Assembly: GCA_963817955.1 (NCBI GenBank)
Contig: CAWFQK010000001.1
Coordinates: 256,001-320,000 of the forward strand
Length of the DNA: 64,000 bases
DNA from: an uncultured Gemmatimonadaceae bacterium
Lineage (GTDB): Bacteria; Gemmatimonadota; Gemmatimonadetes; Gemmatimonadales; Gemmatimonadaceae
Direction: 5' to 3'
Below are positions 1 to 64,000 of this stretch, piece by piece. Position numbers and translations under genes: made by a program. Positions within the stretch are counted from its first letter, which is position 1; the number at the start of each line of letters is the position of its first letter. Below the pieces are notes generated by a model that did not search any database, was not told the DNA's origin, and saw only the letters and a program-made list of their open reading frames with translations.

Positions 1-1467
1 GCGCGAGCACAGTTGGTGGATGTCATCGATTTTCAGGTGGCGTTGGAGCAACGGGCCAACCGAGGCACGGCCACGGCGATTGAGTTGGCGAGTGCGAGCA
101 AGGCGGGCATGCTCGTCACAGGGACGGTGTCGCGGGACCGCGATAGTCTGCGTTTCAACGCGCAGATCATTCGAGTGAGCGACGGCTCTGTGGTGGAACA
201 GGTACCGCCGGTGAAGTTCTCGCCGAGCGATCCGTCGCGTGCGATCGAACGGCTCAGCCAACAAGTAGTGGGTGTTTTTGCAGCGTTCGGCGACGACCGC
301 TTCCGAGCCTGGACGAGTGGCAGCAAGCTGCCGAGGTACGACGCGTACCAGGAATTCGCGGCCGGCCTCGATGCTGATGCGCGTGGCGACACTGGATCCA
401 CGCGTCACTTCATCAATGCGGCACACCTCGATACGACCTTTGCCGAAGCAAAGCTGAAGGCGGTCGCGGACGACGGGAGCGACGCGAGTTTTGCACGCTC
501 CGATTCGCTGCTGCATGCGGCGAAGGCACAGAACGAACGGCAAACGCCATACGACAACGCGGCGCTGGACGAAGCGTTCGCCGTTCACCGCGGCGATTGG
601 GAATCGGCGTATCTCGCGGCGCAACGGATGGTGGAGTTGGCGCCGTCATCGCGCAACGCCCACCTGCGCCTGATCAACGATGCCATGGGCACCATGCGGT
701 ACGCAGACGCCATGCGCGAATACGACGTGCTCGGTCGCAGCGGGTGGATCGTGAACTGGAATGATTTCTGGCGCGGCGAGCTGATCGCGCATCACGTCGC
801 TGGCGATTATGTGGGCGAACTCCATGCGGCGCGAACGGCAGCCGGGCAGAATCTGCGGGACGCAAATGTTTGCGCGCTCCAGATCCCGCCGCTCGCTGCG
901 CTCGGAAAGTTCGCCGAACTCGACTCGACGCTTGTGGCCTGCGAGAGTCTACCAAATGCTCTCGAACCGTCGTTCCGGGAGTTGAGCGCAGGCCGCGAGC
1001 TCTTCGCGCACGGCTATCGCGACGCGGCAACGCGCGCATTCGAGCGGGGACTTCAACGGCTTCCAGCCAACACACGCGCGCGGGCCGACTCGGCCGCGAG
1101 CATCGCCATGTACCTAGGCAATTGGCGACCGTCGCTCGCGATCACCGCAGTGCGGCTAGCGTTGGACACCACAGACGTCACGAACGACGGCCGGTACGGC
1201 GTGGCGGCAGCGCACCTCGGCGATACTGCCACGGCGCGGGCGATGGAGCGACGCATTGCGTCGCTCCAGTCGCGAGCGGCGATCGGCCAGACGCAGTTGT
1301 GGCAGGGATTCATTGCCGCGGCGCTCGGAGAACGCGAACGAGCTACAGAATTATTGCGGAGCGCCGTCAAACACGGCGCCTCTCCGGCGTTCTTCCTTCA
1401 TTCCAACGCCGCGTACATCGAGCCGTTGCGCGGATACGCGCCCTTCGAGGCGTTGAAGCGGCGATAG
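1..1467 (+). CDS. 5'-truncated TolB-like/TPR-repeat protein (probably the C-terminal part of a kinase or regulator)
   Basis: Frame is open from the window edge. LVTGTVSRDRDSLRFNAQIIRVSDG resembles the TolB-N-like domain, followed by helical TPR-like repeats and a C-terminal PLRGYAPFEAL motif. Confidence 0.6.
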   Translation, partial: ARAQLVDVIDFQVALEQRANRGTATAIELASASKAGMLVTGTVSRDRDSLRFNAQIIRVSDGSVVEQVPPVKFSPSDPSRAIERLSQQVVGVFAAFGDDRFRAWTSGSKLPRYDAYQEFAAGLDADARGDTGSTRHFINAAHLDTTFAEAKLKAVADDGSDASFARSDSLLHAAKAQNERQTPYDNAALDEAFAVHRGDWESAYLAAQRMVELAPSSRNAHLRLINDAMGTMRYADAMREYDVLGRSGWIVNWNDFWRGELIAHHVAGDYVGELHAARTAAGQNLRDANVCALQIPPLAALGKFAELDSTLVACESLPNALEPSFRELSAGRELFAHGYRDAATRAFERGLQRLPANTRARADSAASIAMYLGNWRPSLAITAVRLALDTTDVTNDGRYGVAAAHLGDTATARAMERRIASLQSRAAIGQTQLWQGFIAAALGERERATELLRSAVKHGASPAFFLHSNAAYIEPLRGYAPFEALKRR

Positions 1468-1621
1468 GAAGAGCAGGCTGCCTGTCACTGGCGCGACAGG
1501 TTAGCGGCGGATCATTGAGAGCCTGAATTCGCAATCAGGCCGATTTCCTGCAGACGCTGAGCGAGACAAAGGCAATTTTCACGTCGCTGCTCGCCGAGAC
1601 AATCTCTTTGATTGAGCAATC

Positions 1622-3292
1622 ATGACTATCAGCCCCAACGCCGGCCAGCCAGCCAGCAATGACATGCTGGTGAACGTGCCGCGTTTGATCACCGCATATT
1701 ACAGCCGACAGCCCGACCCCGATATTCCAGCGCAGCGCGTGTCGTTCGGAACGTCGGGGCATCGCGGAACGGCGAACGACTGTTCGTTCAACGAGCAGCA
1801 CATTCTCGCCATCACTCAGGCGATTTGCGAGCACAGGCGCGGTCAAGGCATCGACGGCCCGCTCTTTCTGGGCATCGATACGCATGCGCTGTCGGAACCA
1901 GCATTTGCTTCGGCGCTGGAGGTGCTCGCGGCGAACGAGGTGGACGTGATGATCGACGATCGCGGCGATTATACGCCGACGCCGGTCGTCTCGCATGCCA
2001 TCCTCACATACAATCGCGGCCGCGCGAATGGGCTGGCCGACGGAATCGTGGTCACCCCATCGCACAATCCGCCCGAGGACGGCGGGTTCAAGTACAACCC
2101 GTCGAATGGTGGACCGGCCGACACGCAGATCACGACGTGGATTCAGGACCGCGCGAATGCGCTGCTCATGGATGGACTGAGAGGCGTGCTCCGCATTCCG
2201 TTCGACCGGGCGAAGCAGGCCGCAACGACACACGCGTACAACTACATGGGTACGTACGTCGGCGATCTCGCCTCGGTCATCGACTTCGACGCCATTCGCG
2301 GCGCCACGTTAACACTCGGTGTGGACCCGCTCGGCGGCTCCGGAGTGCACTACTGGGGAGCGATCGCCGATCGATACAAGATTCCGTTGAGTGTGGTGAG
2401 CGAGGTCGTCGATCCGACGTTTCGCTTCATGACGCTGGATTGGGACGGCAAAATCCGCATGGACTGTTCGTCGCCGTATGCCATGCGACGTCTCATCGGC
2501 ATGAAAGACCAGTTCGACGTCGCATGGGCCTGCGATCCCGATCACGATCGGCATGGCATTGTCGCGCGCGGCGTGGGACTGCTCAATCCAAATCACTATC
2601 TATCGGTGGCCATCGCGTATCTATTCGCGCATCGGCCTGGCTGGCCGGCAAATGCTGGTGTCGGCAAGACGGTGGTGAGCAGCAGCATGATCGATCGCGT
2701 CGCCGATAAGCTCGGTCGTCGACTCGTGGAAGTGCCGGTGGGCTTCAAGTGGTTCGTGGACGGCCTGGTGCATGGCTCGCTTGGTTTTGGCGGCGAGGAG
2801 AGTGCCGGCGCATCGTTCCTCCGCCGCGACGGAACCGTGTGGTCGACGGACAAGGATGGGATCATTCTCGGGCTTCTCTCCGCCGAGATGACCGCCGTCA
2901 TGGGACGCAACCCGGGCGAGTTGTATTGCGACCTCACGCGCGAGCTCGGGGATCCACTCTACGAGCGCATCGACGCACCCGCGACTGTGGCACAGAAGGC
3001 GGTGTTGTCACGCCTGTCGCCGGAACGGGTAGGCGCGACGGAGCTTGCCGGCGAACCGATTCAACAGATGTTGACGAAGGCGCCCGAGAGCGATAATTCG
3101 ATCGGCGGTTTGAAAGTGGTAACGAAGAACGGCTGGTTCGCTGCGCGACCGTCGGGCACGGAGCAGGTATACAAATTGTACGCCGAGAGCTTCAAGGGCG
3201 TCGAGCATCTGCGGCAAATCCAGGCGGAGGCGCAGGAAATTGTCGGGGCGGCGTTCGCCGCCGTTGCACAGAATGCGGTTCCAACATACTGA
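1622..3292 (+). CDS. pgm: Phosphoglucomutase (alpha-D-glucose-1,6-bisphosphate dependent)
   Basis: [14 protein letters not shown] phosphoserine loop, DPDHDR metal loop, GEESAG, RPSGTE. Confidence 0.97.
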
Positions 3293-3320
3293 GACGGCCA
3301 CGTAACGCTTTGCTGCCTCC

Positions 3321-3430
3321 GTTCTGGCCTCAATGCCATTCCGAAGTTCTCTGCTACGAAGGTCAGGGCGTATGTCACGGCTATGAAATCGGACCTCCGC
3401 AACCTCGTAACGGCCGAAGAGGCGTTCTTC
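3321..3430 (+). pseudogene. Start-less inverted fragment of a type IV pilin gene (conserved alpha-helical segment)
   Basis: 3335-3430 reads AIPKFSATKVRAYVTAMKSDLRNLVTAEEAFF and is 79/96 nt identical (hand count) to the reverse complement of 3739-3834. Similarity extends to 3321 (VLAS) across a 1-nt gap. Confidence 0.85.
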
Positions 3431-3450
3431 CGAGCCTACGCGGTTCTACG

Positions 3451-3488
3451 AAAAGAACTCGGGAGCGGCATTGCCGCCCCCGAGTTCT
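3451..3488 (-). terminator. Intrinsic terminator of the pilin gene
   Basis: Minus-strand stem AGAACTCGGG-GCGGC/GCCGC-CCCGAGTTCT followed by a T-run, about 40 nt after the pilin stop. Confidence 0.8.
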
Positions 3489-3528
3489 CCGATTCTTCCT
3501 TTCTTCAAACCAGCAACCAGCGACAACC

Positions 3529-3912
3529 CTACTGACAGATGGGTGCGCCGTCTGGTGCTGTCGCCACGACCGGGTTCGTCGTGTTCATGCCGATGCCGCA
3601 GGTCGTGCCAACGAGCTGCGAGTGCGTCACGGTCGCCGTCCAATACCCGGGCCCGACGACAATCGTCGGAGCGTTGACACCCGTGGACCTTTGGAACTTG
3701 AGTTTGAGTGTGTCCGTGGTGTAGGCCGAGCTGTCGGAGAAGAACGCCTCTTCGGCCGTCGTGAGGCTGTGGAGATCCGATTTCATAGCCGTGACGTACG
3801 CCTTGCCCTTCGTGTTGGCAAACCTCGGGATGGCGATCGCGGCGAGAATGCCGATGATCACCACAACGATCAAGAGCTCGATCAGCGTGAAGCCTTTGCG
3901 CAGCTTGAGCAT
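3529..3912 (-). CDS. Type IV pilin (N-terminal methylation motif)
   Basis: MLKLRKG|FTLIELLIVVVIIGILAAIAIP prepilin cleavage site with E5, C-terminal Cys pair, AAGGA RBS before ATG 3912. Confidence 0.95.
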   Translation of the reverse strand: MLKLRKGFTLIELLIVVVIIGILAAIAIPRFANTKGKAYVTAMKSDLHSLTTAEEAFFSDSSAYTTDTLKLKFQRSTGVNAPTIVVGPGYWTATVTHSQLVGTTCGIGMNTTNPVVATAPDGAPICQ

Positions 3913-3965
3913 GGAATTTTCCTTTGGGAAAGATGGCTGGAGGGAGCTGACGGTTCGCAATTAGG

Positions 3966-3980
3966 GCAATCCGTGAGCCC
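3966..3980 (-). promoter_or_regulatory. Candidate sigma54 (-24/-12) promoter of pilin
   Basis: GGGCTCACGGATTGC: GG-N10-GC with TTGC, 54 nt upstream of the start. Confidence 0.5.
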
Positions 3981-4186
3981 AACGCGGTGAAGATTCTCAA
4001 GACGTTGTTTGATATGCGTTTAGGGACCAGCTCAGTCCGACAGCGCGGCGCCAATGCGCCGCGAAATGCCTGAGATCGTGCTATTTGCTACGTCCAAACA
4101 TTTGGATGGCCGCCGCCAACCGGCGGCATCACTCTGGCGATCCAGCACGCGCAGCACCATCATCCACTTTCACTCGGAGCCCCGAA

Positions 4187-4555
4187 ATGTCCGAAGACAG
4201 AAACCACCCCATCACGACCGGCGACGAACGCCTCGAGCGTGACTTGAACCGGCATCGTGGAGATGAACAGCGCCGCGCGCGCGCCGAAGCCTCAATGCGC
4301 CTCCGGGATCGTGGCATCACGATCACCGAGGTTGACGAGATCGACGAGATCGTCAATGTGCTCGAGGCTGTGGAAGCATTCGAGCGGATGGTCGCGGCAA
4401 AGGGCGGCGACCTCATGATTGACACGCCACCGGCGCTCGAGCCGGACAACGCGCAATTCGTTTTGCCGCGACGAGAGTTGGATGAGCTTCTCGGCGACTA
4501 TGCTGCCAGGGTGCGACTCACCACGCGGCAACTCGGCGGAACACACGACGACTGA
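4187..4555 (+). CDS. Hypothetical protein (acidic, 122 aa)
   Basis: GGAG RBS before ATG 4187, coding-like composition, no family recognised. Confidence 0.75.
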   Translation: MSEDRNHPITTGDERLERDLNRHRGDEQRRARAEASMRLRDRGITITEVDEIDEIVNVLEAVEAFERMVAAKGGDLMIDTPPALEPDNAQFVLPRRELDELLGDYAARVRLTTRQLGGTHDD

Positions 4556-4565
4556 GTAGCCAGAC

Positions 4566-5825
4566 ATGATGATGGCGTGCAAACCGCCCAAAGAAAGCGT
4601 CATTGATCGTTTCCTCCGCTACGTGCGCATCGACACGCAGTCACAGGAGGACCAGTTCGCCACCCCAAGCACTGCGAAGCAATGGGATCTCGCCCGGCTG
4701 CTCGCGGGCGAGCTCCAGCAGCTTGGCGCCAGCAACGTCCGTGTGAGCGAGCATTGCATGGTCTACGCAGCCATACCGGCAAACATCGCTCATGGCGGAG
4801 TGCCAGCGATCGGATTCCTGGCGCACGTAGACACGTCACCGGCCGTGACTGGTGCCGGCGTGAATCCGGTGATTCATCACAACTACCAGGGCGGCGACAT
4901 TACGCTGCCGAATGATTCGACACAGGTCATCACCGTCGCGCAGCACCCGGTACTCAGGGACATGATTGGCGATGACATCATCACGGCGGACGGCACCACC
5001 CTCCTGGGATCGGACGACAAATCGGGCATTGCGGCGATCATGACGATGATCGACCTGTTGGCGCAGAACCCGGACATCCCCCACGGCGGGATCGCCATCG
5101 GTTTCACGGCTGACGAAGAGATCGGCACCGGGATCGAAGCGTTCGATGTCGAGAGCTTCGGCGCGCGCTTCGCCTATACCGTGGATGGCGGCGCCCTGGG
5201 CGAGATCAACGAGGAGACGTGGAGCGCCCGCATGGCGACGGTGAGCTTCCACGGCAAGAGCACACATCCCGGTACGGCCAAAGGCGTGATGGTGAACTCC
5301 ATCTACGCGCTCGCGCACTTCCTGTCGCACGTGCCGAGGGACATGGTGCCCGAAACGACGGAGGGGCGCGTCGGATTCGTGCACCCATACTCCGGCGTGG
5401 CCGACGTGGAGGAGTCAAGCGTGAAAGTGCTGTTGCGCGATTTTGACCGCGAGGGGCTCGATGCCAAGGAGCGACGACTCCGCGATCTGGCGGCGGAGAC
5501 GGAGCGGGCATGCGCCGGCGTGACCGTCGGCGTGGATGTGCAGGAGAACTATCGCAACATGAAGGAAGTGCTCACCGACTATCCCGAGCTGACGCGGAAC
5601 GTGATGGACGCGGCGCGCCGGGCGGGACTCGAACCGTACGTGGAACCGATTCGCGGGGGCACCGACGGCTCCAAGCTGACGTTCCGCGGCCTGCCGTGCC
5701 CCAACATCTTCACAGGCGGCCACGAATTCCATAGCAAGCTGGAGTTCAATTCACGACGGGGATTGGAGAAGACGACGGAGACGCTCGTGCACCTGGTGCG
5801 GATCTTCGCGGAGCAAGCTGGATAG
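4566..5825 (+). CDS. pepT: Peptidase T (M20B)
   Basis: RFLRYVRIDTQS, AHVDT, TTLLGSDDKSG, DEEIG, IRGGTDG, PNIFTGGH. Confidence 0.95.
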   Translation: MMMACKPPKESVIDRFLRYVRIDTQSQEDQFATPSTAKQWDLARLLAGELQQLGASNVRVSEHCMVYAAIPANIAHGGVPAIGFLAHVDTSPAVTGAGVNPVIHHNYQGGDITLPNDSTQVITVAQHPVLRDMIGDDIITADGTTLLGSDDKSGIAAIMTMIDLLAQNPDIPHGGIAIGFTADEEIGTGIEAFDVESFGARFAYTVDGGALGEINEETWSARMATVSFHGKSTHPGTAKGVMVNSIYALAHFLSHVPRDMVPETTEGRVGFVHPYSGVADVEESSVKVLLRDFDREGLDAKERRLRDLAAETERACAGVTVGVDVQENYRNMKEVLTDYPELTRNVMDAARRAGLEPYVEPIRGGTDGSKLTFRGLPCPNIFTGGHEFHSKLEFNSRRGLEKTTETLVHLVRIFAEQAG

Positions 5826-5840
5826 TGGCCTGGACTCCGG

Positions 5841-8756
5841 TCAACGATGGTTGGCCGCAGTTCTCTCGATGGCCGATGCCACCGCGCGTCGGAGCACCGC
5901 AACGTCGAACGGTTTGGCGATCGGCTCTCCAGCGACGTTCGTTGGGGGAACCGTCGCTTCGTCGTGCTCGACCCCGGACATGAGAATAATGGGGATCGTC
6001 GGGTACCTCGGCGCCAGCCAACGCGCAAACTCGTAGCCACCAACGCCACCCGGCATGACGATGTCCGACAGGACGACATCGGGAAGATCTCCGGCATCTG
6101 TGAGGTCGTGGATGAGCCCCATGGCGTCGAGGCCGTTCTCGGACGTCACCACGCGATAGCCGGCGTCCTCTAGCATCCGCCGGATGATCTCACGCACTGT
6201 GTGATCGTCTTCCACTACGAGTACCTGCGCCCCTTCAGCCGCCAGTGACGGCCGAGCACTACCCGCAATTTCCGACGAGGGAACGGGCGCAAGCACGGCA
6301 GCGGGCCAGAAGACCGTGAACGTCGATCCGCCACCGGGAACGCTGGTCACGCGCACCACGCCGCGCGCTTGCTGCACGATTCCGGATACTACGGAGAGCC
6401 CAAGTCCGGTGCCTTCGCTCACGGCCTTGGTGCTGAAGAACGGCTCGAACGCGCGCAGCCGCGTTGCTTCGTCCATACCGACTCCGGTATCGGTCACGGC
6501 GAGCTCGACGTACTCACCAGGCAGGGCATCCGGACCAATGATCGTTCGGACTTGGCCGGGATGTGCGTGTACCGCGCGCGTTCGCACGTGGAGCTCGCCG
6601 CCGTTTGGCATCGCATCACGCGCATTGACCGCGAGATTGAGCAGGACCTGATCGACCTGGCCAGGATCCGCCATGATCGGTGGGAGATGGTCAGTCCGCT
6701 CGATCACCAGGGCGATTGGCGATCCCCCGATCGTCTGCAACATTGGTCGCGCGGCCTCGAGCAGTTCATTCAGGTCAACCGGGCGGGGCTCCACCGGCTG
6801 CTGCCGGCTGAACGCGAGCAGTCGCTTCGACAGCTCGGCGCCACGCTGGCATGCGCGCTCGATCTCCGTCATGTCGGCGACCACGTTCGCGTTGTCGGGT
6901 GCAATGTTCGCACGAGCCATCTGCGCATACGCCGCCACGACAGTCAACAGATTATTGAAGTCGTGGGCGATGCCGCCGGCCAGACGTCCCAGGGCCTCGA
7001 GCCGCTGCGCCTGTGACTGTGCCGCGCCGGCGCGCTTTTCCATCGTGATATCGCGGCCGGCGACGAGTATGTACGTCGTGCCTTCGACCCTCACCGGATG
7101 CGCGGACAGCAACGCATATCGTCGCTCCGCCGGACCGCCCGGCACATGGTGATTGAGGGCGATCTCGAAGCTGTCGACCAAGCCGTGCTCGCGGATCGCC
7201 GCAGCTAGACGCGCCGAGTCGGCCGGATCTGCCCATATGCCGAGCTCCTTCTGCGACCGTCCCACGACCTTCTCGCGTGTGAAGCCGGTGAGCTCGCACC
7301 ACACCTCGTTCACGTCGACGATCAATTCATCGCCGGCGCGGAACAGGCTCAGCGCGTCGTGCGCGGCGTGGAAGGCCGCCTGAAGCAAGTTCGCGGCGCG
7401 GCGCTCGCTCGCCTCGACTTGGCGCAACGCCGTCACGTCGGTCACGATGGCCACCGACCCAACGATCTCTCCGCTCAAGGCGCTGCGAAGAGCGTTGGCG
7501 GTGACAACCAAATCGGCGCGCGTGCCATCGGGCCGGAACCCGCGTGTTTCGTACGCTCCGCCGCGGCCCTTGATGCGCGCCTGCCATTCCGCGCGCCATG
7601 CGTCGACGCTCTCGGGCGCGATGAACTCACTCGCTTGGTGGCCAATGATGTCGTCCACTTCGCGACCGAGAATCTCCGCCATCCTGGAGTTCACGTAGAG
7701 CGTGCGACCGTCCCTATCGACACGCCAGACGCCCTCCGCCGTCGCGGCGATCAGGTTCCAGTAGCGGGCGGCGCCCTCATCGGACGACGTCCGAGCGGCG
7801 CCGAGGAGCAAGCCGGCAATGCTGAGTGAAATGAGGAGAGGTTGCGATGCGTGCACATCGGCATCGGTCACGCCGAGGAGCAGCGATAGCACGATCCACG
7901 CAGTGCCGTAGGCGGCGACCGCGATGGCGGCCCCGCGCACGCCTTCGCGCTGCGCGACCCAGAACACCGGGAGGAAACACAGCAGCCATCCATACCCGGG
8001 AAGCAGAGTTCCCTGATTTCTCCAGAGCCAGATCAGCGAGATGCCTGCGACGCCGGCCAGCACCTGCGCCACACGTTCCCATCGCATCGCGGCACGCGAT
8101 AGTGTGGGGCGCCGCGGTGTTTCGTCGGGCGAGCCCACGTATACGTCGTCCGCCGACTCCTCGATCGGCGCCGCACGCCATTTCCTGTGCGATGGCAGGA
8201 TGACGAAGAGGAGGAGCGGGACAACGATGAAGCCGCCAATCGCGTCGCCGGCGGCGAACATCGCAGCCTGAAGCCACAATGTCCCTGGTGGAGGGGCCGA
8301 AGCACCCAATAGCGGGACGGCGCTCCAGACAGCGGCCGCGATCGCCGCGGCCGCGATCGTGACGATCAACCGTGCAACATTGCGTGGTCGCCACGCTTGC
8401 GGCGCGAGAGGCACCGCGCGCCAGAGCGTGGAGGCCGCCGCAGTATAGATGGCGACGTGGACGGCCGATTGCAGCAGCGTCCCCCACAGGGGGGGCTGGC
8501 GTCCCGGCGGCACCCAGTACACGAGCGTAAACCGTGCGGCGAATAGGAGCGGCGCGGACCACGGTCCGAGAATGAGAAGCATCGCCAGTCCAACTCCGGC
8601 GCTCGGATACCAGGCCATGATGTGCGATCCCGGTTCGCTGGCGGGACGCAGCGCCACATCCAGCACCATGTAGGCACAGATACAGCCGGCGGCTATCGCG
8701 AGGCGTGTCCACGCCGGCAGACTGGCCCCCACCGCCGGCGCTGGCACGCCATTCAC
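5841..8756 (-). CDS. Hybrid sensor histidine kinase (MASE1-like membrane domain, 2 PAS, HisKA/HATPase, REC)
   Basis: Multi-TM N-terminus, LAGGIAHDFNNLL H-box, NLAVNARDAM, FEPFFSTK, GTGLGL, receiver VLVVEDD/DIVMP. Confidence 0.92.
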   Translation of the reverse strand: MNGVPAPAVGASLPAWTRLAIAAGCICAYMVLDVALRPASEPGSHIMAWYPSAGVGLAMLLILGPWSAPLLFAARFTLVYWVPPGRQPPLWGTLLQSAVHVAIYTAAASTLWRAVPLAPQAWRPRNVARLIVTIAAAAIAAAVWSAVPLLGASAPPPGTLWLQAAMFAAGDAIGGFIVVPLLLFVILPSHRKWRAAPIEESADDVYVGSPDETPRRPTLSRAAMRWERVAQVLAGVAGISLIWLWRNQGTLLPGYGWLLCFLPVFWVAQREGVRGAAIAVAAYGTAWIVLSLLLGVTDADVHASQPLLISLSIAGLLLGAARTSSDEGAARYWNLIAATAEGVWRVDRDGRTLYVNSRMAEILGREVDDIIGHQASEFIAPESVDAWRAEWQARIKGRGGAYETRGFRPDGTRADLVVTANALRSALSGEIVGSVAIVTDVTALRQVEASERRAANLLQAAFHAAHDALSLFRAGDELIVDVNEVWCELTGFTREKVVGRSQKELGIWADPADSARLAAAIREHGLVDSFEIALNHHVPGGPAERRYALLSAHPVRVEGTTYILVAGRDITMEKRAGAAQSQAQRLEALGRLAGGIAHDFNNLLTVVAAYAQMARANIAPDNANVVADMTEIERACQRGAELSKRLLAFSRQQPVEPRPVDLNELLEAARPMLQTIGGSPIALVIERTDHLPPIMADPGQVDQVLLNLAVNARDAMPNGGELHVRTRAVHAHPGQVRTIIGPDALPGEYVELAVTDTGVGMDEATRLRAFEPFFSTKAVSEGTGLGLSVVSGIVQQARGVVRVTSVPGGGSTFTVFWPAAVLAPVPSSEIAGSARPSLAAEGAQVLVVEDDHTVREIIRRMLEDAGYRVVTSENGLDAMGLIHDLTDAGDLPDVVLSDIVMPGGVGGYEFARWLAPRYPTIPIILMSGVEHDEATVPPTNVAGEPIAKPFDVAVLRRAVASAIERTAANHR

Positions 8757-8812
8757 CGAACCCGCATTCTTGCGATCGATGGTACGTTCCTCGAAGATCG
8801 ACGATTGTCCCG

Positions 8813-11800
8813 CTACGGCACGATCGGCTTCACCACCTCCGTGATCGCCTGCATCTTCCCTTGCATCGACACATTGAACGCCGCCAGATCCGTCTCGACG
8901 ACGGTCTTGTATGCCACCTTGGCGGCGCTCAATTCCTTTTCGATATCGGCGAGCCAGGCGAGCGCTCCGTCGGTGGGCGGATAGTCGGCACCGCCAGCGA
9001 CGTCGCCGGCGCCGCTATTCACCGTGCCATTCAACCAGATCAGCGCCATGTACACCTTGAATGGCTCGACGTAGTACTTGTCGTCGCTGTTCATGTCGGA
9101 GCGTGAAAGCAGTCGCAGTTCGACTTCGGTCAGCTTGCCGTCGAGCGCCGTCAGCGCATGTAGCGCGTCGGGCGTCTGGGCATTCACCTTCTGTTGGTCG
9201 AGAACCTGTTTTCGCATGACCTCGAGCCGGTTGATCATGTCGACGGCGGCGTTCATGTCGTCGTGCACACGGCGCTGCACCGCGGCGGACGCCACGAGAT
9301 CGGCATCGATCGTCTTGATCTCCGGGTCTTTCAGGACGATGAGCGGCTGCGTGAACGTCTTTCCATTCACCGACAGACTCACCGTGTACTTCCCCGGCAG
9401 CGCGATGGGACCGGAGGTCTGTGCGCCTTGAATGCCCCAGTGGGTGATCGGACGAGTCGTGCGATTTCGAAAGCGTGGCTCATCGAAGATAAGCGGATTG
9501 TCCGGCGCCGGTGTGCGCAGCGTGACGACTCGCGGCGGATCGTAGCGCAGGTCCCAGGTTACGCGATTGTACCCGGCACGCGTTGCCGACATGAGCGTGC
9601 GTACCACCACGCCGGCGCTGTCGAGAATCTGCAGCCGCACCGGTCGCGGAGTCGCCGCCGGCAACTTGAACGTCACTTCCGCGCGACCACTGCGTGCTTG
9701 CCGGTACCCGGGATGCGGCGGATACAGCACGGCGCTGTCGCCCATCGCCAATCGCCCATCGCCGAGTTCCAACGGCGCAATGTCTCTCAACACGTACACG
9801 CCGCGGCCGTACGTCGATACGACCACATCGTGCCACAACTTGGGCACGACGATCCACGACACAGCGGTGTGCGGTAACCCTTCGTTGAACTGCGTCCAGT
9901 GCGCGCCATCATCGAGCGTGTAGTAGAAGCCATGACCGGTACCGGCGAACAGCATGCCCTGCCGGTTTGGATTCTCCGTCACAGCCATGACGTAATCGAG
10001 CGGATGCGACGACGGCAGATCGCCGGTGATGTTCTTCCACGTCTGTCCGAAGTCGGTGGTCTTGAAGATGTATGGCTTGCGGTTGTCCATCATGTGGAAG
10101 TCCACCGCGACGTATGCCGTGGCGGGATCGAAGTGGGAGGGTTCGATCTTGCGCACGGTTCCCCATGTGGGCAGACCGGCGGCGTTGAGACTTTTCGTCA
10201 CGTCGGTCCACGCGTCGCCGCCGTCCTTCGTGAGCCAGAGCTTTCCATCATTGGTGCCGGCCCAGATGAGCCCCCGTTGCGTTTCCGATGGCGCAATGGC
10301 GAACACAACCTCGCCGTAGAATTGTCCAAGGTTGTCGGCGACGATGCCGCCAGACGAGACGATGCGTGACGTGTCCTGCGTCGACAGGTCGGGGCTGATG
10401 ACCTTCCAGCTCTGACCGCCATTCGATGTCTTGAATACGACCTGACATCCGTAGTACACGGTGTTGTGGTCGAACGGATCGATCGCCAGCGGCGGCGTCC
10501 AGTGACAACGATACGCGAGCGCGTTGGGAGGCGAGTCCAGCGTGTGCGCGCCGGGACTGACCGATCGCGCGCGCTTCACGCGGTGATCGTAACGCGTCAC
10601 CTCGTTCCCGTAGCATGAGGCCCAAATGATGTTCGGGTCGGTGAGATCTGGAAGCGTGAACCCTGATTCGCAGCCGCCAAGTCCATGATCCCACGTCGAG
10701 GTGCCGACGCGATTGGTGTTCGGCGGTGGTGGAGCGGCCGTGTCGGCGGTGGGAGATGGACGTTGGGCAGCGGGCGATGCCTGTTGAGCGATGATCGTTG
10801 GGCGATTGGCGACCGGTGCTCCGCCCCTGCCTCGACCGCCGCGGCCGGCGGCCGTCGTATCGGGGCCTCCACGCCCACCGCGGCCCGTACCCGCCGCGAT
10901 ACCACGCGTCGCCTGTGGCGCCTCCGGTGCGGTGCTCGGACCACGCATGGTGCTGTTGTCCTGCCTGTTCCCGTAGACCCAGTAGGGAATCTGATTGTCG
11001 ACGGCAACGTGATACATCTGCGCGATCGGCAGCGCGACAGAGAGGAAGGTCTTGCCATGGTCGTTCGTCAGTCGCGCACCGAGGTCGTTCGTCAGACCAA
11101 AGTGGCCGGGCTTCTTGGGATCGATCCAGATGTCATGGTTGTCGCCGCCCCATGGCACGTCATTGAATGTCTTGCCGCCGTCCTTCGACTGAAAGAAGCT
11201 GCTGTTCGCAATGAGAATCTCATTGGCGTCGCCGCTCGAGACTTTGATGTTGATGTAGTAGCCGGCCCGTCCGATGAGTGCACGCTGATGATTGACGACC
11301 TTCCACTTCACACCGCCGTCGTTGGAACGCCAGACGGATCCCTGATCGGCGGTCTGGATGAGCGCATACACGCGCTTCGAATCGGTCGGTGCAACGGCGA
11401 TGTCGATCTTGCCGATGGGTGGCTTGGGTAGCCCGGTGTCCAGTACCTGTTTCCACGTCTCGCCGGCATCGCGCGTCACGTAGATGCCAGCTTTCGGATC
11501 GTCCGTACCGCTGTACATCGCGTAGGTATGCATGATGACGTGCCACATGCCGGCGAACAGGACGCGGGGATTCTTGACATCGATGGCGAGCCCGGAGCAC
11601 CCAAAGTTTCCGCCCACCCACAGGACACGCTTCCATGTCTTGCCGCCATCCATGGTGCGATACACGCCATGCTCCTCTTGCGGACCAGTCGCTCGTCCAA
11701 GGGCACACACGTAGACGACGTTCGGATTGGTCGGATGCACGATGATGCGGCCGATGCGTCCCGTGGAGTCGAGGCCCATGTGCTTCCACGTCATTCCAGA

Positions 11801-12214
11801 ATCGGGCGACATGTAGACGCCGTCGCCCTGAAGATCGGCGTCGCGTATGGCCCACGCCTCGCCGGTACCTGCCCATACGATCTGCGGCTTCGACGGCGCA
11901 ACCGCCAGCGCGCCGATGGCCTGCACGGGCATTGAATCGGAGACCGGACGCCAGGTTGAGCCGCTATCGGCCGACTTCCATACGCCGCCAGACGCCGCGC
12001 CGATGTACCACACGCGTGCGTCACCCGGCACGCCACTGATCGCCGAGATCCGGCCGCCTTCAGCGGGACCAAGAAGCTGAAAGCGGAACGGGTCGGGTTG
12101 CGGCGGACGTGGGGCGGGCGTGGCGCCGCGCTGCGCGTGGGCGGCAAGGGCGAGCGATACGCTCAGCAGCAGGGCGGCGCGCGCGGCGCGCGCCGTGAAA
12201 TCGCGGTGGCTCAA
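8813..12214 (-). CDS. Secreted VPS10/BNR(Asp-box)-repeat beta-propeller protein (glycosyl-hydrolase-like)
   Basis: Signal peptide after TTG 12214 with GGAG RBS, GGRISAI start motif, many S/T-x-D-G-G-x-T/S-W repeats. Confidence 0.88.
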   Translation of the reverse strand: MSHRDFTARAARAALLLSVSLALAAHAQRGATPAPRPPQPDPFRFQLLGPAEGGRISAISGVPGDARVWYIGAASGGVWKSADSGSTWRPVSDSMPVQAIGALAVAPSKPQIVWAGTGEAWAIRDADLQGDGVYMSPDSGMTWKHMGLDSTGRIGRIIVHPTNPNVVYVCALGRATGPQEEHGVYRTMDGGKTWKRVLWVGGNFGCSGLAIDVKNPRVLFAGMWHVIMHTYAMYSGTDDPKAGIYVTRDAGETWKQVLDTGLPKPPIGKIDIAVAPTDSKRVYALIQTADQGSVWRSNDGGVKWKVVNHQRALIGRAGYYINIKVSSGDANEILIANSSFFQSKDGGKTFNDVPWGGDNHDIWIDPKKPGHFGLTNDLGARLTNDHGKTFLSVALPIAQMYHVAVDNQIPYWVYGNRQDNSTMRGPSTAPEAPQATRGIAAGTGRGGRGGPDTTAAGRGGRGRGGAPVANRPTIIAQQASPAAQRPSPTADTAAPPPPNTNRVGTSTWDHGLGGCESGFTLPDLTDPNIIWASCYGNEVTRYDHRVKRARSVSPGAHTLDSPPNALAYRCHWTPPLAIDPFDHNTVYYGCQVVFKTSNGGQSWKVISPDLSTQDTSRIVSSGGIVADNLGQFYGEVVFAIAPSETQRGLIWAGTNDGKLWLTKDGGDAWTDVTKSLNAAGLPTWGTVRKIEPSHFDPATAYVAVDFHMMDNRKPYIFKTTDFGQTWKNITGDLPSSHPLDYVMAVTENPNRQGMLFAGTGHGFYYTLDDGAHWTQFNEGLPHTAVSWIVVPKLWHDVVVSTYGRGVYVLRDIAPLELGDGRLAMGDSAVLYPPHPGYRQARSGRAEVTFKLPAATPRPVRLQILDSAGVVVRTLMSATRAGYNRVTWDLRYDPPRVVTLRTPAPDNPLIFDEPRFRNRTTRPITHWGIQGAQTSGPIALPGKYTVSLSVNGKTFTQPLIVLKDPEIKTIDADLVASAAVQRRVHDDMNAAVDMINRLEVMRKQVLDQQKVNAQTPDALHALTALDGKLTEVELRLLSRSDMNSDDKYYVEPFKVYMALIWLNGTVNSGAGDVAGGADYPPTDGALAWLADIEKELSAAKVAYKTVVETDLAAFNVSMQGKMQAITEVVKPIVP

Positions 12215-12340
12215 GGGAGGGACTCCGAAAGGGAGGCGGGTCAGTGTCACCCATACGATACTGCGTGGGCCGGGTATGGGGGAGGACCCGGCCTGGGCCT
12301 CCCAGGTGTTTCTCGGCAAGAAACGAGCAATAGTGGCTGT

Positions 12341-13372
12341 CTATCGCAGGCGCTCGTCTCCGGTCGCTACGGTGCCGGATTGGCCCAACTTCCCATAGTC
12401 GACCATCCACGTGCGAAGACCGTAGTTGGGGAGGTTCTTCGTGTGCCCTGCCACGAGCTGTTTGTTGTACTCGGCGAAGTACAGATCGAACGGATCGCGT
12501 TCGTCGGCATCGTGGATGAGTAGATCCGTGTCGGTCATCGTGAGCTTGCCGAAACGCAGCTCGCCACCGCGAAAGTAGACAAAGTTGTGCGACCCGCTGT
12601 CGGGACGCACATAGGTTCCGAAGATCGTATCGTCGGGCGTACGTGCGAACTCCTGGACGAGCAGGTCCTTTTCGACGCGCACCGCGGCCAGATGCCCCTC
12701 GACCGTTGGCGGCGGAATGATCTGCAGCGGATCGAGGAAGATGTCGTCGCCCTTCACCGACGCGCCGTGCGCCTTGCTCAGGTCCATCATCCTGTCCAGA
12801 TGCAGCCCGAGCGCGTGCATCAACGCGAGTCCATTCACGCCGAAGATGCGCAGCCGGTCAGGGTGCAGGCGCAGGAGGCCGTCGGGCTGAAGGACCGGCA
12901 CGGACCACATCTCGAACGGTATGTTCACGCCTTTGTGCAGCGTGCCGTTCTGCACCACGGACCCGTTCTCGATGCGCACGCGAAGATTCTTGATCGGCGC
13001 ACCGGGGTAGTTGAAGGCGATTTCGTTGAGGAGTGCCGTGATCGCGTCTCCGTCGAGCGCGACGAGACCGCTCGTGGCGCGAATGTGGAACGACTTCGGC
13101 TCATCCAGCCAGGCGATCGTCCCAGGTATGGTCGGGATCACCCGCCCGCGGAGCGAGCGAACCCGCATCACGTTGTGGGCGTCGACATGCAAATCCACGT
13201 TCTGCATGTCCATCCACAAATCGGACTGATGTGGGTCTTCCGCGAGGGACGACGGCTCGCCGCGGGACGTCGCACGCGCCGGTGCACGGGTGCCGAGAAA
13301 CAGCCACGCCGCAACGATGAGAATGCCTACTACGCCAAAGCGGCGCGCGAGTCGAGCTGCAGTCTTGTTCAT
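12341..13372 (-). CDS. Exported hypothetical protein (beta-rich)
   Basis: ATG 13372 followed by a basic and hydrophobic signal/anchor, 22 nt downstream of the upstream gene. Confidence 0.75.
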   Translation of the reverse strand: MNKTAARLARRFGVVGILIVAAWLFLGTRAPARATSRGEPSSLAEDPHQSDLWMDMQNVDLHVDAHNVMRVRSLRGRVIPTIPGTIAWLDEPKSFHIRATSGLVALDGDAITALLNEIAFNYPGAPIKNLRVRIENGSVVQNGTLHKGVNIPFEMWSVPVLQPDGLLRLHPDRLRIFGVNGLALMHALGLHLDRMMDLSKAHGASVKGDDIFLDPLQIIPPPTVEGHLAAVRVEKDLLVQEFARTPDDTIFGTYVRPDSGSHNFVYFRGGELRFGKLTMTDTDLLIHDADERDPFDLYFAEYNKQLVAGHTKNLPNYGLRTWMVDYGKLGQSGTVATGDERLR

Positions 13373-13394
13373 GGTCTGAGATGAATTCGTCGCC

Positions 13395-14117
13395 TCATCG
13401 ATCTTCGAGCGGCCACCAGCGTTTGTTCGAGTAGCGACGGCCGAAGACAGCGTGCAATGCAGGCCGAGCGTCATCGGCTCGCGCCACGGCATCGAGCCGT
13501 AGGGTGAGAGGCTCGATGCGAGAGAAGTCGCGGTACCGTGCATAGCTGTGAAAGAATCCCCACGGCCCGCCATGTGCGATCTTGCCCAACCAGATGTCAG
13601 GCAGGAGCACGAATTCCATGGCGTAGAGAACGTTGAGCGTTTTTGTCCGAGGCAAATCGCTCTCAATGATGCCGTGCGGAAGATTGGAGTGTTTCCCCCA
13701 TTGCACATTGACGGCTGGCTGGCCTTTGTCGCGCCAATTGGTATGCAGGATTGTGCCGTGCCAGTACGTCCACAGGCCGGTCGGCGCGTGCGTCAGGCTG
13801 TCGTAGCCGACCCAGACCACTTCCTCGTCCGACGGCTCGGCCCACGGCACCCACTGCAGATTGACATCATGGCTCCAGAGCAGGTGGTAAGCGATGATCG
13901 GCCGGGTTGGGTGCAGCACTGCCGCGACCCGCAGCAGCGGGAAGGTCTCATCGCGCTGCACGTACAGAACGGGGGCGAGTGCGCGTGCGAGCACAACGTC
14001 AGCCGAGTCGGCGGCATTTGGCGGTTGGGCCGGTACTGGCGGAATGTCTGCCCGTGGCACGCACGACGCGAGAGCAATGGCCATACAGGCCGAGAACAGA
14101 CCTGCGGTCAGCCTCAA
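13395..14117 (-). CDS. Hypothetical lipoprotein (Trp/His-rich)
   Basis: MRLTAGLFSACMAIALAS-C lipobox from TTG 14117 (start uncertain), motifs LAPVLY, YWHG, QWGKH. Confidence 0.7.
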   Translation of the reverse strand: MRLTAGLFSACMAIALASCVPRADIPPVPAQPPNAADSADVVLARALAPVLYVQRDETFPLLRVAAVLHPTRPIIAYHLLWSHDVNLQWVPWAEPSDEEVVWVGYDSLTHAPTGLWTYWHGTILHTNWRDKGQPAVNVQWGKHSNLPHGIIESDLPRTKTLNVLYAMEFVLLPDIWLGKIAHGGPWGFFHSYARYRDFSRIEPLTLRLDAVARADDARPALHAVFGRRYSNKRWWPLEDR

Positions 14118-14193
14118 GTGTCGCCCCCCCGTGACTCCGTGCACGGCCACGCTAACGGCTTGGCAAGGCCGTGGTGGCATATCGCCCCGTCGC

Positions 14194-14208
14194 GCAACCC
14201 TTGCGCCG
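14194..14208 (-). promoter_or_regulatory. Candidate sigma54 promoter (leftward)
   Basis: CGGCGCAAGGGTTGC: GG-N10-GC with TTGC. Confidence 0.4.
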
Positions 14209-14381
14209 ACGTTCGCCATCCGACGATGCACTGCGCGCTAAGATTTGTTTCGCCCGATCGCCGGCTTGCGCAACCGATATGGACGAGGTCAAATCGCGTG
14301 GCAAGGTGATGAGCTTCCTCTGAACTACAGCTCATCCGTAGGTAGAGCAGCAATGCCGAAGACGGCCACCGCGCTCGCACC

Positions 14382-14396
14382 CGGTATGCCTCTTGC
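14382..14396 (+). promoter_or_regulatory. Candidate sigma54 promoter (rightward)
   Basis: CGGTATGCCTCTTGC, 40 nt upstream of GTG 14437. Confidence 0.55.
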
Positions 14397-14436
14397 CAGT
14401 TCTGCCCGTCGTCAATCTCACCGTGAGGGTGAAAAC

Positions 14437-14748
14437 GTGAACAAGGGAATGGCGACGCTGGCCGTCCTTGCGCTGATCGGCGCCGGGGCGTGCAAAAAGA
14501 ACAACGAGAATACGATGGCCGACACCAGCACCATGAGGGCTACGGACACCGCCGGCGGCGCGGTGGTTCCCACGACGGACACGGTAGTCAAGACGACGCA
14601 AGTGACCACCGACACGATGAAGGGCAAGCCGTCCGACACAGCAAAAGCGAAAGCAAAAGCGAAAGCGAAGGCAAAGGCGAAGGCGAAGACCGACACGAGC
14701 AAGAAGGATTCGTTGAAGGCTGCCGAGAAGATGAAGAAGCCGTATTAG
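14437..14748 (+). CDS. Small low-complexity lipoprotein (Thr/Asp-rich, (AK)8 repeat)
   Basis: GAGG RBS, GTG start, LALIGAGA-C lipobox. Confidence 0.8.
   Translation: MNKGMATLAVLALIGAGACKKNNENTMADTSTMRATDTAGGAVVPTTDTVVKTTQVTTDTMKGKPSDTAKAKAKAKAKAKAKAKTDTSKKDSLKAAEKMKKPY
14641..14688 (+). repeat. Eight degenerate GCRAAR hexamers encoding (AK)8
   Basis: gcaaaa gcgaaa gcaaaa gcgaaa gcgaag gcaaag gcgaag gcgaag. Confidence 0.9.
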
Positions 14749-14780
14749 CAGTCGGCTGTCTCCTGCCGAACGGCGGAAAC

Positions 14781-14830
14781 GAAGGATCTTCTCTCGGGCA
14801 GCTCGCCAGCGCCGCGGGAGGAGGTCCTTC
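14781..14830 (+). terminator. Hairpin after the lipoprotein gene, probable terminator
   Basis: 16-bp stem with G-U pairs, GAAGGATCTTCTCTCG/CGGGAGGAGGTCCTTC, weak T-tract. Confidence 0.5.
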
Positions 14831-14911
14831 CTTGTTCGCCTTCCTGCTACGATACGGCATCGCGATGAGGTTCGGCTTGCTCAACCTTGGTGCCCGATCG
14901 ATCTTGCAGAT

Positions 14912-15304
14912 ATGACCAACTCGAATACGCCGACGTCGGCTGCCGCTGCAGTCCCCACTCCAGAGCCCGTGGAACCTGTAGGCGCTTTGGGGTCCGTTGA
15001 CGCGACGACGCTGACGGCTGAGCAGGTACGACTGGCGCTACGCAAGGTGAAGGATCCGGAACTCAACCTGAACATCGTCGACCTTGGCTTGGTCTACGAC
15101 GTCGTGGTCGACGGCGTGGATGTGCAGATCGATATGACGTTGACGTCGCCGGGTTGCCCGGCCGGTCCACAGATCATGGGCGACGTGGAGCGCGCAGTGA
15201 AAGCGGTGGCGGGTGTCGGCGACGTGAATGTCAATCTCGTGTGGCAGCCGTTCTGGACGCCCGACAGGATCGAGCCGCGGGTGAGGGCATACATGGGGTT
15301 GTAG
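14912..15304 (+). CDS. Metal-sulfur cluster assembly factor (DUF59/SufT-like)
   Basis: VKDPELNLNIVDLGLVY, MTLTSPGCP, VWQPFWTPDRI. Confidence 0.92.
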   Translation: MTNSNTPTSAAAAVPTPEPVEPVGALGSVDATTLTAEQVRLALRKVKDPELNLNIVDLGLVYDVVVDGVDVQIDMTLTSPGCPAGPQIMGDVERAVKAVAGVGDVNVNLVWQPFWTPDRIEPRVRAYMGL

Positions 15305-15332
15305 GACCCTACGCCGTCACCCTCGGGTGGCT

Positions 15333-16556
15333 TTACCCCTGTTTGTACGGCGAATCGTCACCCGATCTGACGATCGGCGCAGGCGAGGCGGGCGGCACCT
15401 GTGGCACCACAGGCTTCCGGTGCCGTGCAAGGGCCTTGAGGAAATCCTCACCGAGGACGGCCATCTGCCAACGGCGAAGCTCCGTGACCGATTCCATTTC
15501 GTCGCGTGTCGCCGGGTTCTTCCGCACGACGGCCTCGAGCCGTTCGCGTGAGCCGAGGACGCCTGGATCGAGGTCGAGGCGAGCGGCGTGCTCGTCGCGC
15601 ACCGTCTTCAGCGCGTTGAATCGAACGTCGAAACTGGGGTCGCGATCCCACCGCGGCGCGCGCGGGAACTTCGGCAAATCGTTCTCCGGCACGGCGAGCC
15701 CGCGCTTCACGGCGTCGAGCAACTCGTGACCGCGCAACTCGAGAATGCCGCGCGGCATGCCCTTGATCGCGCCGAGGACGTCCTTGGTGGCCGGCTGCTG
15801 CCGCGCGATCTCCAGTAGCTGTTCGTTGCCGAGCACCCTGAACGTGGCGCGATCCATCTGCCGGGCCAGTGCATCGCGCCACGGCACGAGCTCGCGCAGA
15901 ATGGCCAGCTCGCGACGCGTAAGATCGCGGGCGCCCTTGATCTTGAAGAAGGCGTTGCCGGGATCCTCGTCGGACCAGCGCGTGCCCTCGAGGAGCGTGA
16001 ACTCCTCGCGCGCCCATTCCCAACGACCAGTGCGCTCGAGCTCGTCCTTCAGGCGATCGCGCAGCTCGAGCAGGTGGATGGTGTCCTGGGCGGCATAGTC
16101 GAGCATGCCCCCGGTGAGCGGTCGCATGGACCAGTCGGCGCGCTGATGCTTTTTGTCCAGCTTCACGCCGAAGTAGCGTTCGAGCAGCGCAGCGAGGCCA
16201 AACGCCTTGAGTCCAAGAAGCTGCGCGGCAACGCGCGTATCGAAGATATTGCGCACCTGCCAGCCGTAATCCTGATGCAGCAGGCGAAGATCGTAGTCCG
16301 CATCATGAAACACGACCTCGACATTCGGCGACTCCATGAGCGTCCGGAGCCCGGCCGGATTGCCGATGGGGAGCGGATCGAGGATCGCCGTGCGGTCGCG
16401 CGTGGAGAGCTGGAGCAGGTAGATTCGATCGACGAAGCGATGGAAGCTCGCTCCTTCGGTATCGAGCGCGAGGATCGACGCCCCGGCGATCGACGATAGA
16501 AACGTGTCTACCGTCTCGGGGGTGTCGAGATAAATAGGCGTGTGTGGGCTGGGCAC
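15333..16556 (-). CDS. rnd: Ribonuclease D (DEDDy exonuclease + HRDC)
   Basis: LALDTEG, FHDADYD, FDTRVAA, QRADWSMRPL, YAAQD, C-terminal HRDC. Confidence 0.93.
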   Translation of the reverse strand: MPSPHTPIYLDTPETVDTFLSSIAGASILALDTEGASFHRFVDRIYLLQLSTRDRTAILDPLPIGNPAGLRTLMESPNVEVVFHDADYDLRLLHQDYGWQVRNIFDTRVAAQLLGLKAFGLAALLERYFGVKLDKKHQRADWSMRPLTGGMLDYAAQDTIHLLELRDRLKDELERTGRWEWAREEFTLLEGTRWSDEDPGNAFFKIKGARDLTRRELAILRELVPWRDALARQMDRATFRVLGNEQLLEIARQQPATKDVLGAIKGMPRGILELRGHELLDAVKRGLAVPENDLPKFPRAPRWDRDPSFDVRFNALKTVRDEHAARLDLDPGVLGSRERLEAVVRKNPATRDEMESVTELRRWQMAVLGEDFLKALARHRKPVVPQVPPASPAPIVRSGDDSPYKQG

Positions 16557-16599
16557 GCTTGCAATCTAACCGGCATTTTCGTTGCCCGGAGCCGAGCGC

Positions 16600-17793
16600 A
16601 TGGATGGTATGAGAGAACGCAGGCGGCGCGCGCCGGCCTGGCGCAGTACGGACGTGGCCCGCACGGCGGCGCTGGTCATCGCTATGTATCTGCTCGTCCG
16701 GTTGATCTGGTTTGCCGACCTGCTCGTGCTCACCGCATTCCTCGGCGTCTTGTTCGGACTCGCTGTGTCGTCGGGTGTGGACCGGCTGGAGCGCCTGCGC
16801 ATTCCGCGCGGCCTCGGCGCCGCGGCAATCGTGATCGGGTTCTTTGGACTGCTCGTGGGGTTCGGCGCGTGGATGGCGCCGACGCTCCACGAACAGGGCA
16901 TCGAGCTGCGACGCCGGCTGCCGGATGCGATCGACCGGGCCGAAATATGGGTCACCGCGCAACGCGGCGGGGTGTTCGGGTTCGTCCTCAGCGGGATCGC
17001 TCCGATGCAGGACTCCGCCACGGCGACGCCGCCGCCGAAGACAGCGCCCGGGGTGGCATCCGTGCCGAACCCGGCGGCGGATTCGGCGCGCTCGACGCTG
17101 CGGACCCGGCTGGGCGAGCGCGCGAGCGGCATGACGCGGTACGTCTTTCCCTTCCTCTCCTCGACGCTCGAGGTGATCGGAGGGATGCTCATCATCACTT
17201 TCTTATCGATCTACATTGCGGTGGATCCCGAGATGTACCGCCGCGGCATCATGCACCTCTTCCCACATCGCGCCCGGCAGCGGACCGGCGAGGTGCTGTC
17301 GGCGATCGCGGCGGTGCTGCGGCGCTGGCTGGTGACCCAGTTGATCGCCATGGCGACCATTGGCGTCGTCACCACCGTCGTGCTCCTCGCGCTGAACGTG
17401 AAGGCGGCGTTCGCACTTGGTCTGCTGTCGGGATTGTTCGAGTTCATTCCCACGGTTGGGCCAATTCTCAGTTCCCTGCCGGCAATCGCCATGGGCTTCC
17501 TCGACTCGCCGGAGAAGGCGCTGTTCGTCACGATTGCGTACATCCTCGTGCAGTTCATGGAGAATCACCTGCTGATTCCACTGCTGATGAAAGGTGGAAT
17601 CAACGTGCCGCCGGCGATGACTATTCTCTCACAGGCGCTCATGGCGTTGCTCTTCGGCTTCCTGGGCCTGATGTGCGCCGTCCCGCTACTCGCAGCGACG
17701 ATGGTGGCCGTGCGACTGTTGTACGTCGAGGGAGTGGTCGGCGATCCACAGTTCGGACCCGGGGAGGATCCGCGCCAGGGCGCGCAGACATAA
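16600..17793 (+). CDS. AI-2E family transporter (PerM-like)
   Basis: TM pattern with LERLRIPRGLG, FIPTVGPI, QFMENHLLIPLL, GFLGLMCAVPL. Confidence 0.9.
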   Translation: MDGMRERRRRAPAWRSTDVARTAALVIAMYLLVRLIWFADLLVLTAFLGVLFGLAVSSGVDRLERLRIPRGLGAAAIVIGFFGLLVGFGAWMAPTLHEQGIELRRRLPDAIDRAEIWVTAQRGGVFGFVLSGIAPMQDSATATPPPKTAPGVASVPNPAADSARSTLRTRLGERASGMTRYVFPFLSSTLEVIGGMLIITFLSIYIAVDPEMYRRGIMHLFPHRARQRTGEVLSAIAAVLRRWLVTQLIAMATIGVVTTVVLLALNVKAAFALGLLSGLFEFIPTVGPILSSLPAIAMGFLDSPEKALFVTIAYILVQFMENHLLIPLLMKGGINVPPAMTILSQALMALLFGFLGLMCAVPLLAATMVAVRLLYVEGVVGDPQFGPGEDPRQGAQT

Positions 17794-18746
17794 TGCCGCT
17801 CGCGCGGCGGTTTCCGGCGCTGAAGGAGATTCCGCGGGTGGTCCTCGGGCGCTACCCGACACCGGTCGTACCGCTCAGCGCATTGTCACCCAATCTGTGG
17901 ATCAAGCGTGACGACCTGAGCGCCGACCCTCTGGGTGGCAACAAGGTGCGAGCCCTGGAGTATCTGCTCGGTGGCGTGAAGCGCGATGACACCATCGTCA
18001 CGGTCGGCTCGGAAGGCTCCACGCACGCACTGGCCGTCGTGACGTATGGCAAGCGGCTCGCGGCGCGCGTGCTCATTGGCCGATGGCGGCAAGAGATGAA
18101 CGCGGCTGCCGAGATCGTGAGCGCGCGGATCGCACGCAGAGCGGACGCCGCACCCATCTACCGAACCCCCTTCGGCGCATATGGGTACGCCTGGACGCAC
18201 CGACTGCGCGGCGCAATATGGATTCCTGCCGGCGGCAGCTCCGCGATCGGCATCCTCGGGCACGTCAACGCGGGATTGGAGCTGATCGACCAGATCGACG
18301 CGGGACAGGTGCCGCAGCCGGCAACTATCGTCGTTCCGCTCGGCACGGGCGGCACCGCGGCGGGACTCGCACTCGCGTTCGCCATCGCCGGGCGCGACAT
18401 CACGGTCGTTGGCGCTCGCGTGGTGCCACGCATCGTGGCCCGGCGCGGCACGGTGCTCGCGCTGGCCAATCGGACGCGAAGATTCATCGAGCGCGCATCG
18501 CATGAGCACGTGCCACGGGTGCGCGCGGACCGTGTCCGCGTCGTGCACGAAACGTATGGCGGAGCGTATGGTCGTGAAACGCGCGCCGGTCGCGACGCGA
18601 CGACCCAATTACGAACCGTCAGCGCGCTGACGCTCGACGCGACGTACAGCGCCAAGGCGTTCGCGTACGCCTTGGCGCGTGCGGCGGCCGGCGATCGAAT
18701 ACTGTTCTGGTTGACGTTTGATCCCCGAATTCTGGATGGCCAATGA
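17793..18746 (+). CDS. PLP-dependent D-cysteine desulfhydrase/ACC deaminase family enzyme
   Basis: PTPV, WIKRDD, GGNKVR, IPAGGS, GTGGTAAGL, LDATYSAKA. ATG overlaps the upstream TAA. Confidence 0.85.
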   Translation: MPLARRFPALKEIPRVVLGRYPTPVVPLSALSPNLWIKRDDLSADPLGGNKVRALEYLLGGVKRDDTIVTVGSEGSTHALAVVTYGKRLAARVLIGRWRQEMNAAAEIVSARIARRADAAPIYRTPFGAYGYAWTHRLRGAIWIPAGGSSAIGILGHVNAGLELIDQIDAGQVPQPATIVVPLGTGGTAAGLALAFAIAGRDITVVGARVVPRIVARRGTVLALANRTRRFIERASHEHVPRVRADRVRVVHETYGGAYGRETRAGRDATTQLRTVSALTLDATYSAKAFAYALARAAAGDRILFWLTFDPRILDGQ

Positions 18747-19156
18747 CGCAGCTACCCGAAGTCACGTTCCACATCTATCCGACCGACTGCGATATGCTCG
18801 GGCATCTGAACCATGCGACGATGCTCAACTTTCTCGAGCGCGCCCGGTGGGCGCTGCTGGAGCCGCAGATCGATATTCGTAACTGGGCAAAGCAGCCAGT
18901 GTACTCGGTGGTGCGGCATGTCGACATTGGATACATGGCACAGTCGCCGCCAGGTGAGGACCTGGTGATCCGCTCGGGGCTGCTCGCCATTCGTCGCACC
19001 AGCTATATCATCAAGCAGGAGGCGCGACTCGTCCGCAGTAATACGCTCGTGGCCGTCGCGTCAATCGTGTTCGTGGCGATTGACCAGACGGGAGCGCCGG
19101 TGCCAGTGCCCGACAGCTGGCGCGACATGCTGCCGCAGTGGCCGGAGCACGAGTGA
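18743..19156 (+). CDS. Acyl-CoA thioesterase (4HBT/YbgC hot-dog fold)
   Basis: DCDMLGHLNHATMLNFLERAR motif, ATGA overlap. Confidence 0.9.
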   Translation: MTQLPEVTFHIYPTDCDMLGHLNHATMLNFLERARWALLEPQIDIRNWAKQPVYSVVRHVDIGYMAQSPPGEDLVIRSGLLAIRRTSYIIKQEARLVRSNTLVAVASIVFVAIDQTGAPVPVPDSWRDMLPQWPEHE

Positions 19157-19947
19157 TTGCGCTCGTCGCGGACACGGAGATCGCGTTTGACGACGTCGGC
19201 TCAGGACTGCCGGTGGTGTTCATTCACGCCTTCCCGCTCAACCGCACGATGTGGGATCCGCAGGTGAGCGCGCTGGTCGCCGAGTGTCGCTGCATTCCTG
19301 TCGACCTTCGCGGATTCGGCGATTCGGCAGCAGCAGGGCCATACTCAATGGAGCGATACGCGGACGACGTGATGGGCGTGCTCGACACGCTGCAGATCGA
19401 GCGCGCGGTGATCGCCGGACTGTCGATGGGCGGGTACGTGGCGTTCGAAATCTGGCGTCGCTATTCCGCGCGCGTGCGCGCCCTCGTGCTGGCCGACACC
19501 CGCGCCGGCGCGGACACGGCAGAGACCGTGGCGCGGCGGCGCGAACTGATCGACGCGGCGACGACGCAAGGAAGCACCGCCGTCGCCAACGCACAGATCT
19601 CCGGACTCATGGGGAAAACGACGCGTGAGAAGCGGCACGACATCTACGACGCCATCCACCGCATGATGGCGCAGACGCCGCCCGAGGGAATCATCGGCGC
19701 GCTCGAGGCAATGATTGCTCGGCCGGATTCGACCGATACCCTGGCGACGATCGACGTACCGACACTGATCGTCGTGGGTGACGAGGATGTGCTCACGCCA
19801 CCAAAGGAAGCACGCGCGATGCAGACGGCGATTGTGGGAAGCCGGCTCGAGGTGCTGCCGCAGGCGGGACACCTGTCCAGCGTGGAGCGGCCAGCCTCCT
19901 TCAACACGGTCGTGACCGAGTTCCTCGGCAGCCTCCTCTACAATTAA
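19153..19947 (+). CDS. Alpha/beta hydrolase (PcaD-like)
   Basis: HAFP, DLRGFG, GLSMGG nucleophile, GDED, AGHL, GTGA overlap. Confidence 0.9.
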   Translation: MIALVADTEIAFDDVGSGLPVVFIHAFPLNRTMWDPQVSALVAECRCIPVDLRGFGDSAAAGPYSMERYADDVMGVLDTLQIERAVIAGLSMGGYVAFEIWRRYSARVRALVLADTRAGADTAETVARRRELIDAATTQGSTAVANAQISGLMGKTTREKRHDIYDAIHRMMAQTPPEGIIGALEAMIARPDSTDTLATIDVPTLIVVGDEDVLTPPKEARAMQTAIVGSRLEVLPQAGHLSSVERPASFNTVVTEFLGSLLYN

Positions 19948-19957
19948 CTTTCGACGG

Positions 19958-20587
19958 ATGCCACTCACCGCCCCCCCCACCACCTCGACCTCGGCGTCCG
20001 CTGCAGAACAGCGCACGAGCGCTCGGCTCGGCGCCGTGCTGTTTCGCAACAGGAGCTGGCTCCCGGTTCCCTTCCTGCTCGTCGCGCTGCTCGCTCCAGC
20101 CCATCCGACGGCCATCAACTGGATCGCCGGCGCGGTGCTGATCGTATTCGGCGAATGGATTCGGATGTCGGGCGTCGCCGCTGCCGGCACCGTGACGCGT
20201 CGCCGTTCACGCGACGTTCAGCGTCTCGTGACCTACGGCGTCTTCCGGTGGGTGCGCAACCCGCTGTACGTCGGGAATTTCTTCATCTGGATGGGCTTCG
20301 TGGTGATCTCGGGCGTGATGTGGTTCCTGCCCATCGCGATGGTCTTCTTCGGAATCGAATACACGCTCATCGTGGCCTACGAGGAAGGTGTGCTCGAGTC
20401 GATTTTCGGGCAGGAATACCTGGACTACAAGAAGACGACGGCCCGCTGGGTGCCGCGGCCGCCGGCATCGCCTGAGAGCGGGGAGCACGACTGGAGGGAA
20501 GCGTGGCGGAGCGAGATCTCGACGTTCATGCAGTACGGCGCTCTCGCCTTGGTGTTCGCAGGCAAGCAATGGTTCACGCGCGGTTAA
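19958..20587 (+). CDS. Isoprenylcysteine carboxyl methyltransferase/PEMT family membrane protein
   Basis: LVTYGVFRWVRNPLYVG, EEGVL, FGQEYLDY. Confidence 0.88.
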   Translation: MPLTAPPTTSTSASAAEQRTSARLGAVLFRNRSWLPVPFLLVALLAPAHPTAINWIAGAVLIVFGEWIRMSGVAAAGTVTRRRSRDVQRLVTYGVFRWVRNPLYVGNFFIWMGFVVISGVMWFLPIAMVFFGIEYTLIVAYEEGVLESIFGQEYLDYKKTTARWVPRPPASPESGEHDWREAWRSEISTFMQYGALALVFAGKQWFTRG

Positions 20588-20605
20588 CGCGCGGAGCTCA
20601 TGGCA

Positions 20606-20646
20606 CAGCATGAAGGCCTCGGGCGGTGCCCGAGGCCTTCATGCTG
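20606..20646. terminator. Perfect 19-bp inverted repeat between convergent genes
   Basis: CAGCATGAAGGCCTCGGGC-ggt-GCCCGAGGCCTTCATGCTG. Confidence 0.8.
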
Positions 20647-20651
20647 CGAAG

Positions 20652-20915
20652 CTACTTCTGAGGCCGTCCCGGCGGGTTGTCACTCTTGAACACATCCCGA
20701 TTGATCTGGATGTATTCCTTCATGTTTCCCGGTACGTCCTCCTCCGGGAAGATCGCCGTGACCGGGCATTCGGGCTCACAAGCACCGCAGTCGATGCACT
20801 CGTCCGGGTGAATGTAGAGCTGCTTCTCGCCTTCGTATATGCAATCGACCGGGCAGACGTCCACACAGGCGCGGTCCTTGGTGCCAATGCAAGCTTCGGT
20901 GATGACGTAGGGCAT
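20652..20915 (-). CDS. Ferredoxin (FdxA-like dicluster)
   Basis: C-x7-CVDVCPVDC and [12 protein letters not shown] motifs. Confidence 0.95.
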
Positions 20916-20999
20916 ACGGGCCTCGAGTAATCCTGCGATTTGAAGTCGTTGAGACTAAGATAGGTGCGTCCGCCGCATCGTCAACGGATGCTCCGACGA

Positions 21000-21308
21000 C
21001 TATCGCCAGGGAGGAATGTTGTCCTTGTTGCCCTTCAGCTCGGGGTTCTCGCGATAGATCGTTGCCGTCTTGCCAATGACTTGCACGACATCGGCGCCGA
21101 GAGCGACCGCAACTTCAGTCGCGGCGTCGCGCATATCGATGTCGGCGTTCTTGCCGAACTGGATCTTCACCAGTTCGTGCGTGCGTAGTGCGTCGTCGAT
21201 GGTCTGACGAACGGATTCGGAGAAACCGTGTTGGCCGAGGTGGACGGAGGCGCTCAGGGCGTTTGCTTCAGCGCGGAGTGCGGCGCGTTCCTTCGATGAG
21301 AGTGGCAT
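21000..21308 (-). CDS. yhbY: YhbY/CRM family RNA-binding protein
   Basis: LSSKERAALRAEA, HELVKI, VQVIGKTATIYR. Confidence 0.9.
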   Translation of the reverse strand: MPLSSKERAALRAEANALSASVHLGQHGFSESVRQTIDDALRTHELVKIQFGKNADIDMRDAATEVAVALGADVVQVIGKTATIYRENPELKGNKDNIPPWR

Positions 21309-21317
21309 GACGACAAG

Positions 21318-21986
21318 CTAGTCGTCGTGCGGCTGCCCCACGAGCCGTTTTCCGGCTGCGGTGTGCGGCAAGCCGCCCAGCGCCTCATATGGATCGATGG
21401 GCTCGCCATTCCAGTACTTCCCGTCAGCTGGCCAGCGCATGACCTGGAAGTGGAGGTGCGGCGTATCCTTCGGCGCGTTGCCAGTGGTGCCGACAAAGCC
21501 GAGCGTGTCGCCTTTCACGATTGAGCGACCCGGCGACATGGCATCGTTGTAATGATCCATGTGCGCGTAGTAATAGACGAATCGATTATCTGTATCGGCG
21601 GTGTACATGGTGATGCCGCCGAGCGTGTTCGACGTCATCCGGAGAATCCGTCCATCATCGGCGGACAGGATGGGGGTGCCGCGCGGTGCGAGAATGTCGA
21701 TCGCGTGGTGAGCCCGCTCGCCGCCGTCGCGGCCGTCGCCGAAGGTGTCCTCGAGCTTCGAGGGAGCGACGCCAGCAACGGGAACCAGGAGCCGTCGCGC
21801 TTCGAGATCGGTGGGCGACATCGACGTCGCACCGGCAGCCGGCGCCGGCGCTGGTACGCCAGGAAGCACCGCGGCTGCCTCGGGCTTGATACCGGCGCTC
21901 TCTGGCGTGGGATAGTAGAGCACCGGCCTCGCACAGGCGGTACCGAGAGCAAGCAGTGGGGCGAGGAGGATAGTGGGCCGCATCAC
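21318..21986 (-). CDS. M23 family metallopeptidase lipoprotein
   Basis: Lipobox LGTA-C, HHAID, YYAHM, GTTGNA, PHLHF. Confidence 0.92.
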   Translation of the reverse strand: MMRPTILLAPLLALGTACARPVLYYPTPESAGIKPEAAAVLPGVPAPAPAAGATSMSPTDLEARRLLVPVAGVAPSKLEDTFGDGRDGGERAHHAIDILAPRGTPILSADDGRILRMTSNTLGGITMYTADTDNRFVYYYAHMDHYNDAMSPGRSIVKGDTLGFVGTTGNAPKDTPHLHFQVMRWPADGKYWNGEPIDPYEALGGLPHTAAGKRLVGQPHDD

Positions 21987-22073
21987 GGGGTTGACGACTT
22001 TCAGGGAAAAAGGTTGCTGGATGTCGTCGTAGTACCGTCTGATGCGCGCGCGGGGTCAGTATATATTCACACC

Positions 22074-22277
22074 ATGGAACACACTGACCGCTACATCCCG
22101 GCCGACACCAACGCTGGATGGGGCTTTGCGTGCGGCGTTCTCCTTCTCGCGGCGTTTTGCATCGCGACCGCTACTTATATCCATAAGCGGACGTACAGGC
22201 ATCCGACGGACGTCACCTGGCATGGTAAGGGATCGGGCGATCAGACGCCGCCAGCTGCAGGCTCGCGGCAACAGTAG
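22074..22277 (+). CDS. Small single-TM hypothetical protein (67 aa)
   Basis: ATG 22074, one hydrophobic helix, followed by its own terminator. Confidence 0.65.
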   Translation: MEHTDRYIPADTNAGWGFACGVLLLAAFCIATATYIHKRTYRHPTDVTWHGKGSGDQTPPAAGSRQQ

Positions 22278-22299
22278 AAGGTCTCGACGTTTGCCCATG

Positions 22300-22325
22300 G
22301 CGGGACCAACTGGTCCCGCTTTTTT
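22300..22325 (+). terminator. Intrinsic terminator
   Basis: GCGGGACC/GGTCCCGC stem followed by TTTTTT. Confidence 0.85.
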
Positions 22326-22394
22326 GTCGTCTGCGACGCACCGTTCTCCAGGGACGGACGCTAGGGACACACGCTCCCCTAGCCTTCCAGACCT

Positions 22395-22419
22395 ATACCC
22401 GACTAATTTTATCTGCTTG
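22395..22419 (+). promoter_or_regulatory. Candidate IscR/Rrf2 type-1-like operator upstream of suf
   Basis: ATACCCGACTAATTT fits the left half of the consensus ATASYYGACTRWWWYAGTCRRSTAT, the right half is degenerate. AT-rich patch in GC-rich DNA. Confidence 0.5.
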
Positions 22420-22586
22420 GCTGAATCTGCCTGAATTTGGCGACGGCGCCGAGCGGGCATATGGCTGGGACGAGTCCGCAAGCGGTCCACCGAACACGAG
22501 CTGGGCCGCGTTCTCGGGAACGGTTGTCGCGTTCTCGTCTGAGCCATCGCCGAACGGCGATTTTGCGCAGCTACGTGGAGCTACAG

Positions 22587-24020
22587 ATGAGCAGTTCGAT
22601 CGAGAACCTGATCAGCCGGGAGTACCAGCACGGATTCGTGACCGACATCGCGTCGGACACGTTTCCACCTGGACTGAGCGAGGACGTCGTCCGCGCCATT
22701 TCGGCCAAGAAGAACGAGCCTGCTTTCATGGTCGAGTGGCGGCTGAGGGCCTATCGCCGTTGGCTGTCCATGAAGGAGCCGCACTGGCCGAACGTGACGT
22801 ACGGTCCGATCGACTACCAGGGCATCAGCTACTACTCGGCGCCCAAGACCAACAAGCCGCTCGGTAGCATCGATGAAGTAGATCCCGAGCTGCTGAAGAC
22901 GTACACGAAGCTCGGCATTCCACTCGCCGAGCAGAAGTTTCTCGCTGGCGTCGCCGTCGATGCGATCTTCGACTCCGTGTCGGTGGGCACGACGATGCGC
23001 GAAGAGCTGGCCAAGCACGGTATCATTTTTTGCTCGTTCGGCGACGCGTTGCGCGAGCATCCCGATCTCGTGGAGAAGTACCTCGGCTCCGTGGTTCCGT
23101 ACAGCGACAACTTCTTCGCGGCGCTCAACAGCGCCGTCTTCTCCGACGGCTCGTTCGTGTACGTGCCGAAGGGGGTACGCTGCCCGGTGGAGCTTTCGAC
23201 GTACTTCCGCATCAACTCGGCAGACACCGGCCAATTCGAGCGGACGCTGATCGTGGCCGACGAGGGAGCGTACGTCAGCTACCTCGAGGGCTGCACGGCG
23301 CCAAAGCGGAGCACGAATCAGCTGCACGCGGCCGTGGTCGAGTTGGTCGCGCTGAAGGGCGCGACGATCAAGTACTCGACCGTTCAGAATTGGTACGCGG
23401 GCGACAAGGAAGGCCGGGGCGGCATCTACAACTTCGTCACCAAACGCGGCAAGGCGGCGGAGAATGCGAAGATCTCGTGGACGCAAGTGGAGACCGGGAG
23501 CGCGATCACGTGGAAGTATCCAAGCGTGATCCTGCAGGGTGACAACGCCGTGGGCGAGTTCTACAGCGTGGCAGTGGTGAACAACAAGCAGCAAGCCGAT
23601 ACGGGCACGAAGATGATCCATATCGGCCGGAACACGAGGTCGACCGTCGTCTCGAAGGGCATCTCGGCGGGCGAGGGCAACAACTCCTATCGTGGCCGGG
23701 TGCAGGTGTTGCCGAAAGCGACGGGCGCGCGCAATTACACGCAGTGTGACTCGATGCTCGTCGGCAATCGCTGTGGGGCGCACACGTTTCCGTACATTGA
23801 AGTGGGCAACAACAGCGCCATCGTCGAGCACGAGGCATCGACTTCGAAGATCGGGGAAGACCAGATCTTCTATCTGAAACAGCGCGGGCTGAGCGCCGAA
23901 CAGGCGGTCTCGATGATCGTCAGCGGATTCTGCAAGGAAGTGTTCAAGGAATTGCCGATGGAGTTCGCGCTGGAGGCGCAGGCGCTGCTCGGCATCACGT
24001 TGGAAGGGAGCGTCGGGTAA
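22587..24020 (+). CDS. sufB: Fe-S cluster assembly protein SufB
   Basis: [62 protein letters not shown]. Confidence 0.97.
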
Positions 24021-24028
24021 CCAGGACC

Positions 24029-24799
24029 ATGCCACTACTCGAGATCAAGGGCCTGCGGGCCAACGTCGGCGATAAGGAAATTCTCAAGGGATTGGATCTC
24101 ACGGTCGATGCCGGCGAGATCCACGCCGTGATGGGACCGAACGGCTCCGGCAAGAGCACTCTGGCGCAGGTACTGGCCGGCAACCCGGCGTACCAGGTGA
24201 CGGCGGGGTCGGTCGCCTACGGCGGCGAGGATCTGCTGGCGATGGATCCGGAAGTGCGCGCGCAGCGCGGCATCTTCCTCGCCTTTCAATACCCGATCGA
24301 AATTCCGGGTGTGTCGAACGCCTATTTTCTGCGCGCCGCGTACAACGAAATTCGCAAGGCACGCGGCGGTGAGGAGGTCGACCCGCTCGAGTTCGCCGAT
24401 TTGATGGAGGAGAAGCTCAAGATCGTCGACATGGATCCGGCCATGCTCAGCCGGTCGGTGAATCACGGATTCTCTGGTGGCGAGAAGAAGCGAAACGAGA
24501 TCCTCCAGATGGCGGTGCTCGAGCCGAAGCTTGCCATCCTCGACGAGACCGATTCGGGACTCGACATCGACGCGCTGCGCGTCGTGGCCGACGGAGTGAA
24601 CAAGCTGAAGCAGCCAGACAATGCGACGATCGTCGTGACGCATTATCAACGGCTGCTCAACTACATCGTTCCCGACTATGTGCACGTGTTGGCCAACGGG
24701 CGCATTCTGAAGTCGGGCCACAAGGACCTGGCGCTCGAGCTCGAGGAGAAGGGCTACGACTGGGTGACGGGTGGAATGCCGGCGGGAGTCTCGGCGTGA
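24029..24799 (+). CDS. sufC: Fe-S cluster assembly ATPase SufC
   Basis: GPNGSGKST, FLAFQYPIEIPGV, FSGGEKKR, LDETDSGLDID. Confidence 0.97.
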   Translation: MPLLEIKGLRANVGDKEILKGLDLTVDAGEIHAVMGPNGSGKSTLAQVLAGNPAYQVTAGSVAYGGEDLLAMDPEVRAQRGIFLAFQYPIEIPGVSNAYFLRAAYNEIRKARGGEEVDPLEFADLMEEKLKIVDMDPAMLSRSVNHGFSGGEKKRNEILQMAVLEPKLAILDETDSGLDIDALRVVADGVNKLKQPDNATIVVTHYQRLLNYIVPDYVHVLANGRILKSGHKDLALELEEKGYDWVTGGMPAGVSA

Positions 24800-26112
24800 C
24801 CACTCCGGTCGTCTCGGGTAGCGCCGAATCGTACGTCGCCGCATTCGAGGAACTGACGTCCGACACGACCGCGGCGCCGGCCTGGGTGCAGTCGGTGCGC
24901 CGGGCCGCGTTTGACCGTTTTGCGGCACTCGGCTTCCCGACCACCAAGAACGAAGATTGGCACTTCACCACCGTCTCGCCGATCGCCGATCGCGACTTCA
25001 CCTTGCTGCAGGCGAAGAGCGGCGACGTGCGTCGCGATGAGCTGGCGCCATTCCGTTTCGGCGCGGAGAACTGGCACACGATGGTGTTCGTGAATGGCCG
25101 CTTCGCGCCCGAGCTGTCGGACTGTGTCACGCTCCCAGCGGGCGTCAGGGTGTGGGACCTGGCGTCGGCGTGGACCAAGGCGCCGGACGTCGTCGATCGC
25201 ATCGGCAAGGTGGCGAGCTACGACACGCAGAGCTTCACGGCGCTCAACACGGCATTCATGCACGACGGCGCGGTCGTCCAGATCTCGAAGCAGACAGAGC
25301 TCGCCCGGCCGATCCACCTGCTGTACGTCACTGACGCCAACGCCGCGAAGGGGATGATGCATCCGCGCAACCTCATCCTTGTCGGGCGGCAGTCGAAGGC
25401 GACCGTGATCGAGAGCTACGTCTCGACGACTGACGCGATGTACTTCGCCAATCCCGTGACTGAAGTGACGCTTGCCGAGGGCGCCACGCTGCGGCACTAC
25501 ACGATGCAGCGGGAGTCGGAGCGGGCGTTGCACGTCGGGACGACCGAGGTGATGCAGGGACGCGACAGTCACTATGTCTCGTTCTCGTTCGCCACCGGGG
25601 CAGCGCTGTCCCGCTCGAACGTCTACACCACCCTCGACGGCGAGGGCAGCGGCGCAACGCTGAACGGGCTCTTCATGCTCGACGGCGAGCAGCACTCGGA
25701 CCACCAGACACAGATCGTGCACGCGCAGCCGAACACGTTCAGCCGAGAGCTCTACAAGGCCGTCCTCGACGGTCGCGCGCACGGCGTGTTCAATGGCAAG
25801 GTGTACGTCCATCCGGTTGCGCAGAAGGCCGACGGCAAGCAGACGAACAACACACTGCTCCTGTCCGACACCGCGCAGATCGACACCAAGCCGCAGCTCG
25901 AGATCTTTGCCGATGACGTGAAGTGCACGCACGGCGCAACGGTGGGGCAGATCGATCAGACGGCGCTCTTCTACCTAAAGAGCCGGGGCATCCCCGAGCA
26001 CTTCGCCCGCCGTCTCCTCACCTACGCCTTCGCGGCGGACGTGCTGGAGAAGATCGAAGTCGACGAGGTGCGGGAAGCCTTGGAGACGATGGCCCTGGAA
26101 CGGTTCGTCTAA
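24796..26112 (+). CDS. sufD: Fe-S cluster assembly protein SufD
   Basis: FPTTKNEDWHFT, FTALN, KPQLEIFADDVKCTHGAT. Confidence 0.96.
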   Translation: MTTPVVSGSAESYVAAFEELTSDTTAAPAWVQSVRRAAFDRFAALGFPTTKNEDWHFTTVSPIADRDFTLLQAKSGDVRRDELAPFRFGAENWHTMVFVNGRFAPELSDCVTLPAGVRVWDLASAWTKAPDVVDRIGKVASYDTQSFTALNTAFMHDGAVVQISKQTELARPIHLLYVTDANAAKGMMHPRNLILVGRQSKATVIESYVSTTDAMYFANPVTEVTLAEGATLRHYTMQRESERALHVGTTEVMQGRDSHYVSFSFATGAALSRSNVYTTLDGEGSGATLNGLFMLDGEQHSDHQTQIVHAQPNTFSRELYKAVLDGRAHGVFNGKVYVHPVAQKADGKQTNNTLLLSDTAQIDTKPQLEIFADDVKCTHGATVGQIDQTALFYLKSRGIPEHFARRLLTYAFAADVLEKIEVDEVREALETMALERFV

Positions 26113-26137
26113 CAGCCAAGAACCAGCATCACGCCTC

Positions 26138-26620
26138 ATGTCCACCGAAGCGCTGTACCAAGAGCTCATCCTCGAGCACAACCGGAAGCCGCGCAATTTC
26201 CGCGAGATCGCGGATGCGGATCGCATGGTAGAGGGACGGAATCCGCTGTGCGGAGACGCGCTCACGATCTGGGTAAAGATGGACGGCGACCGGGTCGCTG
26301 ACGTGAGCTTCCAGGGACACGGGTGTGCGATCTCCAAGGCGTCTGCTTCGCTGATGACAGTGGCCGTGAAGGGTAAGAGCCGCGCCGAGGCGGAGCAGAT
26401 TTTCGAGCGGTTCCATCGCCTGGTGCTCGGTGAGCTACCGGCATCCGAGCATGCATCGCTTGGCTCGCTCCGCGCACTCGGTGGCGTGGCGAAGTTTCCG
26501 CTGCGCGTGAAGTGCGCCAGCCTCGCGTGGCACGCACTGCATTCGGCGCTCGCGACGACCGAGCAGGAGGTGTCCACCGAGCGCGAAGGACCCGAGCCGC
26601 CGCCGCTGGAAGGGGCATGA
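26138..26620 (+). CDS. sufU: SUF system NifU-family protein SufU
   Basis: LYQELILEH, NPLCGD, GCAISKASAS, RVKCA. Confidence 0.94.
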   Translation: MSTEALYQELILEHNRKPRNFREIADADRMVEGRNPLCGDALTIWVKMDGDRVADVSFQGHGCAISKASASLMTVAVKGKSRAEAEQIFERFHRLVLGELPASEHASLGSLRALGGVAKFPLRVKCASLAWHALHSALATTEQEVSTEREGPEPPPLEGA

Positions 26621-27819
26621 TAGTCGACCGCTCCGATTTTCCGCTGCTCGCATCGAATCCTGAACTGCACTATCTCGATTCGGCAGCCACGTCGCAGAAA
26701 CCGCGTGCGGTACTCGACGCGATGATGCACTACTACACACACGACAACGCCAATCCGCACCGCGGCGCCTACACGCTGTCGGCGCGTGCCACCGACGCAT
26801 ATCACGATGCGCGGACGCGCATCGCGCGGTTCGTGGGTGTGCAGGATGCGGCACGTCTCATCTTCACGCGCGGCACGACGGAATCCCTCAATCTCGTCGC
26901 CGCGGCGTGGGGGCGCGCGAACCTCGCGGTCCGCGATGAGATCGTCGTCACAGGCTTGGAGCATCACGCCAATTTCGTCCCGTGGCAGCAGATAGCTCGC
27001 GAGAAAGGTGCGACGCTCCGCATTTGCGGTATCACGAGCGATGGACGCATCGATGTCGGGCAATTCTCGTCGCTGATCGGCCCACGGACGAAGGTCGTCT
27101 CGTTCGGCCATGTCTCGAACGCACTGGGAACGATCAATCCGATCGCCGAACTCGCGGCCATGGCGCGCCGCGTCGGTGCTGTCGTCGTGTGCGATGGTGC
27201 GCAGGCGGCGCCGCATCTGCCGCTGAACATCGATGGGCTCGACGTGGACTTCTACGCCTTTAGCGGCCACAAGATGCTCGGCCCCATGGGGTGCGGCGTA
27301 CTGGTCGGCAAGCGCGCGCTACTCGAGTCCATGCCGCCGTATCAGACCGGCGGCGACATGATCGAATATGTCGGGGACGAGCACAGCACCTGGAACGTGT
27401 TGCCGCACAAGTTCGAGGCGGGAACGCCGAACGTTGCCGACGCGATCGGCTTGGCCGCCGCGTGCGCGTATCTCGAGCGCGTCGGCATGGCGAACGTCCG
27501 GCGGCATGAGCAGCAGCTCACGGCGCTCGCGTCGGAACGGCTATCAGCAATTTCCGGCGTGCGCGTGTACGGTCCGCCCGCCGCCGAGCGCAGTGGCGTC
27601 GTGAGCTTCACCGTTGGCGATATCCACCCGCACGATCTGGCGACGATTCTCGATGAGACCGGCGTATGCGTTCGCGCCGGCCATCATTGTGCGCAGCCGC
27701 TCATGAGGCGGCTGGACGTGCCGGCCACGGCGCGCGCGTCCTTTTACATCTACAACACCGAGGCCGACGTCGACGCATTGGTCGCCGGAGTCGAGCACGC
27801 ACGGGAGGTTTTCGGCTGA
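26617..27819 (+). CDS. sufS: Cysteine desulfurase SufS (group II)
   Basis: YLDSAATSQKP, EHHAN, SGHKMLGP, RAGHHCA. ATGA overlap with sufU. Confidence 0.95.
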   Translation: MIVDRSDFPLLASNPELHYLDSAATSQKPRAVLDAMMHYYTHDNANPHRGAYTLSARATDAYHDARTRIARFVGVQDAARLIFTRGTTESLNLVAAAWGRANLAVRDEIVVTGLEHHANFVPWQQIAREKGATLRICGITSDGRIDVGQFSSLIGPRTKVVSFGHVSNALGTINPIAELAAMARRVGAVVVCDGAQAAPHLPLNIDGLDVDFYAFSGHKMLGPMGCGVLVGKRALLESMPPYQTGGDMIEYVGDEHSTWNVLPHKFEAGTPNVADAIGLAAACAYLERVGMANVRRHEQQLTALASERLSAISGVRVYGPPAAERSGVVSFTVGDIHPHDLATILDETGVCVRAGHHCAQPLMRRLDVPATARASFYIYNTEADVDALVAGVEHAREVFG

Positions 27820-28121
27820 TGTACGCCATCGCGATCATTCGTTATCGCCGGCCGCTCGAAGAAGTGCTCGACGTCACCGAACGGCATCGCGCCTACCTCC
27901 GTGAGCTCAAGGATGAAGGCGTGCTGATTGCCTCGGGCCCGATGAATCCACGCACGGGCGGCCTCCTGCTGCTCAACGTGCCCGACGACAATGTCGTCGC
28001 GAACCTGGACCGCATTCGTGATGGCGATCCGTACGTGAAGTTCGGGTTGGCACAATACGAGTCGATTCCATGGTCGGTGGGACTCGGGAAGGAAGATCTG
28101 GATCGGATCGCCGAGGGCTGA
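27819..28121 (+). CDS. YciI family protein
   Basis: HRAYL, IASGP, RTGG, DPY. ATG overlaps the sufS TGA. Confidence 0.85.
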   Translation: MYAIAIIRYRRPLEEVLDVTERHRAYLRELKDEGVLIASGPMNPRTGGLLLLNVPDDNVVANLDRIRDGDPYVKFGLAQYESIPWSVGLGKEDLDRIAEG

Positions 28122-28127
28122 ACGGCC

Positions 28128-29381
28128 CTATCGGACGCCAGCCAGCGCGGCGACGATGAGCGCCACCCACTGGATGCCGAGCCAGCCGTTCGGGCCATCA
28201 TCATACCATTCGCCCAGCGAATGCGCGCCTTCCGCATGACCGCCGCCGCCCACGGTGATCGCCGGAACTCCGAGGCTGATCGGAATGTTCGCGTCGGTGC
28301 TCGACGCGGTCGTGGTCGATGTAAACCCAAGCGCCTTTGCTGCACTGAGCGCGGTCTGAACGATCGCCACGTTGTCCGACTGGCCACCGGTGGGGCGAAT
28401 GCCGATCGTATCGATGGTCATCGAAAGCTTCGCCGCCGCCGCCCGCGGCCCGGGCCAACGTACATTCTCCGCGTCGAGCGCGGCGTGCAGGATGCGCAGG
28501 ATTTTTTCGTTCGTCGTGGCGAGCGAGGTTGCATCTTCCGATCGCATGTCCACGTCCATTGACGCTTCGAACGGGATCGAATTCACGGACGTGCCGCCGG
28601 TGATCACGCCCACGTTGAACGTTGTCTTTGGCGTCGTCGGCACCTGAATATCGGCAATGCCCGCGATGGCACGGCCAAGTGCGTGAATGGGATTCGGAAT
28701 GCCGAACGCGCCGTAACTATGTCCGCCCGGCCCCCGGTACGTCACTTTGTAGCGGTTGCTGCCGACCGCTCTGCTCACGATGTGCATTTCCGCATCGTCG
28801 ACGGAGATGAAGTAGTCGATCTTCCCCTTCAGGGAGTGGTCGAACAGATACCGCGTGCCGCGAAGATTCCCTGGTCCTTCTTCGCCGACATTGCCCACGA
28901 AGTACACGGTGCCGATTGTTTGCACGCCGGCCTGGTTGAACGCCCGCGCGATGGCGAGCAGGGTGGCCAGACCGCGATCGTCGTCGCCGATTCCCGGTGC
29001 GCGCAGCTTGGTCCCCTCATGTTTGACCGTGACGTCCGTGCCTTCGGGGAACACGGTGTCGAGGTGCCCCTGAATGAGCACGGTTGGGCCTTTGCCGCTT
29101 CCCGGACGCTCGGCGATGACGTTGCCTACCGAGTCGATGCGCACGTTCCTGAAGCCGAGCGCTTCGAGGCGTTTCTTGTACTCCAGGCCCCGCGCGGTCT
29201 CCTTGAACGGCGGCGCCGGGATCTGCGTCAACTCCACCTGCTGTTGGAGCGTCCACGCATTGTCGGCCTTGATGATGTCGAGGGCAGCGCGGACTTTCGG
29301 GTTTGACGACGGAAGCACGACCTGCGCTGGCAACGGAGCCGCGAGCAACAGGACGATAGTGGCGAAGCGCAGGCGGTTCAT
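28128..29381 (-). CDS. Secreted M20/M25/M40 family metallohydrolase
   Basis: Signal peptide, GHLDTVFP, PGIGDD, VGEEG, GGHS, STDAN. Confidence 0.9.
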   Translation of the reverse strand: MNRLRFATIVLLLAAPLPAQVVLPSSNPKVRAALDIIKADNAWTLQQQVELTQIPAPPFKETARGLEYKKRLEALGFRNVRIDSVGNVIAERPGSGKGPTVLIQGHLDTVFPEGTDVTVKHEGTKLRAPGIGDDDRGLATLLAIARAFNQAGVQTIGTVYFVGNVGEEGPGNLRGTRYLFDHSLKGKIDYFISVDDAEMHIVSRAVGSNRYKVTYRGPGGHSYGAFGIPNPIHALGRAIAGIADIQVPTTPKTTFNVGVITGGTSVNSIPFEASMDVDMRSEDATSLATTNEKILRILHAALDAENVRWPGPRAAAAKLSMTIDTIGIRPTGGQSDNVAIVQTALSAAKALGFTSTTTASSTDANIPISLGVPAITVGGGGHAEGAHSLGEWYDDGPNGWLGIQWVALIVAALAGVR

Positions 29382-29403
29382 GAGCGAGTGGTGGGATGAG
29401 AAG

Positions 29404-29440
29404 TGGGACAGGGGCGCGGGACACGAGACACAAGACACGT
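29404..29440. repeat. Short GRGACAC-like heptamer tandem
   Basis: gggacac gagacac aagacac, same unit as 63921-63965. Confidence 0.6.
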
Positions 29441-29443
29441 GCA

Positions 29444-30517
29444 TTAACACAGATGCACCGCCATCGCCTTGAACCCGACGACCACTTCGTGCCCGACGTC
29501 GAGCTGCAGCTCGCGTACGGAACGCGCCGTGACTGCGGCCACGATGGGAATGCCGCTGACATCGACCGCAACGCGCGTCAACGCGCCCGCCGGGACGATC
29601 TCGATGATATGACCACGGAATTGGTTCTGCACCGAGGACATGGCGGGTTCGGCAGACAGCGAGATCTCTTCAGCGCGAATCACGGCGTGTGTTGGACCGG
29701 GCACGACATCGCCCAGTGCGTAAAAGGTGAGCGCGCCGGTGGTGAACGCTACGGCAAGCTGCATGAATTCGTTCTCCGTGCCCTCCACCCAATCAGGCGG
29801 CTCCGAGCGAATGGGGCGGGCCACGCCGGCGAATACGTTCTCGGCACCGAGGAAGTCGGCGATGTACGGACTCGCCGGTTTGCGAAACACCTGCTCGGGA
29901 TCGCCTTGCTGCACCACGCGGCCCCGATCCAGAACGATCGCGACGTTGCCAAGCAGGCCCGCTTCGGCAAAGTCGTGCGTCACGTGCAGTACCGTGAAAC
30001 GTTGCTCATAGTAGATGGTACGCAGTACGCGCCGGGCAATGTTGCGCGTCCGCGGATCGAGCGCACTGAACGGTTCGTCGAGCAGCAATACGTCGGGCTG
30101 GCGAGCCAAGGCGCGAGCGAGCGCGACGAGTTGCCGCTCGCCGCCGCTCAACGATGCAGCCGTGCGGTCCGCGAGGACGTCGATACCGAAGCGACCGCTC
30201 ATGTCAGCCGCCACGGCGGCGTTCGCCGCACCGTAGAGCACGTTCTCGTGCACGGAGAGGTGCGGAAAGAGGTACGCATGCTGGTAGACGATTCCCAGCC
30301 GACGCAACTCCGGCGGGGCATGCGTGAGGTCATTTCCCCCCAACAGGATCTTGCCGGACGTGGCGCGAATGACGCCGGCTATCGTCTCGAGGAGCGTCGT
30401 CTTTCCCGATCCCGCGGGGCCGATGACGACACCATAGCCGCCCTGCGGCACGCCGAACGACACGTCGGTCAGCCGGAACTTCCCGGCGCGCGCGTTGACC
30501 CGCTCCAGGGTGATCAC
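29444..30517 (-). CDS. Molybdate/tungstate ABC transporter ATPase with TOBE domain (WtpC-like)
   Basis: GPAGSGKT, LSGGE, LLLDEP, C-terminal SSVQNQFRG...FKAMAVH TOBE. Confidence 0.9.
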   Translation of the reverse strand: MITLERVNARAGKFRLTDVSFGVPQGGYGVVIGPAGSGKTTLLETIAGVIRATSGKILLGGNDLTHAPPELRRLGIVYQHAYLFPHLSVHENVLYGAANAAVAADMSGRFGIDVLADRTAASLSGGERQLVALARALARQPDVLLLDEPFSALDPRTRNIARRVLRTIYYEQRFTVLHVTHDFAEAGLLGNVAIVLDRGRVVQQGDPEQVFRKPASPYIADFLGAENVFAGVARPIRSEPPDWVEGTENEFMQLAVAFTTGALTFYALGDVVPGPTHAVIRAEEISLSAEPAMSSVQNQFRGHIIEIVPAGALTRVAVDVSGIPIVAAVTARSVRELQLDVGHEVVVGFKAMAVHLC

Positions 30518-31317
30518 GCGTCGCCTGCGCGCAGAGCGCGCAACGCGGCCAGTGGCACGAGAGCTAGGATTACCAGCACCGCCGCGACCGGGAGCGCTTC
30601 ACTCAATCCGAAGCCACTGAACCGATCGTAGCTCAGCACGCTCACCACTTTGGGATTGTAGGTGAGGATGACGATCGCGCCGAACTCACTCACCGCACGT
30701 GCCCACATGACCACCGCAGCAGCGGTGAGTCCTCGCGCTGACAACGGCAGCGTCACGCGGCGAAATGCGCGCCATGCGTCGTCGCCAAGCGTGCGCGCCA
30801 CCCACTCGTAGCGCACGTCCACACGCGCGAACGTCTCGCGCGCCGCGCTCACGTACAGCGGCGCCGACACGAACAGCATGGCGCAGACGATACCCACCGG
30901 TGAACCCGCCACGCGCAGTCCCGCCGCATAGAGTACCGACCCGATGGGGCTGCCGCGGCCGAGCACCAGAAGAAGCGCGATGCCGGCGACAGAATGCGGG
31001 ATGACGATCGGCAGATCCAGCATTGCGCCGAGCACGGCACGACCCGGGAAGGAGCGCCGGGCCAGCAGGTAGGCGATCGGCGTCGCACCCAGCACACCGA
31101 GTATCGTGGCGATCGTCGCCGTGACGACGGTGAGCAGCAACGACGCGCGCAACTCGTGGTCAGTGAGGAGGCTCGCCAGTCCGCGACGGCCGCCGGCAGA
31201 CACGAGGCCAATGACCGGCGCCAGGATAAAAATGAGAAAGAGCGATGACAGAACCGCGACGACGACGGCGATCGCCGCCCGCTGTGTCGCGCTCGAGCGG
31301 TGCGGGCTGACAGACAT
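30514..31317 (-). CDS. Molybdate/tungstate ABC transporter permease (WtpB/ModB-like)
   Basis: DLPIVIPHSVAGIALL, ARTLG loop, WARAVSEFGA. Confidence 0.9.
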   Translation of the reverse strand: MSVSPHRSSATQRAAIAVVVAVLSSLFLIFILAPVIGLVSAGGRRGLASLLTDHELRASLLLTVVTATIATILGVLGATPIAYLLARRSFPGRAVLGAMLDLPIVIPHSVAGIALLLVLGRGSPIGSVLYAAGLRVAGSPVGIVCAMLFVSAPLYVSAARETFARVDVRYEWVARTLGDDAWRAFRRVTLPLSARGLTAAAVVMWARAVSEFGAIVILTYNPKVVSVLSYDRFSGFGLSEALPVAAVLVILALVPLAALRALRAGDA

Positions 31318-31327
31318 ATCGGGCAGG

Positions 31328-32215
31328 CTATGGTCTGGAAGCGCCATGAAGTTCGGCTGGACCGCCGGAGCCGATGACGAGCGGGTGGTCCAGCATGTCG
31401 ACATGCGCATCACGAAGCTGCCGAATGACGGCGGGCGACATCAGGTAGTCGAGAAAACGTCGCGCGGCGGCGGCGTGCGGCGCGGCGGTCGGAATGCTCA
31501 AGCCGTACAGTATGGGTTGTCCCGGCAGCACCACTTCTTGTCCGGGCGTGCTGCCACGCACGCGTACTGACACGCGCGCATAATCGGCGGTGCGCTTGGG
31601 ATCTCCCAGGTCGATGGCCGGCGGCAAGGGAATGAACCGGAACCCATTTGCCTCTGCGACCGATTGGTAGTCGTATATGTAATCGAGCTCTCCAGCCGCG
31701 AGCAGCGCCGCGAGTTCGGCCGCGTTTGGGCGAATGTTACGCGGTGGAGCGTGTGCGAGCAGTGATGACGCGAGCCTCCGTTGGCCGTAGTATCGCTCGG
31801 CGAGATCGAATAGGAGCAGAGTGCGATAGCCCACGGGCGCGATATTCGGGTCTGTTCGGCCAACTTCGACATCGCGACGCTGAACGATTGAGATCCAGTT
31901 GGCGGGGGTGATCTCGTTTGCGTACTTCGATCGCGGCGTGTACGCCAGCACCAGACGGTTGCGCGCGAAGTCGGCATACCAGGTTGCGTAGGCCGGAACG
32001 AGATAGCGCGGAAATACGTCGGCGTCGGCCAGCAGCAGGAGGTCGGGCGTCCGGTGCAGTTCGGTAATCTTGCGCACGTGCTCGAGCGACGCGCCGCTTT
32101 CCCGCTGGATGACGGTGCCCGTTCGGGCCGCATAGGCATCCAGTACCGGCTGGAGCGGCCGATTCAGGCTGGCGGCAACATAGATCAGTAACGTGTCGGT
32201 AAGGAGGCGCAACAT
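31328..32215 (-). CDS. WtpA/ModA-like oxyanion-binding protein (true start possibly GTG 32265 across a frameshift)
   Basis: YVAASL, ESGAS, FARNRLVLAY, DPNIAPVGYR, GELDY, PILYGLSIP. Confidence 0.85.
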   Translation of the reverse strand: MLRLLTDTLLIYVAASLNRPLQPVLDAYAARTGTVIQRESGASLEHVRKITELHRTPDLLLLADADVFPRYLVPAYATWYADFARNRLVLAYTPRSKYANEITPANWISIVQRRDVEVGRTDPNIAPVGYRTLLLFDLAERYYGQRRLASSLLAHAPPRNIRPNAAELAALLAAGELDYIYDYQSVAEANGFRFIPLPPAIDLGDPKRTADYARVSVRVRGSTPGQEVVLPGQPILYGLSIPTAAPHAAAARRFLDYLMSPAVIRQLRDAHVDMLDHPLVIGSGGPAELHGASRP

Positions 32216-32359
32216 GCTGCAAAGAAAGCTGGATGGAACAGGCGCCGCCACAGTCGAAACTTCACGGAGGGACGAAACGTCGTATAATGGAGGTCTGCAA
32301 CGCAGGTGTTTGTCCTATTTTGGTAGCACAAACCGCAGACCCGCCTTCCTTCCCCTCCC

Positions 32360-33325
32360 ATGTCCAGCCTCGCAATCGACATTTGCAAGGTCCAGAAGCG
32401 GTACGAAGAGCATGTCGCAGTACGCGACCTTTCGCTCCAAGTACCCGAAGGATGTGTGTACGGACTCCTCGGCCCAAATGGCGCCGGGAAGACGACCACC
32501 ATCCGCATGCTTCTCGACATCATCCTGCCCGACTCCGGATCCATCTCGTTGTTCGGCAAGCCGAACACGGACCTCGCCGTGCTCGACCGCGTCGGGTATT
32601 TGCCCGAAGAACGTGGCTTGTACAAGAAGATGCAGGTCCGTCGGGTGCTTCAGTTTCTCGCCGAGCTCAAGGGCGTGAGCGCCGCGGACGCCGCTCGCCG
32701 CATCGACGAGTGGCTGGAGCGGTTCAGCCTCAAATCCGATGAGAAGAATTGGGGCGACGCAAAAGTGGACGAATTATCGCGCGGTATGCAGCAGAAAGTG
32801 CAGTTCATCGCCACACTGCTGCACGACCCGGATCTCGTCATTCTCGACGAACCGTTCAGCGGTCTCGATCCGATCAACGCGCAGGCACTGAAGGATGCGG
32901 TACTCGATCTGAAGCGGCGCGGCAAGACGGTGATCTTCTCGACGCACGTGATGGACAACGCCGAGAAGATGTGCGATTCCGTGTGCATCATTGCGCGCGG
33001 AGAAAAGGTGCTCGACGGCACCGTCGCGGGTGTGAAGCAGGACGCAGGCGCCCGGAACGTGGCGCTGGCACTGGCTGGCGGCGCGCAGAACGGAGTCAGC
33101 GAGGTGCTGCGGGACACTCAGCTCGTCTCGAAAGTGGACGAGACCAACAACTACTTCGAGCTCGAAATGGCGCCGAACGGCGACGCGCAGGTTCTGCTGC
33201 GACGACTCATCGATGCGGGAGCGAATATCGAGCGGTTTGAGCTCGTCCAGCCGTCGCTCCATCAAATATTCTTGCAGCGCGTCGGCGCGCGCGGCGTCGA
33301 AACGGGGATGTCCGGCCATGGCTAA
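32360..33325 (+). CDS. ABC-2 type transporter ATPase (YhaQ/NatA-like)
   Basis: GPNGAGKTT, GYLPEERGLY, LSRGMQQK, LDEPFSGLD, PSLHQIF. Confidence 0.93.
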   Translation: MSSLAIDICKVQKRYEEHVAVRDLSLQVPEGCVYGLLGPNGAGKTTTIRMLLDIILPDSGSISLFGKPNTDLAVLDRVGYLPEERGLYKKMQVRRVLQFLAELKGVSAADAARRIDEWLERFSLKSDEKNWGDAKVDELSRGMQQKVQFIATLLHDPDLVILDEPFSGLDPINAQALKDAVLDLKRRGKTVIFSTHVMDNAEKMCDSVCIIARGEKVLDGTVAGVKQDAGARNVALALAGGAQNGVSEVLRDTQLVSKVDETNNYFELEMAPNGDAQVLLRRLIDAGANIERFELVQPSLHQIFLQRVGARGVETGMSGHG

Positions 33326-34655
33326 CAAGATCTTCATCGTCGCGAAGCGCGAGTATCTGGAGCGCGTTCGTTCGCGCACGTTCGTGGTCATGACGCTCCT
33401 CGTGCCAGTGCTCATGGCGGCGGCGTTCTTCGTTCAAGTGTACATGGCGACGCGAGGCGGTACATCGCCGAACCTGCGGCGCATCCGCGTTCTCGATGTA
33501 TCGGGTGCCGCCATCGGCCAACGGGTCGCCACGACGCTTCGCGCTGACAGCGCCACCTCCGACACGACAGCTGGCCCGTTCGTCATGAACTTGACGCCGG
33601 CCGAGCTTCCGGCGGCGGAAGAGGCAGCAGCGCGCGAAGTCATGAAACCCAATTCGCTGATCGGCTACCTGGTGATCGACGATAGCACGCTCGCCGGCAA
33701 GCGGGCGCGCTATGCCGGGCGTAATGCGTCGGCCATGTCCGACATGGAGCGGCTGCGGTCGGCAATCCGCCAGTCGGTGATGATGGTGCGTCTCGAGCAC
33801 GAGGGCGTGAACAAGGCAACCGTCGACGAGCTGACGAAATCGCATCTCGAGATGCCGGCGGAACGACTGACGGAGAAGGGGCGCGGTGGATCCGGTATGA
33901 GTGGATTGTTCGCCGGAGTCATCGTGGGCGTCATGCTCCTCATGTCGATCATCGTGCACGGCCAGAACGTCATGCGCGGCGTGCTCGAGGAGAAGTCGAC
34001 GCGCGTGGCCGAGATCGTGATCTCGAGCATCAAACCGGAATCGCTGCTCGCCGGCAAAGTGCTTGGTGTTGGCGGCGTGGGCTTGACGCAGATCATCGCC
34101 TGGCTCCTGCTGGGTAGCTATCTCACGAACTTCTTTTTGCCGCTCGTGCTCAAGGCATCGGGCGCGGCGGCAGCACTTGGCTCGGCGGGCGCGGGCGCGG
34201 GCGCGGGTCCCATGGCCTCCACACTCGGCGGCATGAGCATTGGCGTGCTCGTCATTGCCATTGTGTACTTTCTGCTCGGATTCGTGTTCTATGCCACGTT
34301 GTTCGCGGCGGTAGGCTCAATGGTCACGAGTGAACAGGAAGCGCAGCAAGCCGTCATGCCCGTCATGTTGCTGCTGATGAGCGGATGGATATTCGTGAAT
34401 CCGGTGCTGATGAATCCAAACAGCAAGCTGGCCGTGGTGTTGTCCTGGCTTCCGTGGGCCTCTCCGATCCTCATGCCTATTCGCATGGGCCTCACAGCCG
34501 TGTCTCCACTATCGGTAGCTGGGTCGCTCGTCGTGGCGCTGATCGGTTCGCTGGGCGCCGTCTGGCTGGCGGCACGCATCTACCGCGTGGGCATGCTGAT
34601 GTACGGAAAGAAGCCAAGCCTCGCCGAGTTGGCGAAGTGGATTCGGTACGCGTGA
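33318..34655 (+). CDS. ABC-2 type permease (YhaP/NatB-like)
   Basis: KREYLERVRSRTF, EEKSTRVAEI, LLAGKVLG, RIYRVGMLMYGK. Confidence 0.92.
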   Translation: MANKIFIVAKREYLERVRSRTFVVMTLLVPVLMAAAFFVQVYMATRGGTSPNLRRIRVLDVSGAAIGQRVATTLRADSATSDTTAGPFVMNLTPAELPAAEEAAAREVMKPNSLIGYLVIDDSTLAGKRARYAGRNASAMSDMERLRSAIRQSVMMVRLEHEGVNKATVDELTKSHLEMPAERLTEKGRGGSGMSGLFAGVIVGVMLLMSIIVHGQNVMRGVLEEKSTRVAEIVISSIKPESLLAGKVLGVGGVGLTQIIAWLLLGSYLTNFFLPLVLKASGAAAALGSAGAGAGAGPMASTLGGMSIGVLVIAIVYFLLGFVFYATLFAAVGSMVTSEQEAQQAVMPVMLLLMSGWIFVNPVLMNPNSKLAVVLSWLPWASPILMPIRMGLTAVSPLSVAGSLVVALIGSLGAVWLAARIYRVGMLMYGKKPSLAELAKWIRYA

Positions 34656-34666
34656 GCGTTCGGTAT

Positions 34667-34693
34667 AGACGGCGGTGCTGAGCGCCGCCGTCT
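34667..34693. terminator. Hairpin between convergent genes
   Basis: AGACGGCGGTGC/GCGCCGCCGTCT. Confidence 0.6.
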
Positions 34694-34702
34694 GACCAAC
34701 GT

Positions 34703-35086
34703 TCAGTCTGCCCGAACTGGCATCGTCGAGCTCGTCGACGTCGGCGCGCCAATCGTGCTCTTCAGCTCGTTCACCCAACCGTTCACGCGGTTTTCGACGG
34801 CGCCTTGGACGCCAGTCAAGAGCGTCGCGACCACGTCGTCGAACGCCTCGCCAATCTTCGAGCGCGCCCCTCGCGTGGCACCAGCCGTCGCCGCCGCGGC
34901 TTTGATGTCGGCGCCCGACTGGCTGAGGAGAACACCTGCACCGACGGCAACCGCAAGCGCGGACCATGGATGCTCGCGCACCATCTGCATGACGTTGAGT
35001 TTGTTCTCCAGCTCGTCGAGCGTGCTCGACATCCGCTCGCGCGTCAGCTCGATGTCGCGCCGGACGTCAGCCGTTGTTTCAACCAT
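34703..35086 (-). CDS. DUF3618 domain protein
   Basis: VRRDIELTRERMSSTLDELENKL followed by HPW and a TM segment. Confidence 0.8.
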   Translation of the reverse strand: MVETTADVRRDIELTRERMSSTLDELENKLNVMQMVREHPWSALAVAVGAGVLLSQSGADIKAAAATAGATRGARSKIGEAFDDVVATLLTGVQGAVENRVNGWVNELKSTIGAPTSTSSTMPVRAD

Positions 35087-35472
35087 TCTGAATCCTCCTT
35101 GAGCGTCGTCACCGTTTCATGTGGGGCGAGCTGGGACGGCGACAGGAGCGCCATGCCGCGTCTTGCGAACCACGCGGCCAACACGCCAGTGATCACCAAC
35201 AGGATGAGTGCCGCGAGCCAGTAGAGATCGGCGGGTAGCCACTGATCGCCCACCAGGAGAACAACGCCGGCAAGCAACGACAGTGTGCCGAGCAGCGCGA
35301 GCACGGCGCCCAGCGCGACGAATGTCGTACCTTTGCCGATGCCTGTGGCCACGCCGGCGATCTCTGTCTTCGCGATGCGCACTTCACCGCGAACGAGTGT
35401 CGCGCTCCCCTCCGCGAGATCGCGAAGGAGAGCGCCGATGCCGCGACGGCCATCACGTCCGTCGAGCGCCAT
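35044..35472 (-). CDS. Holin-like (YqjE/superfamily III) two-TM protein
   Basis: IGALLRDL, LVRGEVRIAKTEI, two TMs, PHETVTTLKED. Confidence 0.82.
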   Translation of the reverse strand: MALDGRDGRRGIGALLRDLAEGSATLVRGEVRIAKTEIAGVATGIGKGTTFVALGAVLALLGTLSLLAGVVLLVGDQWLPADLYWLAALILLVITGVLAAWFARRGMALLSPSQLAPHETVTTLKEDSEWLKQRLTSGATSS

Positions 35473-35481
35473 GACTACCTC

Positions 35482-36021
35482 CTACTTCCGGAATGCTTTG
35501 CCGAGGAGATACCCAACGCCGACCGCCATGAGTAGCGTGCGGCCAGGATGCTCCTTGACCTGACGTTCGACGCCCAGCTTCATGGTGTCGAGGTCAGCCT
35601 CGCGGAGCCAATCGGCGGTCGCGTCCATTCCAGTCGCCACACGGTCGGCGACCTGAACGACACGCGCGTTGGTGTCTGTAGATAGGTTGCCACTCGTCGT
35701 CGAGCTCACGAACTGACGACTGCCGCGCTGCCGCAGCCGATCGGCGCCAGACGCGAGAGCATCGGCGACCGAGTCCTTGATATTGCCTGCGCGTTCGCGA
35801 ACGGCCGGAGTGACATCCGCCAACTTATCCTTCGCTTTCTCCGTCACGTCACGCGCGCGGTCAGCCAGTTCCTGCCCTTGTTCCGAGCGAATGCTCGTGT
35901 CGGCGTTCGCGCCGAAGCCCTGCGTACCCGACGTAATCCCCGAATTCCCCAAGCCGCTGGACGTCGATCCCCCCGTCTGTCCCTGGCTCGTGTCTCCCGA
36001 CGAGAAACCGTTCCGTTCCAT
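35482..36021 (-). CDS. DUF883/ElaB-YqjD-like tail-anchored protein
   Basis: GGAGG RBS, C-terminal VKEHPGRTLLMAVGVGYLLGKAFRK. Confidence 0.75.
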   Translation of the reverse strand: MERNGFSSGDTSQGQTGGSTSSGLGNSGITSGTQGFGANADTSIRSEQGQELADRARDVTEKAKDKLADVTPAVRERAGNIKDSVADALASGADRLRQRGSRQFVSSTTSGNLSTDTNARVVQVADRVATGMDATADWLREADLDTMKLGVERQVKEHPGRTLLMAVGVGYLLGKAFRK

Positions 36022-36054
36022 GTGAACTCCTCCAAAGATGGCTACCGCTGCGTC

Positions 36055-36070
36055 TGCAGATGGTGTGCCG
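36055..36070 (-). promoter_or_regulatory. Candidate sigma54 promoter
   Basis: CGGCACACCATCTGCA, close to TGGCAC-N5-TTGCA, 34 nt upstream of the ATG. Confidence 0.6.
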
Positions 36071-36188
36071 GACGTCATGGGAGGAGCAATTCTCGTATCG
36101 CGCTTGCGCCGACACGTTGCACGTTGAAGTGATCGAGAGGTATTGCGTGGAGCAGGAGCGGTACGACGACCGTTGGTCGCTGACTCCT

Positions 36189-37385
36189 TTAGCGGCGACG
36201 AGCCGTGATCAGGACGGCGATCTCGTCCGGTCGTGCGTTGATGAAATCGAGACGGACACGACCGTCAGCTGTCGTGGTCACGGTCGCCGGTATGGAGCTG
36301 TTCGTGAGCAACCAGCCTTCGGGCAGGACGACGGCATTCGCCGGCCGGCCGAAGCTTCGGTCCCAGACAAGCTCATCGCCCACGAGCGTGTAGCGGACGC
36401 TGTCGCTGTACGTCTCGAACATGCGTAGCCGCACGGACTCGCCGGTTCTGACAGTAGGAAAGTGGAAGACGACGGCTTCGGTCGCCGAGGTCACCGCCGG
36501 CAGCTGCACGCCGCCGCGGCGGATCTCGTCTCCCCTGAGAATCTCCCAGCGGAGCTCCTCACCTGTGTCCAGGTTACGGGCCGACGGCCGCGACACGGTA
36601 CTTCCCGCACGTACTTCATTGACATACGTCGAGACGCCGACGCGAGACTCCGTATAGTCATGATACAGATTGAACGCGTGCGTCTCTGGCTGCTGCAGGA
36701 AATAGACGATCTTGCGATTCTGGTGCGCGCGTTCGTCGAGTCGCGACGAGACGCTCGATGCAGCCGCCGCCCTACGCGCTGGACGAGCGCGGAGCAGGAG
36801 TGGCGCTTCAGCCGGCGTGGCGTTCCAGAAGCTGATGGCAATGCGCCCGTCGGTCTCCAACAACACCTGCGACGGATAGTTGCAGAAGGTCAGCTCATAT
36901 CCGGCCGGCAATACCACCGCATTGCGTTTGATGCCGAGCGGTCGCGAAAAGATGACCGTGTCGCCGCGCACGAAGTAGCTCGTCGCATCTTCGTAGGTCT
37001 TGTCGATGAGGACGCGCGCCTCCCCGCCATTCGCTGGAACCGGATGCGCGAGCGTGACGCGAATGTAGGTCTGTGTCGTGTCGGGATTGCGTACACCGCC
37101 CGCGCGAGCGACGCCACTCCCGACGACGTCGAAGGCCAGCGGTTGGCCGGAAGCGCGATCGCTGACATGTTCGTCGCTGGCGACGCTGCCCTTGCGGATC
37201 GGATTGAAATAATACGCGGCGCCCGGCGTAGTCGCCGTCACTTCATAAATGATGCGAAACTTCGCCGAGCCCGGCGCGAGCAATTCGTAGCGCGTGTACG
37301 CGTCGGATTCGGTTTGGACCGGCGCCTGCGCACGCGATGAACGCGCGACCGCCAGCGCCGCGATCACGGTGAACAGGCGCCGCAT
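36189..37385 (-). CDS. Secreted hypothetical protein with two homologous beta-rich domains
   Basis: Signal MRRLFTVIAALAVARSSRAQ, duplicated NAVVLPxGY/W and DGRI/V motifs. Confidence 0.8.
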   Translation of the reverse strand: MRRLFTVIAALAVARSSRAQAPVQTESDAYTRYELLAPGSAKFRIIYEVTATTPGAAYYFNPIRKGSVASDEHVSDRASGQPLAFDVVGSGVARAGGVRNPDTTQTYIRVTLAHPVPANGGEARVLIDKTYEDATSYFVRGDTVIFSRPLGIKRNAVVLPAGYELTFCNYPSQVLLETDGRIAISFWNATPAEAPLLLRARPARRAAAASSVSSRLDERAHQNRKIVYFLQQPETHAFNLYHDYTESRVGVSTYVNEVRAGSTVSRPSARNLDTGEELRWEILRGDEIRRGGVQLPAVTSATEAVVFHFPTVRTGESVRLRMFETYSDSVRYTLVGDELVWDRSFGRPANAVVLPEGWLLTNSSIPATVTTTADGRVRLDFINARPDEIAVLITARRR

Positions 37386-37390
37386 GACGT

Positions 37391-37793
37391 CTACTTCTTC
37401 CCGGCGGTCACCGAAAAACTGCTGCGAATCTTCGCCAGCTCGTTGCGCTGCTCGGGATTCGTTTCCATGATGTCGCCGAGGAGCGTCGCCATCATCTCGT
37501 CGTCGATCACGACGGGCTCGGGCGAGAAGCGCTTGCCGCCGCCCATATGGCGGCCTGGATCGAGCCGGAGCTCGTGCTTCAGCACGACGTCGTCGGTGCC
37601 AAGCCTGTACGCGCACGGCCGCGAACTTCTTGCCGGCCTTCTCCATGTAATGCACGCGCACGCCATCCACGTCCGCAGGTACGACGGGCAGCGAATGTAC
37701 CGATCCATCGGTGCCCTCGAACACCGTAGCACCTGGCGAGAGTTTCGGGAAATTCCGTTCGAAACCGCCATGGTACACCAAGCAATGATGCAT
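37391..37793 (-). pseudogene. Hypothetical protein split by a 1-nt insertion near 37604 (pseudogene or sequencing error)
   Basis: MHHCLVY...FAAVRVQ in one frame continues as LGTDDVVLKHEL...TAGKK in another. Removing one G gives a 133-aa ORF with GAGG RBS. Confidence 0.7.
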
Positions 37794-37895
37794 CGTCACC
37801 TCGGGTGGGGCGTGGGACTGCGGTGGGCGGCAAAAGGTAAGGTCCCTGCCGCGCAGGCGCTATCCTGGCCGGTGGCCGAGAACTGACAGATGACC

Positions 37896-37931
37896 AAAAA
37901 AAAGGCCCCCGCCGGTCGGAACGGGGACCTT
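37896..37931 (-). terminator. Strong intrinsic terminator
   Basis: AAGGTCCCCG...CGGGGGCCTT followed by a T8 run. Confidence 0.88.
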
Positions 37932-38076
37932 CAAACAACTCTGCTACACAGGGGAAGACGAACAGGAGTCAGACGCCACGCATGATTTCCCACCCACCCC
38001 TCATGACGGGAACACCCAAGCTCCTGCCGTCTAGACCGATACCACCGAGAACTTTTGGGGGGCACCCGGTGGCACG
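37896..38076 (-). ncRNA. Candidate ~180-nt structured non-coding RNA or attenuator (family not recognised)
   Basis: No credible CDS. Two hand-folded hairpins plus a terminator, with a -10-like hexamer and tandem repeat upstream. Confidence 0.5.
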
Positions 38077-38109
38077 TGAGAAACTATGGTCTGGTGGCGT
38101 TTCAGTGGG

Positions 38110-38129
38110 TAAAGATCCCACAAAGATCA
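38110..38129 (-). promoter_or_regulatory. Tandem direct repeat, candidate OmpR/KdpE-family binding site
   Basis: GATCTTT-gtgg-GATCTTT with 11-bp period, right after the kinase stop codon. Confidence 0.55.
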
Positions 38130-38139
38130 AACCACGCGA

Positions 38140-39693
38140 CTACACCGTTTGCTCGAATGCTTCGGGCCGCAACTCCGTCGCTGGCAATCGCAAAGCAAAG
38201 ATGCTCCCGCCGCCTGGACGCGGCTCGTACTCCACCGTTCCGCCCTGGATCTCGGCGAGCGTCTTCGCGATGGATAATCCCAGCCCGGCGCGTCCGGCAT
38301 CCGGCGCCATTCCGCGCGCGCGATAGAACGGTTCGAAGATGCGCGGAACGTCCCGCTCATCCACCCCCGAACCGCTGTCGGCGACGGTGAACACCAGCTG
38401 ATCACCGTCGCGCCGCGCGCCGAGCTCGATGGGCTGGCTCGGCCCTGAATAGCGAACCGCGTTCTCCAGCAGATTGCAGAGCACGCGCAGTGACTGAGAA
38501 AAATCAAAACGTCCTACGAGCGCGGGGCTGTCGAGGTCGATGACCGTGCGCAGCAGGCGGTCGCCAAACAGGCCGCGCGTCTGCCGCACGGCCGCGCCGA
38601 TGAGATCCTCCGCCGTATTCAACTCCGGCGTCGCCGAAAAGCCCCCGCCTTTGAGGCGCGACAGATCGAGCAGATCGTTCACCAGCCGCGTGAGCCGGTC
38701 CGCCTGTTCGTCGATGGCCGCCGCGGCCTCGTTGCCCTGCAGGGCCTCACTCTCCGCCAAAGCCTTGATCGTGGTCAGCGGCGTACGCAGATCGTGCGAC
38801 ACCGACGCAAGCACGATATCCTTGAGCCGATCAGCCTCTCGCAGGGCTTCGGCGTGTGCCGCTTCCGCCACCAATCGGACACGATCGACGGCGAGGGCCG
38901 CGTAGTAGGTGATGGCGTCGACAAAGCGCCGCTGAGCGGCATCGAGCCGTATCGGAGCACGATTCGCCAGCCGCATGACCCCCACCACTCGACCTTGCAC
39001 GGTGAGCGGCATGAGAATTGTCTGAATTCCCTCGGCAGGGGTGTTCGGCGCCGCACGAGGTTCGTCCCGGGCCAACCGAAAGACCTCGCCGCCTGGCTGG
39101 ACCCAGGTGGGCCCGGTATGGTCGATGGCCACCTGGAGCGCCGCGGTCTCGGTCGGCCCGAGGGGGCCCCCGCCAGCTCGCTGCGGTCGGAATCCGTGCT
39201 CCGCGTCCCAGGCGACGATCGCGCACTCGTCCACACGAAGTGTCGCCTGAATCACGTCCGCAATGCTCGCCAGCGCGTCTTCCGCGCGCCCGGCGCTCAG
39301 GGTCTCCGAGCCAAGCCGAGCGAGCGACGATACCTCGATTGTGCGCCGCTCCGCCGCTTCTGCTTCTGCCTGCGCCCGCGCGAGGAGATGCGTCGCGACG
39401 AGTGCCGTGAGGAGAAACGACGCCAGCGTGATGAAATCGAGCGGTTTGCCGTCACCGATCGCGTAGTACGGCGGCTGAAAGTAGTAATCAATGAGGAGTA
39501 CGCCGGCGCAGGCCAGCGGCATCGCCAACATTCGTCCGCCCGACGTGCTCGCGCCGAGTACGAGCAGCAGGTATACGAGAACGACGTGCACCTGGTCGAT
39601 CTCGCCGCGCACCTGTACCATCGTTACGGTGCACAGGATCATCAACGTAATCCACGCCACCCAGACCAGGATGTCGCGGCGGCGGAGCGACAT
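38140..39693 (-). CDS. KdpD-like sensor kinase, short form (DUF4118 4-TM, GAF, HisKA, HATPase)
   Basis: LVYLLLV, DYYFQPPY, SVSHDLRTPL, NLLENAVRY, GLGLSI. No N-terminal KdpD or Usp domain. Confidence 0.88.
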   Translation of the reverse strand: MSLRRRDILVWVAWITLMILCTVTMVQVRGEIDQVHVVLVYLLLVLGASTSGGRMLAMPLACAGVLLIDYYFQPPYYAIGDGKPLDFITLASFLLTALVATHLLARAQAEAEAAERRTIEVSSLARLGSETLSAGRAEDALASIADVIQATLRVDECAIVAWDAEHGFRPQRAGGGPLGPTETAALQVAIDHTGPTWVQPGGEVFRLARDEPRAAPNTPAEGIQTILMPLTVQGRVVGVMRLANRAPIRLDAAQRRFVDAITYYAALAVDRVRLVAEAAHAEALREADRLKDIVLASVSHDLRTPLTTIKALAESEALQGNEAAAAIDEQADRLTRLVNDLLDLSRLKGGGFSATPELNTAEDLIGAAVRQTRGLFGDRLLRTVIDLDSPALVGRFDFSQSLRVLCNLLENAVRYSGPSQPIELGARRDGDQLVFTVADSGSGVDERDVPRIFEPFYRARGMAPDAGRAGLGLSIAKTLAEIQGGTVEYEPRPGGGSIFALRLPATELRPEAFEQTV

Positions 39694-39695
39694 GG

Positions 39696-40439
39696 TCAGC
39701 GCGGCAACTCGGCGCGATAACCGACGCCCGGTTCAGTGATGATGAGTTGCGGCGCGGCGGGATCGACCTCGATCTTCCGGCGCAGATTGGTGATATGCAC
39801 GCGCAAGTATTGTTGCGGACTGCCGAATTCCCGACCCCACACGGCATCGAAGATTTGCTGGTGCGTGAGCGTACGACCCGCGGCCGCGAGCAGGGTGGAG
39901 AGAATCTGCCATTCGATCGGCGTCAGGTGAAACGGCGTGCCGTCGCGCGACACTTTCCGCGCGACCGTATCGATCACCAGCCCACCTACCACAACAGGGG
40001 CCGAACTCGCGGCCGCCGCGGCGACGGTCTTGGCGCGACGGATCTGCGCCTTGGCGCGCGCCGCGAGCTCGAGGACACTGAATGGCTTGGTCACGTAATC
40101 GTCGGCGCCCGCGTTGAGCAGATCGACTTTCTCGTGCTCGGAGTGGCGCGCCGACAGCACGATGATCGGCACGGCCGAGCGCTGTCGAATCTCGCGGCAG
40201 ACGTCCACGCCCGCCATGTCGGGCAGTCCAAGATCGAGCACAACGAGATCGGGGCGCCCGGTGGTTGCCGCGTCGACACCGTCACTTCCATTCGCCGCTT
40301 CATCGACGCGCACGGTCACGTTTCGCAGCGCATCACGCACCGCGCGACGAATCTGCGGTTCGTCGTCGATCACCAAGACCAGATCGGCGTCAGGCATTTC
40401 AGCGGCAACCGGTGGAGTGGGTTCGTGAAATATGACCAT
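39696..40439 (-). CDS. kdpE: KdpE-like OmpR-family response regulator
   Basis: VIDDEPQIRR, LDLGLPD, LSAR, GADDYVTKPF, YLRVHITNLRRKIE, TEPGVGYR. Start uncertain (40397, 40439 or 40460). Confidence 0.88.
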   Translation of the reverse strand: MVIFHEPTPPVAAEMPDADLVLVIDDEPQIRRAVRDALRNVTVRVDEAANGSDGVDAATTGRPDLVVLDLGLPDMAGVDVCREIRQRSAVPIIVLSARHSEHEKVDLLNAGADDYVTKPFSVLELAARAKAQIRRAKTVAAAAASSAPVVVGGLVIDTVARKVSRDGTPFHLTPIEWQILSTLLAAAGRTLTHQQIFDAVWGREFGSPQQYLRVHITNLRRKIEVDPAAPQLIITEPGVGYRAELPR

Positions 40440-40535
40440 GCTATCAAGCTCATTGGTCACAGTTGCGCCCGCATCCGCGTGTATAATTCTTAGCGCGCGC
40501 GGAGCAGCGGCACAGAATCTGTCCTGTGTGTCGGC

Positions 40536-40961
40536 ATGCGCACGCATCCTGTCCTCATCCTTACGGTCGCCACGGTCGCCGCTGCCGCGCTCGCTGCGTG
40601 CGATCAGGCGACATCGCCTACTATCGCCGGCCTCGGCGGTCAGACGGCTGCGTCAGGCACTATCGGTAACGCTGTTCCTCTGATCATATCGCCCACCGTC
40701 GTTCAGCTCGGCGTGGGGGCATCCTTTCAATTCACGACCAACGCACCTGTCGGGCAACAGGGACAGGTGCAGTGGAATTCGCTGCAGTCCACCGTTGCAA
40801 CCGTATCGCCGTCGGGACTGGTGAACGCGGTCGCAGCGGGAACCGCTGTCATCGTCGCCCGGTTTTCGTTCGACACAACGAACGTCGCCGTGGCAACAGT
40901 CATCGTGTCGGGTACGACGACGGGCGGCACAACGAGCAGCAGCACCCCAGGAGTCCCGTAA
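40536..40961 (+). CDS. Lipoprotein with bacterial Ig-like (Big_2) domain
   Basis: LAA-C lipobox, VQWNS...VATVSPSGLVNAVAAGTAVI. Confidence 0.85.
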   Translation: MRTHPVLILTVATVAAAALAACDQATSPTIAGLGGQTAASGTIGNAVPLIISPTVVQLGVGASFQFTTNAPVGQQGQVQWNSLQSTVATVSPSGLVNAVAAGTAVIVARFSFDTTNVAVATVIVSGTTTGGTTSSSTPGVP

Positions 40962-41247
40962 TGAAATCCAGACCTAGTCCCAGCTCGCGATCGCACACGC
41001 ACCAGCCGGGGCACGAAACGCCTGCCGGCGGCGGCGCGACGTCGCCAGCCCACGATCATTATCGCCGAGAAAAGGAGCGCCGATCACGCCTGCCTCCCCC
41101 CTGAACGAGGCTCTCGAGGCGGCGAAGCGCGAGTATCTGGCCCTGCTCGAGGCCGAGGCCGCCAAGGGCAAGGGCGGACGTCCCAAGAAGAACCCGGCGA
41201 AAGCCACGAACGACGAGCTCGACGCGGAGGACGCAGACGCAGAATGA
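40961..41247 (+). pseudogene. Small charged protein apparently broken by two 1-nt insertions
   Basis: Three frames join as MKSRPSP...TPAG / ARRRQPTIIIAEK / GAPITPASPLNEALEAAKREYLALLEAEAAKGKGGRPKK...DAE*, 94 aa if repaired. Confidence 0.45.
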
Positions 41248-41279
41248 CAAGTGGGGTTCATTTGTGCTTAATTGCGTGA

Positions 41280-41465
41280 GTGCGCCTCGATCGTAAACTG
41301 CTGCTCATTGCACCGACCATCGTGTTGTTCTTCGCGGCAGGCATTCTGTGACACGCCGCGCTCCAGGTCGAGCCTACACGGACGGCGGCGACCACGGCGA
41401 GCCGTGACCTCCTCGAGGTGCTGGGCGGGTTCGCCGCGCTGCTCGTTTTACATGGCGCGCAGTAA
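41280..41465 (+). pseudogene. Possible remnant of a small membrane protein with internal TGA (41349-41351)
   Basis: VRLDRKLLLIAPTIVLFFAAGIL*HAALQV...LLEVLGGFAALLVLHGAQ*. Confidence 0.3.
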
Positions 41466-41538
41466 GTGTGCCCTGCGACACACGGTAATATCCCAGTACA
41501 TTCTCGGTATGAAAGACGCCAGTCGGAGATCGGCCACG

Positions 41539-42054
41539 ATGACGATGACACAATCGGTGTTCGTCACCGCAGCACTCGCGCTGCTGGTACCGTTTGCTTC
41601 GCTCGCCGCTCAGCGGTGCCGAGGATGCGCCGCTGAAGACACCGTGCGGCGGACCCACGTTTCGCCCGCGGTGGGCCTGCATGTTGGAACGCCGGAAAAA
41701 GCGTCGCTGACACTCGGCGTCCTGCTGGGCGAAGAATGGCAGCAAGGCGGGCGCGACCATTCGCGCAATGTGGCGTTGCTAGCCGAACCCGGGTTCGGCG
41801 CCGGACGCGCTTCGGTCGCACTCTTCGACCACGGGTATGGGAACTTCGGGTCCGGGTTCGGAGTCGCCGGCACGATCCTGCGGACGTGGAAGAACCCATG
41901 GACCGTGCCGCCGAATATGACCTACGCCGGCGGCGAGTTGATTCTCTGGCCGATTCTGTTCGTGGGCCCGCGGATCGGCGTGTTCCATCGCGTTGGCGGC
42001 ACGACGATGAACTACAAGTGGCTCGTCGGTCTCGATTTCGGAATCGGCCTGTGA
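41539..42054 (+). CDS. Exported hypothetical protein, possible small outer-membrane beta-barrel
   Basis: GGAG RBS, signal ending LAAQ, Gly/aromatic alternating strands, C-terminal WLVGLDFGIGL. Confidence 0.7.
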   Translation: MTMTQSVFVTAALALLVPFASLAAQRCRGCAAEDTVRRTHVSPAVGLHVGTPEKASLTLGVLLGEEWQQGGRDHSRNVALLAEPGFGAGRASVALFDHGYGNFGSGFGVAGTILRTWKNPWTVPPNMTYAGGELILWPILFVGPRIGVFHRVGGTTMNYKWLVGLDFGIGL

Positions 42055-42061
42055 GTCACGT

Positions 42062-43237
42062 ATGACGAGCCGGCTCTACTACACCGACGCCTATCGCACG
42101 CAGTTCACCGCGAAGGTCGTGGATCGCAGCGAGGACGACAGGCGAATCTACCTCGACGAGACAGCGTTTTACCCTACCTCCGGGGGTCAACCGCACGACG
42201 CCGGCAGCCTGGGTGGCGTGGACGTCGTCGATGTCATCGACGAGGGGGAGCGAATTGCCCACGTGCTTGCCGCTCCGCTCGCTGGATCGGCATCCTTGGT
42301 CGAAGGCCACATCGATTGGGCGTGGCGCTTCGATAACATGCAACAACACACCGGACAGCACCTGCTCTCGGCGGTGTTCGAGGATCTGTACGGCGCAAAG
42401 ACACTGAGTGTGCACTTTGGGCCGGACGACTCCACGGTCGATCTCGACGCGGAGTCGTTATCGCACACGCAGCTCGTCGTAGCGGAGGCACGCGCCAACG
42501 CCGTCGTGGCCGAGGCCCGCCCGGTAACGGTCGCATTCGAAGACGCGACGGCGGCAGCGGGCCTGCGCAAGAGTTCGGATCGAGAGGGCCTGTTACGCAT
42601 CGTGTCGATCACGGATCTCGACCGCAGCGCGTGCGGCGGCACGCACGTGCGGTCGACTGCCGAGATCGGCGTCGTACTGCTTCGCTCGGTCGAAAAAGTC
42701 AGGAAGACGACGCGCGTGGAGTTCGTCTGCGGCGGTCGTGCGATCGCGCGGGCGCGCCGCGATTACGAGTCATTGACGGCCATCGCGACATCGCTGTCAG
42801 CGGCGTTCGACGACGCACCATCGCTCGTCGCGGCGCAAGCCGAGCGCATGAAAGAGGGCGATAGCGCGCGAAAGAAACTGGAGAAAGAGCTCGCGACATT
42901 CCGCGCACGCGGACGATACGACGCCGCGGTACCCGATGTGGACGGCATACGCACCCTCGTCATTCGCGACGCCATTTCGTCCGACGAGTTACGCGCCCTG
43001 GCACAGGCGGCGTTCGTTCTCCCGCGTGTGGTGGTCGTGGGAGCGCTCGACACGCCGCCGTCCGTACTTGTCGCATCATCGGAAGACTCAGGCGTAGACG
43101 CTGGCAAGCTGCTGAAGGAGAAGCTATCGGCGATTGGTGGTCGGGGGGGTGGCTCACCGCGTCTGGCGCAGGGCAGCGTACCCGATGCGGCGGCACTGGA
43201 ACTGGTCGTGACGCAGCTGCTCAACCGCTCCCACTGA
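42062..43237 (+). CDS. Alanyl-tRNA editing protein (AlaX-L, with DHHA1)
   Basis: TAFYPTSGGQPHD, QQHTGQHLL, CGGTH, C-terminal GGRGGG. Confidence 0.92.
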   Translation: MTSRLYYTDAYRTQFTAKVVDRSEDDRRIYLDETAFYPTSGGQPHDAGSLGGVDVVDVIDEGERIAHVLAAPLAGSASLVEGHIDWAWRFDNMQQHTGQHLLSAVFEDLYGAKTLSVHFGPDDSTVDLDAESLSHTQLVVAEARANAVVAEARPVTVAFEDATAAAGLRKSSDREGLLRIVSITDLDRSACGGTHVRSTAEIGVVLLRSVEKVRKTTRVEFVCGGRAIARARRDYESLTAIATSLSAAFDDAPSLVAAQAERMKEGDSARKKLEKELATFRARGRYDAAVPDVDGIRTLVIRDAISSDELRALAQAAFVLPRVVVVGALDTPPSVLVASSEDSGVDAGKLLKEKLSAIGGRGGGSPRLAQGSVPDAAALELVVTQLLNRSH

Positions 43238-44303
43238 CGATCGCCTCGTTCCAGACCGCGTCGACGGCGCGAAGCATTCGCTCGACGCCCAGTGTCGCCA
43301 GTGTTGGCTCGGGATGTTCGACACTTTCGCCGATGGTGCCGTAGAGTCCCCATCGTTCGGCCGACCCGCGCACATACATCGCGACGCACGGCGTCTGAAA
43401 AGCCGACGCGGCGTGCGCGATGCTGGTGTCGGGGGTGAAGACGAAGTCTGCCGTTGCCACGAGCGAGAACGCATCGCGAATGGTTGGTGTCGCAACGAAG
43501 GCGCCCCCGCCCTGCCGGGCAACGTACTCGCCGCGGCTCGACTCCGCCGGCGCGCTGATCACGCGAAACGCGACTCGCGCATGTTGCGCGCGGATGTGCC
43601 GCATGACGGCGACGTAATGGTCGTCTGGCCACAGGCGGGCTGACGTTCCGGCCGAGACGTTCACGAGCACGCGTGCACCCTCACGCGCGCCCCACGCCGC
43701 TTCGGCGCGCTGTCGCTCGTCACCTGTGAGCGTGACCACGGGCTGGCGTTCCGCGCGGTCGCGCTCAACGTCGAACGCCGGAACGAGCGCTGCCAGAAGG
43801 TCTACCATATGCGCGTCAGGGCGCGTCTCAGGCGGTACCGTGACGTTGAACGCGGCGTCATTGCCCCGGCCGGCAATGCCGACGCGATACCGCGCGCCGC
43901 TCGCGTAGATCAAGAGCAGCGTCGTCAACGATGGCGCGGTGACCATGCAGTCGATCACCGCGTCGTAGCGCTTGCCACGCAGCCGCAGCGCCGTCGGGAG
44001 ATATTGGCCGAGCTTCTTCTTGTCAAAGACCACCACGTCGGCCACGTAGTCCGCCGCCTCGAGGATGGCGGAGTTGGCCGGCGACGCGAGCACATCGAGC
44101 GTGATGGTCCGATGCGATCGCGCGATCGCGCGCATGACGCCGGTAGACAGGATCATGTCGCCCGCACGGTCGTGCCGTAGAAACAGGACGCGGAATGGCC
44201 GCGACGCCCACGCGGGCCGGGACCCACCGGACCGCCGCATGATCCGCACGAGAATCCGGATCCAGAGCGCGCGCCACCACAGCTCGAGACTCTTGAGACG
44301 CAT
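43221..44303 (-). CDS. Glycosyltransferase family 9 (heptosyltransferase-like)
   Basis: LRHDRAGDMIL, RYDAVID, RLWP, TPDTSIAHAASA. Confidence 0.9.
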   Translation of the reverse strand: MRLKSLELWWRALWIRILVRIMRRSGGSRPAWASRPFRVLFLRHDRAGDMILSTGVMRAIARSHRTITLDVLASPANSAILEAADYVADVVVFDKKKLGQYLPTALRLRGKRYDAVIDCMVTAPSLTTLLLIYASGARYRVGIAGRGNDAAFNVTVPPETRPDAHMVDLLAALVPAFDVERDRAERQPVVTLTGDERQRAEAAWGAREGARVLVNVSAGTSARLWPDDHYVAVMRHIRAQHARVAFRVISAPAESSRGEYVARQGGGAFVATPTIRDAFSLVATADFVFTPDTSIAHAASAFQTPCVAMYVRGSAERWGLYGTIGESVEHPEPTLATLGVERMLRAVDAVWNEAIVSGSG

Positions 44304-44419
44304 TGTAAGGAAAGTATAGCGAGTTGGCACGCGGTCATTGGCGATTGCCGCACGACGATTCATACTTCTCTCGGACGCCGCGTGCGCGTCCGTCCACCCA
44401 TCTGCACGAGGAATCGATC

Positions 44420-45859
44420 GTGAATCGCACCGTTCGACTGCGGTGGTGCGCGCTCGCGCTTGCCGCTGCCACACTGGCGCCGCTGGCGCCCGCCCTGGCT
44501 CAGGCGACCCCGAACCGCACCGCCATCCGCATCCCGTTCGAGAAGTACACGCTCGCGAACGGCCTGACCGTGGTGCTGTCGGAAGATCATGCCACGCCGA
44601 CCGTGGCGGTGGAGGTCATCTACCACGTCGGCTCGAAGAACGAGATCGTGGGCCATACCGGCTTCGCGCACATGTTCGAGCATGTGATGTTCACCGGGTC
44701 AGGTCACGTGCCGTACGGCACGCACGACAAGTTTACCGAAGGCGTGGGCGGATCGAACAACGGCCAGACCGACTTCGACTGGACCCGCTACTACGAGACG
44801 GATCCCGCGAACTACCTCGAGACAACGCTCTGGCTCGAATCGGATCGCATGGGGTTTCTCCTCGATTCCCTCGACGATGCAAAGTTCCGCGCCCAACGGG
44901 ACATCGTGAAGAACGAGCGGCGGCAGAGCTACGACAACCAGCCATACAATCGCGATCGCGAGATTCTCGGTACGTATCTGTACCCGAGCGGGCACCCGTA
45001 TTCGTGGCCAACGATCGGCAGCATGGCGGATCTCACCAACGCGACCGTGGAGGACGTGAAGAATTTCTTCCGCCTCTACTATGCGCCGAACAACGCCACG
45101 CTGGCGATCGTCGGCGATTTCAAGCCCGCGCAGGTGAAGCCGTTGATCGCCAAGTACTTCAGCGGCATCCCACGCGGCAAGCCGATCACCCGGCCAACGG
45201 TGGGGCCGTCGTCGCTCACGACTGAGAAGCGCCTCACCTTTGAGGATCGGGTGCAGGTGCCGCGGCTGACCATCCAGTGGCCGAGCGTTGGCGTGCACAG
45301 CGAGGACCAGCCCGCGCTCGATCTGTTGAGCGATATCCTCGGAGGCTCGCGCATTTCGCGGTTGACCAAGGCATTGGTGTACGATTCACAGAGCGCGGCG
45401 AACGTGTCGGTGTATCAGAACCCGGCAGAGAATGTTGGCGATTTCGACATCATCGCCACACCGCGTCCCGGACACACACTCACCGAGCTCGAGACGCAGG
45501 TGGACTCCATCCTCAGCCGCCTCAAGCGGGAGGGGCCGACCACCGATGAGCTGAAGCGCGTGAAAGCGGGCCAGGAGTTGGGTTTCCTCAGTGGGCTGCA
45601 GTCGAATCTCGGCAAGGCATTCCAGCTCGCCGAAGACCAGACGTTCTTCAACGACCCCGGGCACTTCACCCTCGAATACGCACGCACGCAGGCTGTGAGC
45701 GCCGCAGACATCAAACGCGTGGCGAACAGGTACCTGGGTTCGGCGCGCATCGTGTTGAGTGACGTACCGATCGGCAAGCCGGAACTGGCGTCCCATGCCG
45801 ACAGGAGTACCGTCGTCACGGATCCATTCACCGAAAAGACTCCGGAGAGCAAGCCATGA
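44420..45859 (+). CDS. M16 family zinc peptidase, catalytic subunit
   Basis: Signal peptide, LANGL, HMFEH (HxxEH), LESDRM, YYAPNNA. Confidence 0.93.
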   Translation: MNRTVRLRWCALALAAATLAPLAPALAQATPNRTAIRIPFEKYTLANGLTVVLSEDHATPTVAVEVIYHVGSKNEIVGHTGFAHMFEHVMFTGSGHVPYGTHDKFTEGVGGSNNGQTDFDWTRYYETDPANYLETTLWLESDRMGFLLDSLDDAKFRAQRDIVKNERRQSYDNQPYNRDREILGTYLYPSGHPYSWPTIGSMADLTNATVEDVKNFFRLYYAPNNATLAIVGDFKPAQVKPLIAKYFSGIPRGKPITRPTVGPSSLTTEKRLTFEDRVQVPRLTIQWPSVGVHSEDQPALDLLSDILGGSRISRLTKALVYDSQSAANVSVYQNPAENVGDFDIIATPRPGHTLTELETQVDSILSRLKREGPTTDELKRVKAGQELGFLSGLQSNLGKAFQLAEDQTFFNDPGHFTLEYARTQAVSAADIKRVANRYLGSARIVLSDVPIGKPELASHADRSTVVTDPFTEKTPESKP

Positions 45860-47334
45860 TCCCGCGCACGCTTCGCGCCGGCTCGCGCGCTGCGCTGGCC
45901 CTGGCGCTCCTGATCGCCGCGCCGCTCTCGGCGCAACAGCAGACAAACAAGCAACCGGCATTGGATCGCCGAGTGGTGCCGGCGGCGGGCAAAACGCCGG
46001 AGCTACACGTGCCGTCCTGGACCAAGACGACATTGTCGAACGGCGCACAGCTCATCGTGTCGGAGAGGCACGGCCTGCCGCTCGTCTCCTTCCAGATCAA
46101 CTTTGTCGGCGGCGCGTATCAGTATGAGCCGGCGGACAAGACCGGGCTGGCGAATTTCGTTTCGTCGATGCTGACGGAAGGCACGACGCATCGCACCGGC
46201 GACCAGATATCAAATGACCTCCAGTTGCTCGGCACCAACGTCGGCGCATCGATCAGCGGCGAGCAAGGACGCATTGCCTTCCTTTCGACCAAGGACAAGT
46301 TCGCGCCGGTACTGTCCATTCTTGCCGACATACTCGAAAACCCGACGTTCCCGCAGGCAGCGCTCGATCGATTGCGCTCACGAACGCTGGTCGCGTTGAC
46401 GCAGAACCGCGATCGCACGACCGGCATAGCCGGCATCGTGTTCCCGAAGGTGCTGTACACGACAGCCAATCCGTATGGCCGCAGTCCCAACGAGGCCTCG
46501 GTAAAGGCAATCACACGCGATGATCTCGTGTCGTTCTACAACACGTATTTCCAGCCCGGGCACGCGATCATCACTGTGGTGGGCGACGTCACGACCGCGA
46601 ACGTGAAGCGCGTTGTCGAACAGGCGCTGGCCGGGTGGAAGACGGGCGGCGCGATGCCGCGCTTCGATTATCCAGCCCCCCCAGCGCCGAAGCCGACGAC
46701 GATCTACCTGGTGGACAAGCCCGGCGCTGCCCAGTCCACATTCGCGATCGGCGAAGTGGGACCGCCGCGCGACACACCAGACTACTATGCGTTGCGCGTG
46801 ATGAACGAGATGTTGGGTGTCCTGTTCCAATCGCGGCTCAACCACGACATCCGTGAGGTGAAGGGCTACAGCTACGGCGTGGGGTCGAGCTTCTCGTTCG
46901 GCCACGGGCCGGGTCCGTTCCGAGCCGGCGGGGACGTGGTGACGGCAAAGACCGACAGCGCGTTGATCGAGTTCATGAAACAGCTTCGCGACATCCGTGG
47001 CGCCCGTCCGCCGTCGGACGACGAAATGGCACAGGCGCAAGCGAGCCTGGTGCAGAGCCTGCCGGCGTCGTTCGCGTCGGTGACCGGGGTGAACGGCAAC
47101 ATTGCGTCGATCTACACGCAGGGACTGCCTGAGACGTACTACCAGCAGTTCGCCAAGGCAGTGGACGCGGTGACCAAGGCCGACGTCGTGCGAGTTGCGC
47201 GGACGTATATCGATCCCGATCACCTGTCGATCGTCATCGTCGGCGACCGGTCGGCGATCGAAGCCCCACTCGCTGCCACCAAGATCGCTCCGATCGTCGT
47301 CCTGGATGTGAACGGCGATCCAATAAGCAAATGA
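45856..47334 (+). CDS. M16 family peptidase, non-catalytic partner subunit
   Basis: No HxxEH, SRLNHDIREVKGYSY (R/Y motif), ATGA overlap. Confidence 0.9.
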   Translation: MIPRTLRAGSRAALALALLIAAPLSAQQQTNKQPALDRRVVPAAGKTPELHVPSWTKTTLSNGAQLIVSERHGLPLVSFQINFVGGAYQYEPADKTGLANFVSSMLTEGTTHRTGDQISNDLQLLGTNVGASISGEQGRIAFLSTKDKFAPVLSILADILENPTFPQAALDRLRSRTLVALTQNRDRTTGIAGIVFPKVLYTTANPYGRSPNEASVKAITRDDLVSFYNTYFQPGHAIITVVGDVTTANVKRVVEQALAGWKTGGAMPRFDYPAPPAPKPTTIYLVDKPGAAQSTFAIGEVGPPRDTPDYYALRVMNEMLGVLFQSRLNHDIREVKGYSYGVGSSFSFGHGPGPFRAGGDVVTAKTDSALIEFMKQLRDIRGARPPSDDEMAQAQASLVQSLPASFASVTGVNGNIASIYTQGLPETYYQQFAKAVDAVTKADVVRVARTYIDPDHLSIVIVGDRSAIEAPLAATKIAPIVVLDVNGDPISK

Positions 47335-47458
47335 ATTCAGGGTTGGCAGTCTCGGGGTCCCTTTGTCCCTGGCGCGTCCTCCCCGCGCCAGGCGTTCGGT
47401 CGCATATTTTCATCTCGCAGCAACTCCTCCGCCTGATCGCACGTCACGCCATCAAACC

Positions 47459-48814
47459 ATGACGCAGACATCCGCCAACGCTCACTCGCCCGCACTCTCG
47501 CCGACGGTTTCGTCGCTCGAAGAGCTGTGGATGCCCTTTACCGCGAACCGCGCATACAAGCATGCGCCCCGGTTGCTCGCCTCTGCCAAGGACATGTACT
47601 ACACCACGGCCGATGGGCGACAGATTCTCGACGCCACCGCGGGCTTGTGGTGCGTGAACGCCGGCCATTGCCGCGAGTCGATCACCGCGGCCATCCGGCA
47701 GCAGGCGGGGACGCTGGATTACGCCCCCCCATTCCAACTGGGTCATCCACTCGAGTTCGAGCTCGCGCGCCGACTCGCGGCCATGCTTCCGGGCGACATC
47801 GACCACGTGTTCTTCGGCAATTCCGGATCGGAGGCGGTGGACAGCGCGCTCAAGATTGCCCTTGCCTACTGGCAGGCGAAAGGTGAACCGGAGCGCGTGC
47901 GATTCATCGGACGTGGGCGCGGTTATCATGGCGTCGGATTCGGCGGAATGTCGGTGGGTGGCATCGAGGCAAACCGCAAACAGTTCGCCGCGCAATCATT
48001 GCCGGCGGTGAGTCATCTGCCCCACACGCACGACCTGTCGCGCAACGCGTTCACGCGCGGACAGCCGGAGCACGGCGTCGAATTCGCGGATGCGTTGGAG
48101 GCGCTGGTCGCCGAGCATGGCGCATCGACGATTGCCGCTGTGATCCTCGAGCCAGTTGCCGGCTCAACGGGCGTGCTCGTACCGCCGCGTGGCTATCTCG
48201 AGCGCATCCGTCAGATCTGCGACCGCCACGGCATTCTGCTCATTTTCGACGAAGTGATTACCGGATTTGGCCGGCTCGGGGCATCGTTCGCCGCGACGAA
48301 ATTCGGCGTGCTCCCCGATATGATGACGATTGCAAAGGGAGTGACCAATGCCACGGTGCCGATGGGCGCGGTGGGCGTGCGTCACGCCGTCTACGACACA
48401 GTGGTGAATCATTCCGCGTCGGCCATTGAGTTGTTCCATGGATATACCTACTCCGGCCACCCACTGGCCGCGGCAGCCGCGCTGGCGACGCTCGATCTGT
48501 ACGCAACCGAAGGGCTGTTCGAGCGAGCCGCATCACTGGAATCGTACTGGGCCGACGCGGTGCACGCGCTCCGCGGCTCACCCCATGTGATCGATCTTCG
48601 CAATATCGGGCTCGTTGCCGGCATCGAGCTCGAGTCGCGGCCGGGCGCTGTCGGCGCGCGCGCCTTCGACGTCTTTCTCAAGTGCTTCGAGGCCGGCGTG
48701 CTCGTTCGCTCCGCCGGTGACACCATTGCACTCTCGCCGCCACTGATCATCGAACGTGAGCAGATCGACCGCGCCTTCGATCTGCTCGGGACCGCACTGC
48801 GGAGTGTGGACTGA
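47459..48814 (+). CDS. Omega-amino acid (beta-alanine):pyruvate aminotransferase, class III
   Basis: WMPFTANR, GLWCVNAGH, SGSEAVD, FDEVITGFGRLG, AKG, HGYTYSGHP. Confidence 0.92.
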   Translation: MTQTSANAHSPALSPTVSSLEELWMPFTANRAYKHAPRLLASAKDMYYTTADGRQILDATAGLWCVNAGHCRESITAAIRQQAGTLDYAPPFQLGHPLEFELARRLAAMLPGDIDHVFFGNSGSEAVDSALKIALAYWQAKGEPERVRFIGRGRGYHGVGFGGMSVGGIEANRKQFAAQSLPAVSHLPHTHDLSRNAFTRGQPEHGVEFADALEALVAEHGASTIAAVILEPVAGSTGVLVPPRGYLERIRQICDRHGILLIFDEVITGFGRLGASFAATKFGVLPDMMTIAKGVTNATVPMGAVGVRHAVYDTVVNHSASAIELFHGYTYSGHPLAAAAALATLDLYATEGLFERAASLESYWADAVHALRGSPHVIDLRNIGLVAGIELESRPGAVGARAFDVFLKCFEAGVLVRSAGDTIALSPPLIIEREQIDRAFDLLGTALRSVD

Positions 48815-48815
48815 C

Positions 48816-49778
48816 GTGGGGCGATACGGACGGTCTGTGGCGGCGTTACTCGTGTTCGTCGCGAGCGCATGTACTCTCCAGGAAGCGGGCACGCGCCCCG
48901 ACACCGCGGCGTCGGCGAACCCATCGCGACTGAGCACGAAACCATGGAATCCCAACACGTGGCAGCCGCCAGTGGTGGACAGCACGCCGGATGATCCGTT
49001 CGAAGCCTCCGTGTACCGCGGCCTGGCGCTGATTACCCACACGCGCGACAGCCTTCCCGCGTACGTGGGAGGCACCCTCAATTGTACGAGTTGTCACCTA
49101 GAAGAAGGGCGCCGCGTGAACGCGGCGCCGCTCGTCGGTGTGGTGGCGCGGTATCCGATGTACATGGACCGCACGGCCGCAGTCGTGCCGATCGAGGATC
49201 GCGTGAACTACTGCTTCACGCGCAGTCTCGCCGGCTCCAAGCTACCGCCGGACAGCCGCGAGATGCAGGACATCGTCGCCTATCTCGCATACATCTCGCG
49301 CGGGGTTCCGACGGGAGAACACGTGCGCGGCGAGGGATTGGCGAGTATCCCCAAATTGACTGGCGACTCGGTTCGGGGCCGAGCGCTGTTTGTCCAGAAC
49401 TGCGCCCGGTGTCACGGCAATAACGGCGCTGGCATGGGACCGATTCCTGCCCTCTGGGGCGCGAAATCGTTCAGCATCGGTGCCTCGCTGGCGCGCCAGG
49501 AACGCGCCGCATCGTTCATTCGACACAACATGCCTCTCGATCGTCCAGGAACGATCTCGGATCAACAGGCGTTCGATCTTGCCGCGTACGTGACGTCGAT
49601 GCCGCGGCCCGATTCCCCTGGCAAGGAGTTGGATTGGCCAACTGGCGGTGCACCGGCCGACGTGCCGTACGCCACGAGAGGTCACGCGGCGTATCGGCCG
49701 CCAAAGTTGTTGCCGCGCACGACCAACCCCACCGCGGCAATCGTCGGACCGCCAGCGTCAGTGCTGAAATCCAGATAG
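48816..49778 (+). CDS. tsdA: Diheme cytochrome c lipoprotein, TsdA-like (thiosulfate dehydrogenase/tetrathionate reductase)
   Basis: VASA-C lipobox, CTSCH and CARCH, DRVNYCFTRS active-site Cys, PALWG, SFSIGA, HNMP. Confidence 0.75.
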   Translation: MGRYGRSVAALLVFVASACTLQEAGTRPDTAASANPSRLSTKPWNPNTWQPPVVDSTPDDPFEASVYRGLALITHTRDSLPAYVGGTLNCTSCHLEEGRRVNAAPLVGVVARYPMYMDRTAAVVPIEDRVNYCFTRSLAGSKLPPDSREMQDIVAYLAYISRGVPTGEHVRGEGLASIPKLTGDSVRGRALFVQNCARCHGNNGAGMGPIPALWGAKSFSIGASLARQERAASFIRHNMPLDRPGTISDQQAFDLAAYVTSMPRPDSPGKELDWPTGGAPADVPYATRGHAAYRPPKLLPRTTNPTAAIVGPPASVLKSR

Positions 49779-49940
49779 TAAGGGGGAGGCGCCATCAATC
49801 GCCGGTGCACCATGGGTCGGGAGCTGGACCGTTTTGCTCCCACCGTTGTCAAAACGCCTTCGCAAGCACATATTCGCCATACGTTCGTCACGCAGTTCCG
49901 GAACGGACCCGACGATGGGTCCCCCGCGGAGTTATCAACC

Positions 49941-50255
49941 ATGGGTACGGCCAGCAGTGTCAGCGCCACCTTGGCGGTGATCCCGAACAAGGAGGACGCG
50001 CCTCGCGTCATCCAGCAGTTCACGTCGATCTTCCTCGTCGGCCGCTACGGCTGCCTCTGGCGAGTCTATGATACCGCGGCGCCCAATAGCGCCGATCGAC
50101 GGATGCCATCGGCAGGAACGAGCCTCTCCACCAGGATCTTCGTCGCGCTTGCCCGCAAGGCTGAAGAGCGGGCGTACTCGTTCGTACCCGGCGAATCACA
50201 CGACATCGATCCGGTGAGCCTCCAGCGTCAGCTCGACGAGAGCGCTTCGCAATAG
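49941..50255 (+). CDS. Hypothetical protein (104 aa)
   Basis: GGAG RBS before ATG 49941, WRVYD and LQRQL motifs. Confidence 0.65.
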   Translation: MGTASSVSATLAVIPNKEDAPRVIQQFTSIFLVGRYGCLWRVYDTAAPNSADRRMPSAGTSLSTRIFVALARKAEERAYSFVPGESHDIDPVSLQRQLDESASQ

Positions 50256-50285
50256 CGGAGCGCCCCCGCCGGCAGTACGAATTGC

Positions 50286-51419
50286 TTACGGCTTCAAATT
50301 GCGCTCGAAGAACGCCCAGGTGCGATTCCATGAATCGATCTGCTCGGGCGAGTCTTCGCGTTCGAGCGTTTCGCGGTTGACACGGCGGCTGAACGTGTGG
50401 CCACAGCCGGCAGGGCCCGGCGGCGGATCCTTGTAGATCTTCGTTTCGGCCAGATTCGGCTTGAGCGCCATCAACGTGTAGACCATTTGCTGGTCTTCAC
50501 GGAAGAAGACGTCGCAGTCGTTGGTCGCCACGTGCACCAACATCGGGACTTTCAGATTGTCGGCGTGGAAGACGGGCGAGCGCTCCAGGTAGACGTCGAT
50601 ACAATCGCGGTTGTGCTGTTCCCCGCAGTTCTGCTCGAAGGGCATGCCTTGAATCCCCTCCTCGGCCGCGTAGCTGCGCGCGTAGCCGGGACCGTGATCC
50701 ATGAGCCGGAACACGAGATTGGTGACCGGCACGATCGCCGCACCGGCCTTGAACGGGTTGTCGTTGCGAAAGAGAATGTGAGACGTGATGAACCCGCCAT
50801 GGCTCCAGCCCATGATGCCCAGCTTCGTGGCGTCGACCGACGGCAGGGTCGCGAGGTAGTCGACCGACGACAGCACGTCGTCCACTTCCTTTCCGCCGTA
50901 GTCGATCTTCTTGAGCCACTCGTCGCCATAGCCGGTGCTGCCACGGTAGTCCGGCGTGAGCACTACGTATCCACGCTTCACGGCTTCGACGACGAATGGA
51001 TAGAGGGAGGTGTCCCAGTCGCCGTGGACGCCGCCGTGCACCCAGACGAGCGCCGCATGCTTGCGGCTGCCATTGTCGATCGGCGAGAAGACATACGCCG
51101 GAATCTCCAAGCCGTCGGCGCGGCTCTTATAGTGGATCTTCTGAAACTGATAGTTGCCCGGCGCCTTGGCCGTGTACACGCTGTCCGTGCGCCGCTTGTT
51201 CGTGATGTACCGCTCGCATACGGCGGGCGTGCATCCCTGGAGATCACTGGGGTTCTTGCTGACGTAAAGCTCCCGTGCGCGCACGGAATCCGTCGCGGCA
51301 CGCCAGGGGGATGGCGGCGCGGCGCGACTCTGATCGCGCGGTGGGCCACCACGGCCGGTGGGTTGCTGTGCAACGAGTGGGGCGGCGACGAGAAGCGCCA
51401 AAAGGGCAAGTCGGTTCAT
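50286..51419 (-). CDS. Secreted S9 family peptidase (prolyl oligopeptidase-like)
   Basis: VHGG, DYRGSTGYG, GWSHGG, Asp and His triad positions. Confidence 0.92.
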   Translation of the reverse strand: MNRLALLALLVAAPLVAQQPTGRGGPPRDQSRAAPPSPWRAATDSVRARELYVSKNPSDLQGCTPAVCERYITNKRRTDSVYTAKAPGNYQFQKIHYKSRADGLEIPAYVFSPIDNGSRKHAALVWVHGGVHGDWDTSLYPFVVEAVKRGYVVLTPDYRGSTGYGDEWLKKIDYGGKEVDDVLSSVDYLATLPSVDATKLGIMGWSHGGFITSHILFRNDNPFKAGAAIVPVTNLVFRLMDHGPGYARSYAAEEGIQGMPFEQNCGEQHNRDCIDVYLERSPVFHADNLKVPMLVHVATNDCDVFFREDQQMVYTLMALKPNLAETKIYKDPPPGPAGCGHTFSRRVNRETLEREDSPEQIDSWNRTWAFFERNLKP

Positions 51420-51476
51420 TCGAGCCTCGGAGAGAAGTTCAGCGAAGCGAATGTACGAAACCGTCAGCCACCTTGG

Positions 51477-52415
51477 CTACTTCACCTCTGACGGCGACTG
51501 CCAGGATGCCACGTTGAGATCTACGGGCAACTTAAGGTGTCCCACCGACCGGGCGACATCGAGCACACCCTGCCAGACGCCCGCAAACGCGTAGCCCACG
51601 TCCTGTGGCGCACGGCTCTCCTGAAAACCCTTGCCGCCGGCAATCCACATGCGCGGGGTTTCCGTGTCGCCGGCCGCCCGGAGGACGTCACGCACGTCAG
51701 TAAAGACCACTGGTGCGTTGTGCTGGTGCGTGTAGAATCCGGGCCGGAATTGGCCGTTGGCGATCATACGCGCCGTCCATGCCTTGTAATAGTCGCGCAT
51801 GGCGTCAGGAATCGTCTCCATTCGCTCGAGGTCGAGAAACACGACGGAGCCGTGCGCGAAACCTTCGGCCGACGCGCGCGCCGTGGCGTCGTCCGCGTTC
51901 CGTGTGCCTTCATCTGCACTCACCAGGTCCGATGCACACGCATCGTGCTTGCGCACCGCATCGCGTTGCGAGGGTGTCAAGGGCCGCGGCGTTCTGCCCC
52001 AGGTCTGTTCGCCAACGTACACAATTGCCAGCCCCCAACCCATGGCCTGGAGGGTATCGCGCTTGCCGGTCCACGATGCATCGGCATGACAGGGCGACGG
52101 GAGATAATAACCCACCCATTTGTACGGCGACCCAGGCGTATTCTTCCACGCCCGCATGGTCGCCGTGCCGGGATAGGTATGGGTATCGAATCCGAGGAAC
52201 CGACCCTTCTGAACATTGTTGGCGATCGGGGCACCCTCGCCGGTCACCGCGGCGGCCGCTTGCGCGACATCAGCCGCGACGCCCACGATGGACGGCCGGT
52301 GTGTCGGATCTGTCAGCGCGGCGTTGCAGGCGGCCACAGCGACGGTTATGCCCAATGCGAAGAGCCGTGCGCGACGAGTCCGTACCGATCTGATCGTTAT
52401 CGTGTGGCGTGGCAT
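51477..52415 (-). CDS. DUF1906 (GH25-like, putative peptidoglycan hydrolase) lipoprotein
   Basis: VAA-C lipobox, GFDT, WVGYYL, VFLDLE, VWQ, VDLN. Confidence 0.8.
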   Translation of the reverse strand: MPRHTITIRSVRTRRARLFALGITVAVAACNAALTDPTHRPSIVGVAADVAQAAAAVTGEGAPIANNVQKGRFLGFDTHTYPGTATMRAWKNTPGSPYKWVGYYLPSPCHADASWTGKRDTLQAMGWGLAIVYVGEQTWGRTPRPLTPSQRDAVRKHDACASDLVSADEGTRNADDATARASAEGFAHGSVVFLDLERMETIPDAMRDYYKAWTARMIANGQFRPGFYTHQHNAPVVFTDVRDVLRAAGDTETPRMWIAGGKGFQESRAPQDVGYAFAGVWQGVLDVARSVGHLKLPVDLNVASWQSPSEVK

Positions 52416-52481
52416 ACCGCCATACAAATGCAACGACCGTACTTCGGGCGGTCGCCCATCAGACCACCATTACCTTCAGGC

Positions 52482-54293
52482 ATGGCCAAGTATGACAAGA
52501 CCCGCGCCTGGAACGGGGCGCGTGAACTCATCCGGGAACATCGCGCGTCGCTCACCGTGGGCCTCATACTCATGGTGATCAACCGCCTCAGCGGCCTCGT
52601 TCTGCCGGCGACGTCGAAGTTCTTCATCGACGATGTTCTTCAGAAACACCGCGGTGACCTGCTCATCCCGCTCGCCGCGGCCGCCGCAGTGGCGACGGTG
52701 GTGCAAGGCGCGACGTCCTTTGCGCTGTCGCAGGTCGTGAGCATCGCCGCGCAACGCGCAATCACAGAGATGCGCAAGCGCGTGCAGGCCCATGTGCTGC
52801 GGCTCCCGGTGTCGTACTTCGACTCGACTAAGACCGGCGTGCTCATCTCGCGCATCATGACAGACGCCGAGGGAGTGCGGAATCTCATCGGGACAGGACT
52901 CGTCCAGCTGGTGGGCAGCATGCTGACCGCGGTCATTGCGGTAGGCGTTCTGTTTTACGTGAACTGGAAGCTCACCGCGGCCATGCTCGTCATCCTCAGC
53001 GCATTCGGCTGGATGATGACCACGGCATTCAAGCGCCTGCGTCCATTGTTCCGCGAGCGCGGAGCGATCAATGCCGAGGTGACGGGGCGGCTCACGGAAA
53101 CGATTGGCGGCGTGCGGCTGGTGAAGATCTATACGGCCGAACCACGCGAGCGGCTGGTGTTCGCGCGCGGCGTACACAAGCTGTTTCGCCTGGTGGCGAA
53201 GACCATCACGGGAACGTCGGCCGTCGGCGCAGGTACGGCCGTGATTACCGGAATCATTGGCGTGCTCGTGATCGTCATTGGCGGCCGTGCGATTCTCGCC
53301 GGCGCCATGACCACCGGCGATCTATTCATGTACATCTTCTTCGTCGGGCTGTTGGCCGCGCCCCTCGTGCAGATTGCCTCGATCGGGACGCAAGTGAGCG
53401 AGGCGTTTGCCGGTCTCGATCGCATTCGCGAAATTCGCGAGATGCCAACCGAAGACCAGAACGACGCCAGCAAGGCATCGCTGGCCGACGTCGATGGTTG
53501 CATCGAATTTCACGACGTGTCGTTCGAGTACGTGCCGGGCGTGGAAGTGCTGAAACACGTGTCGTTCACTGCGCCCGCCGGCTCGACCACCGCGCTCGTC
53601 GGCTCCAGCGGCTCCGGCAAGAGCACGCTCATCGGACTGGTGATGGCATTCAATCATCCGAAACACGGACGAGTGCTCGTCGATGGCCATGACGTCGCGA
53701 ACGTGCGGATGCGCGACTACCGCTCGCACGTCGGCGTCGTCATGCAGGACAACTTCCTGTTCGACGGCACGGTTCGCGAGAACATCGCGTTCAGCAAACC
53801 TGGTGCGACGGACGAAGAGGTGCGCACGGCAGCGCACGTCGCCCACTGCGACGAATTCGTGAATCGATTCGCGGATGGCTACGAGACGATCGTCGGCGAG
53901 CGCGGCGTCAAACTGTCCGGTGGACAGCGGCAACGCGTCGCCATTGCCCGCGCCGTCCTTGCGGATCCACGAATTCTCATTCTCGACGAGGCGACATCGA
54001 GCCTCGACAGCGAGAGTGAGGCGCTGATTCGCGACGGGCTTCGTTCACTCCGCCGCGGTCGCACGACGTTCGTCATTGCGCACCGCCTCTCCACCGTCGA
54101 GAGCGCCGATCAGATTCTCGTGATCGAGAACGGAGAGATCGTCGAGCGCGGTACGCACCGTGAGCTCCTGGATCTGGGCGGGCGCTACCGCCAGCTCTAT
54201 GAGAAACAGTACGGCGCCGAGACGGACCGGTTCATCAATCCCGGCGAGGATTTCTTGCGGGTCGGCCCGAGGGACGAAGTCCGGAAGATGTAA
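52482..54293 (+). CDS. ABC exporter, fused permease/ATPase (MsbA-like)
   Basis: 6 TM, GSSGSGKST, VGERGVKLSGGQRQR, LDEATSSLD, IAHRLST. Confidence 0.94.
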   Translation: MAKYDKTRAWNGARELIREHRASLTVGLILMVINRLSGLVLPATSKFFIDDVLQKHRGDLLIPLAAAAAVATVVQGATSFALSQVVSIAAQRAITEMRKRVQAHVLRLPVSYFDSTKTGVLISRIMTDAEGVRNLIGTGLVQLVGSMLTAVIAVGVLFYVNWKLTAAMLVILSAFGWMMTTAFKRLRPLFRERGAINAEVTGRLTETIGGVRLVKIYTAEPRERLVFARGVHKLFRLVAKTITGTSAVGAGTAVITGIIGVLVIVIGGRAILAGAMTTGDLFMYIFFVGLLAAPLVQIASIGTQVSEAFAGLDRIREIREMPTEDQNDASKASLADVDGCIEFHDVSFEYVPGVEVLKHVSFTAPAGSTTALVGSSGSGKSTLIGLVMAFNHPKHGRVLVDGHDVANVRMRDYRSHVGVVMQDNFLFDGTVRENIAFSKPGATDEEVRTAAHVAHCDEFVNRFADGYETIVGERGVKLSGGQRQRVAIARAVLADPRILILDEATSSLDSESEALIRDGLRSLRRGRTTFVIAHRLSTVESADQILVIENGEIVERGTHRELLDLGGRYRQLYEKQYGAETDRFINPGEDFLRVGPRDEVRKM

Positions 54294-54325
54294 CGACCGT
54301 CGGGATCGCTCCTGCGGCACGGACC

Positions 54326-55114
54326 ATGAACCGAGGTCTTCGTGCCATGCGAACCCTACTGCTGGCCGCCGCGCTGGCTGGCCTCGTCGTCACCGCCGAT
54401 GTTTCGTATTCCGCCGTTTCGGCTCACTCGGCCGAGCCCGCTGTGGCTCCGCGTGCGATGCCGTTCCATGTGGGCGAAAAGCTGACATATCAGGCGAAGC
54501 TCAATTTCGTCAATGTCGGCTCGGCGACCATGAGCGTTGAGGACATCGAAGACATCCGCGGGCAGGCGACGTATCACACGATATTCGACATCCAGGGCCG
54601 GGTGCTGTTCTTCCATGTGAACGACCATTACGAGAGCTGGTTCGATACGACGGACATGGTCTCGCTACATCACGTGCAGCACATCGACCAACCGGGCCAC
54701 CGGATCGATCGCGTGTACGATTTCTATCCCGACAGGCAGATCTACGTGCGCAACGATACCGTGGGCCGCAGCGTGGCGATGCCACTCGACGAAGGGTCCT
54801 TCATCTACTTTTTGCGGTCGATCCCGCTCGAGGTGGGGAAGACGTATAGCTTCGATCGGTACTACCATCTCGAACGAAATCCGGTCGTGATCAAAGTGGT
54901 CCGCAAGGAACACATCTCCGTGCCGGCCGGCGAGTTCGACGCGATCGTTGTTGATCCCGTCATCAAGTCCAAAGGCCTCTTCTCGGAGAACGGGCATGCC
55001 GAGGTGTGGCTGGCCGACGACAGTGCGCGCACTCTCCTGCGCCTGAAGTCAAAGCTTCCGATGGGCACGTTGTACTTGGAGCTGAAACAAGCCGAGTACA
55101 CCATGCGGAGGTGA
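54326..55114 (+). CDS. DUF3108 domain exported protein (copy 1)
   Basis: PFHVGEKLTY, VPAGEFDA, VWLADDSAR. Confidence 0.8.
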   Translation: MNRGLRAMRTLLLAAALAGLVVTADVSYSAVSAHSAEPAVAPRAMPFHVGEKLTYQAKLNFVNVGSATMSVEDIEDIRGQATYHTIFDIQGRVLFFHVNDHYESWFDTTDMVSLHHVQHIDQPGHRIDRVYDFYPDRQIYVRNDTVGRSVAMPLDEGSFIYFLRSIPLEVGKTYSFDRYYHLERNPVVIKVVRKEHISVPAGEFDAIVVDPVIKSKGLFSENGHAEVWLADDSARTLLRLKSKLPMGTLYLELKQAEYTMRR

Positions 55115-55149
55115 ATCCAGCACAGGTTCGCACCCCTTCCGCCCGGAAG

Positions 55150-56613
55150 ATGCCCAGCGATTCATTGCGGGCTTCAAGGCCAGAAAGGGCCGCACAGGCT
55201 GACGTTGTCTTGTTGATCGTCGTCGCATCGCTGGCACGGCTGGCGCTGGCGGCAACGATCGGCCTCGGCGTCGACGAGTCGTACGCATTTGCCGTTTCGC
55301 GCCCCCTGAGCCTCAGCTATTTCGATCACCCACCGCTCGTCTTCTGGTTGGTGAGCGCAGCGCGCGCCCTCGGCTCGAGCCCCGTGGTACTGCGGTTACC
55401 ATTCATCGCGCTATTCGCAGGAACCACGTGGTACGTCGCTCAGCTCACTGCCACGCTATTCGGTGCACGTGCCGGTCTGTACGCAGCCATCGTGCTGAAC
55501 CTGATCCCCGTGTTCACGATCAGCTCGGGTGGATGGATGCTGCCCGACGGACCACTCCTGTTCGGCGAATCGTTGGCCGCCTACGCGGTCGCGCGGGCGA
55601 CGTTTGAGCCGGAGCGCGCACCGCGGGCCGCGTGGGTATGGATTGGCGTCGGCGTTGGCATCTCGCTCCTGTCCAAGTATCACGCACTGCTGTTCGTGGC
55701 CGGTCTGCTGCTCTGGTGCGTCACATCGCCACGCGGCCGTTTCTGGCTGCGCTCACCACGAACGCTTGGGGCAATCGTCATTGCAACCATGCTGGCGCTC
55801 CCGGTGGTAGTCTGGAACGCGCAGCACGACTGGGCATCGATTCGCTTTCAGCTCGCGCGCTCCGTCGGACACCAGAGCGCAATCAGTGCGCTGGCGCAGA
55901 ATGTCGCCGGCCAGGCCGGTTACATCCTGCCGTGGATCTGGGTCCCCATGCTGTGGCAACTTGCGGTGGCAATGCACCGGGGGCCGCGCGACGATCGGCG
56001 ATGGTTTCTATGCTGTCTGGCGATCGTGCCCATCGTCCTCTTCACGCTCATGTCCCTGCGTGGCAACCCAGGCCTCCCACATTGGCCGGCTCCGGGGTAC
56101 GTCTTCGTCGTGCCGCTCGTCGCATATGCCATCGTCAGGCTCGAGGAGCGCGTGGGCGTCGCGGGCGTACGCCGGCGCATCATCTATGCAACGGCCAGTC
56201 TCGTGGTGCCGGTGCTGTTGGTCGTGAGCCAGGTGAGCACCGGATGGATGCAGTCGGTCACTCCGTCCCTGTTCCGCCGCGGCGATCCATCTCTCGATCT
56301 GGTCGATTGGGGGAGTCTCCGGCCGCAGCTCGTCGACGCTGGGCTGCTGCCACCAGGCCGCATCGTTGCTGGCACGTCGTGGATCGACTGCGCCAAGCTG
56401 GGGTATGCTCTCCAACCGGTGCCCGTCCGTTGTCTCACCGACGATCCGCGACACTTCCAGTTCCTGCCCATTGTGCCGGACTCACGCGGTGTCCTCGTGA
56501 TTCAACGTGCAAACCCCAGCGGTAGCGGGAGGAGGCTTTTTGGCGTGACGCGAAACGGACGACGGGCAATTCAGTTCACGGCGTATCTGTTGCGCCATGC
56601 CGTCGATCGCTAG
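55150..56613 (+). CDS. GT-C fold glycosyltransferase (PMT_2/ArnT-like)
   Basis: DESY, YFDHPPL, LRLPF, PDGP, LLSKY, WNAQHDWAS, PHW. Multi-TM. Confidence 0.88.
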   Translation: MPSDSLRASRPERAAQADVVLLIVVASLARLALAATIGLGVDESYAFAVSRPLSLSYFDHPPLVFWLVSAARALGSSPVVLRLPFIALFAGTTWYVAQLTATLFGARAGLYAAIVLNLIPVFTISSGGWMLPDGPLLFGESLAAYAVARATFEPERAPRAAWVWIGVGVGISLLSKYHALLFVAGLLLWCVTSPRGRFWLRSPRTLGAIVIATMLALPVVVWNAQHDWASIRFQLARSVGHQSAISALAQNVAGQAGYILPWIWVPMLWQLAVAMHRGPRDDRRWFLCCLAIVPIVLFTLMSLRGNPGLPHWPAPGYVFVVPLVAYAIVRLEERVGVAGVRRRIIYATASLVVPVLLVVSQVSTGWMQSVTPSLFRRGDPSLDLVDWGSLRPQLVDAGLLPPGRIVAGTSWIDCAKLGYALQPVPVRCLTDDPRHFQFLPIVPDSRGVLVIQRANPSGSGRRLFGVTRNGRRAIQFTAYLLRHAVDR

Positions 56614-56643
56614 TCGCCGCGGTGCTTCTCACCGACTGTAGCT

Positions 56644-57477
56644 TTGGAGCCGTCACCAATTTCAGTGGTCGCTGTGGTCTCCTCCTTTTTATTTGCGCTC
56701 ACGCTCGCCACGCCCTTTCAGACGGCCACCGCCGACCCGGGACGCTGTTCGCTGACGGAGACGCATGTCGGCTCGTCTCAGATGGTATGGCCAGCGGTGC
56801 ACCGCATGCCCTTTGCATCCGGCGAGGTGTTGGAGTACAGCGTGAATTTCGGCAGGCTGCACGTCGGCTCCGGCGTGATGACCTTATCCACTGATACGAC
56901 GCGCGGCCAGCCAACGTGGAAAGCGATGTTGGCAATCTCGGGCGGATTCTCGTTCGTCAGCGTACACGACACGAGCACGAGCTGGTTCGACACGTCGTTC
57001 AACTCGCTGCGATTCGTGCAGGGACTCCACGAGCCACGCTACCACGCCAATCGCGACACGCAGATCTATCCCGATCGGAAGATGTACCGCACGAGCAACG
57101 ATCCGGAGCAGCAGTCAGTGACCAGCCCGCTCGATGAAGTTGCGCTGGTGTACCTGGTTCGCACGCTCCCGCTGCAACTCGGCCAGTGCTATGAGTTCAA
57201 TCGGTATTTTCAGCCAAGTGGCAATCCGGTCATCGTGCATGTGGTGCGGCGCGAGCGGATCACCGTTCCGGCGGGCACCTTCGACGCCATTGTCTTACGC
57301 CCGGAGATCACGACCTCCGGTATTTTTTCACAGAATGGGCGCGCCGAGCTCTGGCTGTCGGACGATTCATCCCGCGTCGTCCTGCAGATGAAGTCGAGCC
57401 TGCCGTTCGGCTCGATCAATCTCTATCTGACGCACGCCGGGAGCGTGCCGGCGCCCAGCGTCTCAGCGCGCCGCTGA
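56644..57477 (+). CDS. DUF3108 domain exported protein (copy 2)
   Basis: PFASGEVLEY, VPAGTFDA, LWLSDDSSR. Paralogue of 54326-55114. Confidence 0.8.
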   Translation: MEPSPISVVAVVSSFLFALTLATPFQTATADPGRCSLTETHVGSSQMVWPAVHRMPFASGEVLEYSVNFGRLHVGSGVMTLSTDTTRGQPTWKAMLAISGGFSFVSVHDTSTSWFDTSFNSLRFVQGLHEPRYHANRDTQIYPDRKMYRTSNDPEQQSVTSPLDEVALVYLVRTLPLQLGQCYEFNRYFQPSGNPVIVHVVRRERITVPAGTFDAIVLRPEITTSGIFSQNGRAELWLSDDSSRVVLQMKSSLPFGSINLYLTHAGSVPAPSVSARR

Positions 57478-58326
57478 ACGACTGGCCATCGACGACCAGC
57501 CGATATTCATCCGACCATCAGGTGCTGGAGACACGGTGAGCCCTGCGGTGATCCGGCTCATGAGATCGTGGCGATAGGCGTGCGCCTGCACGGCCTGACC
57601 GCTCCATGTCCCGATGAGCACCGCCAGGGGCAGATCGCTCGGCCAATGCACGCGTTGAACGAGACGCGCCGCACCGACGGCACCGGCGAAGGCGAAGGCG
57701 AAATGGTCGACCGTCGGCTCCAGATCGGGATGCAGGCGTCCAATCTCGCCGCTGAGCGTCGCCGCCATTGCGAACGCTGCCGCGGTGTGACCTGAAGGAA
57801 AGGACACGAACGGTCCGTTGCCTTCATGGAAGCCGCGGCCGAACGAGAACCCGCGGCCTTTTTGAACGGTCGGGAGCGCACGCCCAGTCACCCCCTTGGC
57901 GAATCCGGTGATGCCGGCGGCCAGCACCGTTGCCTCCAGATTGTGCATCGCGGCGCTCGCGAGCGGATCGATGCCGGTCACGAGTCCGCCCGCGTACAGG
58001 AGCCCGCTGATGAGGAACGGTCCATCGCCGCCGAAGTACGCCACATTGTTGGCCGTTCGTTGTAGCGTCCGGTTCCCCTGCCAACGAGGCTCGCCGAGCT
58101 CACCGGAGATCGTCCGATCCAGCGGGGCGAGCAGCACGGTGGCGCCAGCCGCCGCGAGCGCCGCCACACCGTTTCGCCGCGTTACCCACGGCACGCGCGC
58201 GGACACGCGCGCGCCGGAAGAATCGCCGCGAACAGAATCTCGTCGCGTGACCGGAGCCTGTGCGCGTGCGATAGACGCGTAGCAGATGAACAACAGCGCG
58301 CCGCTACTGCACCGTGGCGAAGCCAT
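57463..58326 (-). CDS. PAP2 family phosphatase
   Basis: KGVTGRALP, SFPSGH, ARLVQRVHWPSD. Confidence 0.88.
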   Translation of the reverse strand: MASPRCSSGALLFICYASIARAQAPVTRRDSVRGDSSGARVSARVPWVTRRNGVAALAAAGATVLLAPLDRTISGELGEPRWQGNRTLQRTANNVAYFGGDGPFLISGLLYAGGLVTGIDPLASAAMHNLEATVLAAGITGFAKGVTGRALPTVQKGRGFSFGRGFHEGNGPFVSFPSGHTAAAFAMAATLSGEIGRLHPDLEPTVDHFAFAFAGAVGAARLVQRVHWPSDLPLAVLIGTWSGQAVQAHAYRHDLMSRITAGLTVSPAPDGRMNIGWSSMASRSAAR

Positions 58327-58366
58327 ATGCCGTATACAGAGGAGTCGGATTGGATGATCCGCCTGA

Positions 58367-58382
58367 TGCACCCTCTGGGCCA
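58367..58382 (-). promoter_or_regulatory. Candidate sigma54 promoter
   Basis: TGGCCCAGAGGGTGCA, 41 nt upstream of the PAP2 ATG. Confidence 0.4.
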
Positions 58383-58788
58383 CAAATACAATCGAATGCC
58401 CGGCCCGCGGCGCTGGTACAGGCTCGAGCTGCGTCGGCGAGCAAGCGAACGAGACCGGAGAACCGTGGGTAGCGCCGGTCGGCGCGGAATACGGGTGCTG
58501 GATCGACGAGAAGTCGTTTTATAGCGCGCTCCTAATGAAAGAGCTGTAATGCCGCCGCTACCGTGGCTGCGCGTCGTTGCTTTTGGGCCCCCGTCCAACG
58601 GCGCGACGCTCCGCTCGCAACACCGTCTGTTGGGGGCGTTAAGAAATCTGAACACCCAGACCCGGGCGTCCCCACAAGCTCGCGGTGTGCGGAACGGCGT
58701 CGGCCGGTTGGGTGACTTCCAACCTCCTGCGTGGTTGGTGCGTAGCAATGATGTCGAACACGCTCCTGCAACTTTTCTCGAGGTTTCC

Positions 58789-61700
58789 GTGTCAGCTCGC
58801 CGCACATTGTTCCTGCTCGTCCTCGCTCTCCTGGGCGGTTTCGCGCCGCTCCACGCCCAGGATACGCCGGACATCATCCGTGGCCGCGTGATGGGACCGG
58901 ACAAGAAGCCGGTAGAGAACGTCACGGTCACCGCCACATCGCTCACCAATCAGACGTCGCGAACGGCCAAGACGAACAAGGACGGCCGCTTCTCCATCAT
59001 CTTTTCCGGTGGTGGTGGCGATTACATGATGGCCTTCACGTCGATTGGCTTTCAGCCGACGCGGTTCGAAGTGAAACGCGAGGTGGACGAGGACGTACTC
59101 GTTGCCGATGCGTCGATGAGCAAGACGGCGGTGTCGCTCGACGCGATGCGCGTTACCGCGGGCCGAGAGCGTCCTGACCGCAATGGAAACCAAGCGGAAG
59201 TCGGTGGCCGCGAGCAGAGCATCAATCCCAATAACGTACCAATCGACGTCCTCGGCGACCTCTCGGCCATGGCGGCAACACTCCCGGGCATCACCCTCAT
59301 TCCCGGGGCCGACGGAGCCGCGAATGGTTTCTCGGTGCTCGGACTGACGGCCGATCAGAACAACATCACGCTCAACGGCCTGAATTTCTCCGGCACCGAT
59401 CTGCCGCGCGACGCGACGTCGCAGACGCGCGTCACGACGTCGAGCTACGACGTATCGCGTGGCGGCTTCTCCGGCGCCCAGATCGCGCTGCGGACCAACA
59501 GCGGCTCGAACTACACCACGCGGTCGCTGCATCAGACGGTGGACGCGCCAAGCCTGCAGTACACGGACGCCATCGGCCGCTCGCTCGGCCAACAGTTCAC
59601 CAATCTGCAACTCAGCGGCAGCGCGGCAGGCCCGATCACCTTCGACAAGGCATTCTATTCCTTCTCGTGGCAGCTCGGGCGCCGATTCAGCGGGCTTCAG
59701 GATTTACTCAACACCGATCCCCTCGCGCTCGAGCGCGTCGGTGTGTCGGCCGATTCCGTAAGACAGCTGATCGCCATGCTGCAGTCCTCGGGCATTCCGC
59801 TCTCCTCGCCGGCTATCCCGAACAACAAACTGACGCAGAACGGCTCGTTCATCTCGAGCTTCGATTTCGCGCCATCGGGAACGCACACGTTCAACATCAC
59901 CATGAATGGCCGGTGGAGCGGCGCAGACGCGACGAATCTGTCGACGACGGCGGTACCGATCCACGGCGGCCAGACGAGCAGCTACGGCGGTACGCTCCAG
60001 GGGCGCCACTCGGCCTACTTCTGGGACAACTTCCTCAACGAGACGAGCGCGTCGGTCCAGGAGAGCGTGTCGTTGGGCGATCCATATGTCGATCTGCCGT
60101 CGGCCACGGTGCGCGTCAACTCCAATTTCGCCGATGGCACAGCGGGCGTGTCGAATCTGCAGTTCGGTGGCAACTCCGGGCTGCCGCGGAACTCGAACAC
60201 GATCAACAGCGAGGTGCAGAACCAGCTGTCCTGGATCAGCCTCGACAACCAGCACCGCTTCAAGTTCGGCGTCGATCTGCGGTACAATCGCTACTCGCAG
60301 GACAACACGAGCAACCGCCTCGGCACATTCGTCTACAATTCACTGTCCGATTTCCAGAACGACATTCCGGCGAGCTTCTCCCGGCGTCTGCAGGTCAACC
60401 GCCGGCTTGGCGACGACCTTGGGGCGTCGGCGTGGCTCGGCGACTCGTATCGTCGCACGCCGCGTTTTCAGGTCACCTACGGCTTGCGCGTAGACGCGTC
60501 GCACTTTCAGGGCAACCCCGCATTCAACCCCGTCGTCGATTCGATCTTTGGGGCGCGCAATGACGCGGTACCGCGCGGCGTGTACGTGAGTCCGCGACTC
60601 GGATTCAGTTGGACCTACGGCACCAATCCGCAAATTGGCGGGTTCGACGGCGCGGCGCGCGGCTCGCGCGGCCAGATCAGCGGTGGCATTGGGCAGTTCC
60701 AGAATCTGCCGAGCTCCCAGCTCATTGCCGGAGCCGTGGACCAGACCGGTCTCCCGTCAGCTGCACAGCAGTTGAGCTGCATTGGGAGCGCGGTGCCGGC
60801 ACCGGATTGGCTTCAGTATCTGCAAAACACGGGGACCATCCCGAGCACCTGTACCGGCGACCTGACGTCGTACAGCAGCACCGTGCCGAACGTGTCGCTG
60901 TTCGCGCCCGACTATATCCCGCAGCGGAGCTGGCGCGCGAACCTGGGCTGGAACATGCCGGTGCTCAACAACCGCTTCCGGTTGTCGAGTGGCGCCACGT
61001 ACTCGCTCAATCTCAATCAACAGAGCCAGATCGACCTGAACTTCAATCATCAGGTACGATTTACTCTGCCAGATGAAGGGCGGCCGGTGTTCGTGGATCC
61101 GGCGAGCATCGTTCCGACCACAGGCTCAATTCTGTCGCGCGATGCCCGCGTGACGCAGAATTTCGCCCAGGTCACGGATTATCTGTCCGACCTCCAATCG
61201 CACAGTTCGCAGCTCAGCTTTGGCGTCTCGCCAATCGCCTTCAACTCGTCGCTTCAGTGGAGCGCCACGTACATCTGGCAGAAGGTGGTGGAGCAGACGC
61301 GTGGCTTCGGCAGCGGTGGTACAGCGAACGATCCGTACAACATTCAATGGGCGCGCAGCGATCGCGACGCGCGGCATCAGATCACGTACAACATCGGCTA
61401 CACGTTCCACCAAGCGGTGAGCGTGACCGCGTTCGGCCGGTTCCAGTCAGGCAATCCATTCACGCCGATCGTGCAGGGCGACGTGAACGGCGACGGCTAC
61501 GGCAACGATCGCGCATTCATCTACAACCCGGCCGCTCCGACAACCGTTCCGGCACTCGCGTCAGCCATGCAGAGTCTGCTGACGTCAGCGCCGAGCTCGG
61601 TGCGCGACTGCCTCAACAAGCAACTCGGCACCATCGCTGGCAAGAACAGTTGCGAAGGACCGTGGTCGACGAGCCTCAGTTTACGCGTGTCGCTGGTGTC

Positions 61701-62454
61701 GCAGGCGCTGAAGATCCCGGACCGCGCCACGATCTCGCTCGGCATCGCGAATCCACTCACGGGCATCGACGCCTTGGTGCACGGCTCGAACAACCTGCAC
61801 GGGTGGGGCGCGCCGTCCACCGTCGATCCCACGCTGCTCTACGTGCGCGGTTTCGATCCCATGACGCAGCGCTACACCTACGACGTCAACCCGCGGTTCG
61901 GCGCGAATCGCCAGGCGAGCGCGCTCAATCTGGCGCCGATGCAGCTCACGCTCGACGTACGCCTCGACGTCGGCCCCGAACGGGAACGGCAGGATCTCTT
62001 CCTCCGGCTCCGCAGCGGCCGCGGCGGACGCGGCAACAAGCTGAGCGAGTTGCAGGTCAAGCAACAGTACATCCGCAGCTATCCAAACCCGTTCGAGCAG
62101 ATGCTTCGGCAGGGTGATTCGCTCGGCCTGAGCAATGAAGCCGCCGACAGCATCGCGATCCTCAACAAGACGTACGGCAAGGTCATCGATTCGATCTGGA
62201 CGCCGGTTGCAAAGTACCTGTCCGCGCTTCCCGACAAGTACGACCTCGACGAGGCGTACAGCCGTGTGAGCGAGGCGCAGAACAAGTCCCTCGACCAGAT
62301 GGGGATATATGGGCCCGCCGCGAAGCTGCTGCTGACCGATGAGCAAATTCGCAAGCTGCCCCCGTATATCGCGCTGTTCCTCGACAACCAGGCCATTCGC
62401 CAGGTTCGTCCCGGCCGCGCTGGCGGCGGACGCGGTGGGTTCTTCGGGGGCTGA
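58789..62454 (+). CDS. Oar-like/TonB-dependent-type outer-membrane receptor with N-terminal carboxypeptidase-regulatory-like domain and C-terminal extension
   Basis: GAGG RBS, GTG start, signal peptide, IRGRV..TNKDGRF, plug NNITLNG/GGFSGA, barrel YGLRVD, SPRLGFSW, DVNGDG. Confidence 0.82.
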   Translation: MSARRTLFLLVLALLGGFAPLHAQDTPDIIRGRVMGPDKKPVENVTVTATSLTNQTSRTAKTNKDGRFSIIFSGGGGDYMMAFTSIGFQPTRFEVKREVDEDVLVADASMSKTAVSLDAMRVTAGRERPDRNGNQAEVGGREQSINPNNVPIDVLGDLSAMAATLPGITLIPGADGAANGFSVLGLTADQNNITLNGLNFSGTDLPRDATSQTRVTTSSYDVSRGGFSGAQIALRTNSGSNYTTRSLHQTVDAPSLQYTDAIGRSLGQQFTNLQLSGSAAGPITFDKAFYSFSWQLGRRFSGLQDLLNTDPLALERVGVSADSVRQLIAMLQSSGIPLSSPAIPNNKLTQNGSFISSFDFAPSGTHTFNITMNGRWSGADATNLSTTAVPIHGGQTSSYGGTLQGRHSAYFWDNFLNETSASVQESVSLGDPYVDLPSATVRVNSNFADGTAGVSNLQFGGNSGLPRNSNTINSEVQNQLSWISLDNQHRFKFGVDLRYNRYSQDNTSNRLGTFVYNSLSDFQNDIPASFSRRLQVNRRLGDDLGASAWLGDSYRRTPRFQVTYGLRVDASHFQGNPAFNPVVDSIFGARNDAVPRGVYVSPRLGFSWTYGTNPQIGGFDGAARGSRGQISGGIGQFQNLPSSQLIAGAVDQTGLPSAAQQLSCIGSAVPAPDWLQYLQNTGTIPSTCTGDLTSYSSTVPNVSLFAPDYIPQRSWRANLGWNMPVLNNRFRLSSGATYSLNLNQQSQIDLNFNHQVRFTLPDEGRPVFVDPASIVPTTGSILSRDARVTQNFAQVTDYLSDLQSHSSQLSFGVSPIAFNSSLQWSATYIWQKVVEQTRGFGSGGTANDPYNIQWARSDRDARHQITYNIGYTFHQAVSVTAFGRFQSGNPFTPIVQGDVNGDGYGNDRAFIYNPAAPTTVPALASAMQSLLTSAPSSVRDCLNKQLGTIAGKNSCEGPWSTSLSLRVSLVSQALKIPDRATISLGIANPLTGIDALVHGSNNLHGWGAPSTVDPTLLYVRGFDPMTQRYTYDVNPRFGANRQASALNLAPMQLTLDVRLDVGPERERQDLFLRLRSGRGGRGNKLSELQVKQQYIRSYPNPFEQMLRQGDSLGLSNEAADSIAILNKTYGKVIDSIWTPVAKYLSALPDKYDLDEAYSRVSEAQNKSLDQMGIYGPAAKLLLTDEQIRKLPPYIALFLDNQAIRQVRPGRAGGGRGGFFGG

Positions 62455-62484
62455 GAGACGGGAGACAGCAGGCGATCGTGAAAC

Positions 62485-62523
62485 GAAACAGGCCGGAGCG
62501 ATGACGTCGCTCCGGCCTGTTTC
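62485..62523. terminator. Perfect 17-bp inverted repeat between convergent genes
   Basis: GAAACAGGCCGGAGCGA-tgacg-TCGCTCCGGCCTGTTTC. Confidence 0.85.
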
Positions 62524-62564
62524 ATATCTGCTGATGTCTACCGTCTAGCATCTCACGTCGAGCA

Positions 62565-63821
62565 CTAGCGTCTAACGCTTGTCCCGGTGAGCTGCGCGAG
62601 CCCCGCCAACGTGGTCTGGGCGGCATTCAGCCCCAGCCTGAAATCCTTTTCACTGTAGGTCGCGAAGACATCGGTTGGTTGGTGCCACTGCGGATCCCAG
62701 CCCGCGCCCACCTGTGCACCGCGCTCATTCTCGCGCAGGCTGATCGCCGGAATGATGTCCTTGAATGGATCGGAGTCGGTGTTCGTCATATGCGGTCCGA
62801 CCGCCGCGGGATAATCGGTCGCGTACTTCTCATTCGCTGCCTTGAGGAACCAGGCCAGCTTCTGCGAGGCGTCGGCTTCCTTGGCAGCGGACGCAAACTC
62901 GATGTTCACGTCGGCTTCCAGACGCTGCTCCTTACTCATGGTGCCGTCGGGGCGCGGCATGCCGTGATCGAACAGCATCATGTCGTGCTGGATCATGCCA
63001 AGCCATTTCGGCTCCGGGTACTTGCCGGAAGCCGCCGGACTTTCCTTGCCCTGGAGCGCCTGCCGCTGTGCGATGTAGGCGCGGGCGCCGTTCAGGCCAC
63101 TCTCCTCATTGTTCCAGAGGACGAAGCGAATGGAGCGGTCTGTCTTGACGTCCGGCCCGCTGAACACGCGCGCCAATTCCATCACCAGTGCCGTGCCCGA
63201 GCCATCATCGTTCGCCGCTTCGCCCCAGCCAATGCCGTCCATGTGGCCACCAACGATGTACATCTCCTCGGGGTGAGTCGTCCCGATCTTCGTGCAGTAG
63301 ACCTCTTGCCGCTCGCCAGGGGTGCTCGGCTGCGCATCAATGGCGCGGATGCGCGGATCCGGTTGTGCGAGCGAATCGTTATTGACTCCGGTGCGGGTGC
63401 GAACGCCGAACATTCGGCTGCCCCCCTGCCCATTCGCTGGGCCAACTCCGATCACATTTCCTCCGGCTCCCCCGGCTCCCGCTGCTCCGCGTCCGCGTCC
63501 GCGTCCAGCACCCGGCGCTGCAGCCGCACGCGGCGGCGGCGGCTCGTACTGGTACGTGATCCGCTCGGTATTCGTGCAGCCATAGCTCTTGAGCTGTGCC
63601 TCGATCCAGTCCACCGCCGCGCGATTGCGGTCGGTGCCCTGGCGACGGTCTCCGAATTGGGTAAGACCCTTGATCGTCGCCTGGTACTTCCCGAGGTCAA
63701 GGCGCCCTACGAGGGTGCGCACGGGGTCGTTTGCCGTATCGGCGGTGGCTTGCGCGAAAGCCTGGGCGCTAGTCAGAACGAGTAGCCCGCAGGCAATTCG
63801 AATCTTGGAAATCGAACGCAT
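62565..63821 (-). CDS. Secreted M28 family peptidase
   Basis: Signal peptide, GGHMD, ANDDGSG, NNEESGL, HDM, TDS, WHQPTD. Confidence 0.9.
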   Translation of the reverse strand: MRSISKIRIACGLLVLTSAQAFAQATADTANDPVRTLVGRLDLGKYQATIKGLTQFGDRRQGTDRNRAAVDWIEAQLKSYGCTNTERITYQYEPPPPRAAAAPGAGRGRGRGAAGAGGAGGNVIGVGPANGQGGSRMFGVRTRTGVNNDSLAQPDPRIRAIDAQPSTPGERQEVYCTKIGTTHPEEMYIVGGHMDGIGWGEAANDDGSGTALVMELARVFSGPDVKTDRSIRFVLWNNEESGLNGARAYIAQRQALQGKESPAASGKYPEPKWLGMIQHDMMLFDHGMPRPDGTMSKEQRLEADVNIEFASAAKEADASQKLAWFLKAANEKYATDYPAAVGPHMTNTDSDPFKDIIPAISLRENERGAQVGAGWDPQWHQPTDVFATYSEKDFRLGLNAAQTTLAGLAQLTGTSVRR

Positions 63822-63920
63822 CAGAATCCTGTTCAGTGGTAGGCGCCGGCCACGCGGCAGTTCCGCCGGCACTGGATCATGGATTTTGAGCGGTGTATCG
63901 GCAAGTGGCCGCACAAACTG

Positions 63921-63965
63921 CGGGACACGGACACGAGACACGAGACACGGGACACGGACACGGGA
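63921..63965. repeat. Tandem CG(G/A)GACA/CGGACA 6-7-mer array
   Basis: cgggaca cggaca cgagaca cgagaca cgggaca cggaca cggga. Confidence 0.85.
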
Positions 63966-63969
63966 TCCC

Positions 63970-63996
63970 TGTCATCCTGAGCGGAGCGAAGGATCT
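63970..63996 (+). repeat. REP-like palindromic element
   Basis: TGTCATCCTGAGCGGAGCGAAGGATCT with an ATCCT/AGGAT stem. It resembles a dispersed intergenic repeat I recall from other bacteria, and occurs once in this window. Confidence 0.6.
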
Positions 63997-64000
63997 CCGT

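Follow-up and report, generated by a model that had tools for sequence, protein, structure and literature searches.

Pilin inversion in Moraxella bovis and M. lacunata involves Piv, an invertase of the IS110/DEDD type encoded at or near the locus. In PMC4073114, the Moraxella-type switch is described as two pilin genes alternated by site-specific inversion. The pilS copies of Neisseria, as presented in PMC6796969, lack the constant 5′ coding region, carry variable regions and number 19 in FA1090. The closest known kind to the sequence described here is more ordinary, namely the gene remnants left by multi-copy families in bacterial genomes. To our knowledge, pilus regulation is unstudied in the phylum Gemmatimonadetes, and a literature search on type IV pili or pilin in this phylum yielded, among the papers listed, nothing on the topic as judged by titles and the opening lines of abstracts.

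Here we analyzed a stretch of 64,000 nucleotides (the window) from the genome of an uncultured soil-type Gemmatimonadaceae bacterium, in which a 116-base piece of a pilin gene lies, reversed, just 3′ of an intact pilin gene. The genome assembly comprises 9 contigs and 4.5 Mb, with an estimated contamination of 4.28%, and the window is located on the 559-kb contig C1. As in Moraxella, pilin coding DNA is flanked here by homologous N-terminal pilin coding segments that run in opposite directions. However, Moraxella has two alternative pilins and Piv, whereas here there is one variable domain, no Piv/IS110-type gene on the contig and arms that are 82% identical. Similarly, it shares with Neisseria pilE/pilS a promoter-less and start-less partial pilin copy near an expressed pilin, but its content is the reverse of that described for pilS: the constant region only, in one copy. 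The likeness to ordinary gene remnants extends further, as the fragment is homologous to a gene family, cut at both ends, frameshifted, devoid of start and promoter, confined to a single lineage and without conserved synteny. It departs from them in lying inverted directly 3′ of an intact paralogue, which places inverted arms of 96 nt on either side of the variable domain and likely terminator, and in the uneven spread of its decay.

The pilin fragment and its surroundings

The phosphoglucomutase gene pgm (1622..3292, + strand; an open reading frame of 556 aa with four PGM_PMM Pfam domains) ends in a TGA stop (3290–3292, + strand) 28 nt 5′ of the fragment. The intact type IV pilin gene A (3529..3912, − strand; an open reading frame of 127 aa, Pfam N_methyl E = 5.9e-9) is convergent with pgm, and the fragment and a hairpin lie in between. 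A sequence-only reading of this DNA had proposed an inverted repeat between the fragment and pilin A, which alignment bore out: the left arm (3335..3430, + strand) and the reverse-complemented right arm (3739..3834, − strand) agree at 79 of 96 nt, and the right arm falls within codons 27–58 of pilin A. The arms are 96 nt each, 82% complementary and spaced 308 nt apart, and, as the same reading held, they bracket both the variable domain and the hairpin, a likely terminator (3454–3488). Ungapped extension past the arms gave agreement at chance level (16 of 57 positions beyond the 5′ end and 22 of 117 beyond the 3′ end).

To delimit the fragment, we used nhmmer with a pilin DNA profile formed from 18 full-length pilin genes, which pilin A matches over positions 1–383. 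With one gap, the homology covers 3321..3436 on the + strand and corresponds to profile positions 64–180 of 384, or residues ~22–60 (E = 3.3e-29, for the small region searched). A search that took in the 4.5-Mb genome and 99 loci recovered the same fragment at E = 3.6e-25, which places its homology far above chance, and tblastn/HMMER matched it to pilin residues 26–60 (E = 9.3e-9). The remnant thus spans the C-terminal half of the pilin N-terminal helix. A 1-nt deletion relative to all pilins (3334..3335, + strand), a gap column present in 0 of 94 relatives' segments, puts the first 14 nt out of frame with the rest. The extent originally given, that of the arms, holds for the ungapped match, but the fragment as a whole is longer and frameshifted near its start. 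Two further features noted by eye, a continuation beyond 3436 after a 9-nt deletion and a short repeat (CGTTCT) at both breakpoints, were unsupported by the profile alignment and were dropped.

Parts that characterize a functional type IV pilin are missing. Homology begins at pilin nt 64, and the fragment is devoid of its own promoter, a leader, the FTLIEL segment (the absence of leader and FTLIEL had been correctly noted from the sequence) and a variable domain. The leader and N-methylation/FTLIE segment, which are absent from the fragment, are present in pilin A. The C-terminal globular (variable) domain is likewise absent, as the match stops at position 180 of 384 and is followed by unique sequence, and a Pfam search of the fragment's 80-aa open frame returned no match. 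The combination that defines a gene remnant, homology together with truncation or frame disruption, is found here in full, with both ends missing, a 1-nt deletion and the E value of 3.6e-25 given above.

The 32 in-frame codons contain no stop, and the open frame runs on to the TGA at 3533–3535 (ORF 3383..3535), just as the first reading had it. The tail of this frame (3431–3535) contains the hairpin. Neither flank of the fragment (3270–3325 and 3425–3535) has another match in the genome or the 99 pilin loci. When the 50-aa ORF (3383–3532) was compared to a large protein collection, limited to proteins of 27–88 aa, there were 17 word candidates, none with E ≤ 0.001. The pgm stop and the fragment's open frame share a reading frame, such that read-through would append 80 residues (3290–3535). 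This match of frames is probably a coincidence, given a 1-in-3 chance and the frequency of long open frames in G+C-rich DNA.

The hairpin is a G+C-rich inverted repeat of 17 bp at 3454..3488, identified by an inverted-repeat search and folding. In its 96-nt context, the region folds at −42.3 kcal/mol (z = −3.89) with a 17-pair stem. On the − strand it is followed by UUUUCG on its 3′ side, so the fold points to a likely terminator of pilin A, although a consensus terminator scan did not call it. A + strand transcript leaving pgm would meet no strong hairpin before it.

Upstream of pilin A, a pattern match identified a sigma-54-like −24/−12 element of the GG-N9-TGC type (3965..3980, − strand), 68 nt from the start of the gene. 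In a count made without a shuffled baseline, 51 of 74 full-length pilins of the family (loci L020–L162) had this pattern, a relaxed one, in the 140 nt on their upstream side. Beyond it lies a divergent hypothetical gene of 122 aa (4187..4555, + strand) with no Pfam family, which served as an anchor for synteny. A large hybrid sensor kinase with MASE1, PAS, HATPase_c and receiver domains is encoded 2 kb from the pilin (5841–8756, − strand). Domain searches of the 23 long ORFs in the window identified no pilus machinery and no recombinase.

Source gene and pattern of decay

The genome contains three close pilins, of which pilin A is in the window. Pilin B, on contig 4, is 83% identical to A in protein and 90% in DNA, with homology limited to the coding sequence, and pilin C, on contig 3, is 48% identical to A. 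Another 11 matches in the genome are other prepilin-type genes that align in their N-terminal part only. Relatives sharing the pilin were almost all metagenome-assembled genomes of Gemmatimonadaceae.

The fragment had been read as a copy of the conserved segment of its own neighbor, and a search for its closest paralogue was among the checks proposed with that reading. Over the 32 in-frame codons, 24 of its residues agree with A and 21 with B, whereas 18 relatives' pilins among 22 compared match it at 26–28. Across 90 distinct pilin segments from relatives, the matches range from 23 to 28 with a median of 26 of 32. At the nucleotide level, identity to these 90 is 67–82 of 96, and the value of 79/96 to A falls within this range. 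At positions 4, 22, 23 and 25, A and B carry shared, lineage-specific residues (R, H, S and T/M), whereas the fragment carries K, R, N and V, the residues of 90, 88, 90 and 88 of the 90 relatives, respectively. Because the fragment is family-typical where A and B are derived, it represents a separate, once-functional pilin and not a copy of A, and K4, R22, N23 and V25 contradict the original reading. The source gene would have split off before A and B gained their shared changes.

The distribution of differences over codon positions agrees with this. Compared to relatives, the fragment differs at first, second and third positions in numbers such as 3/3/12 and 3/3/14 (compared to A, 3/7/7), and this excess at third positions indicates that most of the divergence arose while the fragment was part of a working gene. 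The exact 20- and 21-nt runs shared with A, first noted by the sequence-only reading, are present, but they are not special to the neighboring gene: of 90 distinct pilin segments outside this genome, 9 share exact runs of at least 20 nt with the fragment as well. They are as expected of a conserved segment with 80% identity.

Superimposed on this divergence are 11 states private to the fragment, defined as absent from A, B and C and present in <5% of 94 relatives' segments. These include the 1-nt deletion, TCTGCT at 3350–3355 and AGG at 3365–3367, and would fit later decay. Three replacements affect invariant or nearly invariant residues: S6, where 90 of 90 relatives have A; A7, where 88 of 90 have N; and R11, where 90 of 90 have K. 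A or T is the last base of several private codons (TCT, GCT, TAT and GTA), in line with relaxed selection in a genome rich in G+C.

The private states are unevenly placed. Among 111 alignment columns, 10 states lie in the 47 columns of 3321–3366 and a single one (3409) in the 64 columns of 3367–3431. The binomial p value for this spread is ~0.001 if the states are independent and ~0.05 if each of two clusters is taken as one event. Uniform neutral decay would not lead to such a spread, and the lack of a stop in the 32 in-frame codons likewise speaks against a dead remnant. In addition, two rare synonymous states, GCT (3382) and AAA (3388), each occur in 1–2% of relatives and, of A, B and C, in A only, and both fall inside the 20-nt run. 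These shared states hint that sequence may have been exchanged between the arms. The uneven decay or the shared states could reflect a short gene-conversion patch or a constraint on the 3′ part.

Pilin loci in relatives and the relic explanation

To place the fragment among pilins of the family, we searched 99 relatives' loci (609 kb) and the 4.5-Mb genome with the pilin profile. Of the resulting 130 matches, 123 include the 5′ end of the gene and 6 are cut by contig ends, and the sole internal leaderless piece is this fragment. Leaderless pieces were therefore absent from the 98 relatives' pilin loci, with one in this genome. Pilin arrays in relatives are tandem and on the same strand, with at least two matches in 16 of 98 loci, and pilin matches on opposite strands of these loci occur only at distances of 2.5–3 kb. 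Tandem arrays of 2–3 same-strand pilins are frequent in Gemmatimonadaceae (L089, L091, L096, L147 and others), and several dispersed copies are also found in single genomes. Five of the six pilins cut by contig ends (L108, L129, L152, L159, L160 and L161) are cut within or just after the conserved 5′ segment, which acts as an assembly-breaking repeat in relatives. Several contig-end matches in a separate pilin comparison behave alike.

The arrangement of pgm, fragment and pilin also lacks counterparts. The comparison genomes are species representatives, with one genome for this species. Of 31 genus genomes, 12 (this genome included) yielded the pgm C-terminus, and no pilin lies within ~1.5 kb in 12 relatives' pgm loci. 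Homologues of the hypothetical gene at 4187..4555 were found in 27 of 31 genus genomes, and 28 relatives' loci of this gene had no pilin, pgm or peptidase nearby (one short locus did not re-score). Searching metagenomes for the hypothetical protein added only 2 loci, at 57–59% identity, neither of which has a pilin. A shared pgm–pilin layout, which had been put forward as a check on function, was hence found in none of these loci. The 122-aa protein itself has a different gene neighborhood in every homologue.

Pilin B, by comparison, is in familiar company. It lies on contig 4 (1316861–1317238, L005) and is followed by a second, prepilin-like gene of 129 aa, an arrangement present in 6 of 19 relatives' loci. 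The pilin B locus looks like the ancestral pilin locus. Since B occupies the arrangement usual in relatives, A appears as an orphan copy in a rearranged region.

Taken as a whole, these observations favor decay of a paralogue, which the sequence-only reading had kept as its fallback and which is now the best supported explanation: the fragment is cut at both ends, frameshifted and unique in the genome and 98 relatives' loci. We consider it probable that 3321–3436 is the dead remnant of a formerly separate, family-typical pilin paralogue, without dedicated function. In the history we infer, that paralogue would have shed its promoter, its leader with the first 21 codons and its whole variable domain in rearrangements, and these rearrangements would have joined pgm, an orphan pilin copy and unrelated genes in this lineage. 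As it lies after the pgm stop but ahead of the first strong hairpin, the remnant is probably part of the pgm 3′ untranslated region, in which it would ride passively.

Antisense, recombination and other alternatives

A location within a transcript raises the possibility, which we regard as unlikely, that the fragment has been exapted as an antisense element. The pgm 3′ UTR would carry ~110 nt complementary to codons 22–58 of the pilin A, B and C mRNAs, and duplex formation with RNase III-type cleavage would couple pilin output to pgm expression. On the + strand, the stretch from the pgm stop (3292) to 3454 has neither a hairpin nor a terminator-like site; pgm transcripts thus probably include the fragment and would be antisense to all three pilin mRNAs, to which its complementarity is 79/96 for A, 76/96 for B and 65/96 for C. 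The presence of 1 private change in the 3′ two-thirds compared to 10 in the 5′ third is also what selection on pairing would give. However, the layout is conserved in no relative examined, the fragment has no Rfam family and only a chance-level miRNA match (E = 0.99), and its differences from A and B coincide exactly with the changes that A and B underwent, with no sign of pairing-preserving co-evolution. Predicted duplexes between the pgm 3′ UTR and the pilin mRNAs (RNAduplex, −110.7 to −113.5 kcal/mol) are close to those of shuffled sequences (mean −106.3, s.d. 5.9, best −126.5), a test that is uninformative for long G+C-rich RNAs. If the antisense explanation were true, a pseudogene fragment would have been reused as a trans-acting antisense block in the 3′ UTR of a housekeeping gene.

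It is improbable, though compatible with the geometry, that the arms undergo RecA-type exchange, which would occasionally flip 3431–3738 to an OFF state (a pilin head with a 34-aa non-pilin tail) or leave gene-conversion patches with A. The arms flank the variable domain and the hairpin and share two exact runs, of 20 and 21 nt. Two rare synonymous states (3382 and 3388), common to the fragment and A only among A, B and C and located in the 20-nt run, would fit a conversion patch, but two substitutions in paralogue B could also explain them. Furthermore, the arms are just 82% identical (18% diverged), the exact runs are close to the shortest that allow efficient RecA exchange, runs of at least 20 nt are shared with 9 of 90 unrelated pilins as well, the flipped state yields no alternative pilin and no such layout exists in 98 relatives' pilin loci. 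A true flip would constitute a recombinase-free ON/OFF inversion of a pilin.

These two ideas can be joined in a single scheme, to which we give little credence: the remnant in the pgm 3′ UTR would throttle pilin output, with its preserved 3′ two-thirds (1 private state in 64 columns, against 10 in 47) pairing with the 5′ coding region of the three pilin mRNAs, and the arms may occasionally exchange or flip.

A dedicated, site-specific switch that inverts DNA as in Moraxella (Piv type), or a silent cassette of the pilS type for antigenic variation, is very improbable. All that favors them is a superficial likeness, that of inverted pilin N-terminal segments and a promoter-less, start-less copy. 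A switch would have two alternative segments sharing an expression site, but this locus has a single variable domain and no second one to exchange for it, nor is an invertase nearby. The earlier statement that the window contains no invertase was confirmed for its 23 long ORFs and extends to the whole of contig C1 (559 kb), on which searches for Resolvase, IS110/Piv-type and tyrosine recombinases returned no match. Matches of these kinds do occur in the genome, as the suggestion of a genome-wide search for Piv/IS110 or tyrosine invertases had allowed, but only on contigs 2 and 4: five IS110/Piv-type matches (PF01548; contigs 2 and 4), two Resolvase matches and seven tyrosine-recombinase matches (both contig 4). 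The cassette fares no better, as the fragment consists of constant-region sequence only, in single copy, and without a variable domain it cannot serve as a pilS-like donor.

Lastly, we rejected an assembly artefact, either a fold-back or a chimeric join at a repeated pilin segment of this metagenome-assembled genome, as highly improbable: relatives' assemblies often break in the conserved pilin segment (6 contig-edge matches) and this one has 9 contigs and 4.28% estimated contamination, but a fold-back would be nearly identical to its neighbor instead of 82%, a chimeric join would bring a leader or variable domain on one side, and the fragment is flanked on both sides by unique non-pilin sequence and carries private changes and an indel.

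The dead remnant of a separate pilin paralogue therefore remains the explanation that we prefer, and we infer that it lacks a function. An inverted partial pilin copy, on its own, is no evidence of phase variation. If the fragment is a relic, it would matter little, and its value would be as a record of pilin turnover in Gemmatimonadaceae by duplication, rearrangement and loss.

Follow-up and report, generated by a model that had tools for sequence, protein, structure and literature searches.

A conserved structured RNA behind a KdpDE-like gene pair in an uncultured Gemmatimonadaceae genus: a candidate small-RNA gene of a KdpE-family regulator

The 64,000-nucleotide stretch of DNA analysed here (the window; positions 256,001 to 320,000 of contig CAWFQK010000001.1, assembly GCA_963817955.1, from an uncultured Gemmatimonadaceae bacterium) carries a conserved structured RNA directly behind a KdpDE-like two-component gene pair. 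In the favoured reading, to which we assign a probability of about 0.6 from sequence comparison, it would be a separate small-RNA gene, about 125 nt long when counted to the end of hairpin 2 and up to about 180 nt when the T8 run of this genome is included, switched on by a regulator of the KdpE family, with loops that pair with other RNAs. Its promoter would combine a TAnnTT -10 element, without a usable -35, with two or three KdpE-type half-sites just upstream of and overlapping the -35 position, and since these half-sites take the place of a usable -35, it would stay inactive as long as no phosphorylated KdpE-family regulator is bound to it. The likeliest regulator would be the one encoded directly upstream along with its short KdpD-like kinase, HK1, which presumably reports K+ or osmotic status, as would its paralogs for kdpFABC and a KimA-like importer. 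The two invariant single-stranded loops, C-rich in hairpin 1 and G-rich in hairpin 2, most likely pair with other RNAs. What comparison shows is that the RNA is conserved, that its structure covaries, that its promoter box is kept and of KdpE type, and that the gene order is shared; we infer the transcription start, the activation by the regulator, the signal and the action in trans. A first-pass annotation of this DNA had proposed a structured non-coding RNA with promoter-like elements of its own, a proposal that comparison supports.

Gene content of the locus

The features of the locus, in order along the minus strand, are the following.

39696..40547, minus: response regulator RR1, OmpR/PhoB family, nearest to KdpE (Pfam Response_reg and Trans_reg_C)
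38140..39693, minus: kinase HK1, short and KdpD-like, 517 aa (Pfam DUF4118, GAF, HisKA and HATPase_c)
38105..38128, minus: box of the RNA gene, a putative operator of KdpE type, with direct half-sites at an 11-bp period
38081..38086, minus: probable -10 element TAGTTT (consensus TAnnTT in the copies)
38041..38073, minus: hairpin 1, with its C-rich loop at 38064-38050
37957..38031, minus: hairpin 2, with a CATGA/TCATG inner helix and its G-rich apex at 38000-37985
37956-37951, minus: TTCCCC linker, from the sequence
37893..37932, minus: intrinsic terminator in this genome's copy, with a 13-pair stem at 37932-37901 and T8 at 37903-37896
37803..37809, minus: CCCACCC, a candidate target site in the C-rich 5' region of c8, complementary to the G-rich apex
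37793-37791, minus: ATG of c8, the next gene

The listed open reading frame of RR1 has 283 aa, and the probable start (ATG 40397-40395, chosen by reading the sequence and by alignment to the paralog RR2) gives 234 aa. HK1 has no N-terminal KdpD sensor domain according to Pfam, and the RNA lies 54 nt behind its stop codon on the same strand. The products of the neighbouring genes c8 and c1 have no Pfam family, and the Atlas lists them as hypothetical proteins only. Hairpin 1, hairpin 2 with its CATGA/TCATG helix, the TTCCCC linker and the terminator with T8 all stand where the first-pass annotation had placed them. The tiny open reading frame that it had noted (MRGGWEIMRGV) is also present, with its start or stop lost in other species, and the differences in linker length between copies are not multiples of three; both observations indicate an RNA rather than a peptide gene.

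Structure and covariation of the RNA

The copies of the RNA combine variable stems with unvarying loops, as seen in an alignment of the 28 copies from genomes of one genus. The loop of hairpin 1 is TGCCCCCCAAAAGTT in the window (38064-38050), can be written UGCCCCCCAAA(A/C)GU(U/C) for the copies, and varies little or not at all in the 28-copy alignment, where it reads UGCCCCCCAAACGUC. Invariant too are the apex of hairpin 2, GGGUGGGUGGGAAAU (with a leading G it spans 38000-37985), and the outer stem CAGGAG/CUCCUG, and the middle helices covary. Both sides have changed in 5 of the 8 pairs of hairpin 1 and in 10 of the 26 pairs of hairpin 2, of whose alignment cells 96.1% can pair across the 28 copies.

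For the RNA as a whole, the RNAalifold structure of the 28 copies has 33 pairs, 13 of them changed on both sides; with the CATGA/TCATG helix written in, there are 34 pairs, 94.8% of 881 cells are paired, and 15 pairs are changed on both sides, a number matched by none of 500 shuffles and compared with 2-6 pairs in slid controls. An enlarged set of 63 copies (46 distinct) gives, for the model structure, 33 pairs with 97.7% of cells paired and compensatory change in 14, which again none of 500 shuffles matched and for which slid controls gave 1-6 pairs. The frequent U-G pairs are compatible with the minus strand only. As a single sequence the RNA folds with unexceptional stability (-73.2 kcal/mol, z = -0.73, 44 of 200 shuffles being equally stable). 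The repeat and the stems are thus kept among orthologous loci, the stems with covariation, and the RNA is very probably real, conserved and structured, as judged from the compared sequences.

No known family was matched at the gathering score anywhere in the window (Rfam 15), an outcome that leaves the proposal of the first-pass annotation intact on this point. With the threshold relaxed to E up to 10, the region 37700-38250 had six matches, scoring 13-17 bits; five fall on the stretch of terminator and linker, and the best (17 bits, E 0.76) lies on the terminator. A kissing contact between the C-rich and the G-rich loop, as once suggested for this RNA, found no support, with at most about five pairs discernible by eye, and both loops are invariant, hence no covariation signal is possible. 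It is very improbable that the RNA is itself sensitive to K+, its apex joining a fourth G-tract from a second RNA or a target in a K+-dependent G-quadruplex, and the evidence so far is not in favour: the apex (GGGG-U-GGG-U-GGG) offers three conserved G-tracts only, separated by single-nucleotide loops, and folding with G-quadruplexes enabled formed none in any of the 28 copies. If such an intermolecular G-quadruplex did form, K+ would set both the amount of the regulator and its active shape.

The promoter and its putative operator

The repeat GATCTTT-N4-GATCTTT that first drew attention to the region is present on the minus strand (38128-38122 and 38117-38111, with an 11-bp period), and the hexamer CATAGT proposed as its -10 element exists at 38088-38083; across the 28 copies the conserved hexamer is instead TAGTTT, 2 nt downstream. 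Comparison resolves the repeat into the half-sites CTTTGT (38125-38120) and CTTTAC (38114-38109), 11 bp apart and followed by a conserved CCCAC, within a conserved block of the form (A/G/C)TCTT(T/A)(G/A)(T/C)G-N2-ATCTT(T/A)(A/G)(C/T)CCAC. Given a transcription start near 38075, which the promoter elements would predict, the distal half-site would span about -50 to -45 and the proximal one about -39 to -34. The box is kept in 28 of 28 genome copies and in 35 of 35 metagenome copies, and some lineages add a third half-site in phase. In the -10 consensus TAnnTT, three positions never vary (T1, A2 and T6) and T5 hardly does, and a -10 of the same type is found at the kdp and c8 promoters.

The TTTACC of the proximal half-site is separated by 21 nt from TAGTTT, too distant to be usable as a -35 hexamer, and a scan for sigma-70 consensus promoters found no site at the RNA. 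Because several lineages carry extra repeats in phase, the box fits an array of regulator half-sites rather than a sigma-factor element. Passages of a study of E. coli KdpE (PMC3264566) describe binding to a pair of T-rich direct repeats, TTTATA and TTTACA, each of 6 bp and set 5 bp apart, whose leading two T are invariant across genera, and DNA contacts by R193, R200 and T215. In the same register the box reads TTTGTG-N5-TTTACC (38124-38108), an arrangement kept in all 63 copies, so that the earlier assignment of the repeat to the type bound by KdpE-family regulators is supported by comparison.

The box is also singular within its genome. A weight matrix of its 24 bp, run over 4.53 Mb, found one site scoring at least 14 bits, the box at the RNA itself (38.9 bits); no second copy was found elsewhere in the genome, and none was seen ahead of the RR1 gene, where autoregulation would place it. 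The shorter pattern TCTTW-N6-TCTTW has 4 matches in the genome, about what a hand estimate from base composition predicts.

Three KdpDE-like pairs in one genome

The pair beside the RNA had been called an orphan, a description to be corrected: the genome encodes three DUF4118 kinases, each preceded by a KdpE-like regulator and each pair followed by T-rich half-sites spaced at 11 bp and then by a target. What distinguishes the pair in the window is that no K+ transporter gene adjoins it.

KdpDE-like pair on contig C2: followed by a 29-codon kdpF-like open reading frame and then kdpA
KdpDE-like pair on contig C4: followed by an APC permease, for which the K+ importer KimA is the sole relative of solved structure (E 1e-63)
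KdpDE-like pair in the window: followed by the RNA

Behind the other two pairs stand K+ transporter genes; in the window the RNA takes that position. The pattern TTT(A/G)(C/T)-N6-TTT(A/G)(C/T) occurs 15 times on both strands of the 4.53-Mb genome, and 6 of these occurrences fall within the three loci. Within the genus, a kdp query matched 17 of the 31 genomes searched, and the kdp promoters of these 17 have two in-phase pairs of half-sites before gTAGCnTT, and in two genomes (G006 and G021) the distal kdp pair is almost identical to the box of the RNA. In G004 and G028, permease paralogs that lie behind KdpD-like kinases have similar arrays ahead of them. The half-sites of the RNA stand 22 nt from the -10, as against 10-11 nt for the proximal half-sites of the kdp and kimA-like promoters, one helical turn more and in phase. 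The kimA-like promoter had no DNA match to orthologs within the genus, and the true kimA-like orthologs belong to other families and have no two-component pair upstream.

Among NCBIfam models RR1 scores highest with KdpE NF007820, though its 221.4 bits stay under the cut-off (325). The solved structures most closely related to it are those of E. coli KdpE (4KNY and 4KFC, E about 1e-55), and an alignment to 4KNY shows that it keeps the positions R193, R200 and T215. HK1 matches the KdpD model NF007793 at positions 398-884 only (171.8 bits, cut-off 1123). The recognition helix of RR1 almost matches that of RR2, with which RR1 is 60% identical overall, and the recognition helices of all three regulators are very similar. 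On these comparisons it is likely that a regulator of the KdpE family serves the box. Synteny points to the adjacent pair, and the chance that RR1 itself is the regulator acting there may be put at about even, since the close similarity of the recognition helices makes cross-regulation by the kdp-linked KdpE a serious rival.

Distribution

Sixty related genomes were searched at the DNA level, half of them further members of the genus and half from other genera. The RNA stretch was matched in 27 of the 30 other same-genus genomes, so that 28 of the 31 genomes of this one Gemmatimonadaceae genus carry the RNA (E < 1e-8), and the 30 genomes of other genera gave nothing convincing. A pattern drawn from other invariant parts recovered 35 metagenome contigs, all 35 of which a covariance model confirmed; the matching public contigs derive from metagenome-assembled genomes labelled as Gemmatimonadaceae, Gemmatimonadales or Gemmatimonadetes bacterium. 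Pattern matches in the genome collection numbered 45, of which 20 were set aside as chance matches in other phyla. Elsewhere in the family, the covariance model was run with strict filters on 147 genomes from 76 other genera, with only 22 candidates per genome scored, and found no copy (a tally that counts the unpublished genome G061 as a negative); with filters off, it found none around the c1 orthologs of other genera.

Within the genus, the model search did not find the RNA in G004, G027 and G028 (completeness 87, 99 and 74%), genomes that have only HK1 paralogs of 46-48% identity; G009 and G013 have matches of 80-81%. The joint absence of the RNA and of an HK1 ortholog is supporting evidence only, because the assemblies are incomplete and the relatives are not independent, and, like the synteny within the genus, it may simply reflect inheritance as a block or assembly gaps.

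Outside the genus, two genomes (G034 and G100) have kinases 59-60% identical to HK1. Behind each of these kinases come a box of KdpE type, a -10-like TAnnnn and then a long hairpin whose G-rich apex contains GGUGGGUG and which directly precedes an open reading frame on the same strand. That these hairpins are homologs of the RNA is an impression, and a DNA search of 40 further genomes found no relatives of the G034 variant. If they are related, the element may have originated as a leader.

Transcription unit and alternative explanations

An ortholog of HK1 (62-82% identity) lies upstream of the RNA on the same strand at all 28 loci, and an ortholog of RR1 (80-92%) at 26, the remaining two being cut by contig ends. 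At 16 loci the alignment of the kinase stops 45-190 nt ahead of the RNA. At the 12 others about 3.3 kb lies between kinase and RNA, and 11 of these share one family of open reading frames, a representative of which has the Pkinase and TPR domains of a Ser/Thr kinase (this count of 11 is approximate, as open reading frames were called by a crude rule of length and GC3). The box and the -10 accompany the RNA at a fixed distance in all 63 copies, whatever gene is upstream, and the stretch between stop codon and box is not conserved. On this sequence evidence the RNA is probably transcribed from a regulator-dependent promoter of its own.

The 3' end is less uniform. The terminator sequence and the TTCCCC linker are not conserved among the 28 loci; a comparable canonical terminator lies no more than 75 nt past hairpin 2 at 6 of the 28, and a T-run directly after hairpin 2 at 2 more (8 of 28). 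The length of about 180 nt given at first pass holds for this genome, with its T8, and may differ at the many loci at which no canonical terminator lies within 75 nt of hairpin 2.

If the RNA were instead a structured 3' UTR of the mRNA of the kinase (or of the Ser/Thr kinase), possibly processed to a stable fragment, the repeat would need another role. The position of the RNA so close behind the kinase stop codon on the same strand, and the failure of the scan to find a sigma-70 consensus promoter, are what one would expect of such a UTR, which is nevertheless quite improbable, because the box and TAnnTT keep their distance from the RNA regardless of the gene upstream and the sequence leading from the stop codon to the box is unconserved. 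A cis-acting 5' leader of the downstream gene (attenuator or riboswitch) is somewhat less improbable but still unlikely. At some loci, including the window, c8 begins about 215-300 nt after the predicted start of the RNA with nothing between, and in G034 and G100 the box and the hairpin with a G-rich apex directly precede an open reading frame on the same strand; yet the next open reading frame after the RNA is on the opposite strand at 17 of the 28 loci (an approximate count, by the same crude rule), where the RNA would not be a leader. Where c8 was found (18 loci), its start lies 216-2544 nt from the RNA and it has a conserved -10-like element of its own, the downstream neighbours vary between loci, and in this genome a strong terminator separates the RNA from c8. 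The attenuator formerly offered as an alternative, in which the G-rich loop would sequester the CCCC arm of the terminator, is unsupported for the same reasons, as it would require a linker and a terminator arm that are not conserved.

A rival closer to the favoured reading keeps the RNA and its box and changes the regulator: the box would be served by the kdp-linked KdpE or by the paralog beside the kimA-like gene, the RNA would join a K+-limitation regulon as a further member, and the adjacent pair would control something else or nothing. The type of half-site common to all three loci, the similarity of the recognition helices and the near identity of the distal kdp pair to the box in G006 and G021 all lend themselves to this account, which we consider possible though doubtful. 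The RNA always adjoins RR1/HK1 and never either of the loci with a kdp or kimA-like gene; the three genus genomes in which the RR1/HK1 ortholog is missing yielded no copy of it, although the kdp query found a match in G027 and in G028 and permease paralogs occur in all three; and RR1/HK1 would be left without another visible target.

Candidate targets and expression

The G-rich apex of hairpin 2 is complementary to C-rich tracts that lie just upstream of the c8 ribosome-binding site. By eye, the upstream regions of c8 contain a perfect complement to the apex of at least 7 nt in 10 of 18 cases, reaching 10 nt in two genomes (G003 and G022). Compared with dinucleotide shuffles, the energies of apex/c8 duplexes have a mean z of -0.87, with 5 of 18 at p < 0.06; as the upstream regions are C-rich, this advantage is only slight.

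A gene for a LytTR-type regulator, a case picked post hoc, has an 11-nt complement upstream that is partly kept, with a 7-mer in 7 of 11 orthologous loci (mean z -0.91). The c8 and LytTR genes are thus weak leads as targets, suggested by sequence. A glyoxalase-like gene with a 12-nt perfect complement upstream was rejected, the complement not being conserved across 14 orthologous loci. Genome-wide, complements of 10-11 nt to the loops are about as frequent as expected by chance (a roughly estimated expectation), and no target of the C-rich loop at a ribosome-binding site was found.

One soil metatranscriptome run, which shared a small part of the sequence words, yielded a single contig of 80 nt, at depth 2.1, covering 37960-38014 in hairpin 2. 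Transcription of hairpin 2 in a relative could account for it, as could library DNA.

Comparison with known systems

That two-component systems drive small-RNA genes is already known. What appears new, from the sequences compared here, is an RNA family without an Rfam match in an uncultured Gemmatimonadaceae genus, together with a KdpDE paralog that seems to have this RNA as its only visible target. We know of no described small RNA from Gemmatimonadota, and a loose full-text search, a weak check, found none among the papers listed; the RNA would be a well-supported first case in this lineage, which is uncultured and lives in soil and rhizosphere. A KdpDE-type system is usually tied to a single transporter operon. 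If the favoured reading is right, duplication and rewiring of KdpDE have put a non-coding RNA under one of the copies, and K+ and osmotic signalling would reach into post-transcriptional control. With kdpFABC, the kimA-like gene and the RNA laid out in parallel within one genome, this hypothesis is directly testable, and the covariance model with its 46 distinct sequences suffices for proposing a new RNA family. A full-text search of the literature revealed no KdpE-dependent small RNA in the titles and abstracts of the papers listed or in passages of PMC8552747.

The closest parallel to the proposed regulation is the E. coli KdpD/KdpE system at kdpFABC, as far as the passages cited above describe it: the nearest relatives of the regulator are KdpE proteins, the three DNA-contact residues are kept, and T-rich 6-bp repeats are separated by a 5-bp spacer. 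The half-sites here, CTTTGT and CTTTAC, differ from those of E. coli, and a non-coding RNA rather than a transporter follows the operator; moreover, HK1 has no N-terminal sensor, and both proteins fall below the NCBIfam equivalog cut-offs.

Among two-component systems with small-RNA output are GacS/GacA with RsmY/Z, LuxO with the Qrr RNAs, OmpR with OmrA/B and MicF, and PhoP with MgrR; in the cases of GacA and LuxO the small RNAs are the main output. In all of these a response regulator activates a small-RNA promoter, as proposed here, and the RNA goes on to act after transcription, and the small RNA as main output seems to be shared with GacA and LuxO, whereas the RNA described here has no Rfam match and its putative regulator belongs to the KdpE branch. 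RsaE and RoxS are small RNAs with C-rich loops whose C-run seed pairs with G-rich ribosome-binding regions. The invariant C-run in the loop of hairpin 1 resembles them, but the RNA has no Rfam match and carries in addition an equally invariant G-rich loop. The c-di-AMP riboswitch, which controls K+ importers, was found at a kimA-like ortholog (60% identical) in a related family (G039, 84.2 bits). The RNA of the window has no match to that riboswitch family and is not a leader at most loci, but the two would have in common control at the level of RNA in K+ homeostasis.

Genes adjoining the RNA

The conserved structured RNA is followed in the window by a long open reading frame that looks like two genes, c8 and c1, run together.

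Window 36189-37799: 536-aa open reading frame, downstream of the RNA

In other genomes, c8 (approximately 135 aa) is separate from c1 (approximately 405 aa; a signal-like segment lies at its N-terminus). Because residues 66-140 of the 536-aa frame form an arginine-rich stretch that has no counterpart, the sequence suggests a frameshift in the c8 gene of the window. The c8 gene is also preceded by a conserved block of its own (GATAGGATGGCG ... CCGTAGCTTC), after which the 5' region is C-rich (window 37810-37880 and 17 other loci).

On the other side of the RNA, its promoter is separated from the kinase gene by a member of an ORF family of approximately 1050-1095 aa in 11 of the 28 loci of the genus (L035-L037, L045, L051, L053-L058), one of which has a 135-aa fragment; the scanned representative contains Pkinase and TPR domains. 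In a twelfth locus, kinase and RNA are separated by a gap of equal size.

Possible relatives and unrelated matches

Two genomes of two other genera, G034 (L294:1200-1470) and G100 (L295), encode kinases 59-60% identical to HK1, the short KdpD-like kinase upstream of the RNA. Downstream of these kinase genes are a KdpE-type box, a long hairpin that is G-rich at its apex, and then an ORF on the same strand, an arrangement that may reflect divergent relatives of the RNA acting as leaders.

A Desulfobacterales contig (L097:401-1771) contains five copies of the search pattern built from invariant parts of the RNA, four of them at 261-nt spacing; these form a tandem array with no relation to the RNA (covariance model score 16 bits). 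Elsewhere in the genome that contains the window (G000), a stretch of approximately 50 nt on contig C5 (L216:750-800, about 158051-158099) occurs in at least 16 places at 86-94% identity, and another short stretch (L216, about 265-320) is found repeatedly across G000, G009 and G001. Both look like small dispersed repeats.

Other KdpE-like systems of the genome

The Pfam KdpA model aligns to the kdpA gene of G000 (L140:1-3732; contig C2, 26237-27835) in three or more separate frames, and the gene contains internal TGA stops; it could be either a broken gene or the product of indel errors in the assembly. The same contig has further candidate regulatory sites.

Contig C2, 31055-31110, + strand: two additional KdpE-type half-site pairs

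These point away from the kdp-linked regulator gene, toward approximately 0.9 kb with no called ORF, and may mark another KdpE target. Similar inverted boxes adjoin an antisense ORF behind the KdpD-like kinases of G004 and G028, two genomes of the genus in which the RNA was not found.

A second pair of KdpDE-like genes precedes a KimA-like potassium importer, an ortholog of which is preceded by a riboswitch in another genome, G039.

Contig C4 of G000, L108:4012-8290: KdpE-like/short-KdpD pair, then four TCTT(T/G) half-sites, then a KimA-like K+ importer
G039, L111:1342-1483: c-di-AMP riboswitch (RF00379, 84.2 bits), upstream of the KimA-like ortholog

The nearest relatives of the G000 permease (53-60% identical) are from other families of the order, whereas identity within the genus is 32-37%, which suggests that the locus was acquired. 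The same transporter thus lies downstream of a riboswitch in one family, and of a two-component pair in G000.
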